From sequence record OR062946.1: a stretch of 64,000 nucleotides of DNA; one strand, given 5' to 3'. The first letter of the stretch is position 1. The number at the start of each line of letters is the position of its first letter. Positions 1-64,000 of the stretch are shown here, piece by piece. The notes under the pieces are model-generated. The model saw nothing but the letters and a program-made list of their open reading frames with translations. It was not told the DNA's origin and did not search any database. The translations under genes and the position numbers were made by a program. The DNA is from Escherichia phage 310Ecol104PP.

Positions 1-126
1 ATATCGCATTTCAGCATTGAACTCGACTGAACCATCTGCATGCATCATGAATGAATGCGTGACGACATCACAATCCCAGCTTTTCATACCCCATTTATTA
101 AGCTGGCGTTTATTTAAACGAGCCAT
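1..126 (-). CDS. hypothetical protein, 5' fragment (gene continues beyond window start)
   Basis: ATG at 126..124 overlaps stop of upstream gene (TAATG); N-term MARLNKRQLNKWGMKSWDCDVVTHSF. Confidence 0.4.
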   Translation of the reverse strand, partial: MARLNKRQLNKWGMKSWDCDVVTHSFMMHADGSVEFNAEMRY

Positions 127-644
127 TAATAACCTCGGTCTTGACGAGCGAAGTTTTCAGCATTTTTCAGATAATAAAGTTTAAAGATTTCTTCAGCTGA
201 CATTCCAAGAGCAATGAATTTATTCATGAAAAAGTGAAATTGATCAATCAGTTCAAATTTAATTTCAAGTTGATCTTCAGGAGATAAGTCTTGAATTTTC
301 TTGGATTGCATTTCAGAATAACGTTTCTTCCAAGGTTTCCATACGGCAGAAGCTTCTTTTTCACCATTACTCATACCACCAAGAGAAGTATATAGCTCGC
401 GAGTTTCATCTGCGATATAATCGTCTTGGTTTCGCAACCAAGCAAGAACTTCTCCTGCAGTTTCAAGTGAATCGGGATGACGATTTGTTTCTGGTTTATC
501 ATTAGCCAAACGAATCTGTAAATGCCGCTGCATATCAAGCATAACCTGCAATGGGTCAATACTGTGCATAATATACTCAGCATATGCACGATTTGCTTTA
601 TCAACACCTTCGATCAAATGAGCACATTCATTAAAGTGAGCCAT
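126..644 (-). CDS. 56: dCTP pyrophosphatase (dCTPase), T4 gp56-like
   Basis: ORF 126..737; probable start ATG at 644 (MAHFNECAHLIEG) after AAAGGA; about 172 aa; directly downstream of primase as in T4. Confidence 0.8.
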   Translation of the reverse strand: MAHFNECAHLIEGVDKANRAYAEYIMHSIDPLQVMLDMQRHLQIRLANDKPETNRHPDSLETAGEVLAWLRNQDDYIADETRELYTSLGGMSNGEKEASAVWKPWKKRYSEMQSKKIQDLSPEDQLEIKFELIDQFHFFMNKFIALGMSAEEIFKLYYLKNAENFARQDRGY

Positions 645-912
645 TATTTTTCCTTTCAATTCATGGGTTAGTAGATTAATTATACAATAAATATATAAAG
701 CAATAAGGAGGACATATGGTACAAAAATTAATGGCACTTGTTAATGCCATAAAAGGTAATAAGAAACGTATAGCTTTTACTATTTCTGCTATGGTAGGAA
801 TTTTACTCTGGAACTTTATTTTATCACCTGTTGCAATTGCACATGGTATTAATATTCCAGTAGTTACTCTTGATACATTCGTAGATTTAGCATTTGCTTT
901 AGTTGGGTTAAT

Positions 913-1941
913 TTAAATCTTAGCATATTTAGATAGCCGCATTTTAGCCATCAACCCCTGGGCAATATTATTTTTCATATATTCCATAATTTGTTCAGGG
1001 GTTGCACCTTCCTTTCTAATCATATCATTAACATCTTTTGATTTCCAGGGAGATTTATCCCAAAACATAACCCTTTCTCCTGCATCAACTAATTTAGTCA
1101 TTCGCTTAATAGTGTCAGGATGACGAGGTTCATTATCTAAAACCCACACTCGTCTATCTTTAAATGGAACAACTTCTAGGTCTAATTGACCACCCGTAAT
1201 AGCTATACCATTTTCAATAAAAAGTGAATCTATAGGTCCTTCTAGAACATATACATCACCATCTTTAACTCGTTCGACTCCATAGATTTTTGTTGCTTCA
1301 GGATAAGCTTTGATAGTGATATATTTTTGGGGAGCATCTTTCTTTAATGCACGTCCTTGAAAAGACTCAGCTTTTCCATTAGCATTATAAATTGGAATAA
1401 CAAGACGAGGCTCAGGTATTTCCTTTTTATATGTTCCCGGTGCTATGCTATTAACTAATTTAGGCCATTCAGTTGTAAACCAAAGATATTTCCATTTATC
1501 CTTTGGAATACAACGAGCTTTTACATATTTTATAATTGGATGGTCTTCCGCCAGTTTATCTAATCTAACACATGACGGAAGAGATTTAATTATTTTCTTC
1601 TCAGGTTGTTTAGGAAGTTCTTTAGGTTTTTCTACTGGACGACTTTTACCTTTTTCTTTTCTTATTTCAAAGATATACTCACGATATAAATCAGGTTCAA
1701 ACTCCTTTAAATATATTCCGATTGGTGCATGATAGTTACAGTTATAACAATGAATATTTCCTTCATTATTATCACCATAATACCATCCACGAGCTTTATT
1801 CTGGTCGGTTTTTGAATCTCCACAAACAGGGCATCTAAACCGCAATTTAAAAGTTGAACTATTATTTACTTGTGTGAATTTAGGTAAATGAGCCAATGCA
1901 CGATATGCAAACTCATTATCAATCCAAGGTATTGATGACAT
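913..1941 (-). CDS. 61: DNA primase gp61
   Basis: 342 aa; MSSIPWIDNEFAYRALAHL, zinc-ribbon CPVCGDSKTDQNKARGWYY...CYNCNYH; matches recalled T4 gp61. Confidence 0.95.
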   Translation of the reverse strand: MSSIPWIDNEFAYRALAHLPKFTQVNNSSTFKLRFRCPVCGDSKTDQNKARGWYYGDNNEGNIHCYNCNYHAPIGIYLKEFEPDLYREYIFEIRKEKGKSRPVEKPKELPKQPEKKIIKSLPSCVRLDKLAEDHPIIKYVKARCIPKDKWKYLWFTTEWPKLVNSIAPGTYKKEIPEPRLVIPIYNANGKAESFQGRALKKDAPQKYITIKAYPEATKIYGVERVKDGDVYVLEGPIDSLFIENGIAITGGQLDLEVVPFKDRRVWVLDNEPRHPDTIKRMTKLVDAGERVMFWDKSPWKSKDVNDMIRKEGATPEQIMEYMKNNIAQGLMAKMRLSKYAKI

Positions 1942-1943
1942 TT

Positions 1944-2108
1944 TTACTCTTCTTTTTCTTTAGATTCCTCTTTTTTCTTTTTAGGAATCTGCTCAGGACC
2001 TTTATTTACTACAGCGCCCGACGTTGTTCCAGTAGAGATATTTTCAGGATTACCACCTGAATCTCCAGCTACCATATCTTCTTTAATAAATTCTTTATAT
2101 GTTTTCAT
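1944..2108 (-). CDS. small protein (T4 61.1 position) with capsid-targeting-like N-terminus
   Basis: 54 aa own translation MKTYKEFIKEDMVAGDSGGNPENISTGTTSGAVVNKGPEQIPKKKKEESKEKEE; not in ORF track (<60 aa). Confidence 0.55.
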   Translation of the reverse strand: MKTYKEFIKEDMVAGDSGGNPENISTGTTSGAVVNKGPEQIPKKKKEESKEKEE

Positions 2109-2154
2109 ATTAACCTCTATTCATAAAAGCATTAAAAATTTGGTCATCAATAGA
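2106..2154. repeat. direct repeat copy A (about 49 nt) at gene junction
   Basis: catattaaCctctattcataaaagcattaaaaatttggtcatcaataga; repeated at 2464..2512 with 1 mismatch. Confidence 0.9.
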
Positions 2155-2466
2155 TGGAATAGCAACCTTTTCGGCATCATTTAGCAAATCATTAATTTCA
2201 TCAGATAGCATAACACATGTGCCTTTATTTCCTGTAATTGTTACTGCACAATTACGAACGTTTTCTTTATCAAATTTTAGGTTAATATTTTCGTAGTGAA
2301 AATCCTTTAATGCCGAATATATCTTTAAAATGAAATTGTCTTTTACTACAATAAACCCAACCTCACTATTAAAACGTGGTTCATGGAAACTGTAATAAAC
2401 CTTTTCATCTATGAAATCGTATGAAATTTTTTCCATTTTTAAATATGAAAATTCAGAACTATACAT
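2110..2466 (-). CDS. hypothetical protein, 118 aa, shares C-terminal module with next gene
   Basis: ORF track; C-terminus ...SIDDQIFNAFMNRG shared with 2468..3094 product. Confidence 0.55.
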   Translation of the reverse strand: MYSSEFSYLKMEKISYDFIDEKVYYSFHEPRFNSEVGFIVVKDNFILKIYSALKDFHYENINLKFDKENVRNCAVTITGNKGTCVMLSDEINDLLNDAEKVAIPSIDDQIFNAFMNRG

Positions 2467-2512
2467 ATTAATCTCTATTCATAAAAGCATTAAAAATTTG
2501 GTCATCAATAGA
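2464..2512. repeat. direct repeat copy B (about 49 nt)
   Basis: catattaaTctctattcataaaagcattaaaaatttggtcatcaataga; pairs with 2106..2154. Confidence 0.9.
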
Positions 2513-3094
2513 AACATTTACTTTAGACTGTTTTTCAGATGGCAATTCATATCCACATATTACAATTTTATGATCAATATCAAAATACACAGAAGCAATA
2601 TGATTAATGATATTTTCAGTGAAGTCTAAATCAACATCAATATCTTTTTGACCACAGCCCAAAGGATAAATAATGCGAGTAATTCGATTATCTTTAACAA
2701 ATATTCCACCGACATACTCTGTGCTGCGTTTAAAGTCTACACGCCGACGAAATGAAAAATATTCAGGCTCTTTATGAGCTCGGCTCATAGGGCACAACGA
2801 ATAACTAGAATAAGAGATGTCAAATCCTACGCCTTCAATATGAGCCAAAGTGTCATGATTAAACCAATTATAATCGTACGCCAAATCCATTAGATTATAA
2901 TATGTAAAAGGCACCGGATTAACATCATTAGTCGCAAGCATGTAATTAGCAATTGCTATAATTTCATTGTTTTTAACGAATACAAACCGTGATTGATGCG
3001 AATGACCTGGACCCGCGTTTTCACGATTAATGATATAACACTGGGCACCTTTATATTTGTATGTATCTTTGCACTTGTGCATTTGATAGAGCAT
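2468..3094 (-). CDS. hypothetical protein, 208 aa (position and size of T4 61.2)
   Basis: ORF track; between 61.1 and sp; ends ...SIDDQIFNAFMNRD. Confidence 0.6.
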   Translation of the reverse strand: MLYQMHKCKDTYKYKGAQCYIINRENAGPGHSHQSRFVFVKNNEIIAIANYMLATNDVNPVPFTYYNLMDLAYDYNWFNHDTLAHIEGVGFDISYSSYSLCPMSRAHKEPEYFSFRRRVDFKRSTEYVGGIFVKDNRITRIIYPLGCGQKDIDVDLDFTENIINHIASVYFDIDHKIVICGYELPSEKQSKVNVSIDDQIFNAFMNRD

Positions 3095-3387
3095 TATTCA
3101 CCTACCACTTCAGCGATGATATTTTTGTTATTAAAGTTTTTATCGCAATACAGAACATAATTATACTGCATTACACCGCCAGACTTAAGTTGTTTTTGTA
3201 CTTCAGCTTTCATTTCAGGACGATCGCGCTCAACGATATTCATAATATCTGCTTCAATTTGAGTTTCAACCTCAGTCTGATCTGCAGTCATAGACCATTC
3301 ACACAAATCTTTATCATAACCTGCCATAGCAGGCTGAGCAGCACAAGAAGCTAAAGCAAAAATTGTAGCAAAGATAAATTTTTTCAT
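3094..3387 (-). CDS. sp: spackle periplasmic superinfection-exclusion protein
   Basis: 97 aa; signal peptide MKKFIFATIFALASCAAQPAMA; matches recalled T4 Sp; precedes dmd. Confidence 0.85.
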   Translation of the reverse strand: MKKFIFATIFALASCAAQPAMAGYDKDLCEWSMTADQTEVETQIEADIMNIVERDRPEMKAEVQKQLKSGGVMQYNYVLYCDKNFNNKNIIAEVVGE

Positions 3388-3447
3388 GATAATCTCCTCA
3401 GTAGTTTATGTTTATATAGTATCTCAATTTCCAACAAAAGTAAACAG

Positions 3448-3705
3448 CTATTTTAAAACTTTTGCATAATCACATGTTACAAACTGTTTCTCTAGCTTGA
3501 CGATTTTACGAAAGTATCTTTTGCATTGGCGAATCTGCCGCTTCGTAGGGCGAACAGCAAACTTAATAAATTCCACTCGACCAAATGGAGGACTTTCTTC
3601 TGCTGGAATATCTAGCACCAATTCCCACGTATCTGCAATAAGTGCTTTGAATTGTGTATTTTTCCTGACGTTATACGGAGTAGGTTTAAATAAAACAATA
3701 TGCAT
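3448..3705 (-). CDS. small basic protein (T4 61.4 position)
   Basis: track ORF starts at TTG; likely ATG at 3705 (MHIVLFKP) with GAGGA SD, 1 nt after dmd stop; 85 aa. Confidence 0.55.
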   Translation of the reverse strand: MHIVLFKPTPYNVRKNTQFKALIADTWELVLDIPAEESPPFGRVEFIKFAVRPTKRQIRQCKRYFRKIVKLEKQFVTCDYAKVLK

Positions 3706-3706
3706 A

Positions 3707-3889
3707 TTATCCTCGGCAATCCACTTCGCACACTTTCTTGTCATCAATGAAAGCTTTAACTAATGCTTTATTAACTTCAGCATATTGAGTAGTAGCCCAT
3801 TGAACGTCATCTTTCATCATTGTGATTTCTTTAGTAAACATGCTTTCATTCTTAAACCACCCCATAAAAACTACCTTTACCAATTCCAT
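3707..3889 (-). CDS. dmd: Dmd, discriminator of mRNA degradation (antitoxin of RnlA/LsoA)
   Basis: 60 aa MELVKVVFMGWFKNESMFTKEITMMKDDVQW; matches recalled T4 Dmd. Confidence 0.9.
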   Translation of the reverse strand: MELVKVVFMGWFKNESMFTKEITMMKDDVQWATTQYAEVNKALVKAFIDDKKVCEVDCRG

Positions 3890-3918
3890 AACAATCTCCT
3901 CATTTAACCAACAAGACT

Positions 3919-3948
3919 ACTATACCATAGTCTTGTCAGCTTGTAAAC
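3919..3948 (-). promoter_or_regulatory. T4-type early promoter upstream of dmd
   Basis: minus strand GTTTAC, 18 nt spacer, TATAGT; -10 lies in loop of inverted repeat CAAGACT/AGTCTTG. Confidence 0.6.
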
Positions 3949-5375
3949 TAAAATTTTAATTCATTCGCCAAAGCATCTAACTGGGCTCGAGTGGATTCAT
4001 TTCTTTGATAGCGATTCTGTTCAGCCTGAATCTGTTGTGAACCTGCTACTTCACTTACTTCAGTTGGAGTAGAATCTTGTTCAATTTCTACCCATTTTTG
4101 ATTTCCTTTTTGAACGCCCATCAAAAACTTATTCCATTTATTCTTATCGCCATATCGTGATTTGATTTGCTTAATGAGTTGTTGTTCAGCAGCTGCTAGC
4201 TCCTCGGTTTCAATGACCGCAAGCATAAAATCAGCTGTTGCTGGAAGACCAGCAGATTCTGCAATATCGCTCATGTTAACATCAGAAGAATCCCAAGCTT
4301 GTTTGCCGACCTGTGCTGCAGTCCAAAGAACAGTTTCGGTTTCAACAGCCAGAGCACGCAATTCCTCTGCAATAGCTTTAACAGTTGTGTAACTATTTTC
4401 TGAATAAACTCTAATGCGGCAAGATTTACAAATACCTAGATAGTCGACAATAATGATTGTTGGAACAAAATTCTTTTTGAGCTTCAATTCATTCAAGAGA
4501 GACCTGAATGTATTAGCATCTGCTCCACCAGTAGGATACTGTTTAACGATTAAACGTCCAAGAGTAGATTTCTCACGCCATTTTTCCATTTTTCCTTTAT
4601 ACTCAGCGTAAGAAATATGCCCATCATCAATATCATCAAGAGAAACATCAAGCATATTAGCATCAATACGCTTAGCACAGACTTCTTCTGCCATTTCCAT
4701 GGAAATGTAAAGAACATTATGTCCGAGCTGCAAATAATCTGCTGCCAATGAACACAATCCTAATGACTTACCAACGTTAACACCAGCCATTAAAACGTTC
4801 AGTGTTCCAGTCTCAGCTCCGCCTTTAGTAATTTTGTTTAGAATTTTAAGTTTAAATGGAACCTTACGAGCTTTATTCATATAAGATAGCCAACGTGCTT
4901 CGTAGTCATCCATCCAATCATGACCAACGTAGCTATCAAATGAAATTGATAATGCTTGGCGCATGATGTCAGGAATAGCACCAACATCCGGCATTTTCTT
5001 ATTTCGTTTTTCCGGAGGAAGCTCAGCATTAGTTTGAATTTCGATTATTTTAGACGTAGCATTAAACATCGCCCTTTGCTGAACATATTTTTCTGTTTCT
5101 TTTACTAACCAGCTGTGGTCTTCTGGAGAATCAGCCAGTTTTGAAATAAGTGTTTTTACACCAGAATATTCTGTTTCAGTAAATGAACTATTTTCTAATG
5201 CAACATTTAACGCATTAATAGATGGAACGCTATGATACTCATTAACATGAGATTTAATTAATTTGAATGTATTTTTAGCTGGACCACTTTCAAAATATTC
5301 TGAATCCATATATGGCCAAACTTTTGAAAAATAAGCTTGATCAAATATGAGATGAGAAAGAATAATTTCTACCAC
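3948..5375 (-). CDS. 41: replicative DNA helicase gp41
   Basis: 475 aa; Walker A GVNVGKS; matches recalled T4 gp41. Confidence 0.95.
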   Translation of the reverse strand: MVEIILSHLIFDQAYFSKVWPYMDSEYFESGPAKNTFKLIKSHVNEYHSVPSINALNVALENSSFTETEYSGVKTLISKLADSPEDHSWLVKETEKYVQQRAMFNATSKIIEIQTNAELPPEKRNKKMPDVGAIPDIMRQALSISFDSYVGHDWMDDYEARWLSYMNKARKVPFKLKILNKITKGGAETGTLNVLMAGVNVGKSLGLCSLAADYLQLGHNVLYISMEMAEEVCAKRIDANMLDVSLDDIDDGHISYAEYKGKMEKWREKSTLGRLIVKQYPTGGADANTFRSLLNELKLKKNFVPTIIIVDYLGICKSCRIRVYSENSYTTVKAIAEELRALAVETETVLWTAAQVGKQAWDSSDVNMSDIAESAGLPATADFMLAVIETEELAAAEQQLIKQIKSRYGDKNKWNKFLMGVQKGNQKWVEIEQDSTPTEVSEVAGSQQIQAEQNRYQRNESTRAQLDALANELKF

Positions 5376-5384
5376 ACTTACTCC

Positions 5385-5741
5385 TTAAAAGAATTTAAAT
5401 TTTTTCTTTGACCTTTTATTAAATGCATCTTGCAGTTGCATTGTAATACATTTTTCTACATGAGGAGCTAACTCAGCTTTTCTTTCTTGGTCAAGAACAG
5501 CAAAGTCCATTACGACTTTTCCATCAACCCAATCTAATTTTGTCACATACACAATGTGTGTAGAACCATCTTCTAGTTTAATGACAATCTCCTGGATAAC
5601 ATTTTCCATAGCGGATTTAATTATCTTAAGAGACTCATTAAAAAGACGTTCTTTTCTTTCTTTTTCCCCCTCCGAAGAGGGGGATTCATCGATAATTTCT
5701 AAATCTAAATCATCTTTATTCATTAAATTCTTCCATATCAC
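5385..5741 (-). CDS. 40: gp40-like protein (head vertex assembly chaperone position)
   Basis: 118 aa, between 41 and uvsX as in T4; positional. Confidence 0.65.
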   Translation of the reverse strand: MIWKNLMNKDDLDLEIIDESPSSEGEKERKERLFNESLKIIKSAMENVIQEIVIKLEDGSTHIVYVTKLDWVDGKVVMDFAVLDQERKAELAPHVEKCITMQLQDAFNKRSKKKFKFF

Positions 5742-6897
5742 TTAACTGTTCGAGGTCAGTTTCTAAATCAGCAGCTGATTTACTTTTACTTTCTGGAGAT
5801 TTAAATTTTTCAACCTTTGAGTTAATCAATTCATCAACTTCAGCTTCAACAATTTCATTACTATCAATAGCACCTAACTGATAAGCACGTTTAATAGCAT
5901 CTCGGAATGGTTGATGCTTAAATAAAGGACCCCAGAATGTAGTGCAGTTAGTATCTTTTGCACGCCAAGATTTTTCTTCGCGAATCATCTCGCCGGTTTC
6001 TTCGTCAAGAAATTCACGAGCATACCAACCATTCTTAGGTTTTACTACAAATCCTAATTCTAGAGCCATATCTAACAATCCAGAATAAGGATCGATGCCA
6101 CCGTCAAATTTAACATCAATAAAGAATTTACTTTTTTCTTTAACGGTACGAGATTTTTCTACATTTAGAACAAATTGATACCCCTGAAGATCAGAACCAT
6201 CTTTAATCTGACGCTTACCGATAATGAATACAGTATCAGCCGAATACATTACGCCTGTACCACCTGTCATCACGGTTTTACTAAACATTTCAATTGTTTC
6301 AATTGTATGGTTAACCGCAACGCACGGAATATTTTTAATGCTAAAATAAGGAGTAACAATACGGAATAATGACTTCAGTGATTTAGCACGAGTCATATCT
6401 GCCACAGATTTTTCATTCAAGGCATCTTCCGTTTCTTTCTTGGAAGCCATATTACCGATTGAGTCGATGAATACAATAACCTTTTCACCACGCTCAATAG
6501 CTTCAAGCTGGTTCACCATATCAATTTTCAGCTGTTCAACTGACTGGATTGGTGTATGAATTACTCGTTCCGGGTCAACTCCCATGGATCGCAAATAAGC
6601 TGGAGTAATACCAAATTCGCTATCATAGAATAGACAAACCGCGTCAGGATATTTGTTCAAATACGCCGCAACCATAGTCAAAGACATATTTGATTTAAAG
6701 TGTTTAGAAGGCCCTGCGAAAATAGTTAAACCAGACTGCATACCACCATCAATCGCACCAGAAATAGCAATATTAAGCATTGGAATTTTTGTACGAATTA
6801 CATCCTTTTCATTAAAGAATTTAGATGTAGTCAGTTCAGCAGTCATTTTAGAAGTGGAAGCTTTAATCAAACGGGATTTTAAATCTGCAATAGACAT
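5716..6897 (-). CDS. uvsX: UvsX RecA-like recombinase
   Basis: 393 aa; MSIADLKSRLIKASTSK..., RecA fold; matches recalled T4 UvsX. Confidence 0.95.
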   Translation of the reverse strand: MSIADLKSRLIKASTSKMTAELTTSKFFNEKDVIRTKIPMLNIAISGAIDGGMQSGLTIFAGPSKHFKSNMSLTMVAAYLNKYPDAVCLFYDSEFGITPAYLRSMGVDPERVIHTPIQSVEQLKIDMVNQLEAIERGEKVIVFIDSIGNMASKKETEDALNEKSVADMTRAKSLKSLFRIVTPYFSIKNIPCVAVNHTIETIEMFSKTVMTGGTGVMYSADTVFIIGKRQIKDGSDLQGYQFVLNVEKSRTVKEKSKFFIDVKFDGGIDPYSGLLDMALELGFVVKPKNGWYAREFLDEETGEMIREEKSWRAKDTNCTTFWGPLFKHQPFRDAIKRAYQLGAIDSNEIVEAEVDELINSKVEKFKSPESKSKSAADLETDLEQLSDMEEFNE

Positions 6898-6974
6898 TCA
6901 TTTTTTCCATAGGCATCATTATATTTTCCTCACTGGTTAAAGATAGAGTAATTATAACACAATAAATTTAGGCA

Positions 6975-7823
6975 TTAATCAACTGCTATTGGATGAATAG
7001 CATTAAACTTATGAAATGCTTCTGATTTTTCTTTACGTGAAACGCACATGCGAAGAACCTTTAATGGTTCGTCTTCTTCACCCAACGATTTTCGTTTTTC
7101 AATATTAGAAGTTTTCCAACGAGCTTGCTCTGGAAACTCTCTATTAATCTGCTCAAGCGCTCTATTATGTTTAGAATTACTACGAATTGAACTGCACCCG
7201 CCAGGAGCTTGTGCTTTTCCAGATACAACTAGATATTTGAACAAGGCCAAATGCGGATAACCTTGATTAATTAAATTGAGAAATGCATACATATCTTCGC
7301 ATAAATCAATTTTTCCATACCCAATTTGTTCTGTCGTAAGTTTTCCGAGGTCATACCATGTATTCGTGAATCCATATGAATTTTCACGATAATTACCCCA
7401 AGATGAAGTAATTTTAAAAATAGGTAGACGAGCATGGCCATGATAATACCCGCAATCCATGGCATCCTCAACATATTGAATCAATTCATAGAACTGTTCA
7501 CGAGTCAATTGATTGACTTTATCTACGCAACGACGATCATCTCTTTTTCGCATTGAACTCATACGAATAGTAGTATCATCGTCAATCATCCAGATTCGTT
7601 GACCTGCATACATATCGGTAATTGCTTTACGAGTACCGGCAATTCCGTTTACATCATCAGGAATAGTTATAATTTTAGCTCTAGACCCATAGGCATCATA
7701 ATAAGCTTTTTCTTCATGTTCACGCACTACAATATGGGGTTCATAATCAGTCGGAAACATATCAAGGGCAGAAACTGCCCCTACACGTTGATAGCTCGGA
7801 ATTACGAATTGAATCATTTCCAC
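6975..7823 (-). CDS. glycosyltransferase at the beta-gt locus (not T4 beta-gt; possibly beta-alpha-glucosyl-HMC transferase type)
   Basis: 282 aa; FVIPSYQR and IWMIDDD (DXD-like) motifs; does not match recalled T4 beta-gt (MKIAIINMGNN...). Confidence 0.6.
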   Translation of the reverse strand: MEMIQFVIPSYQRVGAVSALDMFPTDYEPHIVVREHEEKAYYDAYGSRAKIITIPDDVNGIAGTRKAITDMYAGQRIWMIDDDTTIRMSSMRKRDDRRCVDKVNQLTREQFYELIQYVEDAMDCGYYHGHARLPIFKITSSWGNYRENSYGFTNTWYDLGKLTTEQIGYGKIDLCEDMYAFLNLINQGYPHLALFKYLVVSGKAQAPGGCSSIRSNSKHNRALEQINREFPEQARWKTSNIEKRKSLGEEDEPLKVLRMCVSRKEKSEAFHKFNAIHPIAVD

Positions 7824-8554
7824 TCACCGTTATAATCTTTTTTCACAATATGAGTTTCGCCAGTATTCCACCAATGATCAACCAAGTAAAAATGACGAGA
7901 ATATACATGAAGACTTCCAACATTCCATATAATAGAGCCTGCTTTATACTGACGAGTTGAATCGCCTGCATTCAAATCAGATACTAATTTATCTAATACG
8001 TATTTTTGCCATGCATAATCATTACGGAATCCGAAGACCACGTCATTTGAGCGCATGCTTACTACTGCATTGACTTTCTTATCACGAATCAGGTACTGTA
8101 CCGTATTAGTACACATGAAATCTGACATGCCATCTTTATTGTAGTCAAATTGCATGGATGGACGAGTATAAATCATGATACCACGTCGAGAATCAGGATT
8201 TTGACCAAGTTCAGCTAAACACATATCATACTGGGCATAGTTATCTTCTGACCAAATAGCCCAACCATAATTCGAGTTAATTTCGCCTTTAGAAGATGCT
8301 ACCTGCTGCCAAATCTTTGGTGTTTCACCTGGAATATCTTTAACAAACAAGCTCTTAGATTTATACCATTCAAGTTCACGCTGAATGTATTCATCATTAA
8401 GAGCGCCAAAAATAAACGGTTCATCTGCTACAAATGATGCGCCAATAATTTCAATAGTTTTAACACCAGTTTTATCAACTACGAAATCTTTTTCTTTTAA
8501 TGCAAGCCCCAAATGAAGACGGATTTCTTCAACTGTCATAGAGTCACTAATCAT
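7814..8554 (-). CDS. 42: dCMP hydroxymethylase gp42
   Basis: 246 aa; matches recalled T4 gp42. Confidence 0.95.
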   Translation of the reverse strand: MISDSMTVEEIRLHLGLALKEKDFVVDKTGVKTIEIIGASFVADEPFIFGALNDEYIQRELEWYKSKSLFVKDIPGETPKIWQQVASSKGEINSNYGWAIWSEDNYAQYDMCLAELGQNPDSRRGIMIYTRPSMQFDYNKDGMSDFMCTNTVQYLIRDKKVNAVVSMRSNDVVFGFRNDYAWQKYVLDKLVSDLNAGDSTRQYKAGSIIWNVGSLHVYSRHFYLVDHWWNTGETHIVKKDYNGEWK

Positions 8555-8561
8555 TTAAACC

Positions 8562-8711
8562 TCAATTGATACATTCATATTTAACTTGTAACAGTAATAA
8601 ACCCCACCCTATGATAAGAGTTGGAATCATAGCAGGAACTGTTACGCTATAGTATATACTTATTATAACCATTAAGATTAAAAGCAACACTGCTATAATT
8701 TTGCTTTTCAT
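8562..8711 (-). CDS. small hydrophobic protein, 49 aa
   Basis: own translation MKSKIIAVLLLILMVIISIYYSVTVPAMIPTLIIGWGLLLLQVKYECIN; ATGA overlap with imm stop. Confidence 0.4.
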   Translation of the reverse strand: MKSKIIAVLLLILMVIISIYYSVTVPAMIPTLIIGWGLLLLQVKYECIN

Positions 8712-8959
8712 TCCTTCTCTCTGATGATAATTACCTGATTTGGCTGTACAGACTTTTTAGTTTCACCCGCAATTGACCAAATAAATGTAATAAACCAACC
8801 AATAATTGACCAGTTAAACAGTAAAGATGTGAAAAAGATTCCTACTGTCGATTTTGACCCACGCATCAAGGCGATGAACCATGGAAGCATGTATATAATA
8901 ATAGCCAACACGCCTGAAACTAAAACCATAAAAATTGAACCTGCTACTAAAGTTTCCAT
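8708..8959 (-). CDS. imm: Imm superinfection immunity membrane protein
   Basis: 83 aa, two hydrophobic helices; position between 43 and 42. Confidence 0.75.
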   Translation of the reverse strand: METLVAGSIFMVLVSGVLAIIIYMLPWFIALMRGSKSTVGIFFTSLLFNWSIIGWFITFIWSIAGETKKSVQPNQVIIIREKE

Positions 8960-8966
8960 CTTTTCC

Positions 8967-9347
8967 TCACTTAGTCAAATTTTTTACGCATGAATTATAA
9001 GAATTCACTACATACTCCATCGGAGCATTTTTACCAGTACGCCATTGGTAATTATTAGCCCAATTAGCCCAAATTTCGGCGCAGTAGTTTTCAATTTTTT
9101 CTTCGCGTGTAATTACATCCGAATTACGATATGCTTGAGCAGATTCATCTGGACGAATAGCTTCGTCAAAATTCTCCTGCATTTGTTCTACTGTCTGTTT
9201 TGGAGCTTCTTTATAACACTTGACATTAGGATTATAAAATTTGCTTGAACAGTTTACAATTTTTCCTACATCAGACTGATTTACTACCGGTCCTTGAGCT
9301 ACACAACCAGTAAGACCTAATGCAATAACCAAAATAGCGATTTTCAT
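8967..9347 (-). CDS. predicted lipoprotein, 126 aa
   Basis: N-term MKIAILVIALGLTGC with lipobox LTGC; Cys-containing mature part. Confidence 0.6.
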   Translation of the reverse strand: MKIAILVIALGLTGCVAQGPVVNQSDVGKIVNCSSKFYNPNVKCYKEAPKQTVEQMQENFDEAIRPDESAQAYRNSDVITREEKIENYCAEIWANWANNYQWRTGKNAPMEYVVNSYNSCVKNLTK

Positions 9348-9359
9348 AATAATTTCCTC

Positions 9360-9611
9360 TTAAAACTTAACAAATAGCTTTAAAGCATCTTCAGTTTTAA
9401 TTCCTTTTCTTACACCCATAACAGAAATTGGCTGTGACTGAAATTTTCCTTTACCATTATAAATTTCTAATCCAGTCACCATTCCATTTTGTTCTATAAT
9501 ACCGTAAGTGTTACCTTCATTTTCAAATTCTTTAACTTTAAAAAGTTTATTCGCTTTTTCTACGTTAACAACTTTTAAATTTTGAATAAAATTAGTTTGA
9601 ATATTTTTCAT
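9360..9611 (-). CDS. hypothetical protein, 83 aa
   Basis: ORF track; GGAGG SD and early promoter immediately upstream. Confidence 0.55.
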   Translation of the reverse strand: MKNIQTNFIQNLKVVNVEKANKLFKVKEFENEGNTYGIIEQNGMVTGLEIYNGKGKFQSQPISVMGVRKGIKTEDALKLFVKF

Positions 9612-9639
9612 TTTGTGTTCCTCCGTAGTTGATAGTTGT

Positions 9640-9669
9640 ATAGTACCATGGAAGAACAGAGATGTAAAC
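9640..9669 (-). promoter_or_regulatory. T4-type early promoter
   Basis: GTTTAC, 18 nt, TACTAT; conserved GTGG-TACTAT-ACAACTATCAACTAC-GGAGG module. Confidence 0.6.
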
Positions 9670-9750
9670 AGTTTTGTGAAAAAATTTTTAATGAATTCAA
9701 AGGGTCCAGAATCATCTGTTTTTCATAAGTATAGATTTATATTACTTGTA

Positions 9751-9773
9751 TGAAAAGGGGACCCGGAGGTCCC
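9751..9773 (-). terminator. intrinsic terminator after gene 43
   Basis: stem GGGACC/GGTCCC with 4-nt loop, then U-run on minus strand. Confidence 0.6.
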
Positions 9774-9786
9774 TAGATTTATTCTA

Positions 9787-12483
9787 TCAGCCAAACAGGA
9801 AGTCTAACGAAGCTTTTTCTTCATAGTCCATACCAGCCGATTCACACATACCAGCAAGCGGTTTAACAAACGATTTTTGGAACAAAGTTGAGTAGTCAAT
9901 CCAAGATAGTACATCAGAACGAATTTCTTTTGGAAGTTCTGTACCCGACGGCCAAGCAATGCACTTATCACCAAATGGATTTCCTTCACGTAATGGAAGA
10001 ACCATTACTTTATTTCCATCCAAAATTGGAGCTACACCCAGACCACTAACAGCTCGACGATAAGTTAGCACACCACGAATATGGAATGGGCATTTAAATC
10101 CTGGCCAACCTTTATCATCATATTTCGCTATATCGTTCGCAGTTTTTACTTCAGCAATAACTTTATAGTCAAGTTGACGATATTCTTTCTCGAAGTTTTT
10201 GTAATATTCTTGGACAGACTCTTCACCTTCCTGAAGAATACGACGAATACTTTCTTCGAGAGCTTCTTGCACTGCTTTTGGTGTTGAACTCTGCTGAGTT
10301 TCCATACCCATGATTTTTAGATGCGGTTCAGCAAATCGTTTATCTTCCATATCATAAACGTTCAGAGCATAACGCTTTTTCGCTTTCCAAAATCCGCCAA
10401 CGCCCTTTGAACCAAGTGGAGGGCAAGAAATAGCTTCACGGTCCATATGCATCAGATGCTCGCGGTTATTCATATAATCACATAACTCACGATATGCAAC
10501 ATCAATCATAGGTTCCATCTTTTTCTTACCGAACTGATTCATGAATTCAACTAAATCGTTCTGCTCTTTGAATCGGTCAAGACCAACTTTTTCAATAACT
10601 TTATCTACACAAACATATACCGAATCAGTATCACCTGCCGCGATGAAATCTTCACCATTAGTTCCACACACTTTATTCAGATATTCATTAATTTTACGAG
10701 CAATCCACTGAATACCGACTTGGCCAAAAATTGTGATAGCAGTAGCATTTCGCAAATCATAGTAACGGAAATGAATATTACCAAGAGCACCATAAAGACT
10801 GTTAATAAGAATTTTACGGTTCAGCTGATTTGTATTAGCAAGTGTAGCTGCTTTTTCACATTCCTCAATCAGACTATTGAGAACAGATTCAGTATAATTC
10901 GATAGCTCATTTAAGAAATCATCACTGAACTTAACATATCGTTCAACTTCTGGTTTAGTTGAACAAGACCCTGCGCCTTTCATAATAATCTTTTTAATAG
11001 CTTCGGCATTCATTTCTTCAGCGAACATTTTCTTTTTCCAGTCTTTACGCTGGAAAAATACTTTAGCGATTTCCTTTGGAATGATACCTTCTTGATGCTT
11101 ATCATACATCCATCCATTCGGAGAACAAGAATATTCATCACTCGGTTTAGGAGCTGTTCCTGCAATATATTCATGAATTGGATGAACTTTAAACTGCCCA
11201 CGAATAGTCTCAGGACTAATGTTAACCTGACGAATAATGCTCGGATACAGAGACGTCAAGTCAAAACTCATAATATATCGACGAGCAATTGGTTTAGGTT
11301 CAAATACAAATGCACCCGGAAAACTTTGTTTAACGTGCGAACCTTGTTGAGGAATAACCTTGTGTTCACCTTTCAATGAGTTAAAAATGATAGCATCCCA
11401 AGTTTTAATAGGACTCATTACACCAGAAAAAGGCATTTTAGCATAATAAGACATACTTAAAACTAGATCAATAAACCCGCGAATTTTATCAATTGCTTGA
11501 ACTGATTCTACGTCAATGATGTTATAACTAATGTATCGTTGATGATTAGTCTCACGAAGTTTATTAATAGGACCGTCGTATGGTAATTTACCTTTTTTGG
11601 TTTCATGTTGAGCAACTGATTCCAAAGAGAATGACGGCAAATTAGTAAAAGCAAATTTCTTGTACAAATCTAAATAATCAAGAATAGATACGCCATCAAT
11701 AGAATAAATTTCTTTGCTACCGTACATATTTTGAATTAGTTTAGATTTTACCCGACCGATTGGAGAGAAACGTTTCATACTGCGTTCGCCCAGAATCATT
11801 TTAACACGATTCATGATATATGGAACGTCAAATCCCTCAATATTCCAACCAGTAAAAATAGCAGGTCGTTTCTGTTCCCAGAGATTAATATATTCCATGA
11901 GCATATCACGCTCATTATCGAATGGCATATAAATTACTCGGTCAAGAATTTCTTGAGGAACTTCATCACCACCTTCACAGTCAAGCTTAGCAGCTAACTT
12001 TGCATCCCATTTTGATACTGAACCGTACATTGAATTCAAAAGATCGAAAACATAAAAACGATCATCAATTGAATCGTAATGAGTGATAGCATCAATTTCA
12101 TATTCTGCTTTCATTGGGTCAGGAAATTTATCACCGGTAACCTCAATGTCACAGTTAGCTACACGAACAAATTTTCGGTCATAAACAATTTCTGAACCAT
12201 ATGTATCACTGATATAAGCGAGTTTAAAGTCGTTCATACCGAGAGCTTCGAGACCGATGTCTTCCATTCGCTTCATCCAATCTCGAGCATCTTTCATTGA
12301 TGGAAATTTTTGAGGAGCACAATTTTTACCATAGATGTCTTTGTATTTTGACTCTTCCTTACAATGTCTAAACATAGTTGGAAGATATTCTACTTCACGG
12401 GTACGTTCCTTTCCGTTTTCATCAATATAACGTTCAACAATGTTATTTCCGACTGTTTCGATAGAGATATAAAATTCTTTCAT
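9787..12483 (-). CDS. 43: DNA polymerase gp43
   Basis: 898 aa; family B polymerase; matches recalled T4 gp43 N-terminus and length. Confidence 0.97.
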   Translation of the reverse strand: MKEFYISIETVGNNIVERYIDENGKERTREVEYLPTMFRHCKEESKYKDIYGKNCAPQKFPSMKDARDWMKRMEDIGLEALGMNDFKLAYISDTYGSEIVYDRKFVRVANCDIEVTGDKFPDPMKAEYEIDAITHYDSIDDRFYVFDLLNSMYGSVSKWDAKLAAKLDCEGGDEVPQEILDRVIYMPFDNERDMLMEYINLWEQKRPAIFTGWNIEGFDVPYIMNRVKMILGERSMKRFSPIGRVKSKLIQNMYGSKEIYSIDGVSILDYLDLYKKFAFTNLPSFSLESVAQHETKKGKLPYDGPINKLRETNHQRYISYNIIDVESVQAIDKIRGFIDLVLSMSYYAKMPFSGVMSPIKTWDAIIFNSLKGEHKVIPQQGSHVKQSFPGAFVFEPKPIARRYIMSFDLTSLYPSIIRQVNISPETIRGQFKVHPIHEYIAGTAPKPSDEYSCSPNGWMYDKHQEGIIPKEIAKVFFQRKDWKKKMFAEEMNAEAIKKIIMKGAGSCSTKPEVERYVKFSDDFLNELSNYTESVLNSLIEECEKAATLANTNQLNRKILINSLYGALGNIHFRYYDLRNATAITIFGQVGIQWIARKINEYLNKVCGTNGEDFIAAGDTDSVYVCVDKVIEKVGLDRFKEQNDLVEFMNQFGKKKMEPMIDVAYRELCDYMNNREHLMHMDREAISCPPLGSKGVGGFWKAKKRYALNVYDMEDKRFAEPHLKIMGMETQQSSTPKAVQEALEESIRRILQEGEESVQEYYKNFEKEYRQLDYKVIAEVKTANDIAKYDDKGWPGFKCPFHIRGVLTYRRAVSGLGVAPILDGNKVMVLPLREGNPFGDKCIAWPSGTELPKEIRSDVLSWIDYSTLFQKSFVKPLAGMCESAGMDYEEKASLDFLFG

Positions 12484-12530
12484 AGATATTCCTTAGTTTA
12501 TAGCCCGAGTTATTAGGCTCTTGATATATT

Positions 12531-12558
12531 ATACTCCAAATAAGGGGCCGAAGCCCCT
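12531..12558 (-). terminator. intrinsic terminator
   Basis: AGGGGC-CGAA-GCCCCT hairpin (UUCG loop on transcript) plus U-rich tract. Confidence 0.6.
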
Positions 12559-12561
12559 TGC

Positions 12562-12930
12562 TTAATTACCAATCGTATATTTGGGAACGAGTTTCCATTC
12601 ATGTTTTTGTTTAAAAGAAATAACTCGGAAGTTATTAGTTAAATCTTTCATAAAAGTTCTTTGACCAGGAACGATTTCAATCAGTCCCCAATCTTCTAAT
12701 AGCCATGCAATCGAATCACGACGAACTTCATCTTCTTCTGTCATTTCAACTTGGCGACCATCCATACGAAGCATTTCTTTAAAATGAACGATATAGTATA
12801 GTCCTTTTTTCTGAAGAATATGACAGGACTGATACAGAACTTTATCTTTATTATTAGCAATTCCCATACGAGTCAAAGTTTCTTTTACTTTCAGAAAATC
12901 TTCAGGTTTTTTAAGAGTAATTTCAATCAT
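12562..12930 (-). CDS. regA: RegA translational repressor
   Basis: 122 aa MIEITLKKPEDFLKVKETLTRMGIANN; matches recalled T4 RegA. Confidence 0.95.
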   Translation of the reverse strand: MIEITLKKPEDFLKVKETLTRMGIANNKDKVLYQSCHILQKKGLYYIVHFKEMLRMDGRQVEMTEEDEVRRDSIAWLLEDWGLIEIVPGQRTFMKDLTNNFRVISFKQKHEWKLVPKYTIGN

Positions 12931-12931
12931 T

Positions 12932-13495
12932 TTACCATTCCAATGCTAGTTTTTTGAGTTGTTTCTGTTCTTTTACGTTCTTAGTCACTTCTTTCAAAAA
13001 ATCATCCGTGACTAAACCTTTTAGTTCTTTTAATACTAAAGGAAGTTTTCCATTTTTAGTAAGAATTGATTTATAGTTAATTGCATCATTTGTATTAACT
13101 TGATACCGCTTAGCAAGTAACTTAATAATCAATACTTCGGTGGAATCTTCAACCAGTTTTGCCCATTTACCATATCTTTTACCCCGAGGAACAGCAGCCA
13201 TCAGATAATTAAAATGAGCTTCATCGCTTAAACCTGATCCAATTAAATTCATAGCATATACAGCTGGCATGCACTCAGGAAATTGTGATAATGCATTCTC
13301 AACCATGTATTTTGAATAATCTTTTTGAGCAATAGAGCAATTAGTTTTATTATTAATAGCTCCAATTATTTCAAAAAATTCATTTTCAGCTTTTTCTTTA
13401 AAAGAATCAGCAGCAGATTGGACAGCTGTCCAATCTTTTGAATACCAAGCAACTTGATGCTCGTTTAATTGAATATCATCTTCAAATAAGCTCAT
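12932..13495 (-). CDS. 62: clamp loader small subunit gp62
   Basis: probable start ATG 13495 (MSLFEDDIQ), 187 aa; between regA and 44. Confidence 0.9.
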
Positions 13496-13496
13496 A

Positions 13497-14456
13497 TCAC
13501 TTCCACTGCATTTCACATGCTAATTGAATGAAAAGATAAGCTAGATGCAATTCAGTATTAGCTGCAATTCCATGATACTGATTATTTTCACCAACAATTT
13601 CGTACATACGAATAATACTTTGTGGAGTTACGCGTGAATAGATTTCTTCGGCAAGTTTACCCACGAACCACGAATAATCAGCCGCATATTTTGGTGCTAA
13701 AGCTCTGAGTTGTTTAACATCTTTATTTTTGAGAGACTCAAGAACATCATCAATAGCACCACGATCGTTAGTAACCAGTGATAAAATACCAGCATCCAAA
13801 ACACCTTTAGATGAATAACTATCGAGCTCGCCAATAGTTTTACGAAAATCAGGAAAATTCTTTTTAACCAAAGCTGCTACAACTTTCATATCAGCTATAG
13901 CAATTCCTTCATGCTTACAGATTTCAGTCAATCGACGAATCATCTGCTTCATCATTTCAATTTTATCTTCATCGGTCGGTTGACCGAATGTAATAACTCG
14001 ACAGCGTGACTGAAGCGGTTTAATAATACCATCAATATTGTTAGCAGTAATAATAATACTACAGTTTGAACTATAAGCTTCCATAAAGGAACGAAGATGT
14101 CGCTGAGACTCTGCTAACCCTGAGCGGTCAAATTCATCAATAACGATTACTTTTTGACGACCATCAAATGAAGCTGCACTGGCAAAATTAGTCAAAGGAC
14201 CACGAACGAAATCAATTTTACAATCTGACCCATTCACAAACATCATATCAGCATTTACATCATGACACAATGCTTTTGCCACAGTTGTTTTACCTGTTCC
14301 TGGAGAAGGAGAATGAAGAATAATATGTGGAATCTTACCTTTACTTGTAATAGATTTAAAGGTTTCTTTATCAAAGGCGGGAAGAATACATTCATCGATA
14401 GTAGATGGACGATATTTCTGTTCAAGAATGTGTTCTTTTTCATTTACGGTAATCAT
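13497..14456 (-). CDS. 44: clamp loader ATPase gp44
   Basis: probable start ATG 14456 ([17 protein letters not shown]), 319 aa; Walker A GTGKTT. Confidence 0.95.
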
Positions 14457-14480
14457 AATTTCCTCATTCAAGTTTTAGTG

Positions 14481-14504
14481 TAAATTATAAAGGGCCGAAG
14501 CCCT
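14481..14504 (-). terminator. intrinsic terminator between 45 and 44
   Basis: AGGGC-CGAA-GCCCT hairpin plus U-rich tract. Confidence 0.5.
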
Positions 14505-14507
14505 CTA

Positions 14508-15194
14508 TTAAAAATCGTGGGTAGAATCAGCTTCAAGAGCTACTACATAATTCGCATGTTCACCTTCAAATTTAGCAGCACCTTGTTTACCTTTTGCCCA
14601 GAGCAGAAGTTTATAATTTCCTGGTTGCATTTTCATATTTGCCATATTGATAATGAAATTAAATGTATTTTCACCATCATAATCACCAAGAGTCAAAGAA
14701 TATTTAACACGGGTCAGAGCAGAATCTTCTACTTTATTAAAACCGTTAATTACGATTTTACCTTCTTTTACCGTGATAGCAATTGTATCAATCTGCAGAC
14801 CACGAGATACACGCAACAGCTGTTGAAGGTCTTCAGCTTTAATTTCAGTAACAACAGATGCTACCGGGAATGGAATTGGTTTATTAGGAGCAACTACTGT
14901 ACTCGGATCGGCTGCTGGCCAAAAAATTGTTGAACGGGCATCAGCAATTTTAATATTTCCATCTTCTGACTGGGAAATTTCTGCATCATCATTAACTAGA
15001 GACAGAATACCGAGAAAACCGTTCAAATCGTAAATTGCTACATCAAAATCAATAGTGTCAGAAATATTTGCTTCCGCGTAAGTTGTACCATTAACTGCGC
15101 GAGTCATAATAAATTGACCGGATTTAAGCATAATACCAGAGTTAATAGTAGCGAAATTTTTGAGCAGAGCAGTAGTATCTTTAGACAGTTTCAT
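14508..15194 (-). CDS. 45: sliding clamp gp45
   Basis: 228 aa MKLSKDTTALLKNFATINSGI; matches recalled T4 gp45. Confidence 0.95.
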   Translation of the reverse strand: MKLSKDTTALLKNFATINSGIMLKSGQFIMTRAVNGTTYAEANISDTIDFDVAIYDLNGFLGILSLVNDDAEISQSEDGNIKIADARSTIFWPAADPSTVVAPNKPIPFPVASVVTEIKAEDLQQLLRVSRGLQIDTIAITVKEGKIVINGFNKVEDSALTRVKYSLTLGDYDGENTFNFIINMANMKMQPGNYKLLLWAKGKQGAAKFEGEHANYVVALEADSTHDF

Positions 15195-15249
15195 GTAATT
15201 TCCTTCAATTCAAATGAGATTTAATTTTATAACTAATTTAATAAAGCAA

Positions 15250-15639
15250 TTAACGATTAAAATCAGCCGCAATTGTTTCCGCAACAATTTGTGCAGCAAC
15301 AATTAGACGTTCATCTGCATTACCGCAATAATCATCTTCAAGACGTTCACCGCATGAAGTCATAATAAATTTAGCACCGGCATTTAGGGATTCTGTAGTA
15401 TGTTTGCGCATTAGTTCAATCCATTTATTACTTACTTCACGATCGATAGCTTCATAATACGCATGACGAGCAGGTGCAGATTTAATTTTGTTCTGAATAA
15501 CTTCCATTGCGTTATCAGAAAGAGACAAAACCCATGCTCGACGAATTTTATTTTGGTTTTGTGGATTTGATTCAGAACGCACGTGTTTTGGCTGAATATC
15601 TTTTACATCAACAGTATAATTCACAGTAATTTTAGTCAT
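15250..15639 (-). CDS. rpbA: RNA polymerase binding protein RpbA
   Basis: 129 aa; position and size as T4 rpbA. Confidence 0.8.
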
Positions 15640-15648
15640 AATACACCT

Positions 15649-15840
15649 TTAGTCATAATAATCAGTAACAGTCCAAGCTTCATTTCTATTGGACATTATT
15701 TTTGTATATTCTGCTTTAAATGCATTCCTAAGCATAGATTCAGTAACTATATGCTCTTCATTAGAAAAATTATTTCTCAGAATATATCGTTTTATTTCAG
15801 GAATAGTTAATAGATGCTGTCCAGTTGAATATTCTGCCAC
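15649..15840 (-). CDS. small protein (T4 45.2 position)
   Basis: 63 aa ORF, GTG start in track. Confidence 0.5.
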   Translation of the reverse strand: MAEYSTGQHLLTIPEIKRYILRNNFSNEEHIVTESMLRNAFKAEYTKIMSNRNEAWTVTDYYD

Positions 15841-15850
15841 AGTTCCTCCG

Positions 15851-15858
15851 TATAAATA
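15851..15858 (+). promoter_or_regulatory. T4 late promoter upstream of HNH gene
   Basis: TATAAATA on plus strand about 34 nt upstream of HNH ATG. Confidence 0.5.
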
Positions 15859-15891
15859 TGTTTATCACTCGCTGTATCAAAAGGATATGTT

Positions 15892-16608
15892 ATGAATTAT
15901 AAACTAATTTATGAAAAGCTAATCTCTAATGCTAAATCTCGAAAACTTAATTGCTATACTGAATCTCATCACATTATACCACGCTGTTTAAATGGTAGCG
16001 ATGATGCTTCAAACTTAGTAGATTTAACACCAGAAGAGCACTATGTAGCTCATCAACTTTTAGTAAAAATTTATCCTTCTGAACCAAAATTAGTCTATGC
16101 TGCTAACATGATGACAGTTTCCACAAAATACGCTAAACGCAACAATAAAACTTTCGGTTGGATTCGTCGTAAACTCTGGGAAATAGAAAAGAATAAAGAA
16201 TTCTCCCAGGAGACACGAAAGAAAATGTCTGATGCAGTAGCTAATAAAGCAAGACTAACTTGTCCTCATTGCGGTAAGTCTGGATTAAGCGGGAATATGA
16301 ATCGTTGGCATTTTGATAACTGCCCAAATCACCCTAATCCTAAAGTTAGACCACCAATGTCTAAAGAACACAGAAATAATATCTCAAACGGGCTTAAAGC
16401 AATCGTTCTTGAAGAAACATCCTGCGAATTCTGCGGAATGATAGGCAAGAAATGCGTTATCGCAGCGCATAGAAATTTCTGCAAGAAAAATCCAAATGGA
16501 CGCAAGAAAACTGAAAAGACTGGTACTTGCGTCCATTGTGGTAAAGTTACCACTTTCGGAAATTTATCAAGGTGGCATAATGATAACTGTAAATATAAAC
16601 CTAGCTAA
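15892..16608 (+). CDS. freestanding HNH homing endonuclease with three C-terminal zinc-finger-like repeats
   Basis: 238 aa; HNH motif ESHHIIPRCLNGSDDASNLVDLTPEEHYVAHQ; repeats CPHCG..WHFDNC, CEFCG..HRNFC, CVHCG..WHNDNC; opposite strand to neighbours; 8-nt convergent overlap with gene 46. Confidence 0.8.
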   Translation: MNYKLIYEKLISNAKSRKLNCYTESHHIIPRCLNGSDDASNLVDLTPEEHYVAHQLLVKIYPSEPKLVYAANMMTVSTKYAKRNNKTFGWIRRKLWEIEKNKEFSQETRKKMSDAVANKARLTCPHCGKSGLSGNMNRWHFDNCPNHPNPKVRPPMSKEHRNNISNGLKAIVLEETSCEFCGMIGKKCVIAAHRNFCKKNPNGRKKTEKTGTCVHCGKVTTFGNLSRWHNDNCKYKPS

Positions 16609-18289
16609 TCTTAGCTAAACTAAATCTACCAACTTTTTCCATTTGAATATGCTGACCATATTCTTGTGGGTCATGGTCTTTATGTGAAATTATGAAGAAG
16701 TTGGTATCCTTCAAACCATCTAAAATTTTAGCTACATTTTTAATACCTTCAGCATCAAATGCACCGTCATACACTTCATCAAGAAATAAACAACTTATTT
16801 TAACACCTGAAACTTTTTCAGCAATATCACGCCAAGTAAATAAAAGAGCAATATCAATTCGTGCTTTTTCACCTTGACTAAATGAAGCATAACTAAAATC
16901 TTCACGACCACGGGATTTAATTGTTTCATTAAATTCTTCATCTAATGTAAACACATAATCCGCTTCCATTATTTTAAGATAATGGTTAATCTGCTTATTA
17001 AATAATGGAATGTACTTTTTAATAATAGCACCTTTAATACCAGAATCTTTGAGCATGTCAGTCAAAATTCCTCTGTGGTATTTTTCCATTACTAAATTAG
17101 TTTTTGTCTTAACAATTTTATCAAGTTCTTCTTGAAGCAGTGCTATTTCATCAGCATGGTCAATAAACTCAGATGATGCTTTTTCTATAGCCGCTTTAAC
17201 TTTTTTAGCTTTATCTACCGTCGTGATTAGAGATTGCTTTTTATTGCGAATATCATTTGCCAACGACTGTTGGGTTTTAATATTATCTCGGTATTCATCA
17301 ACAAGAACTTTTAAATTATCACGATGTGTTGAAAGCTGTTCAAACGAATGCGTACATTCAGAAACTTTATCTTTAATTTTAGAAACAACTTTATCACCGG
17401 AACTCAATTGTGACAAACAGGTTGGACATAATCCACCTTCGTGATACATATTAATGACTTTATTATACGAGTCAATTTTTGATTTAATTAAAACTGCTTC
17501 TTGACCGATTTTATTAAATGCATCAGTCGGGTCTTCATCTAAAACAATATTAACTAATCTTTCATTAGCTTCTTCTATTTCCGATTTTAGCGTTCTAGCT
17601 TCTTTTGCCAAATCATCATACATATTTTGCAGACGAGTAAGGTTGTCACCAGTTAATTTTTTCTGGCGTTCAACGTTATCATTATATATTTTAATTTGTT
17701 GGATAATACTATCTTTTTTAACATCAAGCACTTGGTTTTGTGAATTTAATTCACGTATTAGTGCTTTATTAAGCTTATCCATTTCAGCTAATGTTCCTAC
17801 CTCAAGCAGGTCTTCCACAAGCTTTCTTCGCGCAGGGGTCGACAAACCCATGAAAGGGGTATACCCTGCTGTACCAAGGACAACAATCTGCTTGAAACTG
17901 GCATATGACATTCCGATAAGCTGTTCAAATTCTGCTTGGAAATCTTTACTGCTGGCAGATTCATTAAGACGTGTACCGTTAACGGTGATTTCGAAAACGT
18001 TTGGTTTTTGTCCTCTTTTGATATAGTACTTTTTCTCATCATATTCCATCCACAGTTCAACTAAAAGTTCTTTCTTATTTGTGCTGTTTATTAATTGACC
18101 TTTCTTTACATCACGAAATGGCTTGCCAAAAAGCCCAAATGTGATGGCTTCTAACATAGTAGACTTACCACCGCCATTTCGTCCAGTAATAAGAGTTTTT
18201 TGAACCTTATCTAATTGAATGTCAATAGGATTTCCACCTACTGACATTATATTTTGATACCTAACTCGGTTTAGTTTAAAATTCTTCAC
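16601..18289 (-). CDS. 46: recombination endonuclease subunit gp46 (Rad50/SbcC-like)
   Basis: 562 aa; Walker A GRNGGGKST; coiled-coil middle. Confidence 0.95.
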   Translation of the reverse strand: MKNFKLNRVRYQNIMSVGGNPIDIQLDKVQKTLITGRNGGGKSTMLEAITFGLFGKPFRDVKKGQLINSTNKKELLVELWMEYDEKKYYIKRGQKPNVFEITVNGTRLNESASSKDFQAEFEQLIGMSYASFKQIVVLGTAGYTPFMGLSTPARRKLVEDLLEVGTLAEMDKLNKALIRELNSQNQVLDVKKDSIIQQIKIYNDNVERQKKLTGDNLTRLQNMYDDLAKEARTLKSEIEEANERLVNIVLDEDPTDAFNKIGQEAVLIKSKIDSYNKVINMYHEGGLCPTCLSQLSSGDKVVSKIKDKVSECTHSFEQLSTHRDNLKVLVDEYRDNIKTQQSLANDIRNKKQSLITTVDKAKKVKAAIEKASSEFIDHADEIALLQEELDKIVKTKTNLVMEKYHRGILTDMLKDSGIKGAIIKKYIPLFNKQINHYLKIMEADYVFTLDEEFNETIKSRGREDFSYASFSQGEKARIDIALLFTWRDIAEKVSGVKISCLFLDEVYDGAFDAEGIKNVAKILDGLKDTNFFIISHKDHDPQEYGQHIQMEKVGRFSLAKIS

Positions 18290-18501
18290 AAAAGATTCCT
18301 TTTAATGTATCTTTTAGACCATTCTATCATATCATCATAATCTAAAAAGTATTCATCAAATTCAGCCATGCAAACAACACCTTGTGCTACTTTTGATGTG
18401 ATATAAATTATTCCAACATATCTAGAATCTTCTTCGGTATAATCAATGTTTGCTATGAATTCATCGTTAATGTCAAATGTCGAAAACTTCACAGTATGCA
18501 T
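18286..18501 (-). CDS. small protein (T4 46.1 position)
   Basis: track ORF 18286..18549; likely start ATG 18501 (MHTVKF). Confidence 0.45.
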   Translation of the reverse strand: MHTVKFSTFDINDEFIANIDYTEEDSRYVGIIYITSKVAQGVVCMAEFDEYFLDYDDMIEWSKRYIKRNLL

Positions 18502-18736
18502 CCTTAATACAAGATACAGCCATATCTTGTAATGATTTAGGTGTGTCATTATCTAAAATGTTGAAGTTAAAAGATATAGCCCAGTCAGTGCAGACCGTAA
18601 CCTTTTTAATACAATTATCTTCAACTTCTAGCGGTTCAAACCAATATTCAATAATTTCTTTATGCCCAATATCATCTTTTACTTCGCATTCAAAATGCTG
18701 ACTCATCATATCATTTTTAAATTCATCAAAAGTCAT
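18473..18736 (-). CDS. small protein (T4 46.2 position)
   Basis: 87 aa ORF. Confidence 0.5.
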   Translation of the reverse strand: MTFDEFKNDMMSQHFECEVKDDIGHKEIIEYWFEPLEVEDNCIKKVTVCTDWAISFNFNILDNDTPKSLQDMAVSCIKDAYCEVFDI

Positions 18737-19752
18737 TGTGTTGCCTCTACATATAGCTGATTTGCATATTGAATAAGTGCTTCGCGGTCAGAATCAGTGA
18801 TGTCTGGAATTGCATTAATGTATTCTTCCATCAACGTCTGAAGAGATTGAACTTCAACTTCTTCACTATCATCTGACTCGACAGAGTTATCAATCTTTGA
18901 CACAACTCGTAATGAATGCACAACTTTTTCTAGTTCAGATTCGAACTTCGTTAGATTTTTGTCTACTTCAGTTACTATAACACGTACTGATAGATTTGTA
19001 AAATCTTTATAGTCAATTTTTCCCTTAAATGGATATTGAATTCGACGATGCCAGGTAGTGTTGTTTGGAATAAATTCCATTCGTTCTGTTTCTGTATCAA
19101 ACATCCAGAACCCGCGAGGGTCATTCTCGTCACCTGCAGTTAGTGTCCATGGTGTCCCAATATATCTGACGTTAGCAGCCTCAGAGATAGTATGGAAGTG
19201 ACCAGACCACACCTCTTTATAAGTCTTAAGGAAATCAGGTTCAAGACCGTGAGATTTCATTCCTTTATAAAAATAAAATCCATTCAGCTCCCAGTGACCA
19301 ACACAAAAAGAAGCAGATGAAGTTTTGATGTGTTCAAGAATTTCACCAGTATTTTCTTCGCACATCCAAGGAATTAAATCAATCAAACATCCGTCAAAAT
19401 CTACTGTAGTAGGCTTATCATATACTTTAACATTAGGATATTTAGCCAAAAGTTCAGTAGAAGCATTTGGATGCATTACATTTTTGTAGTGGAGATCGTG
19501 ATTTCCTACAATAGTATGTAATGTGATTCCAGCGTCATCAAGCATTTGAACTATTTCACGGGCGAACTCCATAGTTTTATGCGTGATCGCTTTTCGTACA
19601 TCAAAAATATCACCGTATTGAATCCATACAGTAATTCCATTTTTCTTAGAATATTCTATCGCTTGCTTAATTCCGTCAAGTTGAATACCGCGAATCCATT
19701 CATCATCAGCTTTAACGCCTAAATGCCAATCACCTAAATTTAAAATTTTCAT
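18733..19752 (-). CDS. 47: recombination endonuclease subunit gp47 (Mre11/SbcD-like)
   Basis: 339 aa; phosphoesterase motifs DWH, GNHD. Confidence 0.95.
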   Translation of the reverse strand: MKILNLGDWHLGVKADDEWIRGIQLDGIKQAIEYSKKNGITVWIQYGDIFDVRKAITHKTMEFAREIVQMLDDAGITLHTIVGNHDLHYKNVMHPNASTELLAKYPNVKVYDKPTTVDFDGCLIDLIPWMCEENTGEILEHIKTSSASFCVGHWELNGFYFYKGMKSHGLEPDFLKTYKEVWSGHFHTISEAANVRYIGTPWTLTAGDENDPRGFWMFDTETERMEFIPNNTTWHRRIQYPFKGKIDYKDFTNLSVRVIVTEVDKNLTKFESELEKVVHSLRVVSKIDNSVESDDSEEVEVQSLQTLMEEYINAIPDITDSDREALIQYANQLYVEATQ

Positions 19753-19889
19753 ATATCAAGAACCGTCATTGAAATGCAAAATAAAATTATTGAAATAAAC
19801 CCATCTGGAGTGCTAAAGAACCCAATCCAGCATGCTTTGGTGAATAGATAAAATGCAAGAAAAAGTATCACATATCCAAGAAATATCAT
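19749..19889 (-). CDS. small hydrophobic protein, 46 aa (T4 47.1 position)
   Basis: own translation MIFLGYVILFLAFYLFTKACWIGFFSTPDGFISIILFCISMTVLDI; ATGA overlap with 47 start. Confidence 0.4.
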   Translation of the reverse strand: MIFLGYVILFLAFYLFTKACWIGFFSTPDGFISIILFCISMTVLDI

Positions 19890-19899
19890 TATATCAAAC

Positions 19900-19929
19900 T
19901 CCGTATAAAGCTAAAGGGCCGAAGCCCTT
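19900..19929 (-). terminator. intrinsic terminator after alpha-gt
   Basis: AAGGGC-CGAA-GCCCTT hairpin. Confidence 0.5.
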
Positions 19930-21131
19930 TATTTTGTAATAATGTCAAACTGTTCTTTAAAGCAGAAGCTTGAATCTTGATGCTGATACAAAAATTCATA
20001 CGCTTTTTCTCGCTCACGGTCATAAAGAGCTCGGTCAGATGACAGTTCTTTAATACGTTCGAGTGTCGATTCCATGTCATTTTCATCAAACCAAATGATA
20101 CCGCTATCATGCGAGGTCAAAGGAGTATTATCAACACGGAATTTCAAATTATCACCCGTTGATTTCCAGAAAACAGGAATTGTACCACAAGCACCTAATT
20201 CAAGATGAGTATATTCGAGTGAGCGTTGTAAGTATTTCTGGTTAAGTTTACTCAACTGATATCCAAAGCCAGATTTACTCATTCGTTCAAGCATTTCACT
20301 ATTAATATAACAATCTAGGATTTGTGCCGGTTGATTCGGCGCGAGATTCATTTTATCAATCTCACGATTACCGTAATATTCATACGGAATACCTTTTTCC
20401 TTAATTGCAATAAAAGCAGGGGAACGTTCAAGACCTTCCATTACAGTGGATTTACCAGCAGGTTTTAAGAATTTTTCATGAAAATCAAACATCTGATAAA
20501 AACCTTTCCATGTAGTCGTACGACCAATCCAACGGTTGATATTCATGTTAATTTCAGAAACATCTTTCCAATAAGTTGACCGAACCTTCGCAATATCCAT
20601 AGGAGGCTGAAAGTTGTATACGGTCGGTGCTTCTTCAATATCATCAAACAGAGAAACAGTTTCTGGATACCACTCTTTCATCAGAACTTTATTAAAATCG
20701 CCATTATCAGAATGGCTAAAAATAACATCAGCTCGACGAACAGTTTCTTCTAATCCCGAATTTCGACGCAAAGAAAGAACAGAATGATCATGCTGATAAA
20801 CTACAACACGAATAGAAGGTTTAATATTATCTAAAAGTTTTTTATAGTTATTAATCGTAGCTTCTTGAACGGAAGTAGCAGGAACAGAATTAATAATTAG
20901 AATATCACAATCATTAATCAGTTTAAGTGCTTTATCGTATTCTTTAGCTAAAATAACTGGAATTGAAAATGATTTGTGGTCATGAGAACTTGTACGAGTA
21001 AATGATTTATCTTTAGCATAAACCAGAGTTACTTCATGACCATTTTTAATGAACCAATCACGTTGCTCAAGAGAAAATTTAGTTACGCCGCAACCTTCAA
21101 GACCTCGAGCCATAAAAATGCATACTTTCAT
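19929..21131 (-). CDS. a-gt: DNA alpha-glucosyltransferase
   Basis: 400 aa MKVCIFMARGLEGCGVTKFSLEQRDWFIKNGHEV; matches recalled T4 alpha-gt. Confidence 0.95.
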   Translation of the reverse strand: MKVCIFMARGLEGCGVTKFSLEQRDWFIKNGHEVTLVYAKDKSFTRTSSHDHKSFSIPVILAKEYDKALKLINDCDILIINSVPATSVQEATINNYKKLLDNIKPSIRVVVYQHDHSVLSLRRNSGLEETVRRADVIFSHSDNGDFNKVLMKEWYPETVSLFDDIEEAPTVYNFQPPMDIAKVRSTYWKDVSEINMNINRWIGRTTTWKGFYQMFDFHEKFLKPAGKSTVMEGLERSPAFIAIKEKGIPYEYYGNREIDKMNLAPNQPAQILDCYINSEMLERMSKSGFGYQLSKLNQKYLQRSLEYTHLELGACGTIPVFWKSTGDNLKFRVDNTPLTSHDSGIIWFDENDMESTLERIKELSSDRALYDREREKAYEFLYQHQDSSFCFKEQFDIITK

Positions 21132-21375
21132 TTAATATCCTCATTGTTTTGGTTTATTTTACAAAAAAATTTATAAAGCAATATAGGAGCAAAAGCTCCT
21201 ATCCGCATAATACACCATACAGAGGCTCATTAGAGCTTCTAAATTTTATACGTTTATATGTTATAGTTCCTTCCGCTTTAGCTTTATCATGAGACTCTTT
21301 AAAACGTCTCATCATTTCTACTTTAGAGGAACGAATTTTATTATAATCTATTTCAGAAGTCTGGGTGTTCATCTT

Positions 21376-21582
21376 TCACAGTTGCCACCATTTTTTGACT
21401 TGATAAGAATCAACCCACACTTTCATATTAGGGTCTGCTCTTACAATAGGAGGATTAACTTCTTTAATTGAACTATCATGGTATTCCTTTTCAGAAATTT
21501 TCACGCAAAGATGACCATTCAAAGATTCGGTAAATCCTGCATTAATTTTAAGACGCTTGAATTTTACGTGTGTAAGCATCAA
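21376..21582 (-). CDS. hypothetical small protein
   Basis: 68 aa ORF, overlaps next ORF; start uncertain. Confidence 0.35.
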   Translation of the reverse strand: MMLTHVKFKRLKINAGFTESLNGHLCVKISEKEYHDSSIKEVNPPIVRADPNMKVWVDSYQVKKWWQL

Positions 21583-21865
21583 TCATATCCTCAATCTGCG
21601 ATCTAGTAGTCTTCCAAAGAATACTAATGAGTTCATCGTTATATGGCTGTTTTAGAATATCCCGACTTTTCTTGATAGCATATTCGTATTGAGCAAAATT
21701 ATTGTTTTCAGCTGCAATCTGAGCGTGTTTATAAAGACGGTTCAGTTCGCGCTTATTTTTAGACAATAACTTATTTGCTTTTCTTTCTGCTTCAAGACGG
21801 TTCTTTTCTTCAATAGAAGAAATAAGCTTTTCCACTTCATCATTAATTTCGGGTTTATCAGTCAT
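21548..21865 (-). CDS. hypothetical protein, 105 aa
   Basis: ORF track; coiled-coil-like. Confidence 0.5.
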   Translation of the reverse strand: MTDKPEINDEVEKLISSIEEKNRLEAERKANKLLSKNKRELNRLYKHAQIAAENNNFAQYEYAIKKSRDILKQPYNDELISILWKTTRSQIEDMIDAYTRKIQAS

Positions 21866-21866
21866 A

Positions 21867-22085
21867 TTATTTCTCTAATATAAAATAAAAATCATCATCT
21901 GTTAAATGATACCGATAGTTTAATTCTACGCCATTAGATTTAAAAGCGGTATCATACGGATTTTCTGGATCAATATCAATGTCAAGAGCTAAAACTTCCC
22001 TGAGATACATTTTAAGTAAATAGGGAATAGCTTCAACTTCAGGTATTTCTTCCAAGAATCCGGAGAGGTTAATCGTTAGCCTCAT
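21867..22085 (-). CDS. hypothetical protein, 72 aa
   Basis: ORF track. Confidence 0.5.
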
Positions 22086-22626
22086 ATAAAAAATCCAAAC
22101 TAGGAGAATCGTCTACAACACTTTTCTTTTCAGCCCCTGGTGTTCTATAGGTTGATTCTTCGTAATGCGTCATTTTATCGTAGATGTCTTGAATAAAAGT
22201 TTCATCTACTAACGCAACCATATCGTCGTCACAACTGTCATAGACATTGTGAACGAAGTAACTGTATTTCTTTGCAACTTCCTTACGTTCTTTTTTAATA
22301 CGTTGGACAAATGCATTAAAACAAGCTTGAGTTATATATGCATGTGGGTTTTTATATTTCGTTTCATCAAAATTATGAAGCCCCTTAATAGAAGCTTCTA
22401 TACCATCTGCAATCATTTCTTGTTTCCATGATTGGGTGTATCCTGAAAAGTTGAAACGTTTAGATAAGCCTTCTGCAATAAGCATAATGGCTAATCCGAT
22501 AGTATCATTCTGACGAACTACTTTATTTGGGTCTTTATTATTTGCTAATTCTGTTTTCCAATCAATAATAGCTTGTAAAAGCTCTTTATTGTTTACGTAA
22601 TTATATTTAGGCTTAGTTTCTGACAT
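22069..22626 (-). CDS. 55: late sigma factor gp55
   Basis: start ATG 22626 ([23 protein letters not shown]), 185 aa; matches recalled T4 gp55. Confidence 0.9.
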
Positions 22627-22708
22627 TTTCACCTCTTAGCTCAATTCATAGATCTATTATATCATAATATTTGAAGATCTATCTTAAAGCATAGAGGATG
22701 AATCAATT

Positions 22709-22924
22709 TCACGCATTCATTAAGTTAGCCGCTTCAAGAGCTGCATCTAGTGAATCAAATTGATCGACATATTCAATCAATTCGCCATAATTAGCGTATA
22801 ACCACCATTGGCTAAATTCATACTCAAGGATGAATCCATTTCCTTCAATTTGAGTTAAACCAATGCCGTTTGTATTTACTTCATATCCGGCAAGACGCAA
22901 ATCATTAATAAGAGCTTCGTTCAT
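22709..22924 (-). CDS. hypothetical protein, 71 aa
   Basis: ORF track. Confidence 0.5.
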   Translation of the reverse strand: MNEALINDLRLAGYEVNTNGIGLTQIEGNGFILEYEFSQWWLYANYGELIEYVDQFDSLDAALEAANLMNA

Positions 22925-22926
22925 AA

Positions 22927-23253
22927 TTATGCCTTAGTAATTTTCAGGTCAGCAAATTTTTTCTTGCGTTGATTTTTCATACGACGAATAGTTTTATCGG
23001 AAATTTCATGTTTTTGATAAGCTTTAGATTCTACACCAAAAGCTTTAACATCAAATTCTGACAAGATATATTGAACCAACAATTCACGGACAGTATTGCG
23101 CCCAATTTTCTGATCATTCTGTTTCATCGTCTGATGAAGCTCTTTTTCCCATTTATCCAAAATTTGAGGAGTTACAATATCGCCTTTTTCTAGCAAAGAA
23201 ACTACTTTATCATATGCGTAAGAATTGATGGCGTTTTTAATTTGAATAGTCAT
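22927..23253 (-). CDS. hypothetical protein, 108 aa
   Basis: ORF track; basic C-terminus. Confidence 0.5.
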   Translation of the reverse strand: MTIQIKNAINSYAYDKVVSLLEKGDIVTPQILDKWEKELHQTMKQNDQKIGRNTVRELLVQYILSEFDVKAFGVESKAYQKHEISDKTIRRMKNQRKKKFADLKITKA

Positions 23254-23283
23254 ACATTATCCTCAATTGCGTTAAAGTTTTAT

Positions 23284-23306
23284 TATCCAAAAGGGCCGAA
23301 GCCCTT
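23284..23306 (-). terminator. intrinsic terminator
   Basis: AAGGGC-CGAA-GCCCTT hairpin plus U-run. Confidence 0.55.
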
Positions 23307-23505
23307 AGCTAAACTGTTTGGCGCCCTTCCAGCCTTCGTACATCATTGCAGCTGATATTAATATTGCTCCTGAGCAACTTGAATATTTGTGATTCCAAAA
23401 CCAGTTCAGAAAAACTTCGTCATCAATACCTTGGGCTATCATATTTTCAAAGAACTGACGACGAGCTTCGGCAATTCGTTGTGATAATTTAGATTCAGGA
23501 TTCAT
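23305..23505 (-). CDS. hypothetical protein, 66 aa
   Basis: ORF track. Confidence 0.45.
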   Translation of the reverse strand: MNPESKLSQRIAEARRQFFENMIAQGIDDEVFLNWFWNHKYSSCSGAILISAAMMYEGWKGAKQFS

Positions 23506-23721
23506 TTAAATTTTCCAGTTACCGTTTTCATCAATAAATTTAATCCAGTCATTTACTGACCACTTAGTTGTATCACCTTTTGGAGTAACATTTAAAGTGT
23601 ATAACCCCTGCTTAAAAAGCATTCGTTTGATATTCATAATTTCCTCAGCTGTAACGATAACACTCGTTTGATTTACGTTTAGCAACTCGTTGAGAAGTAT
23701 TATAATCAAAATCATCGTCAA
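23506..23721 (-). CDS. hypothetical small protein
   Basis: 71 aa ORF overlapping upstream gene; true start probably internal. Confidence 0.35.
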   Translation of the reverse strand: MTMILIIILLNELLNVNQTSVIVTAEEIMNIKRMLFKQGLYTLNVTPKGDTTKWSVNDWIKFIDENGNWKI

Positions 23722-23938
23722 TGTAAACTGATTTTTTCAACTTTCTTACTTCACCACGTAATTGGCGATTTAGCTCATCTTTAACTTCTGAATCAATACC
23801 TTTCATTCTACGCCATTTATCTGAGCGAAAAATGTTTTCAACCATATCTTTATGACTTACACCATCAGGAGCTTTACGCTTTCCGAAATAGTCATAATCA
23901 CGTACTTTTAAATCTTTACGACGATACGTTTTACCCAT
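23645..23938 (-). CDS. hypothetical basic protein, 97 aa
   Basis: ORF track. Confidence 0.5.
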   Translation of the reverse strand: MGKTYRRKDLKVRDYDYFGKRKAPDGVSHKDMVENIFRSDKWRRMKGIDSEVKDELNRQLRGEVRKLKKSVYIDDDFDYNTSQRVAKRKSNECYRYS

Positions 23939-23943
23939 GGAGT

Positions 23944-24108
23944 TTAATTTTCCTTAGCAACTGAACTAAATACAGCACGATCACAAATCATATGTTTGTT
24001 CCATTTAAGCACAGTATAATGAACATCTAGATCATCTACTGCTGTAACAATAACAATATGTCCGTTAACTCGATAATACTGATCCCTTTTAATCTCTTTA
24101 TCAACCAT
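23944..24108 (-). CDS. hypothetical small protein, 54 aa
   Basis: own translation MVDKEIKRDQYYRVNGHIVIVTAVDDLDVHYTVLKWNKHMICDRAVFSSVAKEN; early promoter upstream. Confidence 0.45.
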   Translation of the reverse strand: MVDKEIKRDQYYRVNGHIVIVTAVDDLDVHYTVLKWNKHMICDRAVFSSVAKEN

Positions 24109-24138
24109 ATCAAATCCTCAAAGGCAATTCATATGTTA

Positions 24139-24168
24139 ATAATACCACAATTTGAACTTCTTGTAAAC
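24139..24168 (-). promoter_or_regulatory. T4-type early promoter
   Basis: GTTTAC, 18 nt, TATTAT. Confidence 0.55.
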
Positions 24169-24240
24169 AACTTTGTGAAAATTATTTTAGGGAATGATAA
24201 GAAGGGAACGATAACTTAGAATGGTAATATACAGAATGTG

Positions 24241-24262
24241 AGAAAGAAAGGCCCAGAGGGCC
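24241..24262 (-). terminator. intrinsic terminator after nrdH
   Basis: GGCCC-AGA-GGGCC hairpin plus U-run. Confidence 0.5.
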
Positions 24263-24266
24263 CGTC

Positions 24267-24575
24267 TTAGTCTTCTATGATATCTCTATCATATCCAAGT
24301 GAAATGAGAGTTTCTTTGAAGTGTTTAATGTTCTTTTGTCTAGAATCATTGATGAAAATGACTGGATAACGAATGTTAAGAGATGTGAATCCAGCTCGTT
24401 TAGCAAGAGATACAATCAGTGGACGATCATACTCAATCTTACCATTATTTGTAAGAACTTTATAGAAAGTAAAAGGAGCATTGAGCTCCTTTAGAAGTTT
24501 TGTAACTGATTGACATCCAGGACAACGACCTACTTCATCTGGAATTCCATAGACTTCAATCTTATTTTGTTTCAC
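24267..24575 (-). CDS. nrdH: NrdH glutaredoxin-like protein
   Basis: 102 aa; CPGC redox motif. Confidence 0.8.
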   Translation of the reverse strand: MKQNKIEVYGIPDEVGRCPGCQSVTKLLKELNAPFTFYKVLTNNGKIEYDRPLIVSLAKRAGFTSLNIRYPVIFINDSRQKNIKHFKETLISLGYDRDIIED

Positions 24576-24577
24576 AA

Positions 24578-24790
24578 CTATTCCTTACTAAGAGCAGCGT
24601 TCAGCTTGTTAGTAATTTTATCCAAACGCTCATTGAACTCACTAGAAGATAAGCCCTTTTCTGGAGAAATCAAACTAATCACGAAAAATATAGCAATAAA
24701 AGGAATAAGGAAAATAGCTCCAACTGCCATAAACAGAAAGAATGTTACAGTTGTAAGAAAATCAGCTAAACCTTTACGAAATTTATACAT
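24578..24790 (-). CDS. small membrane protein, 70 aa
   Basis: ORF track; hydrophobic core. Confidence 0.45.
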   Translation of the reverse strand: MYKFRKGLADFLTTVTFFLFMAVGAIFLIPFIAIFFVISLISPEKGLSSSEFNERLDKITNKLNAALSKE

Positions 24791-24905
24791 ATTTTACCCT
24801 TAATTGATTAACCAAGCATTGATAAGCACTAAACTATACTGCGAATAAAATTCTGGACCAAAATGAAAAATCATATCATTTATAGTATCCATAATGTAAT
24901 TCAAT

Positions 24906-25376
24906 TTAATCATGTTTCCACACCCCATCGGTATTTGACCAAAGCCGCTGATTATCTGATCCTCGCCACAGCTTTTTAGTCGGAAGATTTTTCTCATACT
25001 TCCCATCAATAATAACATCAACATATTTAAGCATTTCTAGTTGTTTAATATCTTCAAACTTATATCCTGTCCACAACCAAATGCTTTTATTGGGATAAAG
25101 ATTTTTTACTGTTTGAACAATGCAATGAATAACATCTCGGTTATCAGGATAGAGAGGGTCTCCTCCAGTTATAGTTAATCCTTCTATATAATCATTATTC
25201 AAACATTCAATTAATTGTTCTAGTGTTTCACCAGTGAATGGAATACCATTTCTAGCATTCCATGTTGATTTATTATAACACCCTTCACACTTATGCAAAC
25301 AACCTGTAACGAAAAGAACGACCCTGCAACCAGGGCCATTCACAAAATCGCAAGGATAAAATCTATCATAATTCAT
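24906..25376 (-). CDS. nrdG: anaerobic ribonucleotide reductase activating protein NrdG
   Basis: 156 aa; radical-SAM Cys cluster CLHKCEGCYN. Confidence 0.9.
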   Translation of the reverse strand: MNYDRFYPCDFVNGPGCRVVLFVTGCLHKCEGCYNKSTWNARNGIPFTGETLEQLIECLNNDYIEGLTITGGDPLYPDNRDVIHCIVQTVKNLYPNKSIWLWTGYKFEDIKQLEMLKYVDVIIDGKYEKNLPTKKLWRGSDNQRLWSNTDGVWKHD

Positions 25377-27190
25377 TGGTGTTTAACCCTATGCATGATT
25401 TCTTTATTTTTACCGAGATTAAATCCGCGTTCGTTCGGATTTCCCAAATAACCGCATGTTCTTCTTATGGTATTCATCTTTTTAGGATCAGTTTCTCCAC
25501 AAATAGAACAAACAAATCCGTTTTCAGTAGGAGTCATTTCATGGGTACTTCCACATGTAAAACATTTATCTACTGGCATATTAACACCAAAATAATCTAA
25601 ATGTTGTGCAGCATAATCCCATACAGCCTCAAGACCCTTTAAGTTATTTTTCATATCAGGAAGTTCAACATAAGAAATGTGACCACCTGTCGCAATGAAA
25701 TGATATGGTGCTTCACGAGAAATCTTTTCAAACGGAGTGATATTTTCTTCTACTGAAACATGGAAACTATTAGTGTACCAGCCTTTATCAGTAACATCCT
25801 TTACACTTCCATATTTCTCAGTATCAAGTTTACAGAAGCGATAGCACAGGTTTTCAGCAGGAGTAGAATACAAGCTAAAAGCAAAACCGGTTCTTTCAGT
25901 CCACTGCTTAAGACGAGTATTCATTTTAGTTAAAATTTCCTGTCCAATATCACGACCGACAAGAATATTCAATTCGTGAATACCAATGTATCCTAGGGAC
26001 ACTGAACTTCTACCGTTTTTAAATAACTCAATTATGTCGTCATCAGGTTTAAGACGAACCCCGAATGCACCTTCTTGGTAAAGAATAGGAGCAACAGTCG
26101 CTTTAACTCCTTTTAAGGAACTAATTCTACACATCAAAGCTTCAAAACATAAATCCATTCGTTCATTGAATAATTCAACAAATTTCTGTTCATTGAACTG
26201 TGTTCCAATATAAGAATCTAACGCGATGCGAGGAAGATTCAGTGTTACAACACCAAGATTATTACGTCCATCAAGAATTTCATTGCCAGTCGAATCTTTC
26301 CATACGCTCAAGAAACTACGGCAACCCATTGGAGAAACAGGAACAGATGAACCAGTGATAGCTTTATTGTTCTTAGCTGAAATAATATCAGGATACATCC
26401 TTTTGCTTGCACACTCTAGAGCAAGCTGTTTAATATCATAGTTCGGATCGTCTTTATAAAGATTAACACCTTCTTCAACGAACATAACAAGCTTAGGGAA
26501 AATAGGAGTTATCCCATCACGACCAAGACCTTTAATACGATTTTTCAGAATTGCTTTCTGAATCATTCGTTCAGTCCAGTCAGTTCCCGTACCAAATGTA
26601 ATTGTTACAAAAGGAGTCTGTCCGTTTGAACTAAAGAGAGTATTTACTTCATATTCATAAGCTTGGAATGCATCGTATACGTCTTTTTCTGTTTTAGATT
26701 GAGCATAATTTAACGCATCAGCGATTTGCCATTTTTCTGCATCCTCAATATGTTTTGCATAGGTGCGTTTAACATAAGGAGAAAGTACTTTATCTACATT
26801 CGCAAAAGTCGTTCCGCCGTATTGGTGAGAAGCAACCTGTGCAGTAATTTGTGCCATAATTGCAGTAGCAACGCCAATTGATTTAGGAGTTTCAATCTGT
26901 GCATTACCAAGCTTAAATCCGTTTTCAAGCATTCCTTTTAAATCTACTAAACAGCAATTAGTAAATGGAAGAGCAGGGGAATAATCAATATCATGGAAAT
27001 GAATAATTCCGCTTTCATGCGCTTTCATAATAAAAGACGGGACCATATTTTTGGCAATGTGTTTAGACACAATACCAGCCATAAGGTCCCGTTGAGTTGG
27101 AAAAACACGAGAATCTTTATTAGCATTCTCGTTTAAAAGGTCTTTATTAGTTTTATGAATCAATCCTTCAATTTCTTTTTCAATTGTCAT
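25373..27190 (-). CDS. nrdD: anaerobic ribonucleoside-triphosphate reductase NrdD (uninterrupted)
   Basis: 605 aa single ORF; C-terminal glycyl-radical and Zn site CFTCGSTHEM...CSICGETD. Confidence 0.95.
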   Translation of the reverse strand: MTIEKEIEGLIHKTNKDLLNENANKDSRVFPTQRDLMAGIVSKHIAKNMVPSFIMKAHESGIIHFHDIDYSPALPFTNCCLVDLKGMLENGFKLGNAQIETPKSIGVATAIMAQITAQVASHQYGGTTFANVDKVLSPYVKRTYAKHIEDAEKWQIADALNYAQSKTEKDVYDAFQAYEYEVNTLFSSNGQTPFVTITFGTGTDWTERMIQKAILKNRIKGLGRDGITPIFPKLVMFVEEGVNLYKDDPNYDIKQLALECASKRMYPDIISAKNNKAITGSSVPVSPMGCRSFLSVWKDSTGNEILDGRNNLGVVTLNLPRIALDSYIGTQFNEQKFVELFNERMDLCFEALMCRISSLKGVKATVAPILYQEGAFGVRLKPDDDIIELFKNGRSSVSLGYIGIHELNILVGRDIGQEILTKMNTRLKQWTERTGFAFSLYSTPAENLCYRFCKLDTEKYGSVKDVTDKGWYTNSFHVSVEENITPFEKISREAPYHFIATGGHISYVELPDMKNNLKGLEAVWDYAAQHLDYFGVNMPVDKCFTCGSTHEMTPTENGFVCSICGETDPKKMNTIRRTCGYLGNPNERGFNLGKNKEIMHRVKHQ

Positions 27191-27660
27191 TTTAAACTCT
27201 TTCTAAGCTGCTTCTTAAATGAAGCTATTAACTGTGTTTTGGTGTCAGATTCATTATATTCAAATCCTCTTTGAAGCATCTCGGCCATCATTTCCTCTTT
27301 TCCTAAACGAGAAAATTCCTTTGATTTATCTCCAACAAAGTTAGGGTGAATATTATTTTGGGTGTAATCGGATTTTAAATAAGTAAGTAAATTTTCTAAC
27401 CATTCAAGATAATCAACACCTTGTCCCTTTAAGCCAGAACGATTAAATTTGTGCTTCATTTGACCTTCTGCAGCATTGCAGAGATTACAAAGCAATCCAC
27501 GTACCTTTCCTGCTTTTGGTCCATTTAATTCATGGTCATGATCGAGGTGATTAGCTTGAACATCAGGATTTAGTTCTCGTTGGCAAATTAAGCATTTACC
27601 GTTTTGCGCATCATAAAATTTCTGTTTTTCTTCTTTATATAATTTGCCAGTCAATAACAT
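27187..27660 (-). CDS. 49: endonuclease VII gp49 (Holliday junction resolvase)
   Basis: 157 aa MLLTGKLYKEEKQKFYDAQNGKCLICQRELN; matches recalled T4 endo VII. Confidence 0.95.
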   Translation of the reverse strand: MLLTGKLYKEEKQKFYDAQNGKCLICQRELNPDVQANHLDHDHELNGPKAGKVRGLLCNLCNAAEGQMKHKFNRSGLKGQGVDYLEWLENLLTYLKSDYTQNNIHPNFVGDKSKEFSRLGKEEMMAEMLQRGFEYNESDTKTQLIASFKKQLRKSLK

Positions 27661-27701
27661 AATAAACCCTTACCTTAAATAGATAAGGGTATTTATTATT
27701 T

Positions 27702-28187
27702 TCAAGTATTGTAAAACATTTGATTCAATCGCTTATATTGCCGAATCTTTTGGTCAGAAAAAGAAATTTGGGTTTCAAGCCATTCAATATATTCTGCCGC
27801 AGCTTGCATCAAATTTCCTTCATAGCCATCGTTATTTTCTTGTGCAGCTAATTTAGCTAATGCGTATGAAATACGTTCACCTTGAAAACCGGCTTTAGGC
27901 TTCTGAACAACTTGATTAGTTCGCTCTACAACTTCTTCAATTTCGCCATTTTCGACTGATTCAGTATTCCACAAGCACCAATACGTAATTGGCTTATCAT
28001 AGATGTTAATAATCTTTCCATCAGAAAGTTCAATTTCAATAATTCCAGTATCAGGTTCTATATCATCTTCACGTTCTTTTGCAAGTTCACGAACTTTAAA
28101 GACAGTACCTGCACTAAGTTCCGGCCAGTAATTACACAGCCCTGTATCAGCACGATTAATTCTAAACCACTTATCTACTGTAATCAT
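27702..28187 (-). CDS. pin: Pin-like protein (protease inhibitor position)
   Basis: start ATG 28187 (MITVDKW) gives 161 aa; directly upstream of 49. Confidence 0.6.
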   Translation of the reverse strand: MITVDKWFRINRADTGLCNYWPELSAGTVFKVRELAKEREDDIEPDTGIIEIELSDGKIINIYDKPITYWCLWNTESVENGEIEEVVERTNQVVQKPKAGFQGERISYALAKLAAQENNDGYEGNLMQAAAEYIEWLETQISFSDQKIRQYKRLNQMFYNT

Positions 28188-28310
28188 GTCCCATCTCCAT
28201 ATCAATTAAGTCATTTATCGTTGGTTCATTATATACTGTTTCTTCATCAGTGTAAACCGGTTCTTCCGGATCTGGCTCTACAGTTTCCCATCTAGCCGCC
28301 CACCAAGGTT

Positions 28311-28631
28311 TTATAGCGTAATCCATTCTCGTACTATCTGAGTTACTACACGTTCCCGGGGCTCGACTAGTTCAACAGTCGGAACTGCATAATACCAGTC
28401 AGAATGGTAAGAACCCGAACGGCATTCATTTACGGAAACATGTACGTTATGTTTTGGACTAAAATAAACACACTGACGATATTGACATTTACCATCTTGC
28501 ACCCAGTCTTCTATTTCGACAGGTTTAAGATAATCGGAAAAATCGAAATCATAGTTTTCCGAAAATGCATCATGGTCTTCAATGATTTCGCTCAGAACTG
28601 CATCAACATCTAATTTATTTTCAATAGTCAT
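28311..28631 (-). CDS. hypothetical protein, 106 aa
   Basis: ORF track. Confidence 0.5.
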   Translation of the reverse strand: MTIENKLDVDAVLSEIIEDHDAFSENYDFDFSDYLKPVEIEDWVQDGKCQYRQCVYFSPKHNVHVSVNECRSGSYHSDWYYAVPTVELVEPRERVVTQIVREWITL

Positions 28632-28641
28632 TTTTCACCAA

Positions 28642-28851
28642 TTAATTTCGCAATTTATTAAGTTCTTCATAATCAATCCAGGATTCTAATCCTGATGGCA
28701 AATCAGATTCAATTTCCCAAAGAAGTTCTTCAATTTTATGAAGACGATCTAGTTCTTCAGCAGGAATAGTAACCATTGACGGAGCTCTTGCTACATTAAT
28801 ATCGTAAATCATATTTACCCCAGTTTGACCATACAATCGCCGTATTTCCAC
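28642..28851 (-). CDS. hypothetical protein, 69 aa
   Basis: ORF track. Confidence 0.45.
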   Translation of the reverse strand: MEIRRLYGQTGVNMIYDINVARAPSMVTIPAEELDRLHKIEELLWEIESDLPSGLESWIDYEELNKLRN

Positions 28852-29030
28852 TTAGAAATAGACTTTTCACCGTTAGAATAATAAACTTCAAGTTTAGCAC
28901 GATTATTTTTAATTTGAATAACCTTTGCTGTCATCAAAGTTCCATACCCATAATAAACTGCAACTTCATCACCTACATATACCGCGCTTCCGCGGTAATC
29001 GTGAATATAGTCAGTTCCTTCGAGCATCAT
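28815..29030 (-). CDS. hypothetical protein, 71 aa
   Basis: ORF track. Confidence 0.45.
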   Translation of the reverse strand: MMLEGTDYIHDYRGSAVYVGDEVAVYYGYGTLMTAKVIQIKNNRAKLEVYYSNGEKSISKWKYGDCMVKLG

Positions 29031-29290
29031 TTAAAATATTCTCGCAGTTGGTCAAATCCACCAATATGACTTCCATCAGGAGCAAATACCTGAGGCATTG
29101 TCAAGCCGATTTGAGTATCACGACCTAGTTTCGTCAGAAGCTCAGCAATTTTCTCATCATCAAAAACACCTTTTTCCGGCATAATGTTGATAAATTCAAA
29201 CGGCTGTTTCTTCACAGTCAAAAGACGTTTTGCATTATCGCAATACACACATTTATGAATGTTGCTATCATAACCATATACTTTAAACAT
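29027..29290 (-). CDS. nrdC: NrdC thioredoxin/glutaredoxin
   Basis: 87 aa MFKVYGYDSNIHKCVYCDNAKRLL; CVYC active site; matches recalled T4 NrdC. Confidence 0.9.
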   Translation of the reverse strand: MFKVYGYDSNIHKCVYCDNAKRLLTVKKQPFEFINIMPEKGVFDDEKIAELLTKLGRDTQIGLTMPQVFAPDGSHIGGFDQLREYFK

Positions 29291-29291
29291 A

Positions 29292-29534
29292 TTATTCTTT
29301 AATTCCTAGTACTTGTTTAAAAGTCTCGTCGTAATCAAGACTTTGGCCCGTTTGTTCTTTATGTTTGTATATAATATCACTTACTTCTGATAGCATATTT
29401 TTGTATGAACGAGTTACAGCAGATTTAAGCACGCTGTATCTATCAGGAAATTTACCATGTTCATTATAATAAGCTATTGCTAATTCACGGACTGCCTTTT
29501 CAGCAGTCTCCATATATTCTTTACGCTTGGTCAT
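29292..29534 (-). CDS. hypothetical protein, 80 aa
   Basis: ORF track. Confidence 0.5.
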
Positions 29535-29536
29535 TT

Positions 29537-29926
29537 TTAATCCAAAATATTATTAGGCATTGGTTGAACACTCACAAGTTCTTTAAAGAACTCAGTAGAG
29601 TCAGGCAATTTAACCATTTCCGGAGCATGCTTATTAAATTTATGTTTACAATGACGGCATTTATATTCAAGCTCTGGTTTACGCCAGTTAATCAATTGAA
29701 CTTGTTCAGTACCGCATTCAGGGCAATTAGGAACGTTTTTAGAAGCTCTTTCACGTCGTTCAACCATAGCCATAATAGCATCCCATGCTGGAGGTTTAAA
29801 ATCTAAATCGTCGCAGCCGTGAATCTTTCCACGCATTTCCATATCATCTTCCTCACCAGCCATAATAATTTTAATTAAACTGGAATTACTTGAAGCTGCA
29901 ATGTCTTCTAATAAACGCTTTTTCAT
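29537..29926 (-). CDS. zinc-ribbon protein, 129 aa
   Basis: CPECG...CRHCKHKF four-Cys ribbon. Confidence 0.5.
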
Positions 29927-30852
29927 TTCAATACCTCAATAGCATTACGTAAACCATTTGCTTTTGCATTAAGAGCTTTTAACAATTTGGTGTGTTCTGC
30001 AATTTGGGCTTCAACTTCAATCAAACGGGCATTGAGATATTCGCGTTCTTCACTCAGATTATCAACCTTTTCTACTTTAGGCTCTTTTACAACTGTCTTA
30101 TATGTATTAGGGTTCTTCAGTTTAATTAGAATGCGTGAACTGTATAACATTGAACCATTATCTTCGGTTTCGTCATACATTTCCACTACGTCCATAATTT
30201 TTAACATCATGCGGAGTTTATAAGACAACGAACGAATAGTTTTGTTGTGCTTATTAATTTCTTTAGCTGTCATGGTGCCAAGATTACGTGAGTAATAATA
30301 AGGAACCTGGATATTAATTAATACTGATGAACCACCTGGCTTGTGTGTTACTTCATCAGCAATAACCCAGTCCTTAACATGAACTGTATTTGTACGGTCA
30401 TCGCCCGCGGTAAATAGTTTGCGAGCATGCTTAAAAAGCATATTCACTTGGTCATTGAATTGACAAGCAAATTTATCAGCAAATTTAGTTTCAGGAATGG
30501 TAGATAACCAATCAGCCAAATGAGTCTTTTTAACATCGTTAACAATAGTAAATTCAACCAAATCGGTTATAGATGTCTCAGATTTAATAAAGCTCGGCTT
30601 CATAAAGTTTTTAATGTTATCGTGAGCTACAGTAGAAGATAACATACGAGAACGTTTAAACCATTCAAGCAAATTGCCTAACGAATGAGAATAAGCGTTT
30701 TGAGTATCTTTACAGATATGATTTTCCTGGCCAACATATTGAAGGAAATCACGAAGAATATTATTGATTACTGCTCTGTGTCCTATCTGATAATTACGAT
30801 GTTTAGTAATAAGACTGTCAAAATAATCAATATAATGTTTACGAGTTTTCAT
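29923..30852 (-). CDS. hypothetical protein, 309 aa, C-terminal coiled coil
   Basis: ORF track; first of four tandem genes with heptad-rich C-termini. Confidence 0.6.
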   Translation of the reverse strand: MKTRKHYIDYFDSLITKHRNYQIGHRAVINNILRDFLQYVGQENHICKDTQNAYSHSLGNLLEWFKRSRMLSSTVAHDNIKNFMKPSFIKSETSITDLVEFTIVNDVKKTHLADWLSTIPETKFADKFACQFNDQVNMLFKHARKLFTAGDDRTNTVHVKDWVIADEVTHKPGGSSVLINIQVPYYYSRNLGTMTAKEINKHNKTIRSLSYKLRMMLKIMDVVEMYDETEDNGSMLYSSRILIKLKNPNTYKTVVKEPKVEKVDNLSEEREYLNARLIEVEAQIAEHTKLLKALNAKANGLRNAIEVLK

Positions 30853-30904
30853 GTTCTTCTCACTTGGTTAATGATTTATGCTCCGAGCCATCCTTGGCTT
30901 TAAA

Positions 30905-31906
30905 TTACTTAATTAACTGTAAAGCTTGTTCAAGACGATCCAAGCGATTGACAGATTCTTCCCAAATCTTTTTAGCCTGCTCATATTCTTTCTGCGCTTT
31001 ATTAGAAATTTCTAGAACTTCTTTATAAGCTTTTTCTAATGCAATAACTTCTGGACGAATTTCTGCCGGTTCAGGCGAATCATCAAGATTATCCATTAGT
31101 TCCTCAAGGGTAGTTTCTTCTTTAGAAGTATTCACAATTTCCTCACATTTTTGTTGATAAATTTCTTTATCAGTAGGTGAATAAGCACATTTCACTTCAC
31201 GAAGACTAATTACAATTTTATATCCTTCCCATCCGCATATATTCTTAAAAGGATATGTATGAATATTTTCTACTGTTTCCATACAAAGTAATGCAGTCTC
31301 TAACTGACGAGTTATAGTGCTAGCAATTGAGAAAAATTTATTAATATTCTTTTGGTTAGCGTTTGGTGTAAAAAATCCATAATTCACAAAAATAGCTACT
31401 TTATTTTCATCAAGCTCATATTCTTTTACGATAATCATATCAGAAGCCAAAGGATGAATTTGACGATAATCGCCATAACATAATTTAGAAGCTGATTTTA
31501 GAATTTGTCCTTTGAAAAGTCTGAAATTACTAATCCAACGACGAGTAAAAATATTCTCAGGGTCTTCTTTATTATTAAGATGATAAGAATTAACATCACC
31601 GAACCAATTATATCCTACTACATCTTTGGTTCGTTTAATTTCTTTCCCAAAATTACCAAGAATATCCCGATTAACCAAATATGAAAGAAGACGAGACTCT
31701 TTAAAAGTTTTTTTGATAACATCTTTATCTACACGGCTAGAAATTTTACGAATTTCATGAATAAATTTAGTAGAAGAAACAATACTTGCATCAACACTAT
31801 TGAGCCATTGATTGATAATAGAAAGAACGATATTTTGACCAAACATCGGTATAGCTTTATCATCAATAACGCTGTTGAACGATTTAATATATTCGTTGCG
31901 AGTCAT
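30905..31906 (-). CDS. hypothetical protein, about 333 aa, C-terminal coiled coil
   Basis: track ORF to 31936; likely start ATG 31906 (MTRNEYIKSF) after GAGGAG and early promoter. Confidence 0.6.
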   Translation of the reverse strand: MTRNEYIKSFNSVIDDKAIPMFGQNIVLSIINQWLNSVDASIVSSTKFIHEIRKISSRVDKDVIKKTFKESRLLSYLVNRDILGNFGKEIKRTKDVVGYNWFGDVNSYHLNNKEDPENIFTRRWISNFRLFKGQILKSASKLCYGDYRQIHPLASDMIIVKEYELDENKVAIFVNYGFFTPNANQKNINKFFSIASTITRQLETALLCMETVENIHTYPFKNICGWEGYKIVISLREVKCAYSPTDKEIYQQKCEEIVNTSKEETTLEELMDNLDDSPEPAEIRPEVIALEKAYKEVLEISNKAQKEYEQAKKIWEESVNRLDRLEQALQLIK

Positions 31907-31924
31907 ATTAATCTCCTCAGTAGA

Positions 31925-31954
31925 AAGTAAGAACATTATACCACATCCTTGTGG
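31925..31954 (-). promoter_or_regulatory. T4-type early promoter
   Basis: GTTTAC, 18 nt, TATAAT (perfect -10). Confidence 0.6.
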
Positions 31955-31963
31955 CGAAGTAAA

Positions 31964-32983
31964 CTAGTTTAGTGCATTTAGTGCGTTGTTCAGTTTAGAA
32001 CGTTGCTTCGTGAGATTTTTGACTTTTTCTTGTGCTTTTTCTAGCATCTTTTCAGCTTCTAACACTTCATTGGTCGCTTTAACGAGTTCATCATCTACTG
32101 CCTTAAGAGACTTCTCAATCGCATCCGCGTGCCATTTTTCAACAGGTTTAAGACTCGGATTTTCAATAGGAAGAAAATTCGCTTTATTAAATTTCCATGC
32201 ATCTTTATTACCTGAGCTATACATCCAAAATTTAGGATCGTTTGATGAGCAATTAGATAAATTTAAGTTATCTTGCACTTCCTGCTTTTTCTCTTGCGTG
32301 ACTTCGTCTTTTCTCAAAAAATCATATTTAAATGAAACGATCATATCAAGTTCATATGTTGTTGTATGTTCCCAATTTCGCTCAAAACGAGGTAAAATCT
32401 TAGACTGAACAGCGGCAACAACATCCATATACTTAAATGCTTCTGTCAACTGTGATTTAAGGCATTCACAAATTGAAAGAGAATTTTTTGTATTAGGTTT
32501 AAAGCTAATTCGTGCAGTTCTATTATTTTCTTTTAACGGTCTTACTTCCATCTGAAGAGTATAACCATCAAATTTCAGATTCTTTAAGTTAATATCAGAG
32601 CCTTTTAATCGACTAGCAGTAGACAAAATTTGCTTTAATTGTTTACGAAATAGAGCAATAAATCTCCATTCAATACGATAATGATTTGGATTAAAAAATC
32701 CTGTTGATAAATCAACCTTACTCTGACCAACGCCTTGAACAAATAGAGGATTTTTATAATCAATAGTTTTACAGAAATCGGTGAGCTGCTCACGAGCAGT
32801 CATTTGTGTAATATATCCCGCTTTACTAAAATGACGTAACCATTCACTGCTATTCATATACTTAAAGTGAATATCACGATTAACTTTATCAGGGTCTAAA
32901 TTATTTTGGCACAAAAATGTCATAACATTACGGGTATAGCTGGCATTACGAACCATATCTTCGATTTGAGAACGAGTTTTCAT
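31964..32983 (-). CDS. hypothetical protein, 339 aa, C-terminal coiled coil
   Basis: ORF track. Confidence 0.6.
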   Translation of the reverse strand: MKTRSQIEDMVRNASYTRNVMTFLCQNNLDPDKVNRDIHFKYMNSSEWLRHFSKAGYITQMTAREQLTDFCKTIDYKNPLFVQGVGQSKVDLSTGFFNPNHYRIEWRFIALFRKQLKQILSTASRLKGSDINLKNLKFDGYTLQMEVRPLKENNRTARISFKPNTKNSLSICECLKSQLTEAFKYMDVVAAVQSKILPRFERNWEHTTTYELDMIVSFKYDFLRKDEVTQEKKQEVQDNLNLSNCSSNDPKFWMYSSGNKDAWKFNKANFLPIENPSLKPVEKWHADAIEKSLKAVDDELVKATNEVLEAEKMLEKAQEKVKNLTKQRSKLNNALNALN

Positions 32984-32991
32984 GGTGTTCC

Positions 32992-33900
32992 TTAAGATTT
33001 AAGTAAATCAACAATTTTAATTAATTTTTCACGCTCAGATTTAGCTTTACTACTCAATCCAGATAGTCTGAAAATTTCATCGTCATACTGTTGAATAGAA
33101 ATATTCAGCTCTTCAATTTGCTTATTAAAATAATCAATTTGCTCAGAATGTTTTTCATTACTGCGAACTGGTACAGGTTTTGTAGGCAATTTAGTTAAAC
33201 TGGATTCATCCGGGCGATAAATTAAAATACAACTTGAACCAATCGGGCATTTAGCACCAGACACATATTCTAATGTTCCGGCTTCTTTTAAAACTTCAAA
33301 AGCTAAACAGAGATGATGCCCCATATTAACATAATCTGTAGAGCGAGCTCTGACGTAATAATCATCGCCGCGAATACTAAATTTAAAGCATTTAAGGTCT
33401 TCTGTATTATTGGTCTTAAAAATCATTTGTTTATCTAGACCTTTAGCTAATCGAGCGCCTAATGCTAATAATCGTCGTTGATTTTCCCACAAATCCGCAA
33501 TCATTTGATCGAATGATAATTTCGGCATTAGTCGACCATAAAGGTCATATCCTTTATTATAATTGCGAAGGATTTCACTCGCGTTAATACGAGACAACGC
33601 TCCAATTTTATTAAGGGCTTTCATGATGCGATTAGATAAACCCATTCCAGACCCGTTTGTTCGTTGTAAATGTTTATCTAATCCAAACCCAATATCAACT
33701 TTAAATTTATCTAAAATTTCAGCATGAACATCTCTGTCAATAACATTCAAATCCAAAGTTGGGTTAAATCTATGAAAAAATTTATCTGGCTCTCCACGAC
33801 GAAGTATAGTCCATTCATTCAATTTTTTATTAACTAAAGATTTAATTACTGCATTGACATTATTAATTACTACTGACATATTTTCCTCACTCAATTTCAA
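32992..33900 (-). CDS. hypothetical protein, 302 aa, C-terminal coiled coil
   Basis: ORF track. Confidence 0.6.
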   Translation of the reverse strand: MKLSEENMSVVINNVNAVIKSLVNKKLNEWTILRRGEPDKFFHRFNPTLDLNVIDRDVHAEILDKFKVDIGFGLDKHLQRTNGSGMGLSNRIMKALNKIGALSRINASEILRNYNKGYDLYGRLMPKLSFDQMIADLWENQRRLLALGARLAKGLDKQMIFKTNNTEDLKCFKFSIRGDDYYVRARSTDYVNMGHHLCLAFEVLKEAGTLEYVSGAKCPIGSSCILIYRPDESSLTKLPTKPVPVRSNEKHSEQIDYFNKQIEELNISIQQYDDEIFRLSGLSSKAKSEREKLIKIVDLLKS

Positions 33901-34294
33901 TTTTACTAAATATACAGAATAAGATGGAACAGACTATATAAGCACCACACACAGATTGAACTAATACCATTCCAAAGAACCAAACAATATTATCAAACAA
34001 TGTCTGTTTTACGTCGAAAGGACGTAAACTTACAGTAATATTATCGCCTTTTTCTATTGATGAATACATCTCTGGTGAAATATATTCGCTAAATCTATAA
34101 CCGTCTTTGAGTTCATATACAGCAATAAACGATAAACTAGACCCCTTTCCTTGAGTTCCTGTAAAGGTATTAACTACAGTAACATCATAATCTTTATAAT
34201 GCATATAATCATTAATTGCGTAATAACTATATGCAACTACTACGCATAAACAACATATCAATAAATTCAATCTTTTAATTATCAACTGTTTCAT
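33887..34294 (-). CDS. membrane protein, 135 aa
   Basis: hydrophobic segments at both N- and C-terminus. Confidence 0.5.
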   Translation of the reverse strand: MKQLIIKRLNLLICCLCVVVAYSYYAINDYMHYKDYDVTVVNTFTGTQGKGSSLSFIAVYELKDGYRFSEYISPEMYSSIEKGDNITVSLRPFDVKQTLFDNIVWFFGMVLVQSVCGAYIVCSILFCIFSKIEIE

Positions 34295-34349
34295 AATAAT
34301 CTCAATTAAAAGGGCTTAGAACCATTATACCATCCTTGGTATAAAGCGG

Positions 34350-34877
34350 TTATGCGAGTACCGTCTTTAACCGTTCTTCAAACTTCCGAAGAGTATTTTG
34401 GCGTTCAGCTCTTTGCTTTTTGTAAGTTTCAATACGCTCTGAAATGAGAGTGTATCGTTCATTTACTGATTCTTTCATAAAATCAGGAATTTCACGAGAA
34501 GCTTTAATCTCATCAAATTTATCAATAACAGCTTGCTCTTCAGCAATTAAGTTATCATACATCAAAATATCTTTCTTGATGAACTCAATATCTTCTTGAG
34601 TTACACGAGATAATTTAGATGCTTTATCCTTTTTGTACTGTTCGTTAGTATCACGAGACCAGTGTAATGTACGATTTTTATTCGTATTCTTGTAAATTTC
34701 TACAATACCAATCTCATCGATAATAACGATCCAATTCCAACGAGATTTGTAAATTTGTCCTCCGTCAACCGTGATTTCACCTCCGATTGAGATGTCATTA
34801 AAGAACTTGCTTTGCGCTTCAGATTTAAATTTACCATCGTTGTAATTTACCAGGTTGAAAATATCTTTAGCGTTCAT
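34350..34877 (-). CDS. hypothetical protein, about 175 aa
   Basis: track ORF extends through promoter; likely start ATG 34877 (MNAKDIF). Confidence 0.5.
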   Translation of the reverse strand: MNAKDIFNLVNYNDGKFKSEAQSKFFNDISIGGEITVDGGQIYKSRWNWIVIIDEIGIVEIYKNTNKNRTLHWSRDTNEQYKKDKASKLSRVTQEDIEFIKKDILMYDNLIAEEQAVIDKFDEIKASREIPDFMKESVNERYTLISERIETYKKQRAERQNTLRKFEERLKTVLA

Positions 34878-34905
34878 TTTGTGTTCCTCCGTAGTTGATA
34901 GTTGT

Positions 34906-34935
34906 ATAGTACCACAGAGGAACGGTCTTGTAAAC
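34906..34935 (-). promoter_or_regulatory. T4-type early promoter
   Basis: GTTTAC, 18 nt, TACTAT; 40-nt block identical to 9611..9650. Confidence 0.6.
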
Positions 34936-34937
34936 AA

Positions 34938-35240
34938 CTAAAAGAAACTTCTTTCACAATTTTTTCCACTGAACCACGCACTCACTGCTTTCTTAGTCTC
35001 AGGAGCAGTGTTATCCATAAACCATTCAAAGGCAGCCTTTTTATGATTCTGGAGGGCTTCTCGGGCTTTAATCTGCTCACGGTCTATTAACACTAACATA
35101 TGAGCCTTTCTTGTCACCAGGGGCTTCTTATGATTTTTTGAATACTCCCAATCATTTGTCCATCGCATCGTTGTTGCGAATTGAAGTACAGCTTCCTTAA
35201 TCTTAGTTTCGTAAATTTCACGAGCCTTTGAGTATAACAT
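34938..35240 (-). CDS. hypothetical protein, about 100 aa
   Basis: likely start ATG 35240 (MLYSKAREIY) after GGAGG. Confidence 0.5.
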   Translation of the reverse strand: MLYSKAREIYETKIKEAVLQFATTMRWTNDWEYSKNHKKPLVTRKAHMLVLIDREQIKAREALQNHKKAAFEWFMDNTAPETKKAVSAWFSGKNCERSFF

Positions 35241-35341
35241 CACTACCTCCATTTACCAGTTTAATTCTAGTCATCTTTTTGATGGCAGTCCATATAATCT
35301 ATTTCTGAACTGCCTTTTTGTCATAGAAGTCCTCTTATGAA

Positions 35342-36310
35342 TTATTTCAGAAGAGTAACCTCAGCGATTTCTTCCCAACCGTTTTTGTCGGTCATAATAA
35401 AGTCAGCAAGATAAAGAGCAGTACGCAGTGAAACATTGCGTAAACGATTAACATTGAATTTCATCCATGATAATGCTTTATAAGTTTCTTCATCAGAAAG
35501 ACCGCGTTTTTGCATCATGTCAGTTGAAAGAATAACATCTTCAACCCTGACCATAATTTCTTCATTAGTGTGAACACCCAAATCCAAATAAACTGAGCGG
35601 GACACTAGCGCTTGTAAATGTGGAGCAAGTTTAGTACCACGGTCTAATTCGCGGTCAATGTCAACGTTTGTGATAAAAACAATCGTTCCTTTAAATTCAA
35701 ACTCACGGTCAATGCCTTTTTCTTCTAAGTAAGAAGATGCAGTGCTCCAGCAGACTTTACGGGTCTCTCCAGTGTCCAGAGCAGCTTTCAGAAGATTAAG
35801 AATGTCCATATCAGAGAAAACATCCACATCATCAATCAAAAGGACAGAATTCTCTTCACGATTATTCCAAAGCTGCTCATAAAGACCGATACCAGAGATT
35901 TTACCATTAATGCTTTTATACTCAATGTATCCAATATCATTTGCTTTATTCAAAGCTTTATCTAAAGAATACGTTTTACCAATACCTGCCGCACCAGAGA
36001 TAATTAATGAACGAATATTTCCGTTAATAATACCATTCGTCATCATTCCCATAACATTAAATCTTTTATTAATGCGGGTTTTCATATCTTCATATGATTC
36101 TTTAACTTCTTCAACTTTTACACCATCATATGAAATGTCTGATTTGTAAACCCAAACACCACGACGTTTACCATCAATTTCAACAAAAACTTTACCATCT
36201 CCTTGTGCATCTACCGGAGCATTATCTGGGAACCATTCGCCTAAGAGCTCAAAAGTTCCAGAGATTTCTTTACCGAAGTAGATACCCTTATTGATAGTTA
36301 CAGTTTTCAT
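35342..36310 (-). CDS. AAA-family ATPase
   Basis: 322 aa; Walker A GAAGIGKTY, Walker B VLLIDDVD. Confidence 0.7.
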   Translation of the reverse strand: MKTVTINKGIYFGKEISGTFELLGEWFPDNAPVDAQGDGKVFVEIDGKRRGVWVYKSDISYDGVKVEEVKESYEDMKTRINKRFNVMGMMTNGIINGNIRSLIISGAAGIGKTYSLDKALNKANDIGYIEYKSINGKISGIGLYEQLWNNREENSVLLIDDVDVFSDMDILNLLKAALDTGETRKVCWSTASSYLEEKGIDREFEFKGTIVFITNVDIDRELDRGTKLAPHLQALVSRSVYLDLGVHTNEEIMVRVEDVILSTDMMQKRGLSDEETYKALSWMKFNVNRLRNVSLRTALYLADFIMTDKNGWEEIAEVTLLK

Positions 36311-36337
36311 TTTATTCTCCTTTGATTTGATAGGACT

Positions 36338-36367
36338 ACTATAACATAGTCCTATCAGTTTGTATAC
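36338..36367 (-). promoter_or_regulatory. early-promoter-like element
   Basis: GTATAC (weaker -35), 18 nt, TATAGT; -10 in loop of inverted repeat GATAGGACT/AGTCCTATC. Confidence 0.4.
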
Positions 36368-36568
36368 TTATTTTGACATTTCTTCGATGTCACGACGATA
36401 CCCGTCACGAACTTCACGAAGAGCTTCAAGGCCACACATAGGCTCGATACCAGTAATGTGAACTTGATTAATCTGATACTCTACATCTTCTAACTGAGCG
36501 AAAACATAACGACGTTCAGCTGCACAACCAGATTTAGCTTTACCGAAACGTTTATTCAAAGTAGTCAT
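36368..36568 (-). CDS. hypothetical protein, 66 aa
   Basis: ORF track. Confidence 0.45.
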   Translation of the reverse strand: MTTLNKRFGKAKSGCAAERRYVFAQLEDVEYQINQVHITGIEPMCGLEALREVRDGYRRDIEEMSK

Positions 36569-36606
36569 TTTGTATCTCCAATTTACTCATTTGTTTTGAT
36601 AGGTCT

Positions 36607-36636
36607 ATAGTATCAACAACTACAGACCATGTAAAC
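36607..36636 (-). promoter_or_regulatory. T4-type early promoter
   Basis: GTTTAC, 18 nt, TACTAT. Confidence 0.55.
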
Positions 36637-36660
36637 CGTTTTGTGAAAAATTTTTGAAAT

Positions 36661-36684
36661 AAAAAAGGGAGCCCGAAGGCTCCC
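36661..36684 (-). terminator. intrinsic terminator
   Basis: GGGAGCC-CGAA-GGCTCCC hairpin followed by U6 on minus strand. Confidence 0.65.
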
Positions 36685-36686
36685 TA

Positions 36687-37700
36687 TCATTTATAATAAC
36701 TTCGGTGGTTTTCAAGATAGACCTTCTCAAGGAAGTCATCCCAGAAACTCATGTCTACTGTTTTAGGCATACCGTTCTTAGAAGCTTCAGTAGATGCTGC
36801 TTCTACTTGATCGACCACATCTTCCAAAAACTCTTGAACTGTTTTAAATGGATGTTTACCCAACTTCACGTCGAGAATAAATGGAGCATCTTGAAGTGGA
36901 TAGACTAAGTCACCAGTTTTGTAAATTTCCAATAGTTGGAGTCCACCACGACAAGCATGACTTAGTGCTTTCCAATCAATGCCTTCATTGGCTTCGGCCT
37001 TACGAGCACGTTCACCGTATTCAGCATCTAATTTGTTCAGTGACTGCTTAAGCTCAATAAGAGAAAGCGTTGTCTGATATTTACGACCCAACACAGTGTA
37101 GAACGTTTGTGGGCCTGTTTTCTCATGATTATGGAACACCCATTCACAGAATTCGTTTTCTGGAAGACGATGCTTAATATCTTCAACTTTAGTACGACGC
37201 TGCTTAATGGAACCGTCTTCTTGGTAATCAACCCATTGCTCAGGGATTTGATTAACTACTTTCAATACATCACGTAATGCAGCCAAACGAGAACCCTTGA
37301 CGCCGTATTTAGAAGCTTGCTTGCGGACATATCCTAAATATGATTTCATGTTAGTCGTATAAAAACGAGAACGGTTGTCTTGAATAAACTTCCACACATC
37401 AGGCAAATCGGATTTAACCACTAGTTCAGGTGGAGTGTGAAGCATATCCAACGCTACAGTTTCACCATCTGCTGCTAATTTAAAGAAATATTTAAGACTG
37501 TATAGTTCATGGTCAATATCATCTTTAGTGTTTTTAGATGATGTATTGTTAGTATTTTTACTCATATGCTCTTTAACATTTCCGATAAGAATATCACGAG
37601 CAGGAGGAACAAAGATTTCTTTAAAATCTACATCAGATTCTGGGGTAGAAGTTCCATAAAGATGACTACCAAAATAGCTTTTCATTACTGTTTTCATCAT
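36687..37700 (-). CDS. predicted nucleotidyltransferase (Pol-beta superfamily fold)
   Basis: 337 aa; GSHLYGTSTPESDVDF matches GS-x9-DxD NTase motif. Confidence 0.6.
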   Translation of the reverse strand: MMKTVMKSYFGSHLYGTSTPESDVDFKEIFVPPARDILIGNVKEHMSKNTNNTSSKNTKDDIDHELYSLKYFFKLAADGETVALDMLHTPPELVVKSDLPDVWKFIQDNRSRFYTTNMKSYLGYVRKQASKYGVKGSRLAALRDVLKVVNQIPEQWVDYQEDGSIKQRRTKVEDIKHRLPENEFCEWVFHNHEKTGPQTFYTVLGRKYQTTLSLIELKQSLNKLDAEYGERARKAEANEGIDWKALSHACRGGLQLLEIYKTGDLVYPLQDAPFILDVKLGKHPFKTVQEFLEDVVDQVEAASTEASKNGMPKTVDMSFWDDFLEKVYLENHRSYYK

Positions 37701-38158
37701 TCAGCCTTATATTCAATAACAGGACATACTTTAGCTTTACGAGCTTTTAAAAATTCAACGATAACCGATTTCTTGGGTTGAATAGGAGGTAAACCTTTAT
37801 ACGCCCTATCAATATTTTCTACGTGTAAAGCATAATCCTTTTTCCATTTATAATCTTTATATTTTTCACGCAAATGTGCAGGAATAACAAATGAACCGAT
37901 AATAAGTAAAACAACCAAAAGCGCAAGTATAAATGCTGATGGAAGCAAAGTCCATAAACTACCAAAAATAATCCAACGTTGTAGGCTTTCTGCACAAATA
38001 ATTGTTAGCCCTACGAGTATAGCACATCCAAAAATAGAAACGAAAAATGTAGGAATGGCAATAGACCAAAAATATGCGCACAGTGTCTTAGGTCGTTGCC
38101 ATTCATCGTTAAACAATTTGAATAATTTATAGTGCCAAGAGTTTTCATTAATAATCAT
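37697..38158 (-). CDS. membrane protein, 153 aa
   Basis: three to four hydrophobic helices. Confidence 0.5.
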   Translation of the reverse strand: MIINENSWHYKLFKLFNDEWQRPKTLCAYFWSIAIPTFFVSIFGCAILVGLTIICAESLQRWIIFGSLWTLLPSAFILALLVVLLIIGSFVIPAHLREKYKDYKWKKDYALHVENIDRAYKGLPPIQPKKSVIVEFLKARKAKVCPVIEYKAE

Positions 38159-38160
38159 AA

Positions 38161-38682
38161 TTATCCTTTCATTGAAGGCGTAACGGTTGTTAAATACTTA
38201 ATCATAGCTTCAGCTTCTGATTTTGATAGTGAAATTTCTTCACCGTTTTGGCGAATAGAAACAAAATCTGGATGACGATCACCACCAGCTTTTAAAACAC
38301 ACATATAAGTATCAGCTTCGCCTTCAATATTTGAAATGATTGAAGCAGTTCCACATGAATGCGGTTTTTGATAAATCAATACAGCTTTTCTTCCACCATT
38401 TGACTGTTCATAGGCTTTTAATACATCAAGCAAATCAGTTCTTTTATCAATAGCTAAGATGTTATTTTCATCTTCAATATTAAATCCTTCGGATACTTCA
38501 TAAAGAGTTACCCATAAATCACCGATGTCAATAACAGCATTTACTTTTCCACGGCTTTCAAGAGTATGACAAATTTTCTTGATTTCGTCATAACTCATTT
38601 TAATAATATCATCTCCTTGACTAAGGAAGATGTCATTTTTAAATTCAACACGAATTAAACCGCTTCCACTTGAAATAAACAT
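38161..38682 (-). CDS. hypothetical protein, 173 aa (paralog of next gene)
   Basis: shares GFNIE(D/S)E and C-terminal E-A-x-x-x-K-Y-L-x-x-V-x-P-(S/T)-M motifs with 38689..39243 product. Confidence 0.5.
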   Translation of the reverse strand: MFISSGSGLIRVEFKNDIFLSQGDDIIKMSYDEIKKICHTLESRGKVNAVIDIGDLWVTLYEVSEGFNIEDENNILAIDKRTDLLDVLKAYEQSNGGRKAVLIYQKPHSCGTASIISNIEGEADTYMCVLKAGGDRHPDFVSIRQNGEEISLSKSEAEAMIKYLTTVTPSMKG

Positions 38683-38688
38683 ATTTCC

Positions 38689-39243
38689 TCACTTTGAAAT
38701 CATAGTTGGAATAACAGAATCAAGATAAGTCTTTAGTGCAATAGCTTCGTCTTTGGTAAATGTGACAATATGTGCTCGAGAATCATCAATTTGACGAATA
38801 GTTAAGACATCTCCATCTTCATAACATTTTGATACGTTTAAAACAGTTTCATCATTCTGATTGCAAGCGTTAGTAATAATAGCATTGCAATTTTTAAACC
38901 ATTTTAAACTATGTTTTCTTTCATTAGAATAATAAAAATATTTAATCTTATCTATAAAACTATCCCAATGGATAACTGATAAGCATATTGACTCGCTTTC
39001 AATATTAAATCCTGGGCATGAAGAATAAAAATGAATTTTATGCTCATCATTAATGCTTACAATTTTATCAGTATAAGGATTTTCAATTTGGGTTAAATGA
39101 ATGATTTCACTAGGCGTAAAATATAACATATCGTCTTCTTGTGTCAAACGATACATATTATTTACTTTTTCTATAGCCAATTCACCAAAAAGTGAACTAA
39201 CTTCTAATACTAATCGTTTCATATTAATCCTTTTTATTGGCAC
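38689..39243 (-). CDS. hypothetical protein, 184 aa (paralog of previous gene)
   Basis: ORF track; see paralog note. Confidence 0.5.
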   Translation of the reverse strand: MPIKRINMKRLVLEVSSLFGELAIEKVNNMYRLTQEDDMLYFTPSEIIHLTQIENPYTDKIVSINDEHKIHFYSSCPGFNIESESICLSVIHWDSFIDKIKYFYYSNERKHSLKWFKNCNAIITNACNQNDETVLNVSKCYEDGDVLTIRQIDDSRAHIVTFTKDEAIALKTYLDSVIPTMISK

Positions 39244-39502
39244 GAATTTGTTCTAAAATTTTAGAGTATTCCTTTGTATCAGATTTACGTACAATCGATA
39301 CACTATACGGCATACTATCGGTGTCTTTTATAAAGCGTTCCAAATGACACTCTAATAAAATTTCTGGATTATAAATCGTGTACATCAAATTACCTGTTGC
39401 TCCACGATATTGACAGATTTCTACTGATTGAACACCATTCCATAATTTTGTTAAGACCAAATCACCTACTTCTAATTTAGGAAAGCCCATGTTATTCACC
39501 AA
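39224..39502 (-). CDS. hypothetical protein, 92 aa
   Basis: ORF track. Confidence 0.45.
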   Translation of the reverse strand: MVNNMGFPKLEVGDLVLTKLWNGVQSVEICQYRGATGNLMYTIYNPEILLECHLERFIKDTDSMPYSVSIVRKSDTKEYSKILEQIRANKKD

Positions 39503-39677
39503 TTAAAGTTTCAATATAAGAATCAAGATTTACTTTAGCTTCTTCCATAAGAGTTTTGTATTTAATCTTGTTAGCATGTCCGGAGAAAGCTGATTCATCA
39601 ATAACTGTTGATGTATGAACAGCTCTACTATACGTCTCAATTAATTCTCTTAATTTAAAAGCCTGCTCACTTGTCAT
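39492..39677 (-). CDS. hypothetical protein, 61 aa
   Basis: ORF track; early promoter upstream. Confidence 0.45.
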   Translation of the reverse strand: MTSEQAFKLRELIETYSRAVHTSTVIDESAFSGHANKIKYKTLMEEAKVNLDSYIETLIGE

Positions 39678-39809
39678 TACATACTCCTTTGAATCATATC
39701 AATAATATTGTTCACCAGATTATAGGTAAACATTGGGTAATTATATTGAATCATCACATATATAACAAACAAAACTTTCATTCTCTTCTCCTTGACAGTT
39801 GACAAGATT

Positions 39810-39839
39810 ACTATACCATAACCTTGCCAACTTGTAAAC
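39810..39839 (-). promoter_or_regulatory. T4-type early promoter
   Basis: GTTTAC, 18 nt, TATAGT. Confidence 0.55.
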
Positions 39840-39841
39840 CG

Positions 39842-40015
39842 TTAAATGTTGTTTTCAATAAAATTCTGAAGCTTTGTGTGAGCATCAACCATGATTTTCA
39901 TTTCTTCCTTTGCGAAAGCTGTACCTCTTTCCCGAGCAGAATACTCATAGTCAGAAACTGCATTAGCATATTCTTCAATTAGCTTCATTAAAAACATCTG
40001 CTTTTCAGTTTTCAT
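39842..40015 (-). CDS. hypothetical small protein, 57 aa
   Basis: own translation MKTEKQMFLMKLIEEYANAVSDYEYSARERGTAFAKEEMKIMVDAHTKLQNFIENNI; start uncertain. Confidence 0.35.
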   Translation of the reverse strand: MKTEKQMFLMKLIEEYANAVSDYEYSARERGTAFAKEEMKIMVDAHTKLQNFIENNI

Positions 40016-40199
40016 TATTCCACCTAATCATTTCAAGATATTGAACTAACTTAGCTTTAGATTTATCCAAATCCTTTTTAGCTGCTTCTATACCGTCGTA
40101 TGAATATCCTTCACAATGCTCAACTGCTAATTGATATGAATCTATTTCAATATCACGTGCTAATTTAATGATTTTTTCAAACTGTTCGCGTGTTAGCAT
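40005..40199 (-). CDS. hypothetical protein, 64 aa
   Basis: ORF track. Confidence 0.45.
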   Translation of the reverse strand: MLTREQFEKIIKLARDIEIDSYQLAVEHCEGYSYDGIEAAKKDLDKSKAKLVQYLEMIRWNNEN

Positions 40200-40201
40200 A
40201 A

Positions 40202-40405
40202 TTAAACTCTCGTATTATGATCGATAATTTCATCAAGAAACATATCTAACGCTTCTAAAGCATTATCAACTTTAGTTTCAAAGTCTTTAATGCCTTTATT
40301 CGAAATACCCGATGAATACCAAGCAAAGTCAATCAGCTCTTCATCTGCTTTACGAATTGAAGCCACTAATTCCTTGATTTTATCTGCTTGCTCTATACTA
40401 ATCAT
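40202..40405 (-). CDS. hypothetical protein, about 67 aa
   Basis: likely start ATG 40405 ([11 protein letters not shown]) after GGTGGA. Confidence 0.45.
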   Translation of the reverse strand: MISIEQADKIKELVASIRKADEELIDFAWYSSGISNKGIKDFETKVDNALEALDMFLDEIIDHNTRV

Positions 40406-40593
40406 TATTCCACCACATATGACAGAGAGAATATTGCACACGCCATATGCGTTGCAGCTTCATCACACATATTATAACGTTTCTTCAAAACTTCAACAAG
40501 TTCTTCACTAGTAACTTCATCCATGTCGACGAAAAAATCACCATTAATGATGACGTAGATATTTCCTTCTTGATTGAGTGCTTCAATTTTCAT
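40405..40593 (-). CDS. hypothetical protein, about 62 aa
   Basis: likely start ATG 40593 ([10 protein letters not shown]) after GAGGAG; track start extends through promoter. Confidence 0.45.
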
Positions 40594-40621
40594 GATGTTC
40601 TCCTCTTTATTCGATAGTTGT

Positions 40622-40651
40622 ATAGTACCACAACTCAAACGGAAAGTAAAC
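40622..40651 (-). promoter_or_regulatory. T4-type early promoter
   Basis: GTTTAC, 18 nt, TACTAT. Confidence 0.55.
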
Positions 40652-40660
40652 CGGTAAAAT

Positions 40661-40683
40661 GAAAAAAGTCTCCCGAAGGAGAC
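40661..40683 (-). terminator. intrinsic terminator
   Basis: GTCTCC-CGAA-GGAGAC hairpin plus U6. Confidence 0.6.
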
Positions 40684-40688
40684 TAATG

Positions 40689-41075
40689 TTATTCGAGGGA
40701 AAGAAGATACTTACTCTGGTAAAACATTCCAGTAATATCATCTATCGTGCTTTGAATGGCTGGAGGCATTTCTTTATAAATGCTGTTAGATTGGTCTAGT
40801 ATGCGATCAATCATTTTAATTGTGTCGGTAGGAAGTTTACTGGCATCTGGAATTGAAGGTGTGTATTTTCTACCAGAATACCCCAAATATTGCTCACCAA
40901 ATTTATCAATCAAATCTGGCAACTCGGAGAAAATAAAATCGTATGCTTTGTGTCTAGCATAACTTTTAGTTTCAAAATGTGCAGAATGAAAATAAGCTTG
41001 TGCAGCCATTAATAAACCTAAGTATTCATCTGCCTTTGAAGGTTTTCCACTTTGTGAAAAGTCGCTGAATTTCAT
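40689..41075 (-). CDS. hypothetical protein, 128 aa (upstream of rI)
   Basis: ORF track. Confidence 0.5.
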
Positions 41076-41365
41076 TCAGTCTCCAATTTAATGTTCATAA
41101 TTCTAGCGTATGATTGTGCCATCTCCGCGCCTCGTTCTATACATTCAAAATCAGAAGAGCACGGGTCATTTTTATAGGTCGTTCTCATAAAACTATAGAA
41201 TTGTTCAGACGATTCTACGCTTTTATTTTCAAAAAGCATATAAACATGTCTAATACCAGATTCCATAAATTTATCAAAATGAGGATCGACATTCGCTTCA
41301 ATCGATGGAGATAAAACAAATGACAATCCTAGCATGGCAAATAGTGCCGTTGCTTTTAAGGCCAT
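41072..41365 (-). CDS. rI: RI lysis inhibition regulator
   Basis: 97 aa; signal-anchor MALKATALFAMLGLSFVLSPSIEA; matches recalled T4 RI. Confidence 0.85.
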   Translation of the reverse strand: MALKATALFAMLGLSFVLSPSIEANVDPHFDKFMESGIRHVYMLFENKSVESSEQFYSFMRTTYKNDPCSSDFECIERGAEMAQSYARIMNIKLETE

Positions 41366-41377
41366 AAAGGCCTCCTA

Positions 41378-41590
41378 TCATTTTTGTCCTGTATTTACTT
41401 TATGCCGATGCACGGCCTTAACTTTATCAAGGTATTTTTCAAAATTTCGCAATCTAGTATAGTCTGCCGGAGATTGGTTGAGTGATACTTCTCGACGCAA
41501 AGCTGAAATAACATTTCCAACTTCCCTACGAATTTCATCTAATTGAAGCACAGTAAGATTGCGAAGTTGCTTTTCAGTTAATTGTAGCAT
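41378..41590 (-). CDS. hypothetical protein, 70 aa
   Basis: ORF track. Confidence 0.5.
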
Positions 41591-41632
41591 ATATACCCCT
41601 TTAGTTAGATAAACCTATTTATAACTTTTGCA

Positions 41633-42214
41633 CTAACCGAGCTTTTTAGTTAATTCATTCCAATGTTTTCTACACAAAGAAACATAAATTTCATCACCAA
41701 TACAGATTTGATTACCTTCTTTAACTGGTGTTCCATCTTCCATTAATCGAGCTGTCATAATCGCTTTTTTGCCGCAATGACAAACTGCCTTTAGTTCAAT
41801 AAGTTTATCTGCAATCGCTAAAAGTTCTTTAGAACCTTCAAACAATTTTCCAGCGAAATCAGTCCTTAATCCATAAGCCATAACAGGAACATTATATGTA
41901 TCAACAATTCGGCTCAATTGATGTACTTGTTCAGTTTTTAAAAATTGGGCTTCATCTACAAATACGCAATGAATATCTTTTTGTGCTTCAGCCCATTTAT
42001 AGAACTCGAAAATATCCATATCATCTGTAATAATATTCGCTTCCTGTTTAATTCCAATGCGAGAAACGACTTCGCAGACAGAATCGCGAGTATCAATAGC
42101 AGGCTTAAGAACTAATACACTCATTCCACGTTCTTTATAATTATGTGCAGCAGTCAAAAGAGAAGCAGATTTTCCAGCATTCATTGCTGCATAAGTAAAA
42201 ATTAAACTCGCCAT
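41633..42214 (-). CDS. tk: thymidine kinase
   Basis: 193 aa; P-loop AAMNAGKS, C-terminal Zn ribbon CHCGKKA...C. Confidence 0.95.
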   Translation of the reverse strand: MASLIFTYAAMNAGKSASLLTAAHNYKERGMSVLVLKPAIDTRDSVCEVVSRIGIKQEANIITDDMDIFEFYKWAEAQKDIHCVFVDEAQFLKTEQVHQLSRIVDTYNVPVMAYGLRTDFAGKLFEGSKELLAIADKLIELKAVCHCGKKAIMTARLMEDGTPVKEGNQICIGDEIYVSLCRKHWNELTKKLG

Positions 42215-42223
42215 ATCACCTTC

Positions 42224-42409
42224 TTAAAGCGTATTCACATAAGCTATTAATTCATTTTCTTTCTTATCAAACCGATCAGCAAATTCTTCCTGCTGTTCGG
42301 GAGATAGCGGGCCGTATTCATCATAAAAGGTGTTTGCTTCTATATGCTCATCTAGAAGTTCATGGATAAGCTCAAACAATTTATCTTTTTGTTCTTTACT
42401 CAGACTCAT
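42224..42409 (-). CDS. hypothetical protein, 61 aa
   Basis: ORF track. Confidence 0.5.
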   Translation of the reverse strand: MSLSKEQKDKLFELIHELLDEHIEANTFYDEYGPLSPEQQEEFADRFDKKENELIAYVNTL

Positions 42410-42575
42410 ATATTAATTTCCAGGAGTTTTAAAATAATTCGCTTTTGCTTAAATATTTCCATAGTTAAATGACCAGTATCTTTTTGACCGATTCCAATGG
42501 CAAAACCTTTATTAACAGCGAGTTCAATTAAATTATCAAGCTCACGTAACACTTCGTATTGTAACTCAAAACTAT

Positions 42576-42782
42576 TCATTTTGGTTTACCTTCTTTAACG
42601 AAATCAGGATAAGGATAAAATCCTGAATAAAATCCTTCACCTTTATGATTGATGCATCCTTTATTAGAACAATAGCACCAATAATCGAAATCACAAGCCA
42701 TTTCATCATTACATAAAGCAAAAACAACAGGCCATTTACACTTTTCACAATGGGCATGTTTAAGAATACTAGTTTGGCTCAT
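42576..42782 (-). CDS. Cys-rich small protein, about 68 aa
   Basis: likely start ATG 42782 (MSQTSILKHAHCEKCKW), ATGA overlap with upstream stop; about 11 Cys. Confidence 0.45.
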   Translation of the reverse strand: MSQTSILKHAHCEKCKWPVVFALCNDEMACDFDYWCYCSNKGCINHKGEGFYSGFYPYPDFVKEGKPK

Positions 42783-42991
42783 AACCATGTAACCTTTAAG
42801 CAATATTCTTCTACATGTTGTTTACGACCTTTCTTATCAATAAAGGTATATTCAACGAATGTTCCAATGTAGTCTTTATCTACATCATGTGGACTATTAA
42901 TTGGACATTTAGTACGGCAAATGCGTTCCCATTGACGAATAATTTCCACTTTGTTTTTAGGATCAAACGGATGTGGGTAATGTACTTTCAT
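42779..42991 (-). CDS. hypothetical protein, 70 aa
   Basis: ORF track. Confidence 0.5.
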   Translation of the reverse strand: MKVHYPHPFDPKNKVEIIRQWERICRTKCPINSPHDVDKDYIGTFVEYTFIDKKGRKQHVEEYCLKVTWL

Positions 42992-43442
42992 AATCCACCA
43001 CTATTAAATCAATATCAGGAGTAAACATGTCGATTAATTTAGAAACCTTATCCCAATCGCCGCCAGCAATACCACAACCTATGCGTGGAATGTAAATTAC
43101 TGGTTTAAACAAAAGGGTTTCTGCCTGTAGATTTAATTCTATCATGCAGTTTACTAAAGCACCATAATCAAGATTAGGACCTGGTTCGTATTGCGTATAC
43201 AGGTTATAGCATATACCAAAACCATTAGGTTTATGTTTAAAAACAATAGACATATCGCCTAATTTATCACGAGAACCGTACTCAGTAGTGGTTTTATCTA
43301 TTTCTAAAATTTTGGGATAGGCTCTTGCTAATTGACCAGCTACACCTGAACCCATAGTATGAAAACAATTGCACCCGTGCGCAATAATATTACCTTGAAG
43401 AAATAGGGCGACAATATCGCCCTTGATATATTTTACAATCAT
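42963..43442 (-). CDS. macro-domain protein (ADP-ribose binding/processing fold)
   Basis: 159 aa; GCNCFHTMGSGVAGQ and IGCGIAGGDW resemble macrodomain signature. Confidence 0.6.
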   Translation of the reverse strand: MIVKYIKGDIVALFLQGNIIAHGCNCFHTMGSGVAGQLARAYPKILEIDKTTTEYGSRDKLGDMSIVFKHKPNGFGICYNLYTQYEPGPNLDYGALVNCMIELNLQAETLLFKPVIYIPRIGCGIAGGDWDKVSKLIDMFTPDIDLIVVDYESTLPTSV

Positions 43443-43780
43443 CTAGTACTCAATCCTCGATTATAAGAATCTACCAAACGGTCAACCATTGAATGACAAG
43501 CGGCTTTATCTTTCTCCTCCGCAACTGAACATTCTAAGGTATTCCACTTTTTAGCATATCGTTTTAACAATGTATCATTTTTGTATCTGCTTGATTTATC
43601 TCTTTCTCCGTCTTTATATGCATATATTAATTTCTGCGCAAATTCAGCTTGGCATGCTTTATTTTTCCCGCAATAATCCGCTGCAGTACGGTTTACATAC
43701 TCTCTAATTTCAGTATATGATGTATCTGCTAACGCAGAAAATGAAATTAATCCTATACATAAAACCAAAATTTTAGTCAT
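43439..43780 (-). CDS. secreted small protein, 113 aa
   Basis: signal peptide MTKILVLCIGLISFSALA; 4 Cys. Confidence 0.5.
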   Translation of the reverse strand: MTKILVLCIGLISFSALADTSYTEIREYVNRTAADYCGKNKACQAEFAQKLIYAYKDGERDKSSRYKNDTLLKRYAKKWNTLECSVAEEKDKAACHSMVDRLVDSYNRGLSTR

Positions 43781-44318
43781 TTACTATTTCCAAAAGTTTA
43801 TTATTTTTAAGGTAATTAGCCTTTTCTAGGACTTCAGAAGCATATTTAGAACCTGCTTTAACATTCCATCCCGAATTATAAGAGGATATTGCTTTTCTTA
43901 TATCGCCCTTATGTATATTTAACCAATAAGAAAGTTCAATGTACGCCCAGGAAGCTGAATTGGACCGTTTATTCAACATTCTTTTTATTTCAGCATCGGT
44001 CATATTATAACCAAGTTCCTTAACTCTTGCTCGCATAGTAGGCAAATAATTTTGGAACATTCCGTAGGCGTGATGCTTTGGTTTAGATTTTAAATTAACT
44101 CCGCCAGAGCTTTCTTGCCATAAAATAGCAGCCATTATATGACCTAATCCGCTCTTGTGGATATTTTTGTGTGTTTTATATTTTCCATCCTTAGAAAATT
44201 GTTCCCCGAATTGATACGCGTAACGCATGTTATCGAGTTGGACATTACTGAAAGTATGCTCGGAGCTATGTGCCATCATTGAAATGGCCAATAGACCAGC
44301 GAGTAGTGCTTTTCTCAT
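43773..44318 (-). CDS. secreted lysozyme-like/lytic-transglycosylase-like protein
   Basis: 181 aa; signal peptide; AAILWQESSGG resembles SLT catalytic motif. Confidence 0.5.
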   Translation of the reverse strand: MRKALLAGLLAISMMAHSSEHTFSNVQLDNMRYAYQFGEQFSKDGKYKTHKNIHKSGLGHIMAAILWQESSGGVNLKSKPKHHAYGMFQNYLPTMRARVKELGYNMTDAEIKRMLNKRSNSASWAYIELSYWLNIHKGDIRKAISSYNSGWNVKAGSKYASEVLEKANYLKNNKLLEIVND

Positions 44319-44325
44319 GCTTACC

Positions 44326-44787
44326 TCATTGAGTTTTAATTACTGCTTTAGAAGCCTTTCCTGGTAAACGACGACTGTTGATAATTGCCATCCTACATTG
44401 AAGTGACGGGTCTTTGAATTTCGCATTAGGTTTACAAACTGTAAATCCAAGCCAAAGATTTCCATCTGTGATTTCTAAACGTCCAGGACGATATTCAACC
44501 CCATCAATAAAATCCTCGTCAATGTCAGGACGCGGAGGCATACTCAGGAATTCATTAACTTCTAAAACATGGTCTTTTATTTTATGGAATAATTCAAAAA
44601 CATATGTCTCATCAATCTCCCGTTGAATTGCGCGATCAAGAAGATGCTGAGAATATTTTAGATGAAACGATGAGACCCCTGCTGCTTTTGATGCCTCACG
44701 AATCTCATTGTTAATTTGACGAAACTCCGACTCAAAGTGACGACGAAGCTTATTTCGACGGATAAAAACTTCTGTATTGATAGTCAT
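44326..44787 (-). CDS. regB: RegB endoribonuclease
   Basis: 153 aa MTINTEVFIRRNKLRRHFESEFRQINNEIREASKAAG; matches recalled T4 RegB. Confidence 0.9.
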   Translation of the reverse strand: MTINTEVFIRRNKLRRHFESEFRQINNEIREASKAAGVSSFHLKYSQHLLDRAIQREIDETYVFELFHKIKDHVLEVNEFLSMPPRPDIDEDFIDGVEYRPGRLEITDGNLWLGFTVCKPNAKFKDPSLQCRMAIINSRRLPGKASKAVIKTQ

Positions 44788-44814
44788 GTTATTCTCCTCT
44801 TAACTGATAGAAAA

Positions 44815-44844
44815 ATTATACCACAGTCAAGAGGAAAAGTAAAC
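44815..44844 (-). promoter_or_regulatory. T4-type early promoter of regB
   Basis: GTTTAC, 18 nt, TATAAT. Confidence 0.6.
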
Positions 44845-44846
44845 AG

Positions 44847-45125
44847 TTATTCTTTAAATCTAATCAATTTATTCATAGACTTTGAAACTTCTGCATGAAC
44901 CTCATGTAAGTTTTTAAGCTGTTCAAGACGCTGTTCATAGTAAGCAATTTCATCTTCTTCGAGACAGTCCTGTGAATCTTCTTTAAGATAACGTGCATAG
45001 TCCTGAAAAGCTTTACGGACTACTTCCTGGAAGTCATCAAGACTTTGAATTTTCTTAGGAGCGGCAGATACACGACGAGGTGCAGTATAATACTCATAAC
45101 CAAACCCTGCGCTTAATTGAGCCAT
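44847..45125 (-). CDS. hypothetical protein, about 92 aa
   Basis: likely start ATG 45125 ([13 protein letters not shown]), TAATG overlap. Confidence 0.5.
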
Positions 45126-45391
45126 TAGTATTTTTCCTCTGGTTGGAACACAGCACGGCAAGCCCACATACTTGCTTCTTTGAGTTTCGTTTTAGCAATA
45201 GTTAACTGATCGAGGCTTTCGGCGTAATTCTTCGCGAGTTCATCATCTTCACAGCTATCAAATGCTTCCCAAAATTCATCGTATAAAGCGTCAAAGATAA
45301 GTCCTAAACGAACTTCAGCGTCTTTGATAGCATTCACTTTACCGATTTTCTCTTCAGTATGCGGCTTATAACCCTTAATATCTTCAATCAT
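45125..45391 (-). CDS. small acidic protein at T4 vs.4 position (candidate Acb2-type cyclic-oligonucleotide sponge)
   Basis: 88 aa; positional only (second gene upstream of regB). Confidence 0.45.
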
Positions 45392-45605
45392 ATTTTACTT
45401 CCTCACCAGTACCTAAATCATATTCAACTAAACGAATAGGTTCATGAATGCCATATCCCTGAACAGAAATTTCTGTCGTAGGATAAATTCCATCAATATC
45501 ACCCATATTCCATGCTTCATTAAATTGCTGTTCGCCTGAATTACTAAACCATTCGGCGAAAGCATTTAGCACATCTTCAGAACCTTCAATAATTATCTTT
45601 GCCAT
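45384..45605 (-). CDS. hypothetical protein, 73 aa
   Basis: ORF track. Confidence 0.5.
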   Translation of the reverse strand: MAKIIIEGSEDVLNAFAEWFSNSGEQQFNEAWNMGDIDGIYPTTEISVQGYGIHEPIRLVEYDLGTGEEVKYD

Positions 45606-45967
45606 TACAGACTCTCGGTAAAGGTACGAGCGATAACGTCGCGCTGCTGTTCCGGAGTCAGAGAGTTAAAGCGAACTGCATAACCGGATACACGGATGGT
45701 CAGCTGCGGATATTTTTCCGGATGCTTAACTGCATCTTCCAGAGTTTCACGACGCAGAACGTTTACGTTCAGGTGTTGACCACCTTCAATTTTAACTGTA
45801 GGTTGTGTTTCAATTTCAATTTCACGGGCATGTAAACCGTAGAAAATTTCTGGGTCTACAAAAGAGTCCTCTTTAAAGGTTTTAGAGACAATAATTCGTG
45901 CTTGAATACCGTCTTCAAAATAAATAGTACCTTTATGTGTGCCTTCAAGAATTTGATATGCTTTCAT
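45605..45967 (-). CDS. autonomous glycyl radical cofactor (GrcA/YfiD homolog)
   Basis: 120 aa; C-terminal [60 protein letters not shown] matches recalled E. coli GrcA. Confidence 0.85.
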
Positions 45968-45974
45968 ATAAACC

Positions 45975-46304
45975 TCAATTAGAAAATAAATTTATCCAAG
46001 ATTGTTCTTTAATTAAAAATGGCTCAGAATCATATGCCATTAAACTCTGTGTGATTAGTCCTTTAAAAGGCCCATCAATAAATTCCATGGTAAAATATGG
46101 AATTTTATTCATTAGCCGTGCATTAGGAGCAGTACATAAAACTCTGCATCCTTTGAATACACCTTTTTGTAATTTGTATTGCTTGGGATAAAATTCGCTC
46201 AAAATGTTGTTATTTGCCAAAATTTCAAAATGATTCACCAATTTATTTTTAATAGTTTTTGGCGAAAAATAAAGATATTCGAAAAGCTGTGTGTCTGTCA
46301 TCAT
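45975..46304 (-). CDS. hypothetical protein, about 109 aa
   Basis: likely start ATG 46304, ATGA overlap with upstream stop. Confidence 0.5.
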
Positions 46305-46840
46305 TGCATTCCGATTACGAAAAACTGCGGACGAGTAATACCACCAATGCAACATTTACTATTACAGCAGTAGTGTACAGTGTCAATATGGACGCTATAA
46401 ATCTTATCCATATCAGGAGATTTGACAGGCTCATCGATTATATACAAAATTCGCGAAAGCGATAAACCTCTGAACTTACTTCCTTTATTACCAATAAAAC
46501 TGCGCACAGAATCAGTAAATAAACGAAAACGTATATCATCATTAGAATAACGCGAAAATTCCTTTTTAATGTTATTTGCAGAAATTTTAGCGTAAGCTGA
46601 AGTATTAGAAAGAACAATAACTGTTCCGCCATCATACAGCCAATTAGCAGCAAAGTTAGTCACAGCAATTGATTTACCGGATTGACGTCCACCATCTATA
46701 CGAAGTGTGCAGTACTGTTTAAGTAATTCTTCAAATGGCGGGATATATTCGTTTTTACAAATTTCTTCTACTCTAGCATCAGAATGGTGTGTAAAAGCAT
46801 TCATCAGGGATAGATACGGGCCAGTTAAAAATGTTCTCAT
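46301..46840 (-). CDS. P-loop NTPase with C-terminal Cys cluster, about 179 aa
   Basis: Walker A GGRQSGKS, Walker B-like ILYIIDEP, HYCCNSKCC; start chosen at ATG 46840 (MRTFLTG). Confidence 0.55.
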   Translation of the reverse strand: MRTFLTGPYLSLMNAFTHHSDARVEEICKNEYIPPFEELLKQYCTLRIDGGRQSGKSIAVTNFAANWLYDGGTVIVLSNTSAYAKISANNIKKEFSRYSNDDIRFRLFTDSVRSFIGNKGSKFRGLSLSRILYIIDEPVKSPDMDKIYSVHIDTVHYCCNSKCCIGGITRPQFFVIGMQ

Positions 46841-46981
46841 TTTATTCTCTCTAAATTTGGGCCATTCCATGGCGCATGAATTGTCCATTTCTGTATTTAC
46901 CCATTACCGCACTCAGGCTCGACCTTATTACAGGTTGGCGGGAATCCCTTATAGAATCATAAGGTCCAGGTTGTTCCCATA

Positions 46982-47455
46982 TTATTTGAATGATTTGACG
47001 TACTGAATAGAACCTTTACTATTCACAAAGGCAATTTTACCATTTTTGTTATACATGGTAGCAGTACGTTGATAACCATAAGTTTGTTTACCAGATTGAT
47101 AACCAACTAATGCAAAATTATCTTCACCCATTTTATTCTGCTTAGCGCGAATGCGTTCATGGCCATGTGCCATAAGAACCTTAGCATCACCCGTTGCAAT
47201 GGATCTACGAGTTTTTTCATCTTCAACTGTATTAACAAAGTCGTCAAATGAATCAAATTTAGCATGAGATTTATTATACAGTTTTCCATCTACTGCATAA
47301 TTATATCCTTGTACATCCATCTCAACTTCTGTACCGTCATCCAATACAGCAGTGATTTTCTGTCCTTTTTTAAATTTCAAAAGATCAGTAAAAGATTCAG
47401 CAATAATTTGAGAATTAATAGCTGCTTCAGTAATAAATTCTTGATATGTTTTCAT
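46982..47455 (-). CDS. internal (capsid-injected) protein with capsid targeting sequence
   Basis: 157 aa; N-term MKTYQEFITEA matches T4 CTS consensus MKTYQEFIAEA. Confidence 0.65.
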   Translation of the reverse strand: MKTYQEFITEAAINSQIIAESFTDLLKFKKGQKITAVLDDGTEVEMDVQGYNYAVDGKLYNKSHAKFDSFDDFVNTVEDEKTRRSIATGDAKVLMAHGHERIRAKQNKMGEDNFALVGYQSGKQTYGYQRTATMYNKNGKIAFVNSKGSIQYVKSFK

Positions 47456-47471
47456 GTGTATCCTTTAATTT

Positions 47472-47789
47472 TTATTCTTTAGGGAAGTTTTTAGAATATG
47501 CATCATAAAGCTTATTTCCAATACGGCGGAAAACTCTAGCCGCAAAACGATTTTCTGGGTTTTTAATCATGATTTGCATCATATAAGTACCCGCGTCAGA
47601 AAGAGCTTCTTCATAGTACCCGTTAATTTCTTTAAGAGTCCTACGTTTACCACCAGGACCATCAACAGTGATTTTCCATTTACCTGTAGAAGTGCGACTT
47701 GGCGGCTCAACTTGTTCAATCCAGATATAACCACCTTCTACACGTTGTCCTGCAGCAGATTCTGCAATAAATTCTTTATACGTTTTCAT
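47472..47789 (-). CDS. internal (capsid-injected) protein with capsid targeting sequence
   Basis: 105 aa; N-term MKTYKEFIAES; basic. Confidence 0.65.
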   Translation of the reverse strand: MKTYKEFIAESAAGQRVEGGYIWIEQVEPPSRTSTGKWKITVDGPGGKRRTLKEINGYYEEALSDAGTYMMQIMIKNPENRFAARVFRRIGNKLYDAYSKNFPKE

Positions 47790-47825
47790 GTGTTTCCTTT
47801 AAATATTTTAATTAGTAACTGTGAA

Positions 47826-47855
47826 TATACTATCACAGTTCTAGGAGAAAGTAAA
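47826..47855 (-). promoter_or_regulatory. T4-type early promoter
   Basis: GTTTAC, 18 nt, TAGTAT; -10 in loop of perfect 8-nt inverted repeat AACTGTGA/TCACAGTT. Confidence 0.55.
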
Positions 47856-47860
47856 CAACT

Positions 47861-48391
<531 letters not shown>

Positions 48392-48847
48392 TTAAAAGAG
48401 GTTGTTCATTATTCGGTAAAGTGAAGGACCCATCACATATTGCCACTGAGTGCGAGGAATAAGAGCAAAAGCATCCATCTCTGGAATCATAACGCCATCT
48501 TTATTTTCAAAATAAGACTCGCAATGGCAATTTCTGAACATCTCATGCTCTACTGGAATCGTATAATAAAACAACTGTAGGTCTTTATTACTAGAATATT
48601 TAAATACACCTAGGTCTTCTAGAAGGTCTGGATTATAATTGCTAAAACCGGTCTCTTCTAAGCATTCTCTTCGTGCTGCATCTAATGCGCTTAAATCAGA
48701 ATTTTCTACACGGCCCTTTGGAATATCCCAACGATGTGCCATCATTCCAGGCTTACGAGAACCAGTAACCCGACCCATAAATAAATCTTTATCTTCTGTC
48801 ATAAAAATAATACCAGCTGATAATGTTTTCATTTTAATTTCCTGCAT
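48392..48847 (-). CDS. nudE: Nudix hydrolase NudE
   Basis: 151 aa; Nudix box GRVENSDLSALDAARRECLEETG. Confidence 0.85.
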   Translation of the reverse strand: MQEIKMKTLSAGIIFMTEDKDLFMGRVTGSRKPGMMAHRWDIPKGRVENSDLSALDAARRECLEETGFSNYNPDLLEDLGVFKYSSNKDLQLFYYTIPVEHEMFRNCHCESYFENKDGVMIPEMDAFALIPRTQWQYVMGPSLYRIMNNLF

Positions 48848-49332
48848 TCAGTGATAAAGTTATTTAAATTTTGAGTATATTTCTTTTCATCAAAAATCTT
48901 TTGCTGCCTACGTAACCGCCATGGCATTTCAATGAACACGCACCATATTCCTGATAGTACTGCTGCTGTAAAAATATTAACAAGTATAATTAAAAGAATC
49001 CAATCTTCCGTTCTGCCTACTGGACTTTCTCCAAAGAAGCAAAATACAAATGATGTCACAGGAAGACTAATGATATACCACAGAAGAACCTTCTTATCTG
49101 TGAACCAATCAGCATTCGTTAACTTAGCGCGACCATTTTGAATACACACGAATTTATCATCTGTTACAGTAAATGGCTTAGCTGCTTGATATCCCATTCT
49201 AAACTCCCTAATTAATCGCTTCTTTGTATCTTCAGAACAACCATTCCAGTCAACTCTATCAACTGGAATGCCATCATCCCCATCATCTAAATCATACCAG
49301 CGAGTTTTTAAAATCATCTGATTTTCCTGCAA
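48829..49332 (-). CDS. membrane protein, 167 aa (paralog family, C-terminal CRK motif)
   Basis: two hydrophobic helices; C-term FITECRKLK. Confidence 0.5.
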   Translation of the reverse strand: MQENQMILKTRWYDLDDGDDGIPVDRVDWNGCSEDTKKRLIREFRMGYQAAKPFTVTDDKFVCIQNGRAKLTNADWFTDKKVLLWYIISLPVTSFVFCFFGESPVGRTEDWILLIILVNIFTAAVLSGIWCVFIEMPWRLRRQQKIFDEKKYTQNLNNFITECRKLK

Positions 49333-49676
49333 TCACTCACAAACTCTTTCATTGCTTCATTTTCAATATAAGAAATGTAGCTATTATATTCCTTTAATTG
49401 TATTTTGTAATCCTTTTTTCTTTGCCAATTTATTTTAAAATTATCATAATGAAAATATAAAATGATACCAAAGAATGAAAATAATGAAATAATTTTAGTA
49501 TAACAAAGCTCATTCCAAACTTCTGTTATATTTACTGTGCCGTCGATGTTTAAAATAAGACAGTCAATTAACAATCCAAAAAGACTACCCGCAAGAGCTG
49601 CAGCCAACGCCACAGCAAAAATTAAAAATGACTCAGAAAACGAATATTTGACTTTATTTAGTTTTGGCTTTTGCAT
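49314..49676 (-). CDS. membrane protein, 120 aa (paralog family)
   Basis: hydrophobic helices; C-term EFVSDCRKIR. Confidence 0.5.
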   Translation of the reverse strand: MQKPKLNKVKYSFSESFLIFAVALAAALAGSLFGLLIDCLILNIDGTVNITEVWNELCYTKIISLFSFFGIILYFHYDNFKINWQRKKDYKIQLKEYNSYISYIENEAMKEFVSDCRKIR

Positions 49677-50071
49677 CGTGATTCCTTAACAAATTTCATA
49701 ATTTCATTAAATTCATACTCAGCAAGTTTAAGCTGGTGTTCCTTTTTAATCTTTTTACACTGAGCTTTCCAATCGTGTACACGTTTACGATAATGTCTTC
49801 CTTGATACCAGTATCCTACCCAATTTACGGGTACTAATAAAAGTGGAACTACCAATGGAAGAATTAGCATTAACACAAGTATTTCGCCAGAATCAATATC
49901 AGTCATAACATCTAAAACACCTCCAATAATCAATAGAATTACAAATGATATAAGTATAACAGGACCTATTAATACATCAGTAGAAATTATCTGGTGCTTT
50001 GATTCATACTTCAAAGGTTTACTTGGAAGGTATAGTGATGGTTTTGACATATTCTCTACATTCCTTAACAA
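49658..50071 (-). CDS. membrane protein, 137 aa (paralog family)
   Basis: hydrophobic helices; C-term KFVKESRCKSQN. Confidence 0.5.
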   Translation of the reverse strand: MLRNVENMSKPSLYLPSKPLKYESKHQIISTDVLIGPVILISFVILLIIGGVLDVMTDIDSGEILVLMLILPLVVPLLLVPVNWVGYWYQGRHYRKRVHDWKAQCKKIKKEHQLKLAEYEFNEIMKFVKESRCKSQN

Positions 50072-50624
50072 ATTTTTCTAATAATAAATCGCTTTCAAAA
50101 TTGGGATTTTCCACGAATTTATCAAAAAGATCATCAACAATAGTTAAGATATTCTTTTTACTAAGAATACGTTTATTTTCATGCTTTGTTTCAGAATCAA
50201 CTATAAGAGTAAAGAAATATTTCTTTCCCTGAAATTTTACCGTAGTATCAATATAAAATAAATTTGACTTTTGTAAATTACGTTTAAACCATGCGTCACT
50301 TAAACTATAAACGCCAAGATAATCATAATCGTCGTTTAAATAACAAACCGTCCATTCAGGAGAAATGAAATCAGTAAATTCAACATCAAAATCACATGTC
50401 AATGAATGAATTGATTCAATACTTTTAATGAGTATTCCAGGACGTATTAAAGACTTTTTACCTTTATAAAATCCAGAAAGACTTTCATCAGTTTCATATG
50501 AAGACCCCCAATAGTAATTACGTCCTTCTGCCATGCGTTTAAGAGCATTTAGTAATTGGTCTGGAACATCAACCTGTCTTTGGAACTCTTCAAACATTGA
50601 ATTGAAATCACTTTGCATTTTCAT
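50019..50624 (-). CDS. hypothetical protein, 201 aa
   Basis: ORF track. Confidence 0.55.
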   Translation of the reverse strand: MKMQSDFNSMFEEFQRQVDVPDQLLNALKRMAEGRNYYWGSSYETDESLSGFYKGKKSLIRPGILIKSIESIHSLTCDFDVEFTDFISPEWTVCYLNDDYDYLGVYSLSDAWFKRNLQKSNLFYIDTTVKFQGKKYFFTLIVDSETKHENKRILSKKNILTIVDDLFDKFVENPNFESDLLLEKFVKECREYVKTITIPSK

Positions 50625-50635
50625 TCCTATTTACT

Positions 50636-50660
50636 CCAAGTAATAGGGGCCGAAGCCCCT
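50636..50660 (-). terminator. intrinsic terminator-like hairpin
   Basis: AGGGGC-CGAA-GCCCCT hairpin; weak U-tract. Confidence 0.45.
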
Positions 50661-50665
50661 TATCA

Positions 50666-51259
50666 TTATTTCAGAGAATTAATATATTCCTGGACATCGG
50701 CAGAGGTAGTTTCAACCCCGGAAATATTACCGTTAAAGGTTTCAACTCGAGCAAGGGTATCTTCAATATCAACCTTAGTCAGTGCTGCAATTTCAACTAC
50801 ATCATCGGCAGTACTAATTCCAAGGGCATTTGCCGCACGAGTTTCACGGATATATTCCAATTTAACTGCAAGTTCTTGACGAGCATCATCTAACTCAACT
50901 ACTTTCTTGGCGATTTCAATTCGCATTTCAGCATAACCGTCAGCTTTAGTAGTCAATTGCTCAGATGTTCGACGATATAGTAAACCGAGTTTAGCATGCA
51001 TTGTTACATCTTGACCTTCGGAAAGAAGTTTACGAATTTCACGCTCTTTTGATTCGGCCTGTCGATTCTTTTCGATAACAAGTTCACGAATACGTTTTTC
51101 TTCATTAATAGATTTAACAGAAGCAGTTTTTAGATCTTTAATTTTATCAAGTAGTTTTGCTGCTGCAACAGTATACTGTTCTTCAACAGATAGATTTTTA
51201 GCCATAGCAGAACCAAGTTTAGTGCGAATAAACTCAACAATTTTCTTCAGTGTGTTCAT
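50666..51259 (-). CDS. coiled-coil protein, 197 aa
   Basis: ORF track; heptad-rich, charged. Confidence 0.55.
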
Positions 51260-51302
51260 AGTATTTCCTTAGGTTGATTAAGATTTAAAATCTGTGGAAG
51301 AA

Positions 51303-51833
51303 TTATATCCCATTATTTGAGAGATGTAAACTATTTTTAATTTTACAAATTCGTTCAGCTTCATCGATAGCAGCATTAATAATGCTTTTAGCTATAGGAG
51401 TACTAATACTAGTAGCTTTTACACTTAACACGATTTCTTTATTTTTACCAGGCCAACCCCACGATTTTTCACCGTGAGTGCCTTTAATTACAGCAGACAC
51501 CTCAAGTGAGCATCCATTATCACATGTTTTTACATTAACAACCCAAGGGTCACTTTTCTCAATCGGTTTCTCAATCGGTTTATCCCAGTAAATATTAAGA
51601 ATACGTGGAACATCAAATTTGGCAGGACAAATCTTAACCGTAAGACCTTCGCTTTCTAGCCAATTAATAAGAGGGCGTTCATACAGGCGACGATGTGGGC
51701 TTGGGATTCGACAAGCCTTATGTCCGTTGCTTGCGGCTTCACTAAGCTGTTCTAATACCTGCTTTTGCATTATTGATAAAATACCATCAAAAGATCTTTC
51801 GGAAGTTTCATTCAGTTCAGTATAAAGAGACAT
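51303..51833 (-). CDS. hypothetical protein, 176 aa
   Basis: ORF track; contains KPIEKPIEK tandem repeat. Confidence 0.55.
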   Translation of the reverse strand: MSLYTELNETSERSFDGILSIMQKQVLEQLSEAASNGHKACRIPSPHRRLYERPLINWLESEGLTVKICPAKFDVPRILNIYWDKPIEKPIEKSDPWVVNVKTCDNGCSLEVSAVIKGTHGEKSWGWPGKNKEIVLSVKATSISTPIAKSIINAAIDEAERICKIKNSLHLSNNGI

Positions 51834-51895
51834 AACAGTTTCCTCATGTCGGTATAATTAGATAATATCACGTTTCTAATAGATAGATTGTATAC

Positions 51896-52234
51896 TTATT
51901 CTTCATCTGAATTCAGCGTAATAAAGTCATCGATGGCCTCTATAATAGCATCGTTAATAGCCAGTAAAATAAAATCGTCGTCAGTACCTTTATAAGATTC
52001 TGAAGCATTGATATATGCTTGATTGACGAGTTCCCAAGCCTTTTTAAAATAAGGAGCTTCATCATCAGGACAAATATCCCGCACACCTTCAAAGATACGA
52101 TTGGCATAATCTAACACCCATTGTACAGGCATGTTTTGAGAACGTTCGTTAAACTCTTTAAATTCCTTAGATTCAAAAAGCTCTTCAGGATAATAATTTC
52201 GATTACAAAAAGCTTTACTAAAGTTACGTTTCAT
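51896..52234 (-). CDS. hypothetical acidic protein, 112 aa
   Basis: ORF track. Confidence 0.5.
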   Translation of the reverse strand: MKRNFSKAFCNRNYYPEELFESKEFKEFNERSQNMPVQWVLDYANRIFEGVRDICPDDEAPYFKKAWELVNQAYINASESYKGTDDDFILLAINDAIIEAIDDFITLNSDEE

Positions 52235-52289
52235 AATGTTCTCCTCAAGTTACAGGCTCATAATATCTCAATCATGAGCCTGTGTAAAC

Positions 52290-52553
52290 TTATTTCATAT
52301 TATTGAAATATTCTTCTGCGATTTCGTCGTTATCATGGTAAACTTTAGAAGACAGTTTAACATAACCTTCTGCTGTGAACATGTTAATCACAACCTTTAC
52401 AGTATACCACTGACCGTCTTCATTACCCATTACTGCGTAAGTTTCAAACATCGGATGATCAGGACCGATAACTTTAATATCATTCACTGTACGACCGAAA
52501 TCTTCTGAAACACATTTCATAAAGAAGTTGAACAGTTCGCCGTAATTATCCAT
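52290..52553 (-). CDS. hypothetical protein, about 87 aa
   Basis: likely start ATG 52553 (MDNYGELFNFF); track ORF extends through promoter. Confidence 0.5.
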   Translation of the reverse strand: MDNYGELFNFFMKCVSEDFGRTVNDIKVIGPDHPMFETYAVMGNEDGQWYTVKVVINMFTAEGYVKLSSKVYHDNDEIAEEYFNNMK

Positions 52554-52596
52554 TTCGTTCTCCAAGTTGTTTTCTGTATCAGTAGTTGATAGTTGT

Positions 52597-52626
52597 ATAG
52601 TACCACGGAAAGACAAGGATGTAAAC
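52597..52626 (-). promoter_or_regulatory. T4-type early promoter
   Basis: GTTTAC, 18 nt, TACTAT. Confidence 0.55.
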
Positions 52627-52757
52627 TGTTTTGTGAAAATTTTTTAAAAAGTTTTGGGGAATTCTAGGGCAGGGAGGGGAAATCAAAGGATAGGATAATA
52701 TATTATAAAGGGTAGAAACTAAATGATGTCTAGAGAGGCCTGGAAAGGCCTAGATGC

Positions 52758-52785
52758 CAAAAAGCCCCAACCTTTTGGTTAGGGC
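52758..52785 (-). terminator. intrinsic terminator
   Basis: GCCCTAACC-AAAA-GGTTGGGGC then UUUUUGG on minus strand. Confidence 0.65.
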
Positions 52786-52793
52786 TAAGAATG

Positions 52794-53267
52794 TTATTTG
52801 ATTTGTTTAGCAGACCAAATGCGGTCTTTAATAATCTTTTGGATGTCTTCAACATACTCTAGGTCATGAGCATGTGGATTATCTTTGAAACTATAGGCAC
52901 GGGCTAACTTTTGGCCTTCGGTTTTGATTACTAAAAGCTCTTTAAGGATAGCTTCATATTTAGCGATAATTCCTTTAACAATATTTTTTTCTTGTGCAGC
53001 TTTATGATCTGCTTTAGGAGCAGGTTTACCCGAAGCCTTTGCAAAAGCAGCGCCAGTAGCAACTAAACTTTTCCAGGCCATACTAACTGCATTTCCCGTA
53101 AATCCTTCTGCTTTCATGTCGCGAGCAAACTGGAATCGTGATTCGTCAGAAGCATCTTTATAGGAATATTTACCCGCTGCAATGGCTGCTTTTGCGACAG
53201 CTTGAATTTCGGTGCTAGATGCTTCATTTAACACCGCTTCATTTAAAAATTGAGCATATGATTTCAT
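52794..53267 (-). CDS. CTS-like N-terminus protein (candidate internal protein), 157 aa
   Basis: N-term MKSYAQFLNEA (CTS-like); Ala/Lys-rich; own late promoter and flanking terminators. Confidence 0.6.
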   Translation of the reverse strand: MKSYAQFLNEAVLNEASSTEIQAVAKAAIAAGKYSYKDASDESRFQFARDMKAEGFTGNAVSMAWKSLVATGAAFAKASGKPAPKADHKAAQEKNIVKGIIAKYEAILKELLVIKTEGQKLARAYSFKDNPHAHDLEYVEDIQKIIKDRIWSAKQIK

Positions 53268-53306
53268 CTTATTTCCTGTTTTAATTCGTGATTTAATATA
53301 CTACTA

Positions 53307-53314
53307 TATTTATA
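53307..53314 (-). promoter_or_regulatory. T4 late promoter
   Basis: minus-strand TATAAATA about 40 nt upstream of ATG 53267. Confidence 0.55.
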
Positions 53315-53343
53315 CCAAAAAGCCCCAACCTTTCGGTCGGGGC
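53315..53343 (-). terminator. intrinsic terminator
   Basis: GCCCCGACC-GAAA-GGTTGGGGC then UUUUUGG; near-duplicate of 52758..52785 element. Confidence 0.65.
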
Positions 53344-53347
53344 TAAG

Positions 53348-53655
53348 CCTTGCGGCAACCTTGTCGGGGTTCCACCTGCTAAGGCAAGTGTTTGTACGAA
53401 ACGCCGGGATTCGAACCCGGTTATTAAGTAGTTGACGCTACTTAATATTTTTAAAAGGCCATATCTCGACCATATCCGAACGTTCCGTCAAAAACGCTAC
53501 TCGGCTTACGGCAAAGATATTTCCTCGAATCGATAATTCGGTGCGCCGTTTCTGCTGTGATGTAAGAGGGCATCAACAAATCATAAAGATTTATTAACAC
53601 GATTCCTTACCCAGGGAACATCAGTCCGACGACTTACCGGTAGCGACCCGGTTTC
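53348..53655 (-). ncRNA. structured non-coding region; candidate small stable RNAs (T4 species 1/2 analogues) including a tRNA-like element at about 53393..53487
   Basis: no ORF; T-arm CCGGG-TTCGAAT-CCCGG, 7-bp acceptor-like pairing CGGAACG/CGTTTCG, 8-bp stem with 6-nt loop instead of anticodon arm. Confidence 0.4.
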
Positions 53656-54006
53656 TTAATATTCTTTTAAAGCATCAATCTGTTCACGGCGTAAACGCCA
53701 TAAATCAATTGCTTCATACGCAGATTCAGCATTTCGAATTAGCCGACATTTATATAAAGACTTATGATTTTGATATTGTGTAGATAACGGAATTTTATCT
53801 AAAAGGTCTTTACGTTCAAAATATTCGTAACCATCTAAACCAAATGAACGATTTTTAAGAAATTGCCAATGTCCAAATTCGTTTTCAACATAAACATAAT
53901 CTGCATGCTGATAAAGTAAATTAATTACACGTTCAGAAATAACAGTATCATTATGATTAAAATAGAATGTTAAATCATGAACTACTAAATAAACATTACC
54001 TTTCAT
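53656..54006 (-). CDS. hypothetical protein, about 116 aa
   Basis: likely start ATG 54006 (MKGNVYLVVHDL) after GAGGA; track ORF extends into tRNA-Arg. Confidence 0.5.
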   Translation of the reverse strand: MKGNVYLVVHDLTFYFNHNDTVISERVINLLYQHADYVYVENEFGHWQFLKNRSFGLDGYEYFERKDLLDKIPLSTQYQNHKSLYKCRLIRNAESAYEAIDLWRLRREQIDALKEY

Positions 54007-54024
54007 ATTTTCCTCACTTATAAT

Positions 54025-54101
<77 letters not shown>

Positions 54102-54105
54102 TATT

Positions 54106-54180
54106 TGGCGGACGTGATAGGATTCGAACCTATAACCAATCGCTTAACAGGCGATCGCTCTGCCATTGAGCTACACATCC
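54106..54180 (-). tRNA. tRNA-Asn (anticodon GUU)
   Basis: manual fold: acceptor GGATGTG/CACGTCC, D-arm GCTC-AATGGCA-GAGC, anticodon loop CTGTTAA, T-loop TTCGAAT, CCA encoded. Confidence 0.8.
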
Positions 54181-54184
54181 AAAT

Positions 54185-54271
54185 TGGTGGGGAGTGATGG
54201 AGTCGAACCACCCGAGTCGCAATGACAATGGATTTACAGTCCACACCGCTACCTCTACGGGATAACTCCCC
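54185..54271 (-). tRNA. tRNA-Tyr-like (anticodon GUA), long variable arm
   Basis: perfect acceptor GGGGAGT/ACTCCCC, anticodon loop CTGTAAA, variable stem GTC/GAC, T-loop TTCGACT, CCA; D-arm irregular. Confidence 0.6.
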
Positions 54272-54280
54272 AAATTAATT

Positions 54281-54355
54281 TGGTGGCCCTGGGTGGAATT
54301 GAACCACCATCTGGCGATTATGAGTCGCTTGCTTGAACCTTCCAGCTACAGGGCC
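54281..54355 (-). tRNA. tRNA with CAU anticodon (Ile-lysidine or Met; T4 tRNA-Ile position)
   Basis: acceptor GGCCCTG/CAGGGCC, anticodon loop CTCATAA, T-loop TTCAATT, CCA; 1 nt after tRNA-Thr. Confidence 0.85.
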
Positions 54356-54356
54356 T

Positions 54357-54432
54357 TGGTGCTGATTGACGGAATCGAACCGCCGACCTTCTCATTACAA
54401 GTGAGTTGCTCTACCTACTGAGCTAAATCAGC
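54357..54432 (-). tRNA. tRNA-Thr (anticodon UGU)
   Basis: acceptor GCTGATT/AATCAGC, anticodon loop CTTGTAA, T-loop TTCGATT, CCA encoded. Confidence 0.9.
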
Positions 54433-54437
54433 AAAAC

Positions 54438-54527
54438 TGGCGGAGGCGATAGGATTTGAACCTATGAGTCGCCGGAGCGACTGCCGGTTTTCAAGACCGG
54501 TGCATTAAACCACTCTGCCACGCCTCC
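54438..54527 (-). tRNA. tRNA-Ser (anticodon UGA), long variable arm
   Basis: acceptor GGAGGCG/CGCCTCC, anticodon stem CCGGT/ACCGG loop CTTGAAA, T-loop TTCAAAT, CCA. Confidence 0.9.
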
Positions 54528-54529
54528 AG

Positions 54530-54603
54530 TCTCCATACAAGGATTTGAACCTTGGACCTCCTGATCCCAAATCAGGCGCTCTACCAAACTGAGCTACACG
54601 GAG
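54530..54603 (-). tRNA. tRNA-Pro (anticodon UGG), CCA not encoded
   Basis: anticodon loop TTTGGGA, T-loop TTCAAAT; 3' end abuts tRNA-Ser (dimeric precursor as in T4). Confidence 0.88.
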
Positions 54604-54613
54604 TAAATTAAAT

Positions 54614-54687
<74 letters not shown>

Positions 54688-54692
54688 AAATT

Positions 54693-54779
54693 TGGTGCGA
54701 GAAGTGGGACTCGAACCCACAAGGAAATCATTCCGCAGCATTTTAAGTGCTGTGCCTTTACCAATTTGACCATTCTCGC
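54693..54779 (-). tRNA. tRNA-Leu (anticodon UAA), long variable arm
   Basis: acceptor GCGAGAA/TTCTCGC, anticodon loop CTTAAAA, T-loop TTCGAGT, CCA. Confidence 0.9.
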
Positions 54780-54780
54780 G

Positions 54781-54853
54781 CTGGGAATAAAGGACTCGAA
54801 CCTTTGCATCCTGGAATCAAAATCCAGTGCCTTACCAACTTGGCTAATTCCCA
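54781..54853 (-). tRNA. tRNA-Gln (anticodon UUG), CCA not encoded
   Basis: 5' UGGGAAU, anticodon loop TTTTGAT, T-loop TTCGAGT; 3' end abuts tRNA-Leu (dimeric precursor). Confidence 0.9.
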
Positions 54854-54950
54854 ATTATTAACAAAGGCTCTCTAACAAGAACCCTTGATGATAGAGGGTA
54901 TTAATCAGTGCGGTATGAGTTAATAATAACAAATAATTCTTAAAGCATAT

Positions 54951-55244
54951 TTACCATTTATGATGATACATACTTACGATGCATTCAAGACCCAAAGGAT
55001 TCTTGAAAATATCATATTCAAGAGGACCTTTTTCTGTTTCAATAAAGAAATCAAAATTTACTGTATTAAATTTACGGTCTTCCTTTACTAATTTAACTTG
55101 AGAAGATGAACGATCAATGTAAACCTTTTCAACTTCAAAACACGTTAAAATGCCATAATCATCGATCAAGGCTTTAGCTGCATCTTGATCATATTTATAT
55201 CCATTTTCAATGGATGATACTTTAGCATAAAGAATCATTATCAA
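54951..55244 (-). CDS. hypothetical protein, 97 aa
   Basis: ORF track. Confidence 0.5.
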   Translation of the reverse strand: MIMILYAKVSSIENGYKYDQDAAKALIDDYGILTCFEVEKVYIDRSSSQVKLVKEDRKFNTVNFDFFIETEKGPLEYDIFKNPLGLECIVSMYHHKW

Positions 55245-55651
55245 CCTCTATCAACAATAGCATGAGTATGGGCATTTACGATTTGCCACCAGTCGAAACG
55301 ATTGGAACCATAATCTGGTTTATTTTCATTTTCTTTAATGATATCACGCAGCTTATCTTCTGTTTCAGCATACGCAATTAAATCATCATACCCACCACAA
55401 GGATAATAATTATCACCTGCGAATAAAAGAAAATTTACCTTAGATGGATTTACGTAATAATGGTCTTTAGGATATTTAGTTCCTCTCCAATCAGTTACTT
55501 CAACATAACGGTAAGAAAATCCATTTTTACTTTCAATCCAACTCCACGCTTCAAAAGGAGTATTAAAAACTTTATCAGGTATTAAATTACCTTCAAAATG
55601 AGAAGGATTTGCATAATCCCCGGCATAAACATAATATTCGTTAATACTCAT
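55241..55651 (-). CDS. hypothetical protein, 136 aa
   Basis: ORF track. Confidence 0.5.
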   Translation of the reverse strand: MSINEYYVYAGDYANPSHFEGNLIPDKVFNTPFEAWSWIESKNGFSYRYVEVTDWRGTKYPKDHYYVNPSKVNFLLFAGDNYYPCGGYDDLIAYAETEDKLRDIIKENENKPDYGSNRFDWWQIVNAHTHAIVDRG

Positions 55652-55837
55652 TTATTCACCTTTAGAAATTTTATCCATAACGATAGCGATTAAACCAATT
55701 AAAAATGCTACTACAAGTGAAAACACATTTTCTGCTGTAGTTAATAATCCGCATATAAATCCAGCAAACATTGAAAAACTAAAAGCGGAAGCAGAAATTG
55801 CAATAGCAACATTTCGAATTAATTCACAGCGTTTCAT
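55652..55837 (-). CDS. small membrane protein, about 61 aa
   Basis: likely start ATG 55837 (MKRCELIRNVAIAISASAFSF); track start extends through promoter. Confidence 0.45.
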   Translation of the reverse strand: MKRCELIRNVAIAISASAFSFSMFAGFICGLLTTAENVFSLVVAFLIGLIAIVMDKISKGE

Positions 55838-55865
55838 TTTATTCTCCTCAGTAGTTGATAGTGTA

Positions 55866-55895
55866 ATAGTATCACAACTAAAACCGCATGTAAAC
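55866..55895 (-). promoter_or_regulatory. T4-type early promoter
   Basis: GTTTAC, 18 nt, TACTAT. Confidence 0.55.
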
Positions 55896-55898
55896 AAT

Positions 55899-56123
55899 TT
55901 ATTCAACACCAGCGGCTTTCAAAAGTTTCTTAAGATTGGCAACACCTTGAGCAGAAAATGTGACCTTTCCACCTTTTTCACTGATAGAACCAACCAATTT
56001 AGCAAGTTTATCATTAGGAATTTTTTTAAAATCAGCCAATGTTCCATCAAAGGTTTTTGAAACAAAAGGCAGTTCATCTTCATGTCTTTTAGCTTCTACA
56101 ATAAATTTTTGATATGTTTTCAT
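55899..56123 (-). CDS. internal protein (CTS-bearing), about 74 aa, ipI-locus member
   Basis: start ATG 56123; N-term MKTYQKFIVEA. Confidence 0.65.
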   Translation of the reverse strand: MKTYQKFIVEAKRHEDELPFVSKTFDGTLADFKKIPNDKLAKLVGSISEKGGKVTFSAQGVANLKKLLKAAGVE

Positions 56124-56150
56124 TTTAGTTTCCATTTAGATGTTTTGTTT

Positions 56151-56180
56151 TGATAGGGTAATAATATCACTACCCCATCT
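56151..56180 (-). promoter_or_regulatory. T4-type early promoter
   Basis: GTTTAC, 18 nt, TATTAT. Confidence 0.55.
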
Positions 56181-56200
56181 AAAAGTAAACAGTTTATAAA

Positions 56201-56509
56201 CTATTTTATTCCGCGTGATGCAATTGTGTTCTGCCGTTTAACGCCAGTTTGTTTAAAGTCATGATTGTCGATTTGATCGGTACGAGCAACTCCGAATGAT
56301 GATTTGATTTTAGCCTTAGATCCTTTAGTTATAGAAATAAACATCTCGGAAGCCCCTTTCTTAAAGTCCGAGGCGATTACTTCAACGCCGTTCTTAGCAA
56401 GTGACTTCAGAATTGCCTCTGCATACTCATCGTCAAGACTCGTCTGAGTATTAATAACGAATGTCTTTGGCGCAGCCGCTTCATTGATAAATTCTTTAAA
56501 TGTTTTCAT
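56201..56509 (-). CDS. internal protein (CTS-bearing), 102 aa, ipI-locus member
   Basis: N-term MKTFKEFINEA. Confidence 0.65.
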   Translation of the reverse strand: MKTFKEFINEAAAPKTFVINTQTSLDDEYAEAILKSLAKNGVEVIASDFKKGASEMFISITKGSKAKIKSSFGVARTDQIDNHDFKQTGVKRQNTIASRGIK

Positions 56510-56539
56510 TTTATTTTCCTAATTAATTTTGATGAGATA

Positions 56540-56569
56540 ATAGTACCACAACCCTATTTAAAAGTAAAC
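56540..56569 (-). promoter_or_regulatory. T4-type early promoter
   Basis: GTTTAC, 18 nt, TACTAT. Confidence 0.55.
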
Positions 56570-56842
56570 TCATTTTAAATAAATTGCGTATTTTTTATAA
56601 CCCGCTGACTCATGACGAAGACCCTTATCATTAGCAAAACGCTCAATGTTGTTAATTTGATTCTGGTCAAGTTCAGAGATGTCAAACACGAAAAAGTTAC
56701 GTTTGTTACCAACTGTTACATAGTCAGTTAAATCAATATCATATAGGTAATTGATGTCAGCAATCAAAGTCTTGACAGCTTTGCTAATTTTTACTTTTTC
56801 GTTAAAAGCAGCTTCAGCAATAAATTCTTGATACGTTTTCAT
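56570..56842 (-). CDS. internal protein (CTS-bearing), 90 aa, ipI-locus member
   Basis: N-term MKTYQEFIAEA (exact T4 CTS consensus). Confidence 0.7.
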   Translation of the reverse strand: MKTYQEFIAEAAFNEKVKISKAVKTLIADINYLYDIDLTDYVTVGNKRNFFVFDISELDQNQINNIERFANDKGLRHESAGYKKYAIYLK

Positions 56843-56865
56843 TTTATTCTCCTCAGTAGTTGATA

Positions 56866-56895
56866 GTGTAATAGTATCACTACCTCATCAGCATG
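56866..56895 (-). promoter_or_regulatory. T4-type early promoter
   Basis: GTTTAC, 18 nt, TACTAT; near-identical to 55866..55895. Confidence 0.55.
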
Positions 56896-56912
56896 TAAAC
56901 AACTTTGTGAAA

Positions 56913-57609
<697 letters not shown>

Positions 57610-57610
<1 letters not shown>

Positions 57611-58335
57611 TATAGTACCTTTAGTGTATTTTTAATTTTAGAAAAAAGTTCTTCAAGAGAACCATCGTTTGTAATTACTAAATCGCCATCACGAATTGGC
57701 AATCCAGCTTCTGTAATATGAGTATCATTGGATTTTTGACCAGGACGAACTACATGAATTACTGTAGCACCCATCGCCCTAGCCGCATCCATTTCATGAT
57801 CTTGACGAGTATCAGGAACGATATAATAATCATAACCTGAGTTAAATTTATCAAGATAATCTAAAGCAAATAATTTTACCCAGTACATGCGATCGAAGTT
57901 ATTAACAATCAAATCCGTACCTAGGGCTTGCATCAGACGACGGACTGACCATTGATCTTCAATATTATTTATAACGTCAATAATCTTGTTAAATGCTACG
58001 GAATTAACTGATTCTTGTCCTTCGTCATCAAAAACAAACACGCCTTTAATTGGGCTTTTACTATTAAGATAGCAAAATGCTTGTTCCATAATCGTGATTA
58101 CTTCTAATTTAGTCAGATTCAAATTAGTCTCACGATCATAGTCAATTCCTTCAAACTCTTTACGAGTTAAGCAAGAATAGTCAGTGTTTGCTGCGAATAC
58201 GCCCCATGCATAAGCCAATGCATCTTTAATAGGACCAGCAAGTTGATATTTAACTGCAGAATAATTATTCATGATAAAATCTGCGGTAGTATCTTTTCCA
58301 CTACGCTTTACACCACTTAAAAAGATTAGTTTCAT
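57610..58335 (-). CDS. 1: deoxynucleoside monophosphate kinase gp1
   Basis: 241 aa MKLIFLSGVKRSGKDTTADFIMNNYSAVKYQLAGPIKDALAYAWGVF; matches recalled T4 gp1. Confidence 0.95.
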
Positions 58336-58384
58336 ATGTTTCTCCTCAAATTTAGTTAAGATTATAACACATGAAACTTAAGCA

Positions 58385-58915
58385 TTAAACTTCTGCTATA
58401 ATTTTACCATCTTTTTCTACTTGAAAATACGTATAAGGAATCGTTGCTGTACATACTAAAGCTGGGTCTGAATCTTCAGTGTAGCTAAATTCTACTTCGG
58501 ACAGGTCAGAAACCCAAGGCTTATAAAAATTTATTGACATCACGATTTCAGTTTTACTATTATCTAAAATGTAAAGCGTAATGTATTCAGGACCTGTTTT
58601 TTGGGCAGTATTTTCGCCTGTAAGATAGTTACTAGTTCCTAGCATCCATTCATACATTCCTATCCATGACTTAAGCTCTTCATCAACTATAAATCTCACG
58701 ATGAGTGGGTCGTACTCAAATGTAACTCCTGGACGTTGTGCTCGGCCTAGTCCAAACGGCCCAGTCACGGTATCAGTAACAGGTATCCTAATTCCCGGAA
58801 TAGGAACTGACTGAGCATTTAAAGTAAAAGCAGATGTAGTATTACTATGCGGTATTGATACTACAAAGTTAGTTGTATTTGCTTGGTTAAAAATTTGTTG
58901 TAGCGCTTGCGACAT
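58385..58915 (-). CDS. 3: gp3 tail completion/sheath stabilizer
   Basis: likely start ATG 58915 (MSQALQQIFNQ), 176 aa; between 1 and 2. Confidence 0.85.
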   Translation of the reverse strand: MSQALQQIFNQANTTNFVVSIPHSNTTSAFTLNAQSVPIPGIRIPVTDTVTGPFGLGRAQRPGVTFEYDPLIVRFIVDEELKSWIGMYEWMLGTSNYLTGENTAQKTGPEYITLYILDNSKTEIVMSINFYKPWVSDLSEVEFSYTEDSDPALVCTATIPYTYFQVEKDGKIIAEV

Positions 58916-59021
58916 ATATTCCTCATAATGCTTTATAAGTGTTGGTGGTATAATGGGTCTAAGTCCCTTCCATTCAATTCCAATTAGAACAAACAATAGA
59001 AAAGAATGGAAGATAATAGAA

Positions 59022-59846
59022 TTAGATATTTGACCAGACTTTGTTTGCAGAGAAACGTTTTCCTTTTGAAACGAACTGCTGAAGTGGCATTAACACAACG
59101 TTCGCCCAGTCTTTCGGGGCGATTTCAACAAGGCTACCCATAATATTACCAGGTATATATGCCTTAATCATTTGGTCTGCACCCCTAAATCCTTTCACTT
59201 GACTCCAATCAATTTTTAATTTCGTTTTATTAGTAATAGTAGGTGTATTTGAATATTGCTTTAAAAGCTCTTCTAGAAATTGCTGACGAGCTTTAGGTGG
59301 AATATAGTGCAAGTTCAATCCGTACATTAAATTATGTTTACCTAAACCGAGGTAAATTATCAAAGGAAATTTATCCCAATAAGGAAGAGTTTCTTTGTGT
59401 TTAGCATCATAAGCAAAAGCATATATTCGTCCCGGCTGCGGGCGAACAACTTTATGTCCTTTTACTTGCTTAATAGTTTCAGCAAACCACTTTCTGGTTT
59501 TATTATTAATTGCTGCACCTTCATTACGAATTTTATCACGCAACGTTTGCCTGAATGAATTTATCATAAGCAGTTGTCTTTCTTGCTTATTGAGTTTATT
59601 CATTGGTTTTGATTCAAGCTTTTGAATCTTTTCAGCCGTTTTAATTCCTGAAGCATATTTTGACATTGCCGAAGTAAACGTAGAATATTTAATTCCTCTT
59701 TTTTCAGCAAATTGCTTTCCTGTCATTCCTTTTGCTTTGGCCTTTTTGTATTCAAGACCTATCTGAATCCATTTCTTTTCGTTTAATGATTGCTTAACCT
59801 TTGGAACTTGGGGAGTGCTTTCATTAATTATTTGAAAAATAGCCAT
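59022..59846 (-). CDS. 2: gp2 DNA end protector
   Basis: 274 aa; position and size as T4 gp2. Confidence 0.85.
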
Positions 59847-60298
59847 TATGCCCCCTTAAAGCCAAGAGCTCGTAATCCATCTTCTGTTAGAATTCTAAAT
59901 TTTATTCCACGCTTTTCAGCTAAAGCTTGAGCTGCTTTCCATTTATCAGTATTAACGGAATATGTATAAATTTCATTCATAAATCTTTTCTTCGCTGCAG
60001 TTGTTAGATGTGCCGGTTTAACTGGTGGTTGTGTTTCTTTTTTAGGTTTTATTTCAATAAAAAATTCTTGCCCAGAAGAATCTTTCATCCAAATATCCAT
60101 GAAGTATCTACGTTTTTTCCCTTCTGCATTACAAAAATAAGGAATTACTGCTGTTTCACTACCCCATGCAATAATTTCTGGATTTTTATCTAACCATTCA
60201 AAAAAGAATTTTTCCCAATTTGATCTATACGTAATTTTTTTAGGGTCACCTCTATATTTTGATATATTTTTAGGAACCCATTTTCCAGAATATGCCAT
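59846..60298 (-). CDS. 4: gp4 head completion protein
   Basis: 150 aa; late promoter upstream. Confidence 0.85.
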
Positions 60299-60309
60299 TG
60301 GATTCTCCT

Positions 60310-60317
60310 TATAAATA
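60310..60317 (+). promoter_or_regulatory. T4 late promoter for gene 53
   Basis: TATAAATA 28 nt upstream of ATG 60346. Confidence 0.65.
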
Positions 60318-60324
60318 TATTATC

Positions 60325-60332
60325 TATTTATA
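60325..60332 (-). promoter_or_regulatory. T4 late promoter for genes 4-2-3 (divergent)
   Basis: minus-strand TATAAATA about 27 nt upstream of gene 4 ATG. Confidence 0.65.
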
Positions 60333-60345
60333 AACAGGAGGGCCC

Positions 60346-60936
60346 ATGCTCTTTACATTTTTTGATCCGATTGAATATGCGGCCAAAACGGTGAATAAAA
60401 ACGCGCCGACTATTCCTATGACAGATATTTTTAGAAACTATAAAGACTATTTTAAACGCGCTCTTGCGGGATACCGCTTACGTACTTATTATATTAAAGG
60501 TTCACCACGCCCAGAAGAATTAGCAAATGCTATATATGGAAATCCGCAGTTGTATTGGGTTTTATTGATGTGTAATGATAATTATGATCCGTATTATGGA
60601 TGGATTACTTCGCAAGAAGCTGCTTATCAAGCATCTATACAAAAATACAAAAACGTAGGTGGAGACCAAATAGTATATCATGTGAATGAGAACGGTGAAA
60701 AATTTTATAATTTAATATCATACGATGATAATCCATATGTTTGGTATGACAAAGGCGATAAAGCTAGAAAATATCCTCAATATGAAGGAGCACTTGCTGC
60801 GGTCGATACGTATGAAGCTGCTGTTCTTGAAAATGAAAAACTTCGTCAAATAAAAATAATAGCAAAATCAGACATCAATTCATTTATGAACGACCTTATA
60901 CGTATAATGGAGAAATCTTATGGAAATGATAAGTAA
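60346..60936 (+). CDS. 53: gp53 baseplate wedge protein
   Basis: 196 aa; immediately upstream of gene 5. Confidence 0.9.
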   Translation: MLFTFFDPIEYAAKTVNKNAPTIPMTDIFRNYKDYFKRALAGYRLRTYYIKGSPRPEELANAIYGNPQLYWVLLMCNDNYDPYYGWITSQEAAYQASIQKYKNVGGDQIVYHVNENGEKFYNLISYDDNPYVWYDKGDKARKYPQYEGALAAVDTYEAAVLENEKLRQIKIIAKSDINSFMNDLIRIMEKSYGNDK

Positions 60937-62647
60937 TAACCTTAATTGGTTTGTTGGTGTTGTTGAAGATAGAATGGACCCATTAAAATTAGGTCGTGTT
61001 CGTGTTCGTGTGGTTGGTCTGCATCCACCTCAAAGAGCGCAAGGCGACGTAATGGGTATTCCAACAGATAAATTACCATGGATGTCAGTTATTCAACCTA
61101 TAACTTCTGCAGCAATGTCTGGAATTGGAGGCTCCGTTACTGGTCCGGTAGAAGGAACTAGAGTTTATGGTCATTTTTTAGACAAATGGAAAACTAATGG
61201 AATTGTCCTTGGCACGTATGGTGGAATAGTTCGCGAAAAGCCTAATAGACTTGAAGGATTTTCTGACCCGACTGGACAGTATCCTAGACGTCTAGGAAAT
61301 GATACTAACGTATTAAACCAAGGCGGAGAAGTAGGATATGATTCGTCTTCTAATATTATCCAAGATAGTAATTTAGATACTGCGATAAATCCTGATGATA
61401 GACCACTATCAGAGATTCCAACTGATGATAATCCAAATATGTCAATGACTGAAATGCTTCGCCGTGACGAAGGATTAAGACTAAAAGTTTATTGGGATAC
61501 TGGAGGATATCCGACAATTGGTATTGGTCATCTTATCATGAAGCAGCCAGTTCGTGATATGACCCAAATTAATAAAGTTTTATCAAAACAAGTTGGTCGT
61601 GAAATTACCGGAAATCCAGGTTCTATTACAATGGAAGAAGCGGTAACTTTATTTGAACGTGATTTAGCTGATATGCAACGTGACATTAAATCACATTCTA
61701 AAGTTGGCCCAGTTTGGAAAGCAGTTAATCGTTCTCGTCAAATGGCATTAGAAAATATGGCATTTCAGATGGGCGTTGGCGGTGTAGCTAAATTTAACAC
61801 AATGTTAACAGCTATGTTAGCCGGAGATTGGGAAAAAGCATATAAAGCTGGTCGTGATTCATTGTGGTATCAACAAACAAAAGGCCGTGCATCCCGTGTT
61901 ACCATGATTATTCTTACAGGTAATTTGGAATCATACGGTATTGAAGTTAAAACACCAGCTAGGTCTTTGTCAGCAATGGCTGCTACTGTAGCAAAGTCTT
62001 CTGATCCAGCTGACCCTCCTATTCCGAATGATTCGAGAATTTTATTCAAAGAACCTGTTTCTTCATATAAAGGTGAATATCCGTATGTTCACACAATGGA
62101 AACTGAAAGCGGTCATATTCAGGAATTTGACGATACCCCGGGACAAGAACGATACAGATTAGTTCATCCGACTGGAACATATGAGGAAGTATCACCGTCA
62201 GGAAGAAGAACAAGAAAAACTGTTGACAATTTGTATGATATAACAAATGCTGATGGTAATTTTTTGGTAGCTGGCGATAAAAAGACTAACGTCGGTGGAT
62301 CAGAAATTTATTACAACATGGATAATCGTCTCCACCAAATAGATGGAAGCAATACAATATTTGTGCGTGGCGATGAAACTAAGACGGTTGAAGGTAATGG
62401 AACTATCCTAGTCAAAGGTAATGTTACTATTGTAGTTGAAGGTAATGCTGACATTACAGTTAAAGGGGATGCTACCACTTTAGTTGAAGGAAATCAGACT
62501 AATACAGTAAATGGAAATCTTTCTTGGAAAGTTGCTGGGACAGTTGATTGGGACGTTGGTGGTGATTGGACAGAAAAAATGGCATCTATGAGTTCTATTT
62601 CATCTGGTCAATACACAATTGATGGATCGAGGATTGACATTGGCTAA
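60920..62647 (+). CDS. 5: gp5 baseplate hub with lysozyme domain (cell-puncturing device)
   Basis: 575 aa; MEMISNNLNWFVGVVED, OB-fold N-term, lysozyme domain similar to e, C-terminal VxGxxxxxx beta-helix repeats. Confidence 0.95.
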   Translation: MEMISNNLNWFVGVVEDRMDPLKLGRVRVRVVGLHPPQRAQGDVMGIPTDKLPWMSVIQPITSAAMSGIGGSVTGPVEGTRVYGHFLDKWKTNGIVLGTYGGIVREKPNRLEGFSDPTGQYPRRLGNDTNVLNQGGEVGYDSSSNIIQDSNLDTAINPDDRPLSEIPTDDNPNMSMTEMLRRDEGLRLKVYWDTGGYPTIGIGHLIMKQPVRDMTQINKVLSKQVGREITGNPGSITMEEAVTLFERDLADMQRDIKSHSKVGPVWKAVNRSRQMALENMAFQMGVGGVAKFNTMLTAMLAGDWEKAYKAGRDSLWYQQTKGRASRVTMIILTGNLESYGIEVKTPARSLSAMAATVAKSSDPADPPIPNDSRILFKEPVSSYKGEYPYVHTMETESGHIQEFDDTPGQERYRLVHPTGTYEEVSPSGRRTRKTVDNLYDITNADGNFLVAGDKKTNVGGSEIYYNMDNRLHQIDGSNTIFVRGDETKTVEGNGTILVKGNVTIVVEGNADITVKGDATTLVEGNQTNTVNGNLSWKVAGTVDWDVGGDWTEKMASMSSISSGQYTIDGSRIDIG

Positions 62648-62657
62648 TATACTTCCA

Positions 62658-63176
62658 ATGAGCGCTGATTTAGGAGAATCCATGGAAGGTTCTTCTATCG
62701 ACGTCACCTTTACCGCTCAATTAGAAACAGGTGAAACGTTAGTATCTATAAATATAACTAGTTACGAAGAAACTCCTGGGGTTTTAGTAGAAGAAAATCG
62801 TTTATATGGAACGTATGAATCTGTATTTGGATTTGGAAATGATGCGTTGAAATATCGTTTAGATAATGAATTTAAAACCGCTGCTTCATGGGAAGACCTT
62901 CCAACTGATTCTAATACTCAGTTATATCTATGGAAAGCTCCTCAAAACCTCCAGAAGACATTCACTTACGAAGTAACATTAATATATGACTACCAAGAAC
63001 AAAGTGAATCTGGAGGTTCTGGCAGTAATTCTAGGTCATCTTCTGATACTACTGAACCAACGAATCCTCCAGCTCCAATAAGAAAAACTCTTGTTAAAAA
63101 TTACACAAAAACTATAGTTGGAAATTGGAGTCGTTGGGCTAATAAATTGAGAAGCTACGTGTATGAGAGGCCATAA
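62658..63176 (+). CDS. hypothetical protein (T4 5.1 position)
   Basis: track ORF 62619..63176; likely start ATG 62658 (MSADLGES). Confidence 0.55.
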
Positions 63177-63470
63177 ATGTCAGGATTAAGTTATGATAAA
63201 TGTGTTACTGCCGGCCATGAAGCATGGCCTCCAACAGTTGTGAATGCTACACAAAGTAAAGTATTCACTGGAGGAATTGCTGTTCTCGTAGCAGGTGATC
63301 CAATTACAGAACATACAGAAATTAAAAAGCCATATGAAACACATGGCGGAGTGACACAACCTAGAACTTCTAAGGTATATGTCACTGGAAAGAAAGCTGT
63401 TCAAATGGCTGATCCAATATCATGCGGTGATACAGTGGCTCAGGCATCATCTAAAGTATTCATTAAATAG
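63177..63470 (+). CDS. 5.4: gp5.4 PAAR-repeat spike tip protein
   Basis: 97 aa; PAAR-like motifs; follows gene 5. Confidence 0.85.
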
Positions 63471-63478
63471 GATTTAAA

Positions 63479-64000
63479 ATGGCAAATACCCCTGTAAATT
63501 ATCAATTAACAAGAACAGCAAATGCTATTCCCGAGATATTCGTCGGGGGTACATTTGCTGAAATAAAACAAAACCTCATTGAATGGCTTAATGGTCAAAA
63601 TGAATTTTTGGATTATGATTTTGAAGGCTCAAGATTAAACGTTTTGTGTGACCTTTTGGCTTATAATACATTGTACATTCAGCAGTTTGGTAATGCTGCC
63701 TTGTATGAAAGCTTTATGCGTACTGCTAATTTGCGTAGTTCAGTAGTTCAAGCTGCACAAGATAATGGATATTTACCTACTTCAAAATCAGCTGCTCAAA
63801 CTGAAATTATGCTAACTTGTACAGATGCATTGAATAGAAATTACATTACTATTCCTCGTGGTACTCGCTTTTTAGCATATGCAAAGGATACTTCCGTTAA
63901 TCCTTACAACTTTGTATCTACCGAAGATGTTATTGCTATTCGCGATAAAAATAACCAATATTTTCCGCGTTTAAAATTAGCCCAGGGGCGTATAGTAAGA
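63479..64000 (+). CDS. 6: gp6 baseplate wedge protein, 5' fragment (continues beyond window)
   Basis: ATG 63479 MANTPVNYQLTRTANAIPEIFVGG; open to window end. Confidence 0.85.
   Translation, partial: MANTPVNYQLTRTANAIPEIFVGGTFAEIKQNLIEWLNGQNEFLDYDFEGSRLNVLCDLLAYNTLYIQQFGNAALYESFMRTANLRSSVVQAAQDNGYLPTSKSAAQTEIMLTCTDALNRNYITIPRGTRFLAYAKDTSVNPYNFVSTEDVIAIRDKNNQYFPRLKLAQGRIVR

What the first reader, a model, noticed from the sequence alone, without database searches (positions are those of the whole stretch)
8562..9611. Accessory envelope-protein block around imm: lipoprotein, small membrane protein and an 83-aa protein between genes 42 and 43
The 42-43 interval here is about 1.2 kb. Besides the Imm membrane protein it contains a 126-aa predicted lipoprotein (lipobox LTGC, Cys-rich mature part), an 83-aa protein with its own early promoter, and a 49-aa hydrophobic peptide. 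In T4 this interval is essentially imm plus a small ORF as I recall. The lipoprotein sits next to the superinfection immunity gene, so it may also act in superinfection exclusion or envelope modification.
Basis: partly seen in the sequence, partly recalled or inferred. Interest (0 to 1): 0.5.

Follow-up and report, generated by a model that had tools for sequence, protein, structure and literature searches.

The report
Known T-even imm operon with lipoprotein
The four small genes between the hydroxymethylase and DNA polymerase genes are the ordinary, already annotated T-even early operon (orf83, imm.1, imm, 42.1); phage T4 lacks only the 83-aa gene, and the one mildly new point is that a lipoprotein gene sits beside the superinfection-immunity gene imm in every T4-like genus I sampled.

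Summary
All four ORFs exist at the stated coordinates, on the minus strand. They are tightly coupled and lie behind a terminator and a T4-type early promoter. The comparison with T4 is mostly wrong. The 126-aa lipoprotein is T4 gene imm.1 (98% identical; Pfam DUF5481). The 49-aa peptide is gene 42.1, which is intact in T4. The hydrophobic 83-aa protein is Imm. Only the soluble 83-aa ORF is absent from T4. It is already annotated in T2 and RB51, occurs in about 30 of about 500 Tequatrovirus records, and has a 54% homolog at another locus in Dhakavirus. Its fold and function remain unknown.

The link between the lipoprotein and imm holds up by synteny. In all eight sampled Tevenvirinae lineages (seven named genera plus Yersinia phage P8), a lipoprotein with an L-[TSA]-G-C lipobox lies beside imm. 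The gene order differs between genera, and in Mosigvirus the pair has moved next to spackle. T4 omics data class imm.1 as early at both RNA and protein level. I found no published function.

Best reading: Imm.1 is a periplasm-facing, probably outer-membrane lipoprotein that assists envelope-level superinfection exclusion. That function is inferred, not shown. The gene content is already known, and interest is low to moderate.

The parts
9758..9773 (-). Intrinsic-terminator-like hairpin (GGGACCTCCGGGTCCC followed by CTTTTC) just after the gene 43 stop codon. Together with the promoter below it forms a PeSL-type terminator/early-promoter cassette.
   Evidence: Terminator scan. Conserved in T4 and T2. 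PeSL concept from PMC4122927.
9640..9669 (-). T4-type early promoter: -35 GTTTACA, 17-nt spacer, extended -10 TG-G-TACTAT, with an upstream A/T tract. It drives orf83, imm.1, imm, 42.1 and probably 42.
   Evidence: Promoter scan. The same sequence precedes imm.1 directly in T4. The promoter-plus-leader pattern occurs 3 times in the window against 0 expected. T4 imm.1 is classed as early RNA.
9360..9611 (-). orf83: soluble, basic (pI 9.6) 83-aa protein with no signal peptide and no transmembrane segment. It equals T2_046 and RB51ncORF048c (phrog_18567). It is the only gene of the block that T4 lacks. Function unknown.
   Evidence: GGAGG Shine-Dalgarno at 9624-9620.
8967..9347 (-). imm.1: 126-aa prolipoprotein with signal peptide and lipobox LTGC (Cys15) and Val at +2. 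The mature domain is 112 aa with two inferred disulfides (C33-C44, C89-C120). Pfam DUF5481, phrog_1754.
   Evidence: Pfam 234.9 bits against a cut-off of 27. PHROG. 98% identical to T4 imm.1. Lipobox rule. Lipobox conserved in 10 of 10 imm-adjacent homologs or analogs. GAGGA Shine-Dalgarno at 9359-9355.
8708..8959 (-). imm: 83-aa inner-membrane superinfection immunity protein.
   Evidence: PF14373, 58.1 bits against a cut-off of 27.9. phrog_1039. Hydrophobic segments. 1010 phage records. Mechanism (binds tape measure protein gp29) from bioRxiv 10.64898/2026.03.06.709160.
8562..8711 (-). 42.1: 49-aa very hydrophobic peptide (GRAVY 1.58, two hydrophobic stretches). Its start overlaps the imm stop (ATGA). 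Conserved C-terminal motif P-x-MIPTL-x2-GW-x6-Q-x-[KR]-Y-[EN]-C-[IF]-N.
   Evidence: phrog_3610. Annotated as 42.1 in RB51, RB32 and T4T. Intact in T4. Homologs in Mosigvirus, Kanagawavirus, Dhakavirus and Gaprivervirus.
7814..8554 (-). Gene 42 (dCMP hydroxymethylase), the downstream flank of the block. Its Shine-Dalgarno sequence overlaps the 42.1 stop codon.
9787..12483 (-). Gene 43 (DNA polymerase), the upstream flank of the block.

Best explanation
The region is the standard early operon of T2-like Tequatroviruses. After the gene 43 terminator, a generic T4 early promoter transcribes orf83, imm.1, imm and 42.1, and continues into gene 42. All cistrons have strong ribosome-binding sites and abut or overlap.

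- Imm is the inner-membrane protein that blocks DNA entry of superinfecting phage by binding the tape measure protein gp29 (published).
- Imm.1 is a Sec-exported prolipoprotein. After Lgt/LspA/Lnt processing at Cys15 it has no Asp at +2, so it should be carried by the Lol system to the inner leaflet of the outer membrane. It would then present a 112-aa, disulfide-bonded, largely helical domain to the periplasm.
- Because a lipoprotein of this kind stays next to imm through rearrangements in all eight sampled Tevenvirinae lineages (seven named genera plus Yersinia phage P8), and is made early like Imm and Spackle, I infer that it is an accessory periplasmic component of envelope-level superinfection exclusion or envelope protection. 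It is not a receptor mask.
- 42.1 is a conserved two-helix membrane peptide, often translationally coupled to imm. Its role is unknown.
- orf83 is a rare cytoplasmic orphan gene sitting just behind a PeSL-type terminator/promoter cassette. It is gained or lost there, probably by recombination at that cassette.

Shown: gene identities, operon anatomy, lipobox conservation, synteny, and early expression of T4 imm.1. Inferred: lipidation, outer-membrane sorting, and any role in exclusion.
For: - Gene identities: Pfam and PHROG hits, and annotation in T4, T2 and RB51.
- Difference from T4: only orf83, by a three-way DNA alignment and an ORF list of T4.
- Operon anatomy: terminator and promoter; Shine-Dalgarno sequences and overlaps read.
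- Lipoprotein status: lipobox rule met and +2 is Val. The lipobox is kept in all 10 imm-adjacent proteins from 8 lineages, none with Asp at +2.
- Cys pairing: both Cys33 and Cys44 are absent together in Mosigvirus, while the Cys89/Cys120 equivalents are invariant.
- Synteny with imm: PhAPEC2 has dmd, imm.1, imm, sp. Moon, Roth01, KP1 and ABTNLPp2 have 43, lipoprotein, imm, 42. JS10, DK-13 and P8 have 43, imm, 42.1, lipoprotein. Metagenomic non-lipidated homologs are also directly upstream of imm.
- Record counts are consistent with near co-occurrence: Imm 1010; lipoprotein 656 + 132 + 210.
- One PHROG (1754) covers all of these lipoproteins.
- T4 imm.1 is early at RNA and protein level, in the same class as sp.
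- Imm.1 is at least 95% identical in 498 of 501 Tequatrovirus records, including T2 and T4. These phages use different receptors (established knowledge), which argues against receptor masking.
- orf83 is rare and mobile and sits behind a repeated promoter cassette, as in PeSL-mediated shuffling.
Against: - Imm alone expressed from a plasmid excludes T4, so Imm.1 is not required for Imm function. No paper found assigns it any phenotype.
- Adjacency in T4-like genomes can reflect shared early timing rather than shared function.
- Homology between the Tequatrovirus/Mosigvirus group and the other genera rests on PHROG membership. My own mature-domain tests were not significant. The only significant hhalign match covers the signal peptide.
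- Some homologs have lost the lipid anchor, so lipidation is not essential to the domain.
- The structure model is weak (pLDDT 62) and has no structural neighbours, so no mechanism can be read from the fold.
- imm homologs outside the Tevenvirinae have no lipoprotein neighbour.
Confidence: 0.6

Rival explanations
1. Imm.1 is a receptor-masking exclusion lipoprotein of the T5 Llp / phi80 Cor type. It would bind the phage's own outer-membrane receptor from the periplasmic side, blocking adsorption of further phage and inactivation of progeny on debris.
For: It is a small early lipoprotein next to an exclusion gene. Llp is the precedent for such a mechanism (PMC9586334, listed).
Against: Imm.1 is at least 95% identical in 498 of 501 Tequatrovirus records, including T2 and T4, which use different receptors (FadL/OmpF versus OmpC; established knowledge). 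A receptor mask should co-vary with receptor specificity. There is no sequence or fold similarity to any solved structure. Classical T-even exclusion acts after adsorption (background cited).
Confidence: 0.07
2. Imm.1 and 42.1 have nothing to do with exclusion. They are early envelope proteins with another job, such as modulating lysis timing or lysis inhibition, envelope stress, or host periplasmic enzymes. They sit next to imm only because early membrane-protein genes are co-transcribed.
For: Imm works alone. 42.1 stays near gene 43 in Mosigvirus and Kanagawavirus when imm is elsewhere, which shows that position in this interval is not always functional linkage. No phenotype is known.
Against: The lipoprotein, unlike 42.1, moved together with imm to the dmd-sp interval in Mosigvirus. 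It stays adjacent to imm in both gene orders. That is hard to explain by timing alone in genomes with many early transcription units.
Confidence: 0.28
3. The 83-aa ORF (orf83) is the functionally interesting accessory gene: an early cytoplasmic host-takeover or anti-defence factor that T2-like phages carry and T4 does not.
For: It is patchy: 30 Tequatrovirus and 7 Dhakavirus records, at different loci. It is the first cistron after an early promoter. It is small and basic with no export signal. These features are typical of phage accessory genes exchanged at PeSL cassettes.
Against: No homolog of known function exists in Pfam, PHROGs, PADLOC, NCBIfam, 5.8 billion clustered proteins, 1.84 billion representatives or the PDB. 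The weak hits to repeat proteins belong to three unrelated families and are spurious. The model has low confidence. Nothing ties it to the envelope or to imm.
Confidence: 0.25
4. Imm.1 is the outer-membrane spanin subunit or another lysis component.
For: It is a small outer-membrane-type lipoprotein.
Against: It is expressed early, not late. No adjacent or embedded inner-membrane spanin partner is present. T4 spanins are the pseT.3/pseT.2 products (established knowledge). The mature domain is far larger than typical o-spanins.
Confidence: 0.02

Closest known systems
T4 gene imm.1 (NP_049661, UniProt P18057; Pfam DUF5481 / PF17578; phrog_1754)
   Same: 98% identical, in the same position directly upstream of imm, with the same lipobox (LAGC in T4, LTGC here) and the same four Cys residues in the mature part.
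   Different: A one-base indel at the 3' end gives 126 instead of 125 residues. In T4 the gene directly follows the early promoter, whereas here orf83 intervenes.
T2_046 / RB51ncORF048c / RB68_047 hypothetical protein (phrog_18567)
   Same: 96-99% identical to the 83-aa ORF and in the same position between the early promoter and imm.1.
   Different: Nothing of substance. The Dhakavirus homolog (IME08 orf92, 54% identical) lies between rI.-1 and mobD.3 instead.
T4 Imm (PF14373), superinfection immunity protein
   Same: The 8708-8959 product is a 97-100% match to Imm of T-even phages.
   Different: The window lacks the upstream in-frame ATG that gives a 94-aa version in T4.
T5 Llp and phi80/N15 Cor exclusion lipoproteins
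   Same: Small phage-encoded lipoproteins made early and linked to exclusion of further infection.
   Different: There is no sequence or structural similarity. Imm.1 does not co-vary with receptor specificity, and its target is unknown.
T4 Spackle (Sp), periplasmic inhibitor of the gp5 tail lysozyme
   Same: An early periplasmic, disulfide-containing small protein of the exclusion system. In Mosigvirus the sp gene lies immediately after imm.1-imm. It is in the same early RNA / early protein class.
   Different: No detectable similarity. Sp is soluble, whereas Imm.1 is lipid-anchored in cultured phages.
PeSL (promoter-early stem-loop) cassettes of T4-like phages (PMC2839356, PMC4122927)
   Same: A stem-loop terminator followed by a conserved early promoter, with a gene indel right next to it. 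The promoter sequence is repeated elsewhere in the genome.
   Different: I did not show a recombination junction. T4 has 22 unique bases at the site rather than a clean deletion.

Membership tests
Imm_superinfect (PF14373) | Profile match above the Pfam gathering score | tested here: met
   58.1 bits against a cut-off of 27.9 for 8708-8959; phrog_1039 'immunity to superinfection', E 8e-32.
Imm_superinfect (PF14373) | Small integral membrane protein with hydrophobic helices | tested here: met
   Kyte-Doolittle 19-residue windows of at least 1.6 over residues 1-35 and 39-64.
Imm_superinfect (PF14373) | Blocks DNA entry of superinfecting phage by binding the tape measure protein | not testable with these tools
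   Known for T4 Imm from bioRxiv 10.64898/2026.03.06.709160. Inferred here from 97-100% identity to Imm of T-even phages.
DUF5481 / Imm.1 (PF17578, phrog_1754) | Full-length profile match above threshold | tested here: met
   234.9 bits against a cut-off of 27, covering residues 22-124 on profile positions 1-103 of 103; phrog_1754 E 1.8e-44.
DUF5481 / Imm.1 (PF17578, phrog_1754) | Position directly next to imm | tested here: met
   Window, T4, T2 and RB51, Mosigvirus, metagenomic contigs.
Bacterial lipoprotein (SPase II substrate, PROSITE PS51257-type lipobox) | Basic n-region, hydrophobic h-region, and [LVI][ASTVI][GAS]C lipobox with the Cys within the first 35 residues | tested here: met
   MKIAILVIALGLTGC matches the rule, with Cys15. 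The lipobox is kept in 10 of 10 imm-adjacent proteins from 8 lineages.
Bacterial lipoprotein (SPase II substrate, PROSITE PS51257-type lipobox) | Actual diacylglyceryl modification and LspA cleavage | not testable with these tools
   Needs palmitate labelling or globomycin treatment. Homologs P0010 and P0011 have SPase-I-type sites instead.
Bacterial lipoprotein (SPase II substrate, PROSITE PS51257-type lipobox) | Outer-membrane sorting (no Asp at +2) | tested here: met
   +2 is Val here and G, A, Q or S in relatives. The sorting rule itself is established knowledge. The actual location was not tested.
Receptor-masking exclusion lipoproteins (T5 Llp, Cor) | Sequence or fold similarity to Llp or Cor | tested here: not met
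   No PDB sequence hit. No Foldseek hit with E below 3, although the model has low confidence.
Receptor-masking exclusion lipoproteins (T5 Llp, Cor) | Specificity that tracks the phage's receptor | tested here: not met
   At least 95% identity in 498 of 501 Tequatrovirus records, including T2 and T4, which use different receptors (established knowledge).
Spanin (o-spanin) | Late expression with an adjacent or embedded i-spanin partner | tested here: not met
   Early RNA and protein in T4. The neighbours are orf83 and imm.
PeSL terminator/early-promoter cassette | Stem-loop followed by a conserved early promoter, repeated in the genome, flanking indels | tested here: met
   Hairpin at 9773-9758 and promoter at 9669-9640. 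Three copies of the promoter-plus-leader pattern against 0 expected. The orf83 indel is immediately downstream. The same arrangement precedes the Dhakavirus homolog.
PHROG 1754 as one homologous family across genera | Significant similarity of the mature domains between the Tequatrovirus/Mosigvirus group and the Moon/Jiaoda/Gelderland/Gapriver/Dhaka group | tested here: inconclusive
   All match phrog_1754 over their full length with E from 2e-15 to 1e-52. Pairwise phmmer on mature domains gives no significant link between the two groups. hhalign on mature domains is collinear but has E 0.04-0.07.

The most novel reading that the evidence does not exclude
The Imm.1-type lipoprotein is a so far undescribed third component of T-even superinfection exclusion, alongside Imm (inner membrane, binds the tape measure protein) and Spackle (periplasm, inhibits the tail lysozyme). 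It would act from the outer-membrane side of the periplasm on the incoming tail tip or on the envelope, and would have co-evolved with Imm throughout the Tevenvirinae.
Probability: 0.3. Interest if true: 0.55.

Novelty: already known. Interest (0 to 1): 0.27.

Why it matters
As a genome feature it changes little. The block is the annotated T2/RB51 arrangement, and T4 differs by one small orphan gene.

The useful outcome is a concrete, cheap experiment. Imm's mechanism has only just been worked out (it binds the tape measure protein). Yet its neighbour in every lineage sampled, an early lipoprotein detected at protein level in T4, has never been examined. A deletion and co-expression study could show whether T-even exclusion has a third, outer-membrane-anchored layer.

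It also corrects misleading database names for imm.1, such as 'iduronate sulfatase', 'tail tape measure protein' and 'immunity protein'.

Tried and rejected
1. Homology searches for orf83. The word-indexed 5.8-billion-protein search gave one cluster. Full phmmer against 1.84 billion representatives gave only the Dhakavirus homolog, plus three weak hits to repeat proteins of unrelated families (YadA stalk, FG-GAP, Big_2). I judge those spurious repeat-summed scores. IMG/VR gave nothing. Pfam, PADLOC, NCBIfam and PDB sequence searches gave nothing.
2. Structure prediction. Imm.1 reached pLDDT 62.4, with only the C-terminal helical hairpin (residues 81-125) confident. orf83 reached pLDDT 62.7. 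Foldseek against the PDB gave no hit with E below 0.6 for either. I ran no further search on such weak models.
3. Literature. Searches for imm.1 and DUF5481 returned only false matches or nothing. ORF048c hit an unrelated RB69 ORF. Miller et al. 2003 (PMC150520) is not held.
4. A MotA-box middle promoter at 9387-9364 inside the 3' end of orf83. I rejected it as a promoter for imm.1, because the start site would fall inside the imm.1 Shine-Dalgarno sequence.
5. The idea that the early promoter is specific to orf83 because the Dhakavirus homolog has a near-identical promoter and leader. I rejected this because the same 42-nt pattern occurs at two other places in the window and in T4 without the ORF.
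6. A simple deletion in T4 between the two ATGAAAAT repeats. T4's 22 unique bases do not fit this.
7. My own profile-profile proof that all imm-adjacent lipoproteins are homologous. It was inconclusive.
8. Weak hits of Imm.1 to PADLOC RT_UG34 (E 0.006) and to YidC (E 0.002, far below the cut-off). I dismissed both as noise.
Full report
**What is there**

The window is a T-even (Tequatrovirus) genome segment, and all genes in this region are on the minus strand. Gene 43 (DNA polymerase) is at 9787-12483, gene 42 (dCMP hydroxymethylase) at 7814-8554, and a TAGT-type glucosyltransferase at 6975-7823.

| Gene | Coordinates | Size | Description |
|---|---|---|---|
| orf83 | 9360-9611 | 83 aa | soluble, pI 9.6 |
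| lipoprotein | 8967-9347 | 126 aa | begins MKIAILVIALGLTGC |
| Imm | 8708-8959 | 83 aa | hydrophobic, PF14373 |
| hydrophobic peptide | 8562-8711 | 49 aa | very hydrophobic |

The interval is 1232 bp.

Read on the minus strand, the anatomy is as follows:
- The gene 43 stop is followed by a hairpin terminator at 9773-9758.
- A T4-type early promoter follows at 9669-9640 (GTTTACA, 17 nt, TG-n-TACTAT).
- orf83 has a GGAGG Shine-Dalgarno sequence at 9624-9620.
- imm.1 has a GAGGA at 9359-9355, immediately after the orf83 stop.
- imm has a GAGGA that overlaps the imm.1 stop.
- 42.1 starts within an ATGA overlap with the imm stop.
- The gene 42 Shine-Dalgarno sequence overlaps the 42.1 stop.

This is one tightly coupled early transcription unit.

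**Comparison with T4 and relatives**

Megablast of 8400-9900 finds 521 phage records, and 494 of them cover at least 80% of the query. The best match is T2 at 97.9%.

In T2 and RB51 the interval is annotated with the same genes: 42, (42.1), imm, imm.1, a hypothetical protein (T2_046 / RB51ncORF048c), and 43. In T4 RefSeq the annotation is 42, imm, imm.1, 43.

A three-way alignment and an ORF list of T4 show the following:
- imm.1 (125 aa) is 98% identical to the window's lipoprotein.
- The 49-aa ORF is intact in T4. It is not annotated in RefSeq, but it is annotated as 42.1 in T4T, RB32 and RB51.
- The only difference is that T4 has 22 unique bases where the window and T2 have the roughly 277-bp orf83 segment.

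It is right only for orf83.

**orf83**

- It forms a single 90% cluster in 5.8 billion proteins.
- An exhaustive phmmer search of 1.84 billion representatives adds only one real relative at 54% identity.
- tblastn finds it in 30 Tequatrovirus records, compared with 501 that carry imm.1. These include T2, SV76, RB27, RB51, RB68, Ac3, Ozark, UFV13 and PhiZZ30.
- It is also in 7 Dhakavirus records. In Dhakavirus it lies at a different locus, between rI.-1 and mobD.3.
- There too it is preceded by a stem-loop and a near-identical early promoter and leader.
- That promoter-plus-leader pattern is generic. It occurs three times in this window against none expected, and it stands in front of imm.1 in T4.
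- This matches the PeSL (promoter-early stem-loop) cassettes reported to mediate gene shuffling in T4-like phages (PMC4122927, PMC2839356).
- No family, fold or function could be assigned. The weak hits to repeat proteins are spurious.

**The lipoprotein (imm.1)**

- Pfam DUF5481 matches at 234.9 bits against a cut-off of 27.
- The signal peptide fits the lipobox rule, with Cys15 as the lipid site and Val at +2.
- Tequatrovirus copies are at least 95% identical in 498 of 501 records. Another 155 Mosigvirus records carry a 33-35% identical copy with the same LTGC lipobox.
- Cys33 and Cys44 are lost together in Mosigvirus, whereas the Cys89/Cys120 equivalents are invariant. This suggests disulfides C33-C44 and C89-C120.
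- The AlphaFold model is confident only for a C-terminal helical hairpin that carries the second pair.
- Nothing similar is found in the PDB by sequence or fold.

**Linkage to imm**

This is the only result that goes beyond annotation. The gene orders found are:

| Lineage (phage) | Order |
|---|---|
| Mosigvirus (PhAPEC2) | dmd, imm.1, imm, sp, 61.2 |
| Moonvirus, Jiaodavirus/Klebsiella phages, Gelderlandvirus | 43, lipoprotein, imm, 42 |
| Dhakavirus, Gaprivervirus, Yersinia phage P8 | 43, imm, 42.1, lipoprotein |

In Mosigvirus the imm.1-imm pair has left the 43-42 interval and now sits next to spackle. The 42.1 homolog stayed downstream of gene 43.

Further points:
- All ten imm-adjacent proteins have an L-[TSA]-G-C lipobox, no Asp at +2, a conserved G-[DP]-[IV]-V-x4-[VI]-G stretch after the Cys, and a C-terminal Cys pair.
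- All match phrog_1754 over their full length.
- My own tests link the proteins within two groups but not significantly between them, so homology across all genera rests on PHROGs.
- Two metagenomic DUF5481 homologs have lost the lipobox Cys and have AHA-type signal-peptidase I sites. They still lie directly upstream of imm.
- Record counts fit near-universal co-occurrence in enterobacterial Tevenvirinae: Imm 1010; lipoprotein 656 + 132 + 210.
- imm homologs in unrelated small phages have no lipoprotein neighbour.

**What is known**

A 2026 preprint shows that Imm binds the tape measure protein gp29 and that Imm alone on a plasmid excludes T4. It does not mention imm.1. A T4 time-resolved omics study lists imm.1 (P18057) as early RNA and early protein, in the same class as sp and dmd. 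I found no paper on the function of imm.1 or DUF5481.

**Mechanism**

- Shown: the operon anatomy, the lipobox and its conservation, synteny with imm, and early expression in T4.
- Inferred from established lipoprotein biogenesis (Lgt/LspA/Lnt, and Lol sorting by the +2 rule): Imm.1 is lipidated at Cys15 and delivered to the inner leaflet of the outer membrane, with its disulfide-bonded domain in the periplasm.
- Inferred from association: it contributes to envelope-level exclusion or protection together with Imm and Sp.

Receptor masking is unlikely, because Imm.1 is nearly invariant in phages that use different receptors (receptor usage is established knowledge). A spanin role is excluded by early timing and by the lack of a partner. 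The main rival is that adjacency reflects co-timing only, which is supported by the fact that Imm works alone.

**Verdict**

The block is already annotated in close relatives. The novelty class is 'already known', and interest is low to moderate. The one lead worth following is the untested Imm.1-type lipoprotein as Imm's neighbour in every Tevenvirinae lineage sampled.

Noticed in passing
window 6975-7823 (-): The glycosyltransferase downstream of gene 42 is a 282-aa TAGT-family enzyme (PF20691). It corresponds to the T2/T6-type beta-glucosyl-HMC-alpha-glucosyltransferase, not to T4's 351-aa beta-gt. It starts with GTG and overlaps the end of gene 42.
   Followed up: partly
window 9628-9669, 34894-34935, 52585-52626 (all -): There are three copies of an almost identical early promoter plus leader (GTTTAC, 17-21 nt, TACTATACAACTATCAAC), against 0 expected by chance. 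These are likely PeSL-type recombination substrates. I did not examine the genes downstream of the other two copies.
   Followed up: partly
window, whole (for example 679-702, 15224-15248, 21156-21180, 27253-27278): MotA-box middle-promoter-like patterns (TGCTTYA, 11-13 nt, TANNNT) occur 13 times against 2.4 expected, and 11 of them are on the minus strand. The one at 9364-9387 lies inside orf83 and probably does not serve imm.1.
   Followed up: partly
window 8959-8995 (-) compared with L001 3625-3658: T4 has an upstream in-frame ATG that gives a 94-aa Imm; this version was used for cryo-EM in the 2026 preprint. In this window, as in T2, a one-base difference at the imm.1 3' end puts a stop codon in that frame, so only the 83-aa Imm is possible. 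This supports the 83-aa start.
   Followed up: partly
L017 3001-3372; L018 718-1086: Metagenomic T4-like contigs carry DUF5481 homologs whose lipobox Cys is replaced (LAGF, LAFS) and which have AHA signal-peptidase I sites. These are a soluble periplasmic variant of Imm.1, still directly upstream of imm.
   Followed up: partly
L005 2495-3530 (Mosigvirus PhAPEC2): In Mosigvirus the exclusion genes are clustered as imm.1, imm, sp, between dmd and 61.2. The 42.1 homolog stays near gene 43, after an arabinose-5-phosphate isomerase gene.
   Followed up: yes
L009 1740-1883 (Gaprivervirus DK-13); L001 3228-3377 (T4 RefSeq): The conserved 42.1 small membrane ORF is unannotated in these records although intact. 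Database product names for imm.1 are inconsistent or wrong: 'iduronate sulfatase', 'immunity protein', 'capsid and scaffold protein'. orf83 is called 'tail tape measure protein' or 'recombination protein' in some records.
   Followed up: yes
window 9608-9715 (-): A 35-aa ORF spans the early promoter and ends overlapping the orf83 start. A 38-aa counterpart exists in T4. It is probably not a gene, because the promoter lies inside it.
   Followed up: no

What the first reader, a model, noticed from the sequence alone, without database searches (positions are those of the whole stretch)
15892..16608. Freestanding HNH homing endonuclease inserted opposite to flanking genes between 45.2 and 46
This is the only substantial plus-strand ORF inside the minus-strand early region. 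It encodes 238 aa with a canonical HNH motif followed by three tandem zinc-finger-like repeats (C-x2-C-G-x8-10-W-H-x-D-N-C). A plus-strand TATAAATA late promoter lies 34 nt upstream, and the 3' end overlaps the stop of gene 46 convergently by 8 nt. As far as I recall T4 has no gene at this junction, so this looks like a lineage-specific homing endonuclease insertion. The repeat architecture is unusual for T4 Mob proteins.
Basis: partly seen in the sequence, partly recalled or inferred. Interest (0 to 1): 0.6.

Follow-up and report, generated by a model that had tools for sequence, protein, structure and literature searches.

The report
Mob-type HNH homing endonuclease gene
This is an intact selfish "homing endonuclease" gene sitting between genes 45.2 and 46 of a T4-like phage. 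It is an ordinary kind of element that public phage records already annotate as such. It does travel with its own version of the end of the neighbouring DNA-repair gene, which points to where it probably cuts.

Summary
ORF 15892-16608 (+, 238 aa) lies between 45.2 and gene 46, which are both on the minus strand. It overlaps the gene 46 stop by 8 nt and has TATAAATA 34 nt upstream.

The protein is a chimera. Residues 1-115 are the T4 Mob-type HNH nuclease domain (37-53% identical to MobB/C/D/E). Residues 118-238 carry three I-TevIII-type CCHC zinc fingers.

T4, T2 and T6 have only a 55-bp spacer at this junction. The gene is present in 59 of roughly 560 Tequatrovirus records, including RB32 ORF054w, annotated "similar to mobB". 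Orthologues (42-64% aa) occupy the same junction, in the same orientation, in some Dhakavirus, Mosigvirus, Gaprivervirus and Klebsiella phages. Catalytic residues and all 12 zinc ligands are invariant, and dN/dS is about 0.14-0.20.

New here: the gene is completely linked to a deeply divergent allele of the last ~190 nt of gene 46. That block ends at the Walker B codons. All HEG-less alleles examined, except one HEG-less Mosigvirus that carries the HEG-type block, encode TLILDEVFD; every HEG-carrying lineage differs. This makes that segment the predicted target and immunity site (inference, untested).

The parts
15836..16620 (.). Segment present here and absent from T4. It replaces 72 bp of T4: the 45.2 start codon, the 55-bp spacer and the last 4 codons of gene 46.
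   Evidence: Alignment to T4 NC_000866. The left flank is identical to T4 up to 15835. Homology resumes at about 16621.
15851..15858 (+). T4-type late promoter TATAAATA for the endonuclease gene.
   Evidence: The TAAATA core is invariant at the same position in six orthologous upstream regions. Function is inferred.
15881..15885 (+). Shine-Dalgarno-like AAGGA, 6 nt before the ATG.
   Evidence: Read from the sequence. An AAGGA/AGG block is aligned in the orthologues.
15892..16608 (+). Homing endonuclease ORF, 238 aa including the TAA stop.
   Evidence: (PHROG 655 'homing endonuclease', E 1.7e-68).
15955..16053 (+). HNH catalytic core (aa 22-54: H26, H27, N41, H50, H54).
   Evidence: Pfam HNH is weak (E 0.008, below the cut-off). 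A family profile matches the McrA HNH domain at E 3.7e-4. The residues are invariant. The AlphaFold model shows strand-strand-helix at 24-27, 42-45 and 47-60.
16261..16323 (+). Zinc finger 1 (C124, C127, H140, C144).
   Evidence: ligands invariant; beta-beta-alpha, pLDDT above 90; 50% identical to I-TevIII finger 2.
16423..16482 (+). Zinc finger 2 (C178, C181, H193, C197), the degenerate finger.
   Evidence: With finger 3 it aligns to the two-finger module of I-TevIII (38% over 63 aa, E 1e-7).
16528..16590 (+). Zinc finger 3 (C213, C216, H229, C233).
   Evidence: (ligands invariant in 80 homologues).
15649..15840 (-). Gene 45.2 with its start changed from ATG (T4) to GTG and one extra codon (VAEYST against MEYST). 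The left junction of the insert lies in codons 1-2.
   Evidence: All six HEG-carrying Tequatrovirus genomes examined share this.
16601..16800 (-). HEG-linked allele of the 3' end of gene 46: Walker B, D-loop, H-loop and a new C-terminal tail (SLAKIS* instead of TVMV*).
   Evidence: All 22 fixed differences between 6 HEG+ and 12 HEG- Tequatrovirus genomes fall in 16615-16792. This allele (>=95% identity) is found in exactly 59 records, the same number as carry the HEG.
16766..16792 (-). Gene 46 Walker B codons (C-L-F-L-D-E-V-Y-D). This is the far edge of the linked block and the predicted immunity site, corresponding to the predicted cleavage region in HEG-less phages.
   Evidence: This is inference; no cleavage data exist.
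15896..15920 (-). Possible MotA-box-like element (AGCTTTT) plus TATAAT on the minus strand, embedded in the first codons of the endonuclease gene. It could replace the T4 spacer's TGCTTTA-N11-TATAAT upstream of 45.2. Speculative.
   Evidence: Read from the sequence. Consensus taken from PMC2988021. Not tested.

Best explanation
The ORF is an intact, probably active, freestanding homing endonuclease gene (HEG) of the T4 Mob type.

Architecture. The protein has two modules.
- An N-terminal Mob-type HNH nuclease domain (aa 1-115).
- A C-terminal DNA-binding array of three Cys2-His-Cys zinc fingers of the I-TevIII kind (aa 118-238).

Expression. It is made late in infection from its own TATAAATA promoter. 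This is the only plausible way to express it, because it points against the surrounding early and middle genes.

Proposed mechanism.
1. In a mixed infection with a relative that lacks the gene, the zinc fingers bind the HEG-less allele of the 45.2/46 region.
2. The HNH domain nicks or cuts that allele.
3. The break is repaired by recombination using the HEG-carrying genome as template.
4. Repair copies in the HEG together with the adjacent ~190 nt of gene 46.

Predicted cut and immunity site: the Walker B coding segment of gene 46, ATT CTT GAT GAR GTN TTT GAY, about 180-200 bp from the insertion point. The HEG-carrying allele is altered there and so would escape self-cleavage.

Status of each step.
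- Shown here: the domain homology, conservation of the key residues, the sporadic distribution at a fixed site, and complete linkage to a divergent gene 46 3' allele.
- Inferred, about 0.85: the protein has endonuclease activity and homes.
- Inferred, about 0.7: the target lies somewhere in the last ~200 bp of gene 46.
- Inferred, about 0.4: the target is specifically the Walker B codons.
- Not decided: whether it nicks or makes a double-strand break.
For: Domains:
- BLASTP matches aa 1-115 to T4 MobB (44%), MobE (42%), MobD (53% over 75 aa) and MobC (37%).
- aa 118-238 match the C-terminal zinc fingers of T4 I-TevIII (38-50%).
- PHROG 655 'homing endonuclease', E 1.7e-68.
- A family profile hits the HNH domains of McrA, Cas8f-HNH and IscB.
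- AlphaFold model, mean pLDDT 93.7: an HNH strand-strand-helix plus three beta-beta-alpha fingers.

Conservation:
- H26, H27, N41, H50, H54 and all 12 zinc ligands are invariant in 21 orthologues down to 44% identity.
- dN/dS between genera is 0.14-0.20, similar to gp46.

Mobility signature:
- Absent from T4, T2 and T6, and from about 500 Tequatrovirus records that have the empty junction.
- Present in 59 Tequatrovirus records.
- Present in 9 of about 55 Dhakavirus matches and in 14 Mosigvirus records.
- Also present in a Gaprivervirus and in Klebsiella phages.
- Always between 45.2 and 46, and always convergent with 46.

Linked block:
- Tequatrovirus: 22 of 22 fixed HEG+/HEG- differences lie in 16615-16792.
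- Dhakavirus: 55 of 56 lie in the last 212 nt of gene 46.
- Mosigvirus: the last 180 nt are 71-73% identical between HEG+ and HEG- genomes, against 96.5-97% for the next 500 nt.
- The HEG-type allele occurs in exactly 59 records.

Walker B:
- All 18 ordinary HEG-less alleles from three genera encode TLILDEVFD.
- HEG-carrying lineages encode CLFLDEVYD, TLVLDEVFD, TLIMDEVMD, TLILDEVMD, LLIMDEVFD or LLILDEVYD.

Promoter: the TAAATA core is invariant upstream of six orthologues.

Precedents: MobE nicks nrdB beside a conserved motif that is polymorphic in mobE+ phages (PMC2790892). The I-TevIII zinc fingers bind DNA (PMC1865063).
Against: - No biochemical or genetic test of this protein was found in the searchable literature.
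- Pfam HNH scores below its curated cut-off (16.7 bits against 21.4).
- Fold searches gave no significant match. HNH domains rank first, but with E above 0.3.
- The last ~190 nt of gene 46 are hypervariable in HEG-less phages too. T4-type and T2-type differ by 22%. The block edge at Walker B could therefore simply mark where nucleotide homology resumes and crossovers can occur, not the cut site.
- The Walker B comparison rests on about 6 HEG-less and 5-6 HEG-carrying haplotype lineages, and these are not fully independent.
- TATAAATA is no more frequent in the window than chance.
Confidence: 0.8

Rival explanations
1. Same enzyme, different target. The endonuclease recognises the empty 45.2/46 junction itself (the spacer plus the gene ends), as intron-encoded enzymes recognise the intron-less junction. 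Insertion then destroys the site. On this view the divergent gene 46 block is only hitch-hiking donor DNA.
For: - The insert replaces the whole T4 spacer and both gene ends.
- Six of the 22 fixed differences lie within 35 nt of the gene 46 stop, at 16615-16648.
- I-TevIII binds at its insertion site and cuts 14-16 bp away (PMC1865063).
Against: - The empty junctions of the three genera are unrelated. T4 has a 55-bp spacer. Mosigvirus has a different 54-bp spacer. In Dhakavirus, genes 46 and 45.2 overlap by 4 nt. Yet orthologous HEGs occupy the same junction in all three.
- The HEG-less Mosigvirus ESh15 has the ordinary empty spacer together with the HEG-type gene 46 block. This fits a resistant empty site whose immunity lies in gene 46.
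Confidence: 0.25
2. The gene is a decaying or non-mobile passenger. It was inherited vertically from an old insertion and lost repeatedly, and it has no current endonuclease activity or homing.
For: - Orthologue divergence roughly tracks that of the flanking genes. HEG identity is 64/57/44% against gp46 69/82/45% in Dhakavirus, Mosigvirus and Klebsiella phages. This is what old residence with vertical descent and loss would give.
- T4 itself carries defunct relatives (mobA, I-TevIII).
Against: - The ORF is intact in all 59 Tequatrovirus copies at >=95% aa identity.
- Every catalytic residue and zinc ligand is invariant.
- dN/dS is 0.14-0.20.
- The promoter core is conserved.
- A purely passive gene would not keep perfect linkage to a distinct allele of an essential neighbour across three genera.
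Confidence: 0.08
3. The protein has been domesticated. It would now be a zinc-finger DNA- or RNA-binding regulator, or a nuclease used mainly to exclude competing phages or in DNA metabolism with gp46/47, rather than a self-propagating element.
For: - Long-term purifying selection and conservation across genera.
- It is expressed from a late promoter opposite to its neighbours, so its transcript is antisense to the 46/45.2 read-through RNA.
- T4 HEGs are known to cause partial exclusion of T2 markers (PMC2993671).
Against: - The gene is absent from about 90% of close relatives, so it is not needed for phage growth.
- Marker exclusion by T4 HEGs is itself a consequence of homing, so this is not a separate mechanism.
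- Nothing found here points to a regulatory target.
Confidence: 0.07

Closest known systems
T4 Mob proteins (MobB, MobC, MobD, MobE): freestanding HNH homing endonucleases. MobE is the characterised one (PMC2790892).
   Same: - N-terminal HNH domain beginning MNYxxIY...HHIIPRCxGGxDDxxNLVxLTxxEH, 37-53% identical.
- Freestanding between genes of DNA metabolism.
- A C-terminal domain that is specific to each protein.
- Linkage to polymorphisms in a conserved motif of the neighbouring essential gene, as with mobE and nrdB.
   Different: - None of T4 MobA-E has zinc fingers.
- All T4 mob genes are co-oriented with their neighbours (PMC2988022). This gene is opposite and has its own late promoter.
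- The insertion site is different (45.2/46).
- This window has no mobB, mobC or mobD at all.
I-TevIII: the HNH endonuclease of the nrdB group I intron of phage RB3, present in T4 as a truncated relic (PMC1865063).
   Same: - Two-module layout: HNH followed by C-terminal CX2CX12-13HX3C zinc fingers, which in I-TevIII bind zinc and DNA.
- Fingers 2 and 3, together with the KxNPN linker, align to the I-TevIII two-finger module (38% over 63 aa, E 1e-7).
   Different: - Not encoded in an intron.
- Three fingers instead of two.
- The HNH domain is of the Mob type. The I-TevIII-like PHROG 12324 matches only aa 165-235.
- Whether it dimerises to make a double-strand break, as I-TevIII does, is unknown.
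GIY-YIG freestanding endonuclease at the same 45.2/46 junction in Dhakavirus phage UGJNEcP3 (L028 949-1632).
   Same: - Same insertion junction.
- Ends with one finger of the same type, CPYCDKIGSNNIMKRWHFDNC (38% over 45 aa including the preceding helix, E 3e-9).
- Also associated with its own divergent gene 46 3' block.
   Different: - A different nuclease family: GIY-YIG/SegE-like plus NUMOD3.
- Co-oriented with its neighbours.
- One finger only.
- Its gene 46 allele keeps TLILDEVFD.
I-HmuI: the intron-encoded HNH nicking endonuclease of Bacillus phage SPO1.
   Same: An extended architecture with an HNH domain followed by small DNA-binding modules. It lacks the CxxC zinc site within the HNH core. 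This comparison is from general knowledge.
   Different: No sequence or fold match to I-HmuI was recovered in any search. I-HmuI uses helical modules and a helix-turn-helix, not zinc fingers.

Membership tests
HNH (beta-beta-alpha-metal) nuclease superfamily | Conserved His (general base), Asn and metal-ligand His, in the order H...N...H. | tested here: met
   H26/H27, N41 and H50/H54 are invariant in 80 homologues. A family profile aligns them to the McrA HNH domain at E 3.7e-4. Pfam HNH is only sub-threshold.
HNH (beta-beta-alpha-metal) nuclease superfamily | Beta-hairpin plus helix fold around the active site. | tested here: inconclusive
   The AlphaFold models (pLDDT 94-95) show strands 24-27 and 42-45 followed by helix 47-60. 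The top Foldseek hits are HNH domains of Cas8-HNH, IscB and McrA, but with E 0.3-1.
T4 Mob family of freestanding HNH homing endonucleases | Shared N-terminal Mob HNH domain with a protein-specific C-terminal domain. | tested here: met
   BLASTP to MobB, MobC, MobD and MobE gives E 1e-22 to 1e-29 over aa 1-70/134. There is no similarity beyond that.
T4 Mob family of freestanding HNH homing endonucleases | Freestanding: intergenic, not within an intron or intein. | tested here: met
   The gene lies between 45.2 and 46, and both of those genes remain intact.
Homing endonuclease gene (functional class) | Sporadic presence or absence at one fixed genomic site among close relatives. | tested here: met
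   59 of about 560 Tequatrovirus records, 9 of about 55 Dhakavirus matches and 14 Mosigvirus records carry it, always at the same junction.
Homing endonuclease gene (functional class) | Co-conversion, or linkage, of flanking markers with the endonuclease gene. | tested here: met
   All fixed HEG+/HEG- differences are confined to the adjacent ~190-212 nt of gene 46 in two genera. The same block pattern is seen in a third. The allele count equals the HEG count, 59.
Homing endonuclease gene (functional class) | Site-specific cleavage of the endonuclease-less allele, and super-Mendelian inheritance in crosses. | not testable with these tools
   This needs in vitro cleavage assays or phage crosses. 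No published test was found.
I-TevIII | Tandem CX2CX12-13HX3C zinc fingers in the C-terminal DNA-binding domain. | tested here: met
   Fingers 1 and 3 are CX2CX12HX3C and finger 2 is CX2CX11HX3C. They are homologous to the T4 I-TevIII fingers. The consensus is from PMC1865063.
I-TevIII | [quoted passage not shown] | tested here: not met
   The gene is freestanding. PHROG 12324 (I-TevIII-like, 269 positions) matches only aa 165-235. The protein works like I-TevIII in its DNA-binding module but is not a member of that family.
NUMOD3-containing endonucleases | NUMOD3 helix motif (Pfam PF07460) between the nuclease and the DNA-binding modules. | tested here: inconclusive
   aa 103-115 match weakly (E 0.14, 12.6 bits against a cut-off of 20.4). 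Many more distant homologues carry a bona fide NUMOD3.

The most novel reading that the evidence does not exclude
The last ~190 nt of the essential Rad50-like gene 46 (Walker B to the C-terminus) is a battleground shaped by homing endonucleases.

- In at least three genera it exists as several haplotypes that differ by 20-30%, while the adjoining DNA is 96-98% identical.
- Every lineage carrying this HNH endonuclease has independently changed amino acids within the otherwise invariant Walker B stretch TLILDEVFD, which would give immunity to self-cleavage.
- An unrelated GIY-YIG endonuclease carrying the same type of zinc finger has colonised the same junction.

Together these suggest that the I-TevIII-type finger is a portable targeting module exchanged between nuclease families.
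Probability: 0.35. Interest if true: 0.5.

Novelty: new member of a known kind. Interest (0 to 1): 0.3.

Why it matters
The finding itself is ordinary. It is one more freestanding HNH homing endonuclease in a T-even-type phage, already labelled as such in GenBank records such as RB32.

It is useful mainly as a clean natural example of module shuffling. A Mob nuclease head is joined to an I-TevIII zinc-finger tail, here with three fingers.

It also gives a concrete, cheap-to-test prediction: the enzyme cuts T4/T2 gene 46 at or near the Walker B codons, and a few codon changes there give immunity.

If confirmed, this would add a second characterised Mob-type enzyme. It would also show selfish nucleases driving amino-acid change inside a catalytic motif of an essential recombination gene.

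Tried and rejected
1. 'The T4 spacer is the footprint of a deleted HEG.' A local alignment of the T4 55-bp spacer to codons 2-13 of the HEG (window 15896-15930) scored 17, against 10.2 +/- 1.5 for shuffles; 5 of 1000 shuffles reached that score. It did not replicate.
   - The T4 spacer does not match the Dhakavirus or Mosigvirus HEGs.
   - The Mosigvirus spacer does not match its own genus's HEG.
   - Dhakavirus empty sites have no spacer at all.
   I treat it as chance, or as convergence on AT-rich promoter elements.

2. Fold searches.
   - The whole-protein Foldseek search gave only weak hits to zinc-finger arrays (CTCF, TRAF) and HNH domains.
   - The N-terminal domain alone again put HNH domains first, but not significantly.
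   - I-HmuI was never recovered.

3. Sequence search of solved structures with the single protein found nothing significant.

4. Pfam has no family for the C-terminal fingers. NCBIfam gave only a sub-threshold IscB HNH match.

5. The sigma-70 promoter and terminator scan of the region found nothing above chance.

6. IMG/VR yielded only six related loci, all HEG-less.

7. A weak tblastn hit at window 1771-1848 is the zinc finger of primase gp61, not a paralogue.

8. dS between genera is saturated (1.4-2.3, and undefined against Klebsiella phages), so the dN/dS values are approximate.
Full report
OBSERVATION. The ORF at 15892-16608 (+, ATG start, 238 aa) exists as described.
- To its left is gene 45.2 (15649-15840, minus strand). 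To its right is gene 46 (16601-18289, minus strand). Further left lie rpbA and gene 45.
- The 8-nt convergent overlap with the gene 46 stop is real.
- In the first 60 kb of the window it is the only plus-strand ORF of at least 130 aa that is not antisense inside another gene.
- TATAAATA lies at 15851-15858, followed by AAGGA at 15881-15885 and the ATG at 15892.
- TATAAATA on its own is not above chance: 10 copies in the window against 10.6 expected.

WHAT THE PROTEIN IS. It is a two-module chimera.
- Residues 1-115 are the N-terminal HNH domain shared by the T4 Mob proteins: MobB 44%, MobE 42%, MobD 53% over 75 aa, MobC 37% (E 1e-22 to 1e-29).
- Residues 118-238 have no counterpart in any T4 Mob protein. 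They match the C-terminal zinc fingers of I-TevIII, whose truncated T4 copy aligns at 38% over 63 aa and 50% over 28 aa.
- The three fingers are at aa 124-144, 178-197 and 213-233. They have the I-TevIII pattern CX2CX11-12HX3C (consensus from PMC1865063).
- Fingers 2 and 3, with their KxNPN linker, correspond to the I-TevIII two-finger module. Finger 1 is an extra copy of the finger-3 type.
- PHROGs places the protein in family 655, 'homing endonuclease' (E 1.7e-68). The I-TevIII-like family 12324 matches only the C-terminus.
- Pfam sees only a sub-threshold HNH match and has no model for the fingers.
- A profile built from 80 homologues aligns the HH...N...H core to the McrA, Cas8f-HNH and IscB HNH domains (best E 3.7e-4).
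- AlphaFold gives a confident model (mean pLDDT 93.7). It has a strand-strand-helix HNH core and three beta-beta-alpha fingers separated by helices.
- Fold searches ranked HNH domains and tandem zinc-finger arrays first, but none was significant. I-HmuI was not recovered.
- In 21 full-length orthologues down to 44% identity, H26, H27, N41, H50, H54 and all 12 zinc ligands are invariant.
- dN/dS between genera is 0.14-0.20, close to that of gp46, although dS is saturated.

INSERTION BOUNDARIES.
- T4 has only a 55-bp spacer between 45.2 and 46.
- Alignment shows the window is identical to T4 up to 15835, and homology resumes at about 16621.
- About 785 bp here replace 72 bp of T4.
- As a result 45.2 starts with GTG and gains a codon (VAEYST against MEYST), and gp46 ends in SLAKIS instead of TVMV.

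DISTRIBUTION.
- Tequatrovirus: megablast finds the whole segment in 59 phage records (98-99% identical). About 500 records, including T4, T6 and T2, have the empty junction.
- Other genera: tblastn finds full-length orthologues at the same junction and in the same orientation in Dhakavirus (IME281, 64% aa), Mosigvirus (ESCO47, 57%), Gaprivervirus (MN01, 60%) and Klebsiella phages (42-44%).
- Within Dhakavirus and Mosigvirus the gene is again sporadic: 9 of about 55 matches, and 14 records.
- Orthologue divergence is of the same order as that of gp46: 64/57/44% against 69/82/45%. The element is therefore old at this locus, or moves mostly between fairly close relatives.
- The metagenome protein collection holds more than 2000 homologues, most with NUMOD3 modules in place of the triple-finger tail.
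- The 64-kb window has no mobB, mobC or mobD and no nrdD intron, although it covers those T4 positions.

THE LINKED GENE 46 ALLELE.
- Tequatrovirus: I compared 6 HEG-carrying with 12 HEG-less genomes over about 3 kb of flanks. All 22 fixed differences lie in window 16615-16792, the last ~190 nt of gene 46. None lies in 45.2, rpbA, gene 45 or the rest of gene 46.
- Dhakavirus (3 against 3): 55 of 56 fixed differences lie in the last 212 nt of gene 46.
- Mosigvirus: HEG+ ESCO47 and HEG- JS09 or LF82-2 are 71-73% identical in this block but 96.5-97% identical in the next 500 nt.
- The block is hypervariable in general. T4-type, T2-type and HEG-type alleles differ by 20-30% while neighbouring DNA is 96-98% identical.
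- The HEG-type allele (>=95% identity) occurs in exactly 59 database records, with nothing in the 90-95% band. That matches the number of HEG-carrying records. The match was checked by counts, not record by record.
- The far edge of the block is the same in Tequatrovirus and Dhakavirus: the Walker B codons of gp46.
- I call this stretch Walker B from the motif order: signature SQGEK, then hhhhDE, then the D-loop, then the H-loop ISH. That assignment rests on general knowledge of ABC/Rad50 ATPases.
- All 18 ordinary HEG-less alleles from three genera encode TLILDEVFD, with a shared core ATT CTT GAT GAR GTN TTT GAY.
- HEG-carrying lineages encode CLFLDEVYD (Tequatrovirus), TLVLDEVFD (Dhakavirus), TLIMDEVMD (Mosigvirus), TLILDEVMD (Gaprivervirus), and LLIMDEVFD or LLILDEVYD (Klebsiella phages).
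- One HEG-less Mosigvirus, ESh15, has the normal empty spacer but the HEG-type block (98% identical). This is what a resistant empty site would look like.

EXPRESSION.
- The upstream leader is conserved across genera. The TAAATA core of the late promoter and two short blocks (TATC, TCAAA) are invariant in six orthologues.
- A late promoter fits the orientation, since plus-strand transcription in this region is otherwise absent.
- According to PMC2988022, all T4 endonuclease genes except segD are co-oriented with their neighbours. The opposite orientation here is therefore unusual, though not without precedent.
- The T4 spacer carries a good MotA-box-plus-TATAAT arrangement on the minus strand upstream of 45.2 (TGCTTTA-N11-TATAAT; consensus from PMC2988021).
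- In the window a similar arrangement (AGCTTTT-N11-TATAAT, 15896-15920) lies inside the first codons of the endonuclease gene. Whether it is used is unknown.

MECHANISM (inferred). The model follows MobE, which nicks nrdB beside a conserved motif that is polymorphic in mobE+ phages (PMC2790892), and I-TevIII, whose zinc fingers bind DNA and whose HNH domain cuts at a distance (PMC1865063).
1. The protein is made late in infection.
2. Its finger array binds the HEG-less gene 46 3' region of a co-infecting relative.
3. The HNH domain nicks or cuts there.
4. Recombinational repair copies in the HEG and the intervening gene 46 segment.

I favour a target in the coding sequence over a target in the spacer, because the empty junctions of the three genera are unrelated to one another, whereas the Walker B DNA is shared. 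The alternative reading is that the block edge merely marks where homology resumes. That cannot be excluded without cleavage data.

COMPARISON AND NOVELTY.
- The gene meets the tested criteria for the Mob family and for a homing endonuclease gene. Cleavage itself is untested.
- It borrows the DNA-binding module of I-TevIII without being a member of that intron-encoded family.
- It is already annotated as a putative homing endonuclease in many records, and RB32 is listed with 2 mob-like HEGs in PMC2993671. No experimental study of it was found.
- I rate it a new, uncharacterised member of a known kind, with low to moderate interest.
- The added value is the domain chimera, the cross-genus site fidelity, the hypervariable gene 46 3' block and the testable Walker B immunity prediction.

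Noticed in passing
L028:949-1632 (Dhakavirus phage UGJNEcP3, OV876907.1): A different freestanding endonuclease occupies the same 45.2/46 junction, co-oriented with its neighbours. It is GIY-YIG/SegE-like with a NUMOD3 motif, and it ends in one I-TevIII-type finger, CPYCDKIGSNNIMKRWHFDNC. The junction is therefore an insertion hot spot, and this finger type is shared between nuclease families.
   Followed up: partly
window 16615-16800; also L006 3221-3435, L009 and L033 gene 46 3' ends: The last ~190 nt of gene 46 (Walker B to the stop) is hypervariable within genera. Identity there is 69-80%, against 96-98% in the next 500 nt. There are at least three haplotypes in Tequatrovirus (HEG-type, T4-type, T2-type).
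   Followed up: yes
L027 (Mosigvirus phage ESh15, ON528725.1) 921-1170: This HEG-less phage has the standard empty 54-bp spacer but carries the HEG-type gene 46 3' block, 98% identical to HEG+ ESCO47 and including TLIMDEVMD. It is a candidate resistant empty site, or the product of HEG loss by recombination.
   Followed up: partly
L001 9248-9302 (T4 45.2/46 spacer) against window 15896-15930: The T4 spacer shows 26/35 identity to codons 2-13 of the HEG; 5 of 1000 shuffles scored as well. On the minus strand it holds a MotA-box-plus-TATAAT arrangement and an inverted repeat, AGAGATTAT...ATAATCTCT. The similarity did not replicate in other genera.
   Followed up: yes
window 19929-27190: Compared with T4, this phage lacks mobB (next to a-gt), mobC (nrdG at 24906-25376 abuts nrdD) and the nrdD intron with I-TevII (nrdD at 25373-27190 is one uninterrupted 605-aa ORF). 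T4 Mob proteins match nothing else in the 64-kb window.
   Followed up: partly
window 15859-15891 and alignment A3: Short blocks in the HEG 5' leader (TATC just after the promoter, and TCAAA before the ribosome-binding site) are invariant across six orthologues from different phage genera and Klebsiella phages. This hints at a conserved regulatory element in the late transcript.
   Followed up: no
L029 1599-2194 (phage Bp7, HQ829472.1): In this HEG-carrying Dhakavirus record, gene 46 is annotated as two fragments next to the HEG, and the Walker B stretch could not be found in any frame. This could be a sequencing or frameshift artefact, or a damaged gene.
   Followed up: no
L023 about 2290-2330 (Tequatrovirus NIC06P2, OZ035760.1): This HEG-carrying phage has a variant overlap region: several substitutions and a 2-nt insertion around the HEG stop and gene 46 stop. 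Both C-terminal tails are changed (the HEG ends ...NCKHKH*).
   Followed up: no

What the first reader, a model, noticed from the sequence alone, without database searches (positions are those of the whole stretch)
29923..33900. Tandem array of four 300-340 aa proteins with divergent N-domains and C-terminal coiled coils
Four consecutive genes (309, about 333, 339 and 302 aa) share an architecture: a divergent globular N-terminal region followed by a 50-60 residue heptad-rich, K/E/L-rich C-terminal helix ending near L-K or L-N. Two begin MKTR. This pattern suggests a diversifying paralog family (oligomerising scaffolds, decoys or abortive-infection antagonists).
Basis: seen in the sequence. 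Interest (0 to 1): 0.45.

Follow-up and report, generated by a model that had tools for sequence, protein, structure and literature searches.

The report
T4 nrdC.3–nrdC.6 coiled-coil paralog array
Four neighbouring early genes of a T4-like phage are ancient, strongly diverged copies of one gene, each a globular head joined to a coiled-coil tail; one copy, nrdC.5, is already known to switch off a bacterial immune protein, which makes the other three good candidates for the same kind of job.

Summary
The window is a Tequatrovirus, 99.9% identical to Citrobacter phage PhiZZ23. The four minus-strand genes are the orthologues of T4 nrdC.3, nrdC.4, nrdC.5 and nrdC.6, with true lengths of 309, 333, 339 and 295 aa. 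Each ends in a 46-60-residue heptad-periodic helix. These four tails rank among the six best of 64 long ORFs in the window.

All four are homologous. nrdC.3 and nrdC.4 match directly (hhalign 98%). nrdC.5 and nrdC.6 join them once single-copy genes from the same locus in other T4-like genera are added (98% and 93%; null scores at most 23). An AlphaFold model of nrdC.4 (pLDDT 84) shows a helical plus alpha/beta N-domain, a flexible linker and a long C-terminal helix. Its only significant fold matches are proteins of T4-like phages.

Within each orthologous group the coiled coil is better conserved than the N-domain. The genes are often deleted, fused or split in nature. T4 nrdC.5 is published as the gene that overcomes the Dsr1 sirtuin defence (eLife 2022).

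My best reading is a lineage-expanded family of oligomeric, non-enzymatic anti-defence binders. The genes and one function are known. Joining three Pfam families into one superfamily appears to be new, with modest interest.

The parts
29923..30852 (-). nrdC.3 orthologue, 309 aa. It has an N-domain (about residues 1-236), a linker and a coiled coil (about 264-309).
   Evidence: It matches phrog_1435 at E = 2e-116. hhalign against the nrdC.4 family gives 98%, P = 4e-14. The tail heptad score is 0.86. It is only 60% identical to T4 and T2 nrdC.3 but 78-81% identical to the Mosigvirus allele.
30905..31906 (-). nrdC.4 orthologue, 333 aa, with its true start at ATG 31906. In the model the helical subdomain spans residues 3-84, the alpha/beta subdomain 88-235, a low-confidence linker about 250-284, and the coiled coil 285-332.
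   Evidence: It matches phrog_1435 at E = 6e-169. Its homologues carry PF26897, Phage_T4_Y04OP. The AlphaFold model has pLDDT 83.9 and pTM 0.68. It is 96% identical to T4 nrdC.4.
31935..31963 (-). Sigma-70/T4-early-like promoter match (TTTACT, 17 nt spacer, TATAAT, with TG) between nrdC.5 and nrdC.4.
   Evidence: Found by the consensus scan and read directly in the sequence. This is a consensus match only. The number of promoter-like sites in the region is not above the shuffled expectation.
31964..32983 (-). nrdC.5 orthologue, 339 aa, the member with a published anti-Dsr1 function. Its coiled coil spans residues 280-338.
   Evidence: It matches Pfam DUF7235 (PF23882) at 416 bits against a cut-off of 30. 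It is 92% identical to T4 nrdC.5. Srikant et al. 2022 report the function (PMC9391042). The C-terminal helix has pLDDT 76-94. hhalign against the nrdC.3/4 group gives 86-98%.
32992..33879 (-). nrdC.6 orthologue, 295 aa, with its true start at ATG 33879. Its coiled coil spans about residues 244-295.
   Evidence: It matches phrog_2257 at E = 5e-152. Its homologues carry PF26899, Phage_T4_Y05B. It is 96% identical to T4. It links to the nrdC.3/4 group at 81-93% through genes of Edwardsiella, Enterobacter and Yersinia phages.

Best explanation
The four genes are a lineage-specific expansion of one accessory gene family of T4-like phages (Straboviridae). Tequatrovirus has four copies. Other genera have one to three, most of them at the same locus between nrdC.10 and nrdC.2.

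Each protein has three parts.
- A fast-diverging, non-enzymatic N-terminal domain, made of a helical bundle and an alpha/beta sandwich. I propose it binds a host target.
- A flexible linker.
- A C-terminal coiled coil specific to each paralog. I propose it makes the protein a homo-oligomer, which would add avidity for oligomeric targets.

The proposed function is anti-defence. nrdC.5 neutralises the Dsr1 SIR2 NADase system, most likely by binding it directly before the late capsid protein that triggers Dsr1 is made. nrdC.3, nrdC.4 and nrdC.6 would neutralise other host immune proteins that have not been identified.

What is shown and what is inferred:
- Shown here: homology of all four genes, the shared architecture, dispensability, and restriction to this phage family.
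- Shown by others: the genetic anti-Dsr1 activity of T4 nrdC.5.
- Inferred: direct binding, oligomerisation, and anti-defence roles for the other three.
For: Identity and synteny with T4 nrdC.3-nrdC.6 are established.

Homology rests on direct and bridged profile comparisons.
- nrdC.3 versus nrdC.4 gives 98% directly.
- nrdC.3/4 versus nrdC.5 gives 86%, P = 5e-6 directly, and 95-98% with enriched profiles.
- nrdC.6 joins at 81-93%.
- Bridging genes from Klebsiella, Serratia, Edwardsiella, Enterobacter and Yersinia phages, taken from the same locus, link the families at P = 1e-7 to 3e-4.
- Nulls from reversed profiles and 40 block-permuted profiles score at most 23.

The order of secondary-structure elements in the independently predicted nrdC.5 model matches that of the nrdC.4 model over the hhalign-aligned region.

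Foldseek of the nrdC.4 model against viral structures gives 18 hits at E <= 1e-3. All those with a named source organism are T4-like phages, and most are 300-374 aa long.

No enzyme signature is visible. Only 5 columns are invariant across nrdC.3, nrdC.4 and nrdC.5. There are no Pfam, NCBIfam, PADLOC or PDB matches above cut-off.

The coiled coil is better conserved than the N-domain within each orthologous family. For nrdC.6 the figures are about 40% versus 60-67%, and for nrdC.4 about 38% versus 65%.

The genes behave as accessory genes.
- T2 has split nrdC.4 and nrdC.6.
- ACG-C40, Pinarejo and Manna carry deletions or in-frame fusions.
- The flanking genes are 96-100% identical to T4 while nrdC.3 is 60%.

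Published work shows that expressing nrdC.5 restores plating of a T4 deletion mutant on cells carrying dsr1 (PMC9391042). Dsr1 senses the major capsid protein through a TPR sensor (preprint PMC12803255).
Against: Only one of the four genes has any experimental function, and even for it no mechanism or physical interaction has been published. The nrdC.5 N-domain could not be modelled (pLDDT 45), so its fold identity with nrdC.4 rests on profiles and secondary-structure order. nrdC.6 is linked only through about 85-110 aligned N-domain columns plus intermediates, and no structure confirms the link. The oligomeric state is not predicted. A conserved coiled coil could instead bind a conserved phage or host partner. 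Promoter-like sites in the region are not more frequent than chance.
Confidence: 0.6

Rival explanations
1. The four genes are paralogs, but anti-defence activity is a specialisation of nrdC.5 alone. The others would have different early-infection roles, such as host takeover, regulation, or nucleic-acid binding through the N-terminal helical bundle.
For: The N-domains share only 10-25% identity, so the targets must differ. The N-terminal helices of nrdC.3 weakly resemble the SAM-like core-binding domain of tyrosine recombinases (Pfam E = 0.076; NCBIfam E = 0.002-0.015), all far below cut-off. Single-copy homologues persist in most T4-like genera.
Against: The genes are lost, split or fused in many natural isolates with no obvious cost. 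Alleles are exchanged between genera. This is the pattern of host-range accessory genes and does not fit core takeover functions. The recombinase-like hits are not significant.
Confidence: 0.25
2. The alpha/beta subdomain mimics a virion protein of the tail-terminator or tail-completion fold. The proteins would act as early-expressed decoys that occupy defence sensors specialised in recognising phage structural proteins, without activating them.
Confidence: 0.1
3. The shared architecture is partly convergent. nrdC.6 would be an unrelated protein that acquired a similar C-terminal coiled coil, for example by recombination between neighbouring genes.
For: Direct comparison of nrdC.6 with nrdC.3/4 or nrdC.5 is weak, at 1-19% probability and P = 1e-3 to 6e-2. 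In-frame fusions that swap C-termini between neighbours do occur, as in Manna (nrdC.6::nrdC.4) and P0120 (nrdC.5::nrdC.3).
Against: The nrdC.6 alignments lie in the N-domain and not in the coil. They always pair the same two motifs, and they are transitive across the three families. Three independent intermediates connect nrdC.6 to nrdC.3/4. The enriched profile gives 81-93%, against permuted nulls of at most 20.
Confidence: 0.07

Closest known systems
Phage T4 NrdC.5 (Pfam DUF7235, PF23882), the gene that overcomes the Dsr1 defence (Srikant et al., eLife 2022)
   Same: The window gene 31964-32983 is its orthologue. It is 92% identical, sits in the same position, and scores 416 bits against the family model.
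   Different: Nothing essential differs. The published work is genetic only, with no mechanism, structure or statement of paralogy. The window protein itself has not been tested.
Pfam PF26897 (Phage_T4_Y04OP) and PHROG 1435, the family that already joins T4 nrdC.3 and nrdC.4
   Same: nrdC.3 and nrdC.4 of the window both match phrog_1435, and homologues of nrdC.4 carry PF26897.
   Different: Databases keep nrdC.5 (PF23882, phrog_2351) and nrdC.6 (PF26899, phrog_2257) as separate families. Here they join the same superfamily.
DSAD1 of phage SPbeta, the inhibitor of the DSR2 sirtuin defence
   Same: It is the functional analogue: a small early phage protein that blocks a SIR2 NADase defence triggered by a virion protein. 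The structural papers on DSR2 describe it as binding and repressing DSR2 (papers listed).
   Different: No relation in sequence or architecture was looked for or is expected. DSAD1 has no reported coiled coil. The target is DSR2 and not Dsr1. A direct-binding mechanism for nrdC.5 is only an analogy.
Tail terminator and tail completion proteins (lambda gpU, T5 p142, SPP1 gp17-like, DUF3168)
   Different: The scores fall below the level that indicates homology, and no sequence similarity exists. These are virion proteins without the helical bundle or the coiled coil. Foldseek is not significant.

Membership tests
T4 nrdC.3-nrdC.6 gene set (Tequatrovirus) | Orthology by sequence and by position between nrdC.2 and nrdC.7 on the early strand | tested here: met
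   The gene order nrdD-49-pin-nrdC-nrdC.1-...-nrdC.11 is the same in T4 and T2. Identity to T4 is 60%, 96%, 92% and 96% for nrdC.3 to nrdC.6.
Pfam DUF7235 (PF23882), nrdC.5 | Score above the gathering cut-off of 30 bits over the full length | tested here: met
   The score is 416 bits, E = 1.4e-124, covering residues 1-339.
PF26897 Phage_T4_Y04OP / PHROG 1435 (nrdC.3 and nrdC.4) | Match to the family profile | tested here: met
   phrog_1435 matches at E = 2e-116 (nrdC.3) and 6e-169 (nrdC.4). PF26897 is precomputed on nrdC.4 homologues. That model is absent from the local Pfam copy, so nrdC.3 was not scored against it directly.
PF26899 Phage_T4_Y05B / PHROG 2257 (nrdC.6) | Match to the family profile | tested here: met
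   phrog_2257 matches at E = 5e-152. PF26899 is present on all 105 homologues.
Single superfamily uniting the four genes (proposed here) | Significant profile-profile similarity of the N-domains, above calibrated nulls | tested here: met
   hhalign gives 98.2% for nrdC.3/4 versus nrdC.5 and 92.9% for nrdC.3/4 versus nrdC.6. With enrichment on one side only, the values are 81-98%. Null scores are at most 22.6, against observed scores of 46-106.
Single superfamily uniting the four genes (proposed here) | The same three-dimensional fold in all four N-domains | tested here: inconclusive
   Only nrdC.4 gave a confident model (pLDDT 84). The nrdC.5 model is poor (pLDDT 45), though its helix and strand order agrees. 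Foldseek hits include a 308-aa Tequatrovirus protein consistent with nrdC.3.
Coiled-coil proteins | An uninterrupted heptad repeat with hydrophobic a/d positions in a long helix | tested here: met
   The a/d hydrophobic fraction is 0.71-0.93 over 49 residues, and the tails are rarer than their shuffles. AlphaFold gives helices at residues 280-338 (nrdC.5) and 285-332 (nrdC.4).
Coiled-coil proteins | Actual oligomerisation and its stoichiometry | not testable with these tools
   Only monomer predictions were available.
Anti-defence proteins (anti-Dsr1) | Restores phage growth on a host that carries the defence system | not testable with these tools
   This is published for T4 nrdC.5 (PMC9391042). 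The window orthologue is 92% identical. No data exist for nrdC.3, nrdC.4 or nrdC.6.
Known anti-phage defence system components (PADLOC) | Match to a defence-protein model | tested here: not met
   The only hit is a coiled-coil-level match of nrdC.4 residues 255-331 to BrxC (E = 5e-4, 16 bits). nrdC.5 and nrdC.6 have no match.

The most novel reading that the evidence does not exclude
The whole superfamily would be a modular anti-immunity toolkit. It includes the four Tequatrovirus paralogs and the one or two copies found in other T4-like genera. Each N-domain would be tuned to block a different host sensor of phage structural proteins, such as the TPR sensors of the Dsr1/Avs7 type. It might do so by imitating a virion-protein fold. 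The paralog-specific coiled coil would set the oligomeric state and keep the paralogs from mixing. New specificities would arise by duplication, by allele exchange between genera, and by in-frame recombination between neighbouring copies.
Probability: 0.2. Interest if true: 0.7.

Novelty: new member of a known kind. Interest (0 to 1): 0.42.

Why it matters
T4 is the best-studied phage, yet about half of its genes still lack a function. nrdC.3, nrdC.4 and nrdC.6 turn out to be diverged copies of nrdC.5, the only known inhibitor of Dsr1. That gives three concrete, testable candidates for new anti-defence proteins. It also defines a domain plan (binding head, linker, coiled coil) that can guide truncation and binding experiments on nrdC.5 itself. 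In addition, the result merges three database families into one superfamily confined to T4-like phages. The array illustrates how an accessory locus evolves by duplication, loss and recombination between copies.

Tried and rejected
1. The AlphaFold model of nrdC.5 built from its own shallow alignment failed (pLDDT 45), so no fold search was run with it.
2. The afdb50 fold library was unavailable.
3. Foldseek of the nrdC.4 model against PDB gave nothing significant. A sequence-profile search of PDB also gave nothing.
4. PADLOC and NCBIfam gave only sub-threshold matches driven by the coiled coil or by chance.
5. A profile search with nrdC.5 against 1.84 billion representative proteins found only 13 proteins. 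It did not reach the other families directly, which shows how narrow and diverged each family is.
6. Direct pairwise BLASTP detects only nrdC.3-nrdC.4.
7. I considered whether nrdC.8 belongs to the set because of its charged C-terminal helix. I did not include it: its heptad score is 0.56, it is 175 aa long, and it has its own Pfam family.
8. I considered whether the profile matches between families came from the coiled coil. They do not. The significant alignments lie in the N-domain, and reversed and block-permuted nulls stay at or below 23.
9. The foreign N-terminal part of P0231 matched nothing in the phage collection.
Full report
**What the region is**

The 4.8-kb stretch around the finding is 99.9% identical to Citrobacter phage PhiZZ23. 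It is 86-100% covered at 91-97% identity by hundreds of Tequatrovirus genomes, T4 included. The surrounding genes on the minus strand are nrdD, 49, pin, nrdC, nrdC.1 and nrdC.2 on one side, and nrdC.7 to nrdC.11 on the other. The four genes are therefore the orthologues of T4 nrdC.3, nrdC.4, nrdC.5 and nrdC.6. Many GenBank records label all of them 'thioredoxin'. This label is carried over from the neighbouring nrdC gene and has no support here.

**Checking the observation**

The ORF list gives 309, 343, 339 and 302 aa. Two of the starts need correcting.
- nrdC.4 starts at ATG 31906, giving 333 aa. A GAGGAG Shine-Dalgarno lies 7 nt upstream, and the earlier ATG sits inside a TATAAT box of a promoter-like site (TTTACT, 17 nt, TATAAT).
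- nrdC.6 starts at ATG 33879, giving 295 aa. It follows GAGGAAA, and all homologues begin MS(V/Q).

nrdC.3 and nrdC.5 begin MKTR, and nrdC.4 begins MTR.

The C-terminal 49 residues of each protein fit a single heptad register. Hydrophobic a/d occupancy is 0.86, 0.71, 0.93 and 0.79. The median of the 64 long ORFs in the window is 0.50, and the four rank within the top six. One of the other two top scorers is nrdC.7, which T2's annotation calls a predicted membrane protein. Shuffles of each tail rarely reach the observed value. AlphaFold predicts one long terminal helix in nrdC.5 (residues 280-338, pLDDT up to 94) and in nrdC.4 (285-332).

**Are the four genes related?**

BLASTP links only nrdC.3 and nrdC.4 (25% identity over 226 aa, E = 6e-7). 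PHROGs and Pfam already place these two in one family, phrog_1435 and PF26897 'Phage_T4_Y04OP'. They keep nrdC.5 (DUF7235) and nrdC.6 (PF26899) apart.

Profile-profile comparison of family alignments gave these direct results.
- nrdC.3 versus nrdC.4: 98%.
- nrdC.4 versus nrdC.5: 37-55%, P of about 1e-4, over about 150 N-domain columns.
- Comparisons involving nrdC.6: weak but co-linear matches.

The three weak alignments always pair the same motifs and are mutually transitive. The motifs are F-K-x-S-R-L-L-S...D-x-L-x-x-F, then R-W...F...I-L-K-x-A-x-K-L-x-x-G-D-x-R, then Q-L...A-L...M...V. Merging nrdC.3 and nrdC.4 raised the match to nrdC.5 to 86%, P = 5e-6.

**Bridging sequences from other genera**

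I fetched the same locus from other Straboviridae genera, using the conserved nrdC.10 as an anchor. These were Serratia X20, a Klebsiella Jiaodavirus, Edwardsiella PEi20, Enterobacter KMB19, Acinetobacter Acj61 and Yersinia fHe-Yen9-01. Each carries one or two genes of 292-346 aa ending in a heptad-rich helix. All but one lie between nrdC.10 and nrdC; in Edwardsiella PEi20, the only one of these loci with nrdC.2 annotated, the gene sits directly upstream of it. The exception is a 313-aa Yersinia gene just upstream of nrdC.10.

These single-copy genes bridge the families.
- The Klebsiella gene matches nrdC.3/4 (P = 1e-7), the Serratia gene (5e-6), the Edwardsiella gene (7e-5) and the Enterobacter gene (2e-4).
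- The Serratia gene matches nrdC.5 (1e-7).
- The Edwardsiella and Enterobacter genes match nrdC.6 (6e-6 and 4e-6).
- One Yersinia gene matches both nrdC.3/4 (5e-5) and nrdC.6 (3e-4).

Five unrelated control proteins from the same loci scored P >= 0.04.

With these sequences added, the results were as follows.
- nrdC.3/4 group versus nrdC.5 group: 98.2%, P = 4e-14, score 106, 180 columns.
- nrdC.3/4 group versus nrdC.6 group: 92.9%, P = 4e-7, score 57.
- Enrichment on one side only: still 81-98%.
- Reversed profiles and 40 block-permuted profiles: never above 22.6.

I conclude that all four are homologous. nrdC.6 is the least secure, because only about 85-110 N-domain columns align.

**Structure**

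nrdC.5 with its own shallow alignment gave a poor model (pLDDT 45). nrdC.4 with a merged nrdC.3/4/5 alignment gave a good one (pLDDT 83.9, pTM 0.68; N-domain about 90). The nrdC.4 model contains these elements.
- Six helices at residues 3-84.
- An alpha/beta sandwich at residues 88-235.
- A low-confidence linker.
- A helix at residues 285-332.

The helix and strand order of the independent nrdC.5 model agrees with this over the aligned region.

Foldseek against viral models found 18 significant matches. All those with a named source organism are T4-like phages, infecting Enterobacter, Yersinia, Pectobacterium, Acinetobacter, Klebsiella, Erwinia and Serratia. The distant ones share 10-17% identity, and they include two proteins of Acj61 that are adjacent genes in L014 by length.

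**Evolutionary behaviour**

Against T4, the flanking genes are 96-100% identical. nrdC.3 is only 60% identical, yet it is 78-81% identical to the Mosigvirus allele, and Mosigvirus DNA matches the query only across nrdC.3. This indicates allele exchange between genera.

Within each orthologous family the coiled coil is better conserved than the N-domain, whereas the coils of different paralogs differ from one another.
- nrdC.6: about 40% for the N-domain against 60-67% for the coil.
- nrdC.4: about 38% against about 65%.
- nrdC.3: 60% against 78-85%.
- nrdC.5: 42% against 63%.

Natural isolates show repeated loss and rearrangement.
- T2 has split nrdC.4 and nrdC.6.
- ACG-C40 has a deletion from nrdC.5 codon 68 to nrdC.3 codon 238, with the two flanking matches overlapping by 9 nt at the junction.
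- Pinarejo lacks nearly all of nrdC.6.
- Salmonella phage Manna carries an in-frame nrdC.6::nrdC.4 fusion.
- Protein P0120 is an nrdC.5::nrdC.3 fusion.

The nrdC.5 family is very small. Only 13 proteins turned up among 1.84 billion representatives.

**Function**

Srikant et al. [quoted passage not shown] I found no later mechanistic work and no literature at all on the other three genes. A 2026 preprint reports that the TPR sensor of Dsr1 is triggered by the phage major capsid protein.

The family lacks conserved catalytic residues. Only five columns are invariant across nrdC.3/4/5. It matches no enzyme or defence family.

The most likely mechanism is therefore stoichiometric binding of a host immune protein by the N-domain, with the coiled coil providing oligomerisation. 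For nrdC.5 the target is Dsr1. For the paralogs the targets are unknown. Binding and oligomerisation are inferences.

**Verdict**

The genes, two of the family groupings and one function are already known. The unification of the four genes, and of three Pfam families, into one Straboviridae-restricted superfamily with a shared head-linker-coil plan appears to be new and gives testable anti-defence candidates. Interest is moderate.

Noticed in passing
window 25373-27190 (-): nrdD is one uninterrupted 605-aa ORF here and in T2. In the T4 and Mosigvirus loci it is split by an insertion that carries a homing endonuclease gene.
   Followed up: no
L009:120-641 (protein P0231): On an 803-bp metagenome contig, an unrelated 116-residue N-terminal part is joined to a C-terminal coiled coil near-identical to that of nrdC.5. 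It matches nothing in the phage collection. The next gene on the contig is nrdC.4. This is either an N-domain replacement at the nrdC.5 locus or an assembly chimera.
   Followed up: partly
L018:2715-3752; L019:3305-3716; L020:3439-3652; L007:3026-3859 and 5007-5946; P0120: Natural Tequatroviruses carry in-frame fusions between paralogs (Manna nrdC.6::nrdC.4; P0120 nrdC.5::nrdC.3), deletions (ACG-C40, where the two flanking matches overlap by 9 nt; Pinarejo), and split genes (T2 nrdC.4 and nrdC.6).
   Followed up: yes
window 29923-30852 (-): The nrdC.3 allele of this phage is only 60% identical to the T4/T2 allele but 78-81% identical to the Mosigvirus allele. Mosigvirus DNA matches the query only across this gene, at 84-86% nucleotide identity. 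This suggests allele exchange between genera.
   Followed up: partly
window 29537-29926 (-): nrdC.2 here is 129 aa, with zinc-ribbon matches that are all below Pfam's cut-offs. It aligns to T4 nrdC.2 only over residues 1-99 at 79% identity, so the C-terminal 30 residues differ.
   Followed up: no
L012:12220-12993; L013:12286-13074; L015:12630-13421; L016:10160-10930; L017:11183-11956: In non-Tequatrovirus genera a conserved gene of about 257-263 aa lies just upstream of the coiled-coil family gene (farther upstream in the Yersinia locus). It ends ...YGSLPK...FFKRPS and has no coiled coil. It is absent from the window.
   Followed up: no
window 34350-34877 (-): nrdC.8 (175 aa, PF26901) also ends in a long charged helix, but its heptad periodicity is weak (0.56), so I did not count it as a family member.
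   Followed up: partly
window 36666-36685: A strong GC-rich hairpin (8 pairs, loop TTCG) followed by a run of T on the minus strand lies just downstream of nrdC.11. It looks like an intrinsic terminator.
   Followed up: no
window 29923-30852 (-), residues 30-86: The N-terminal helices of nrdC.3 give weak matches to the SAM-like N-terminal domain of tyrosine recombinases such as XerD. The E-values are 0.076 (Pfam) and 0.002-0.015 (NCBIfam), and the scores are far below the cut-offs.
   Followed up: no
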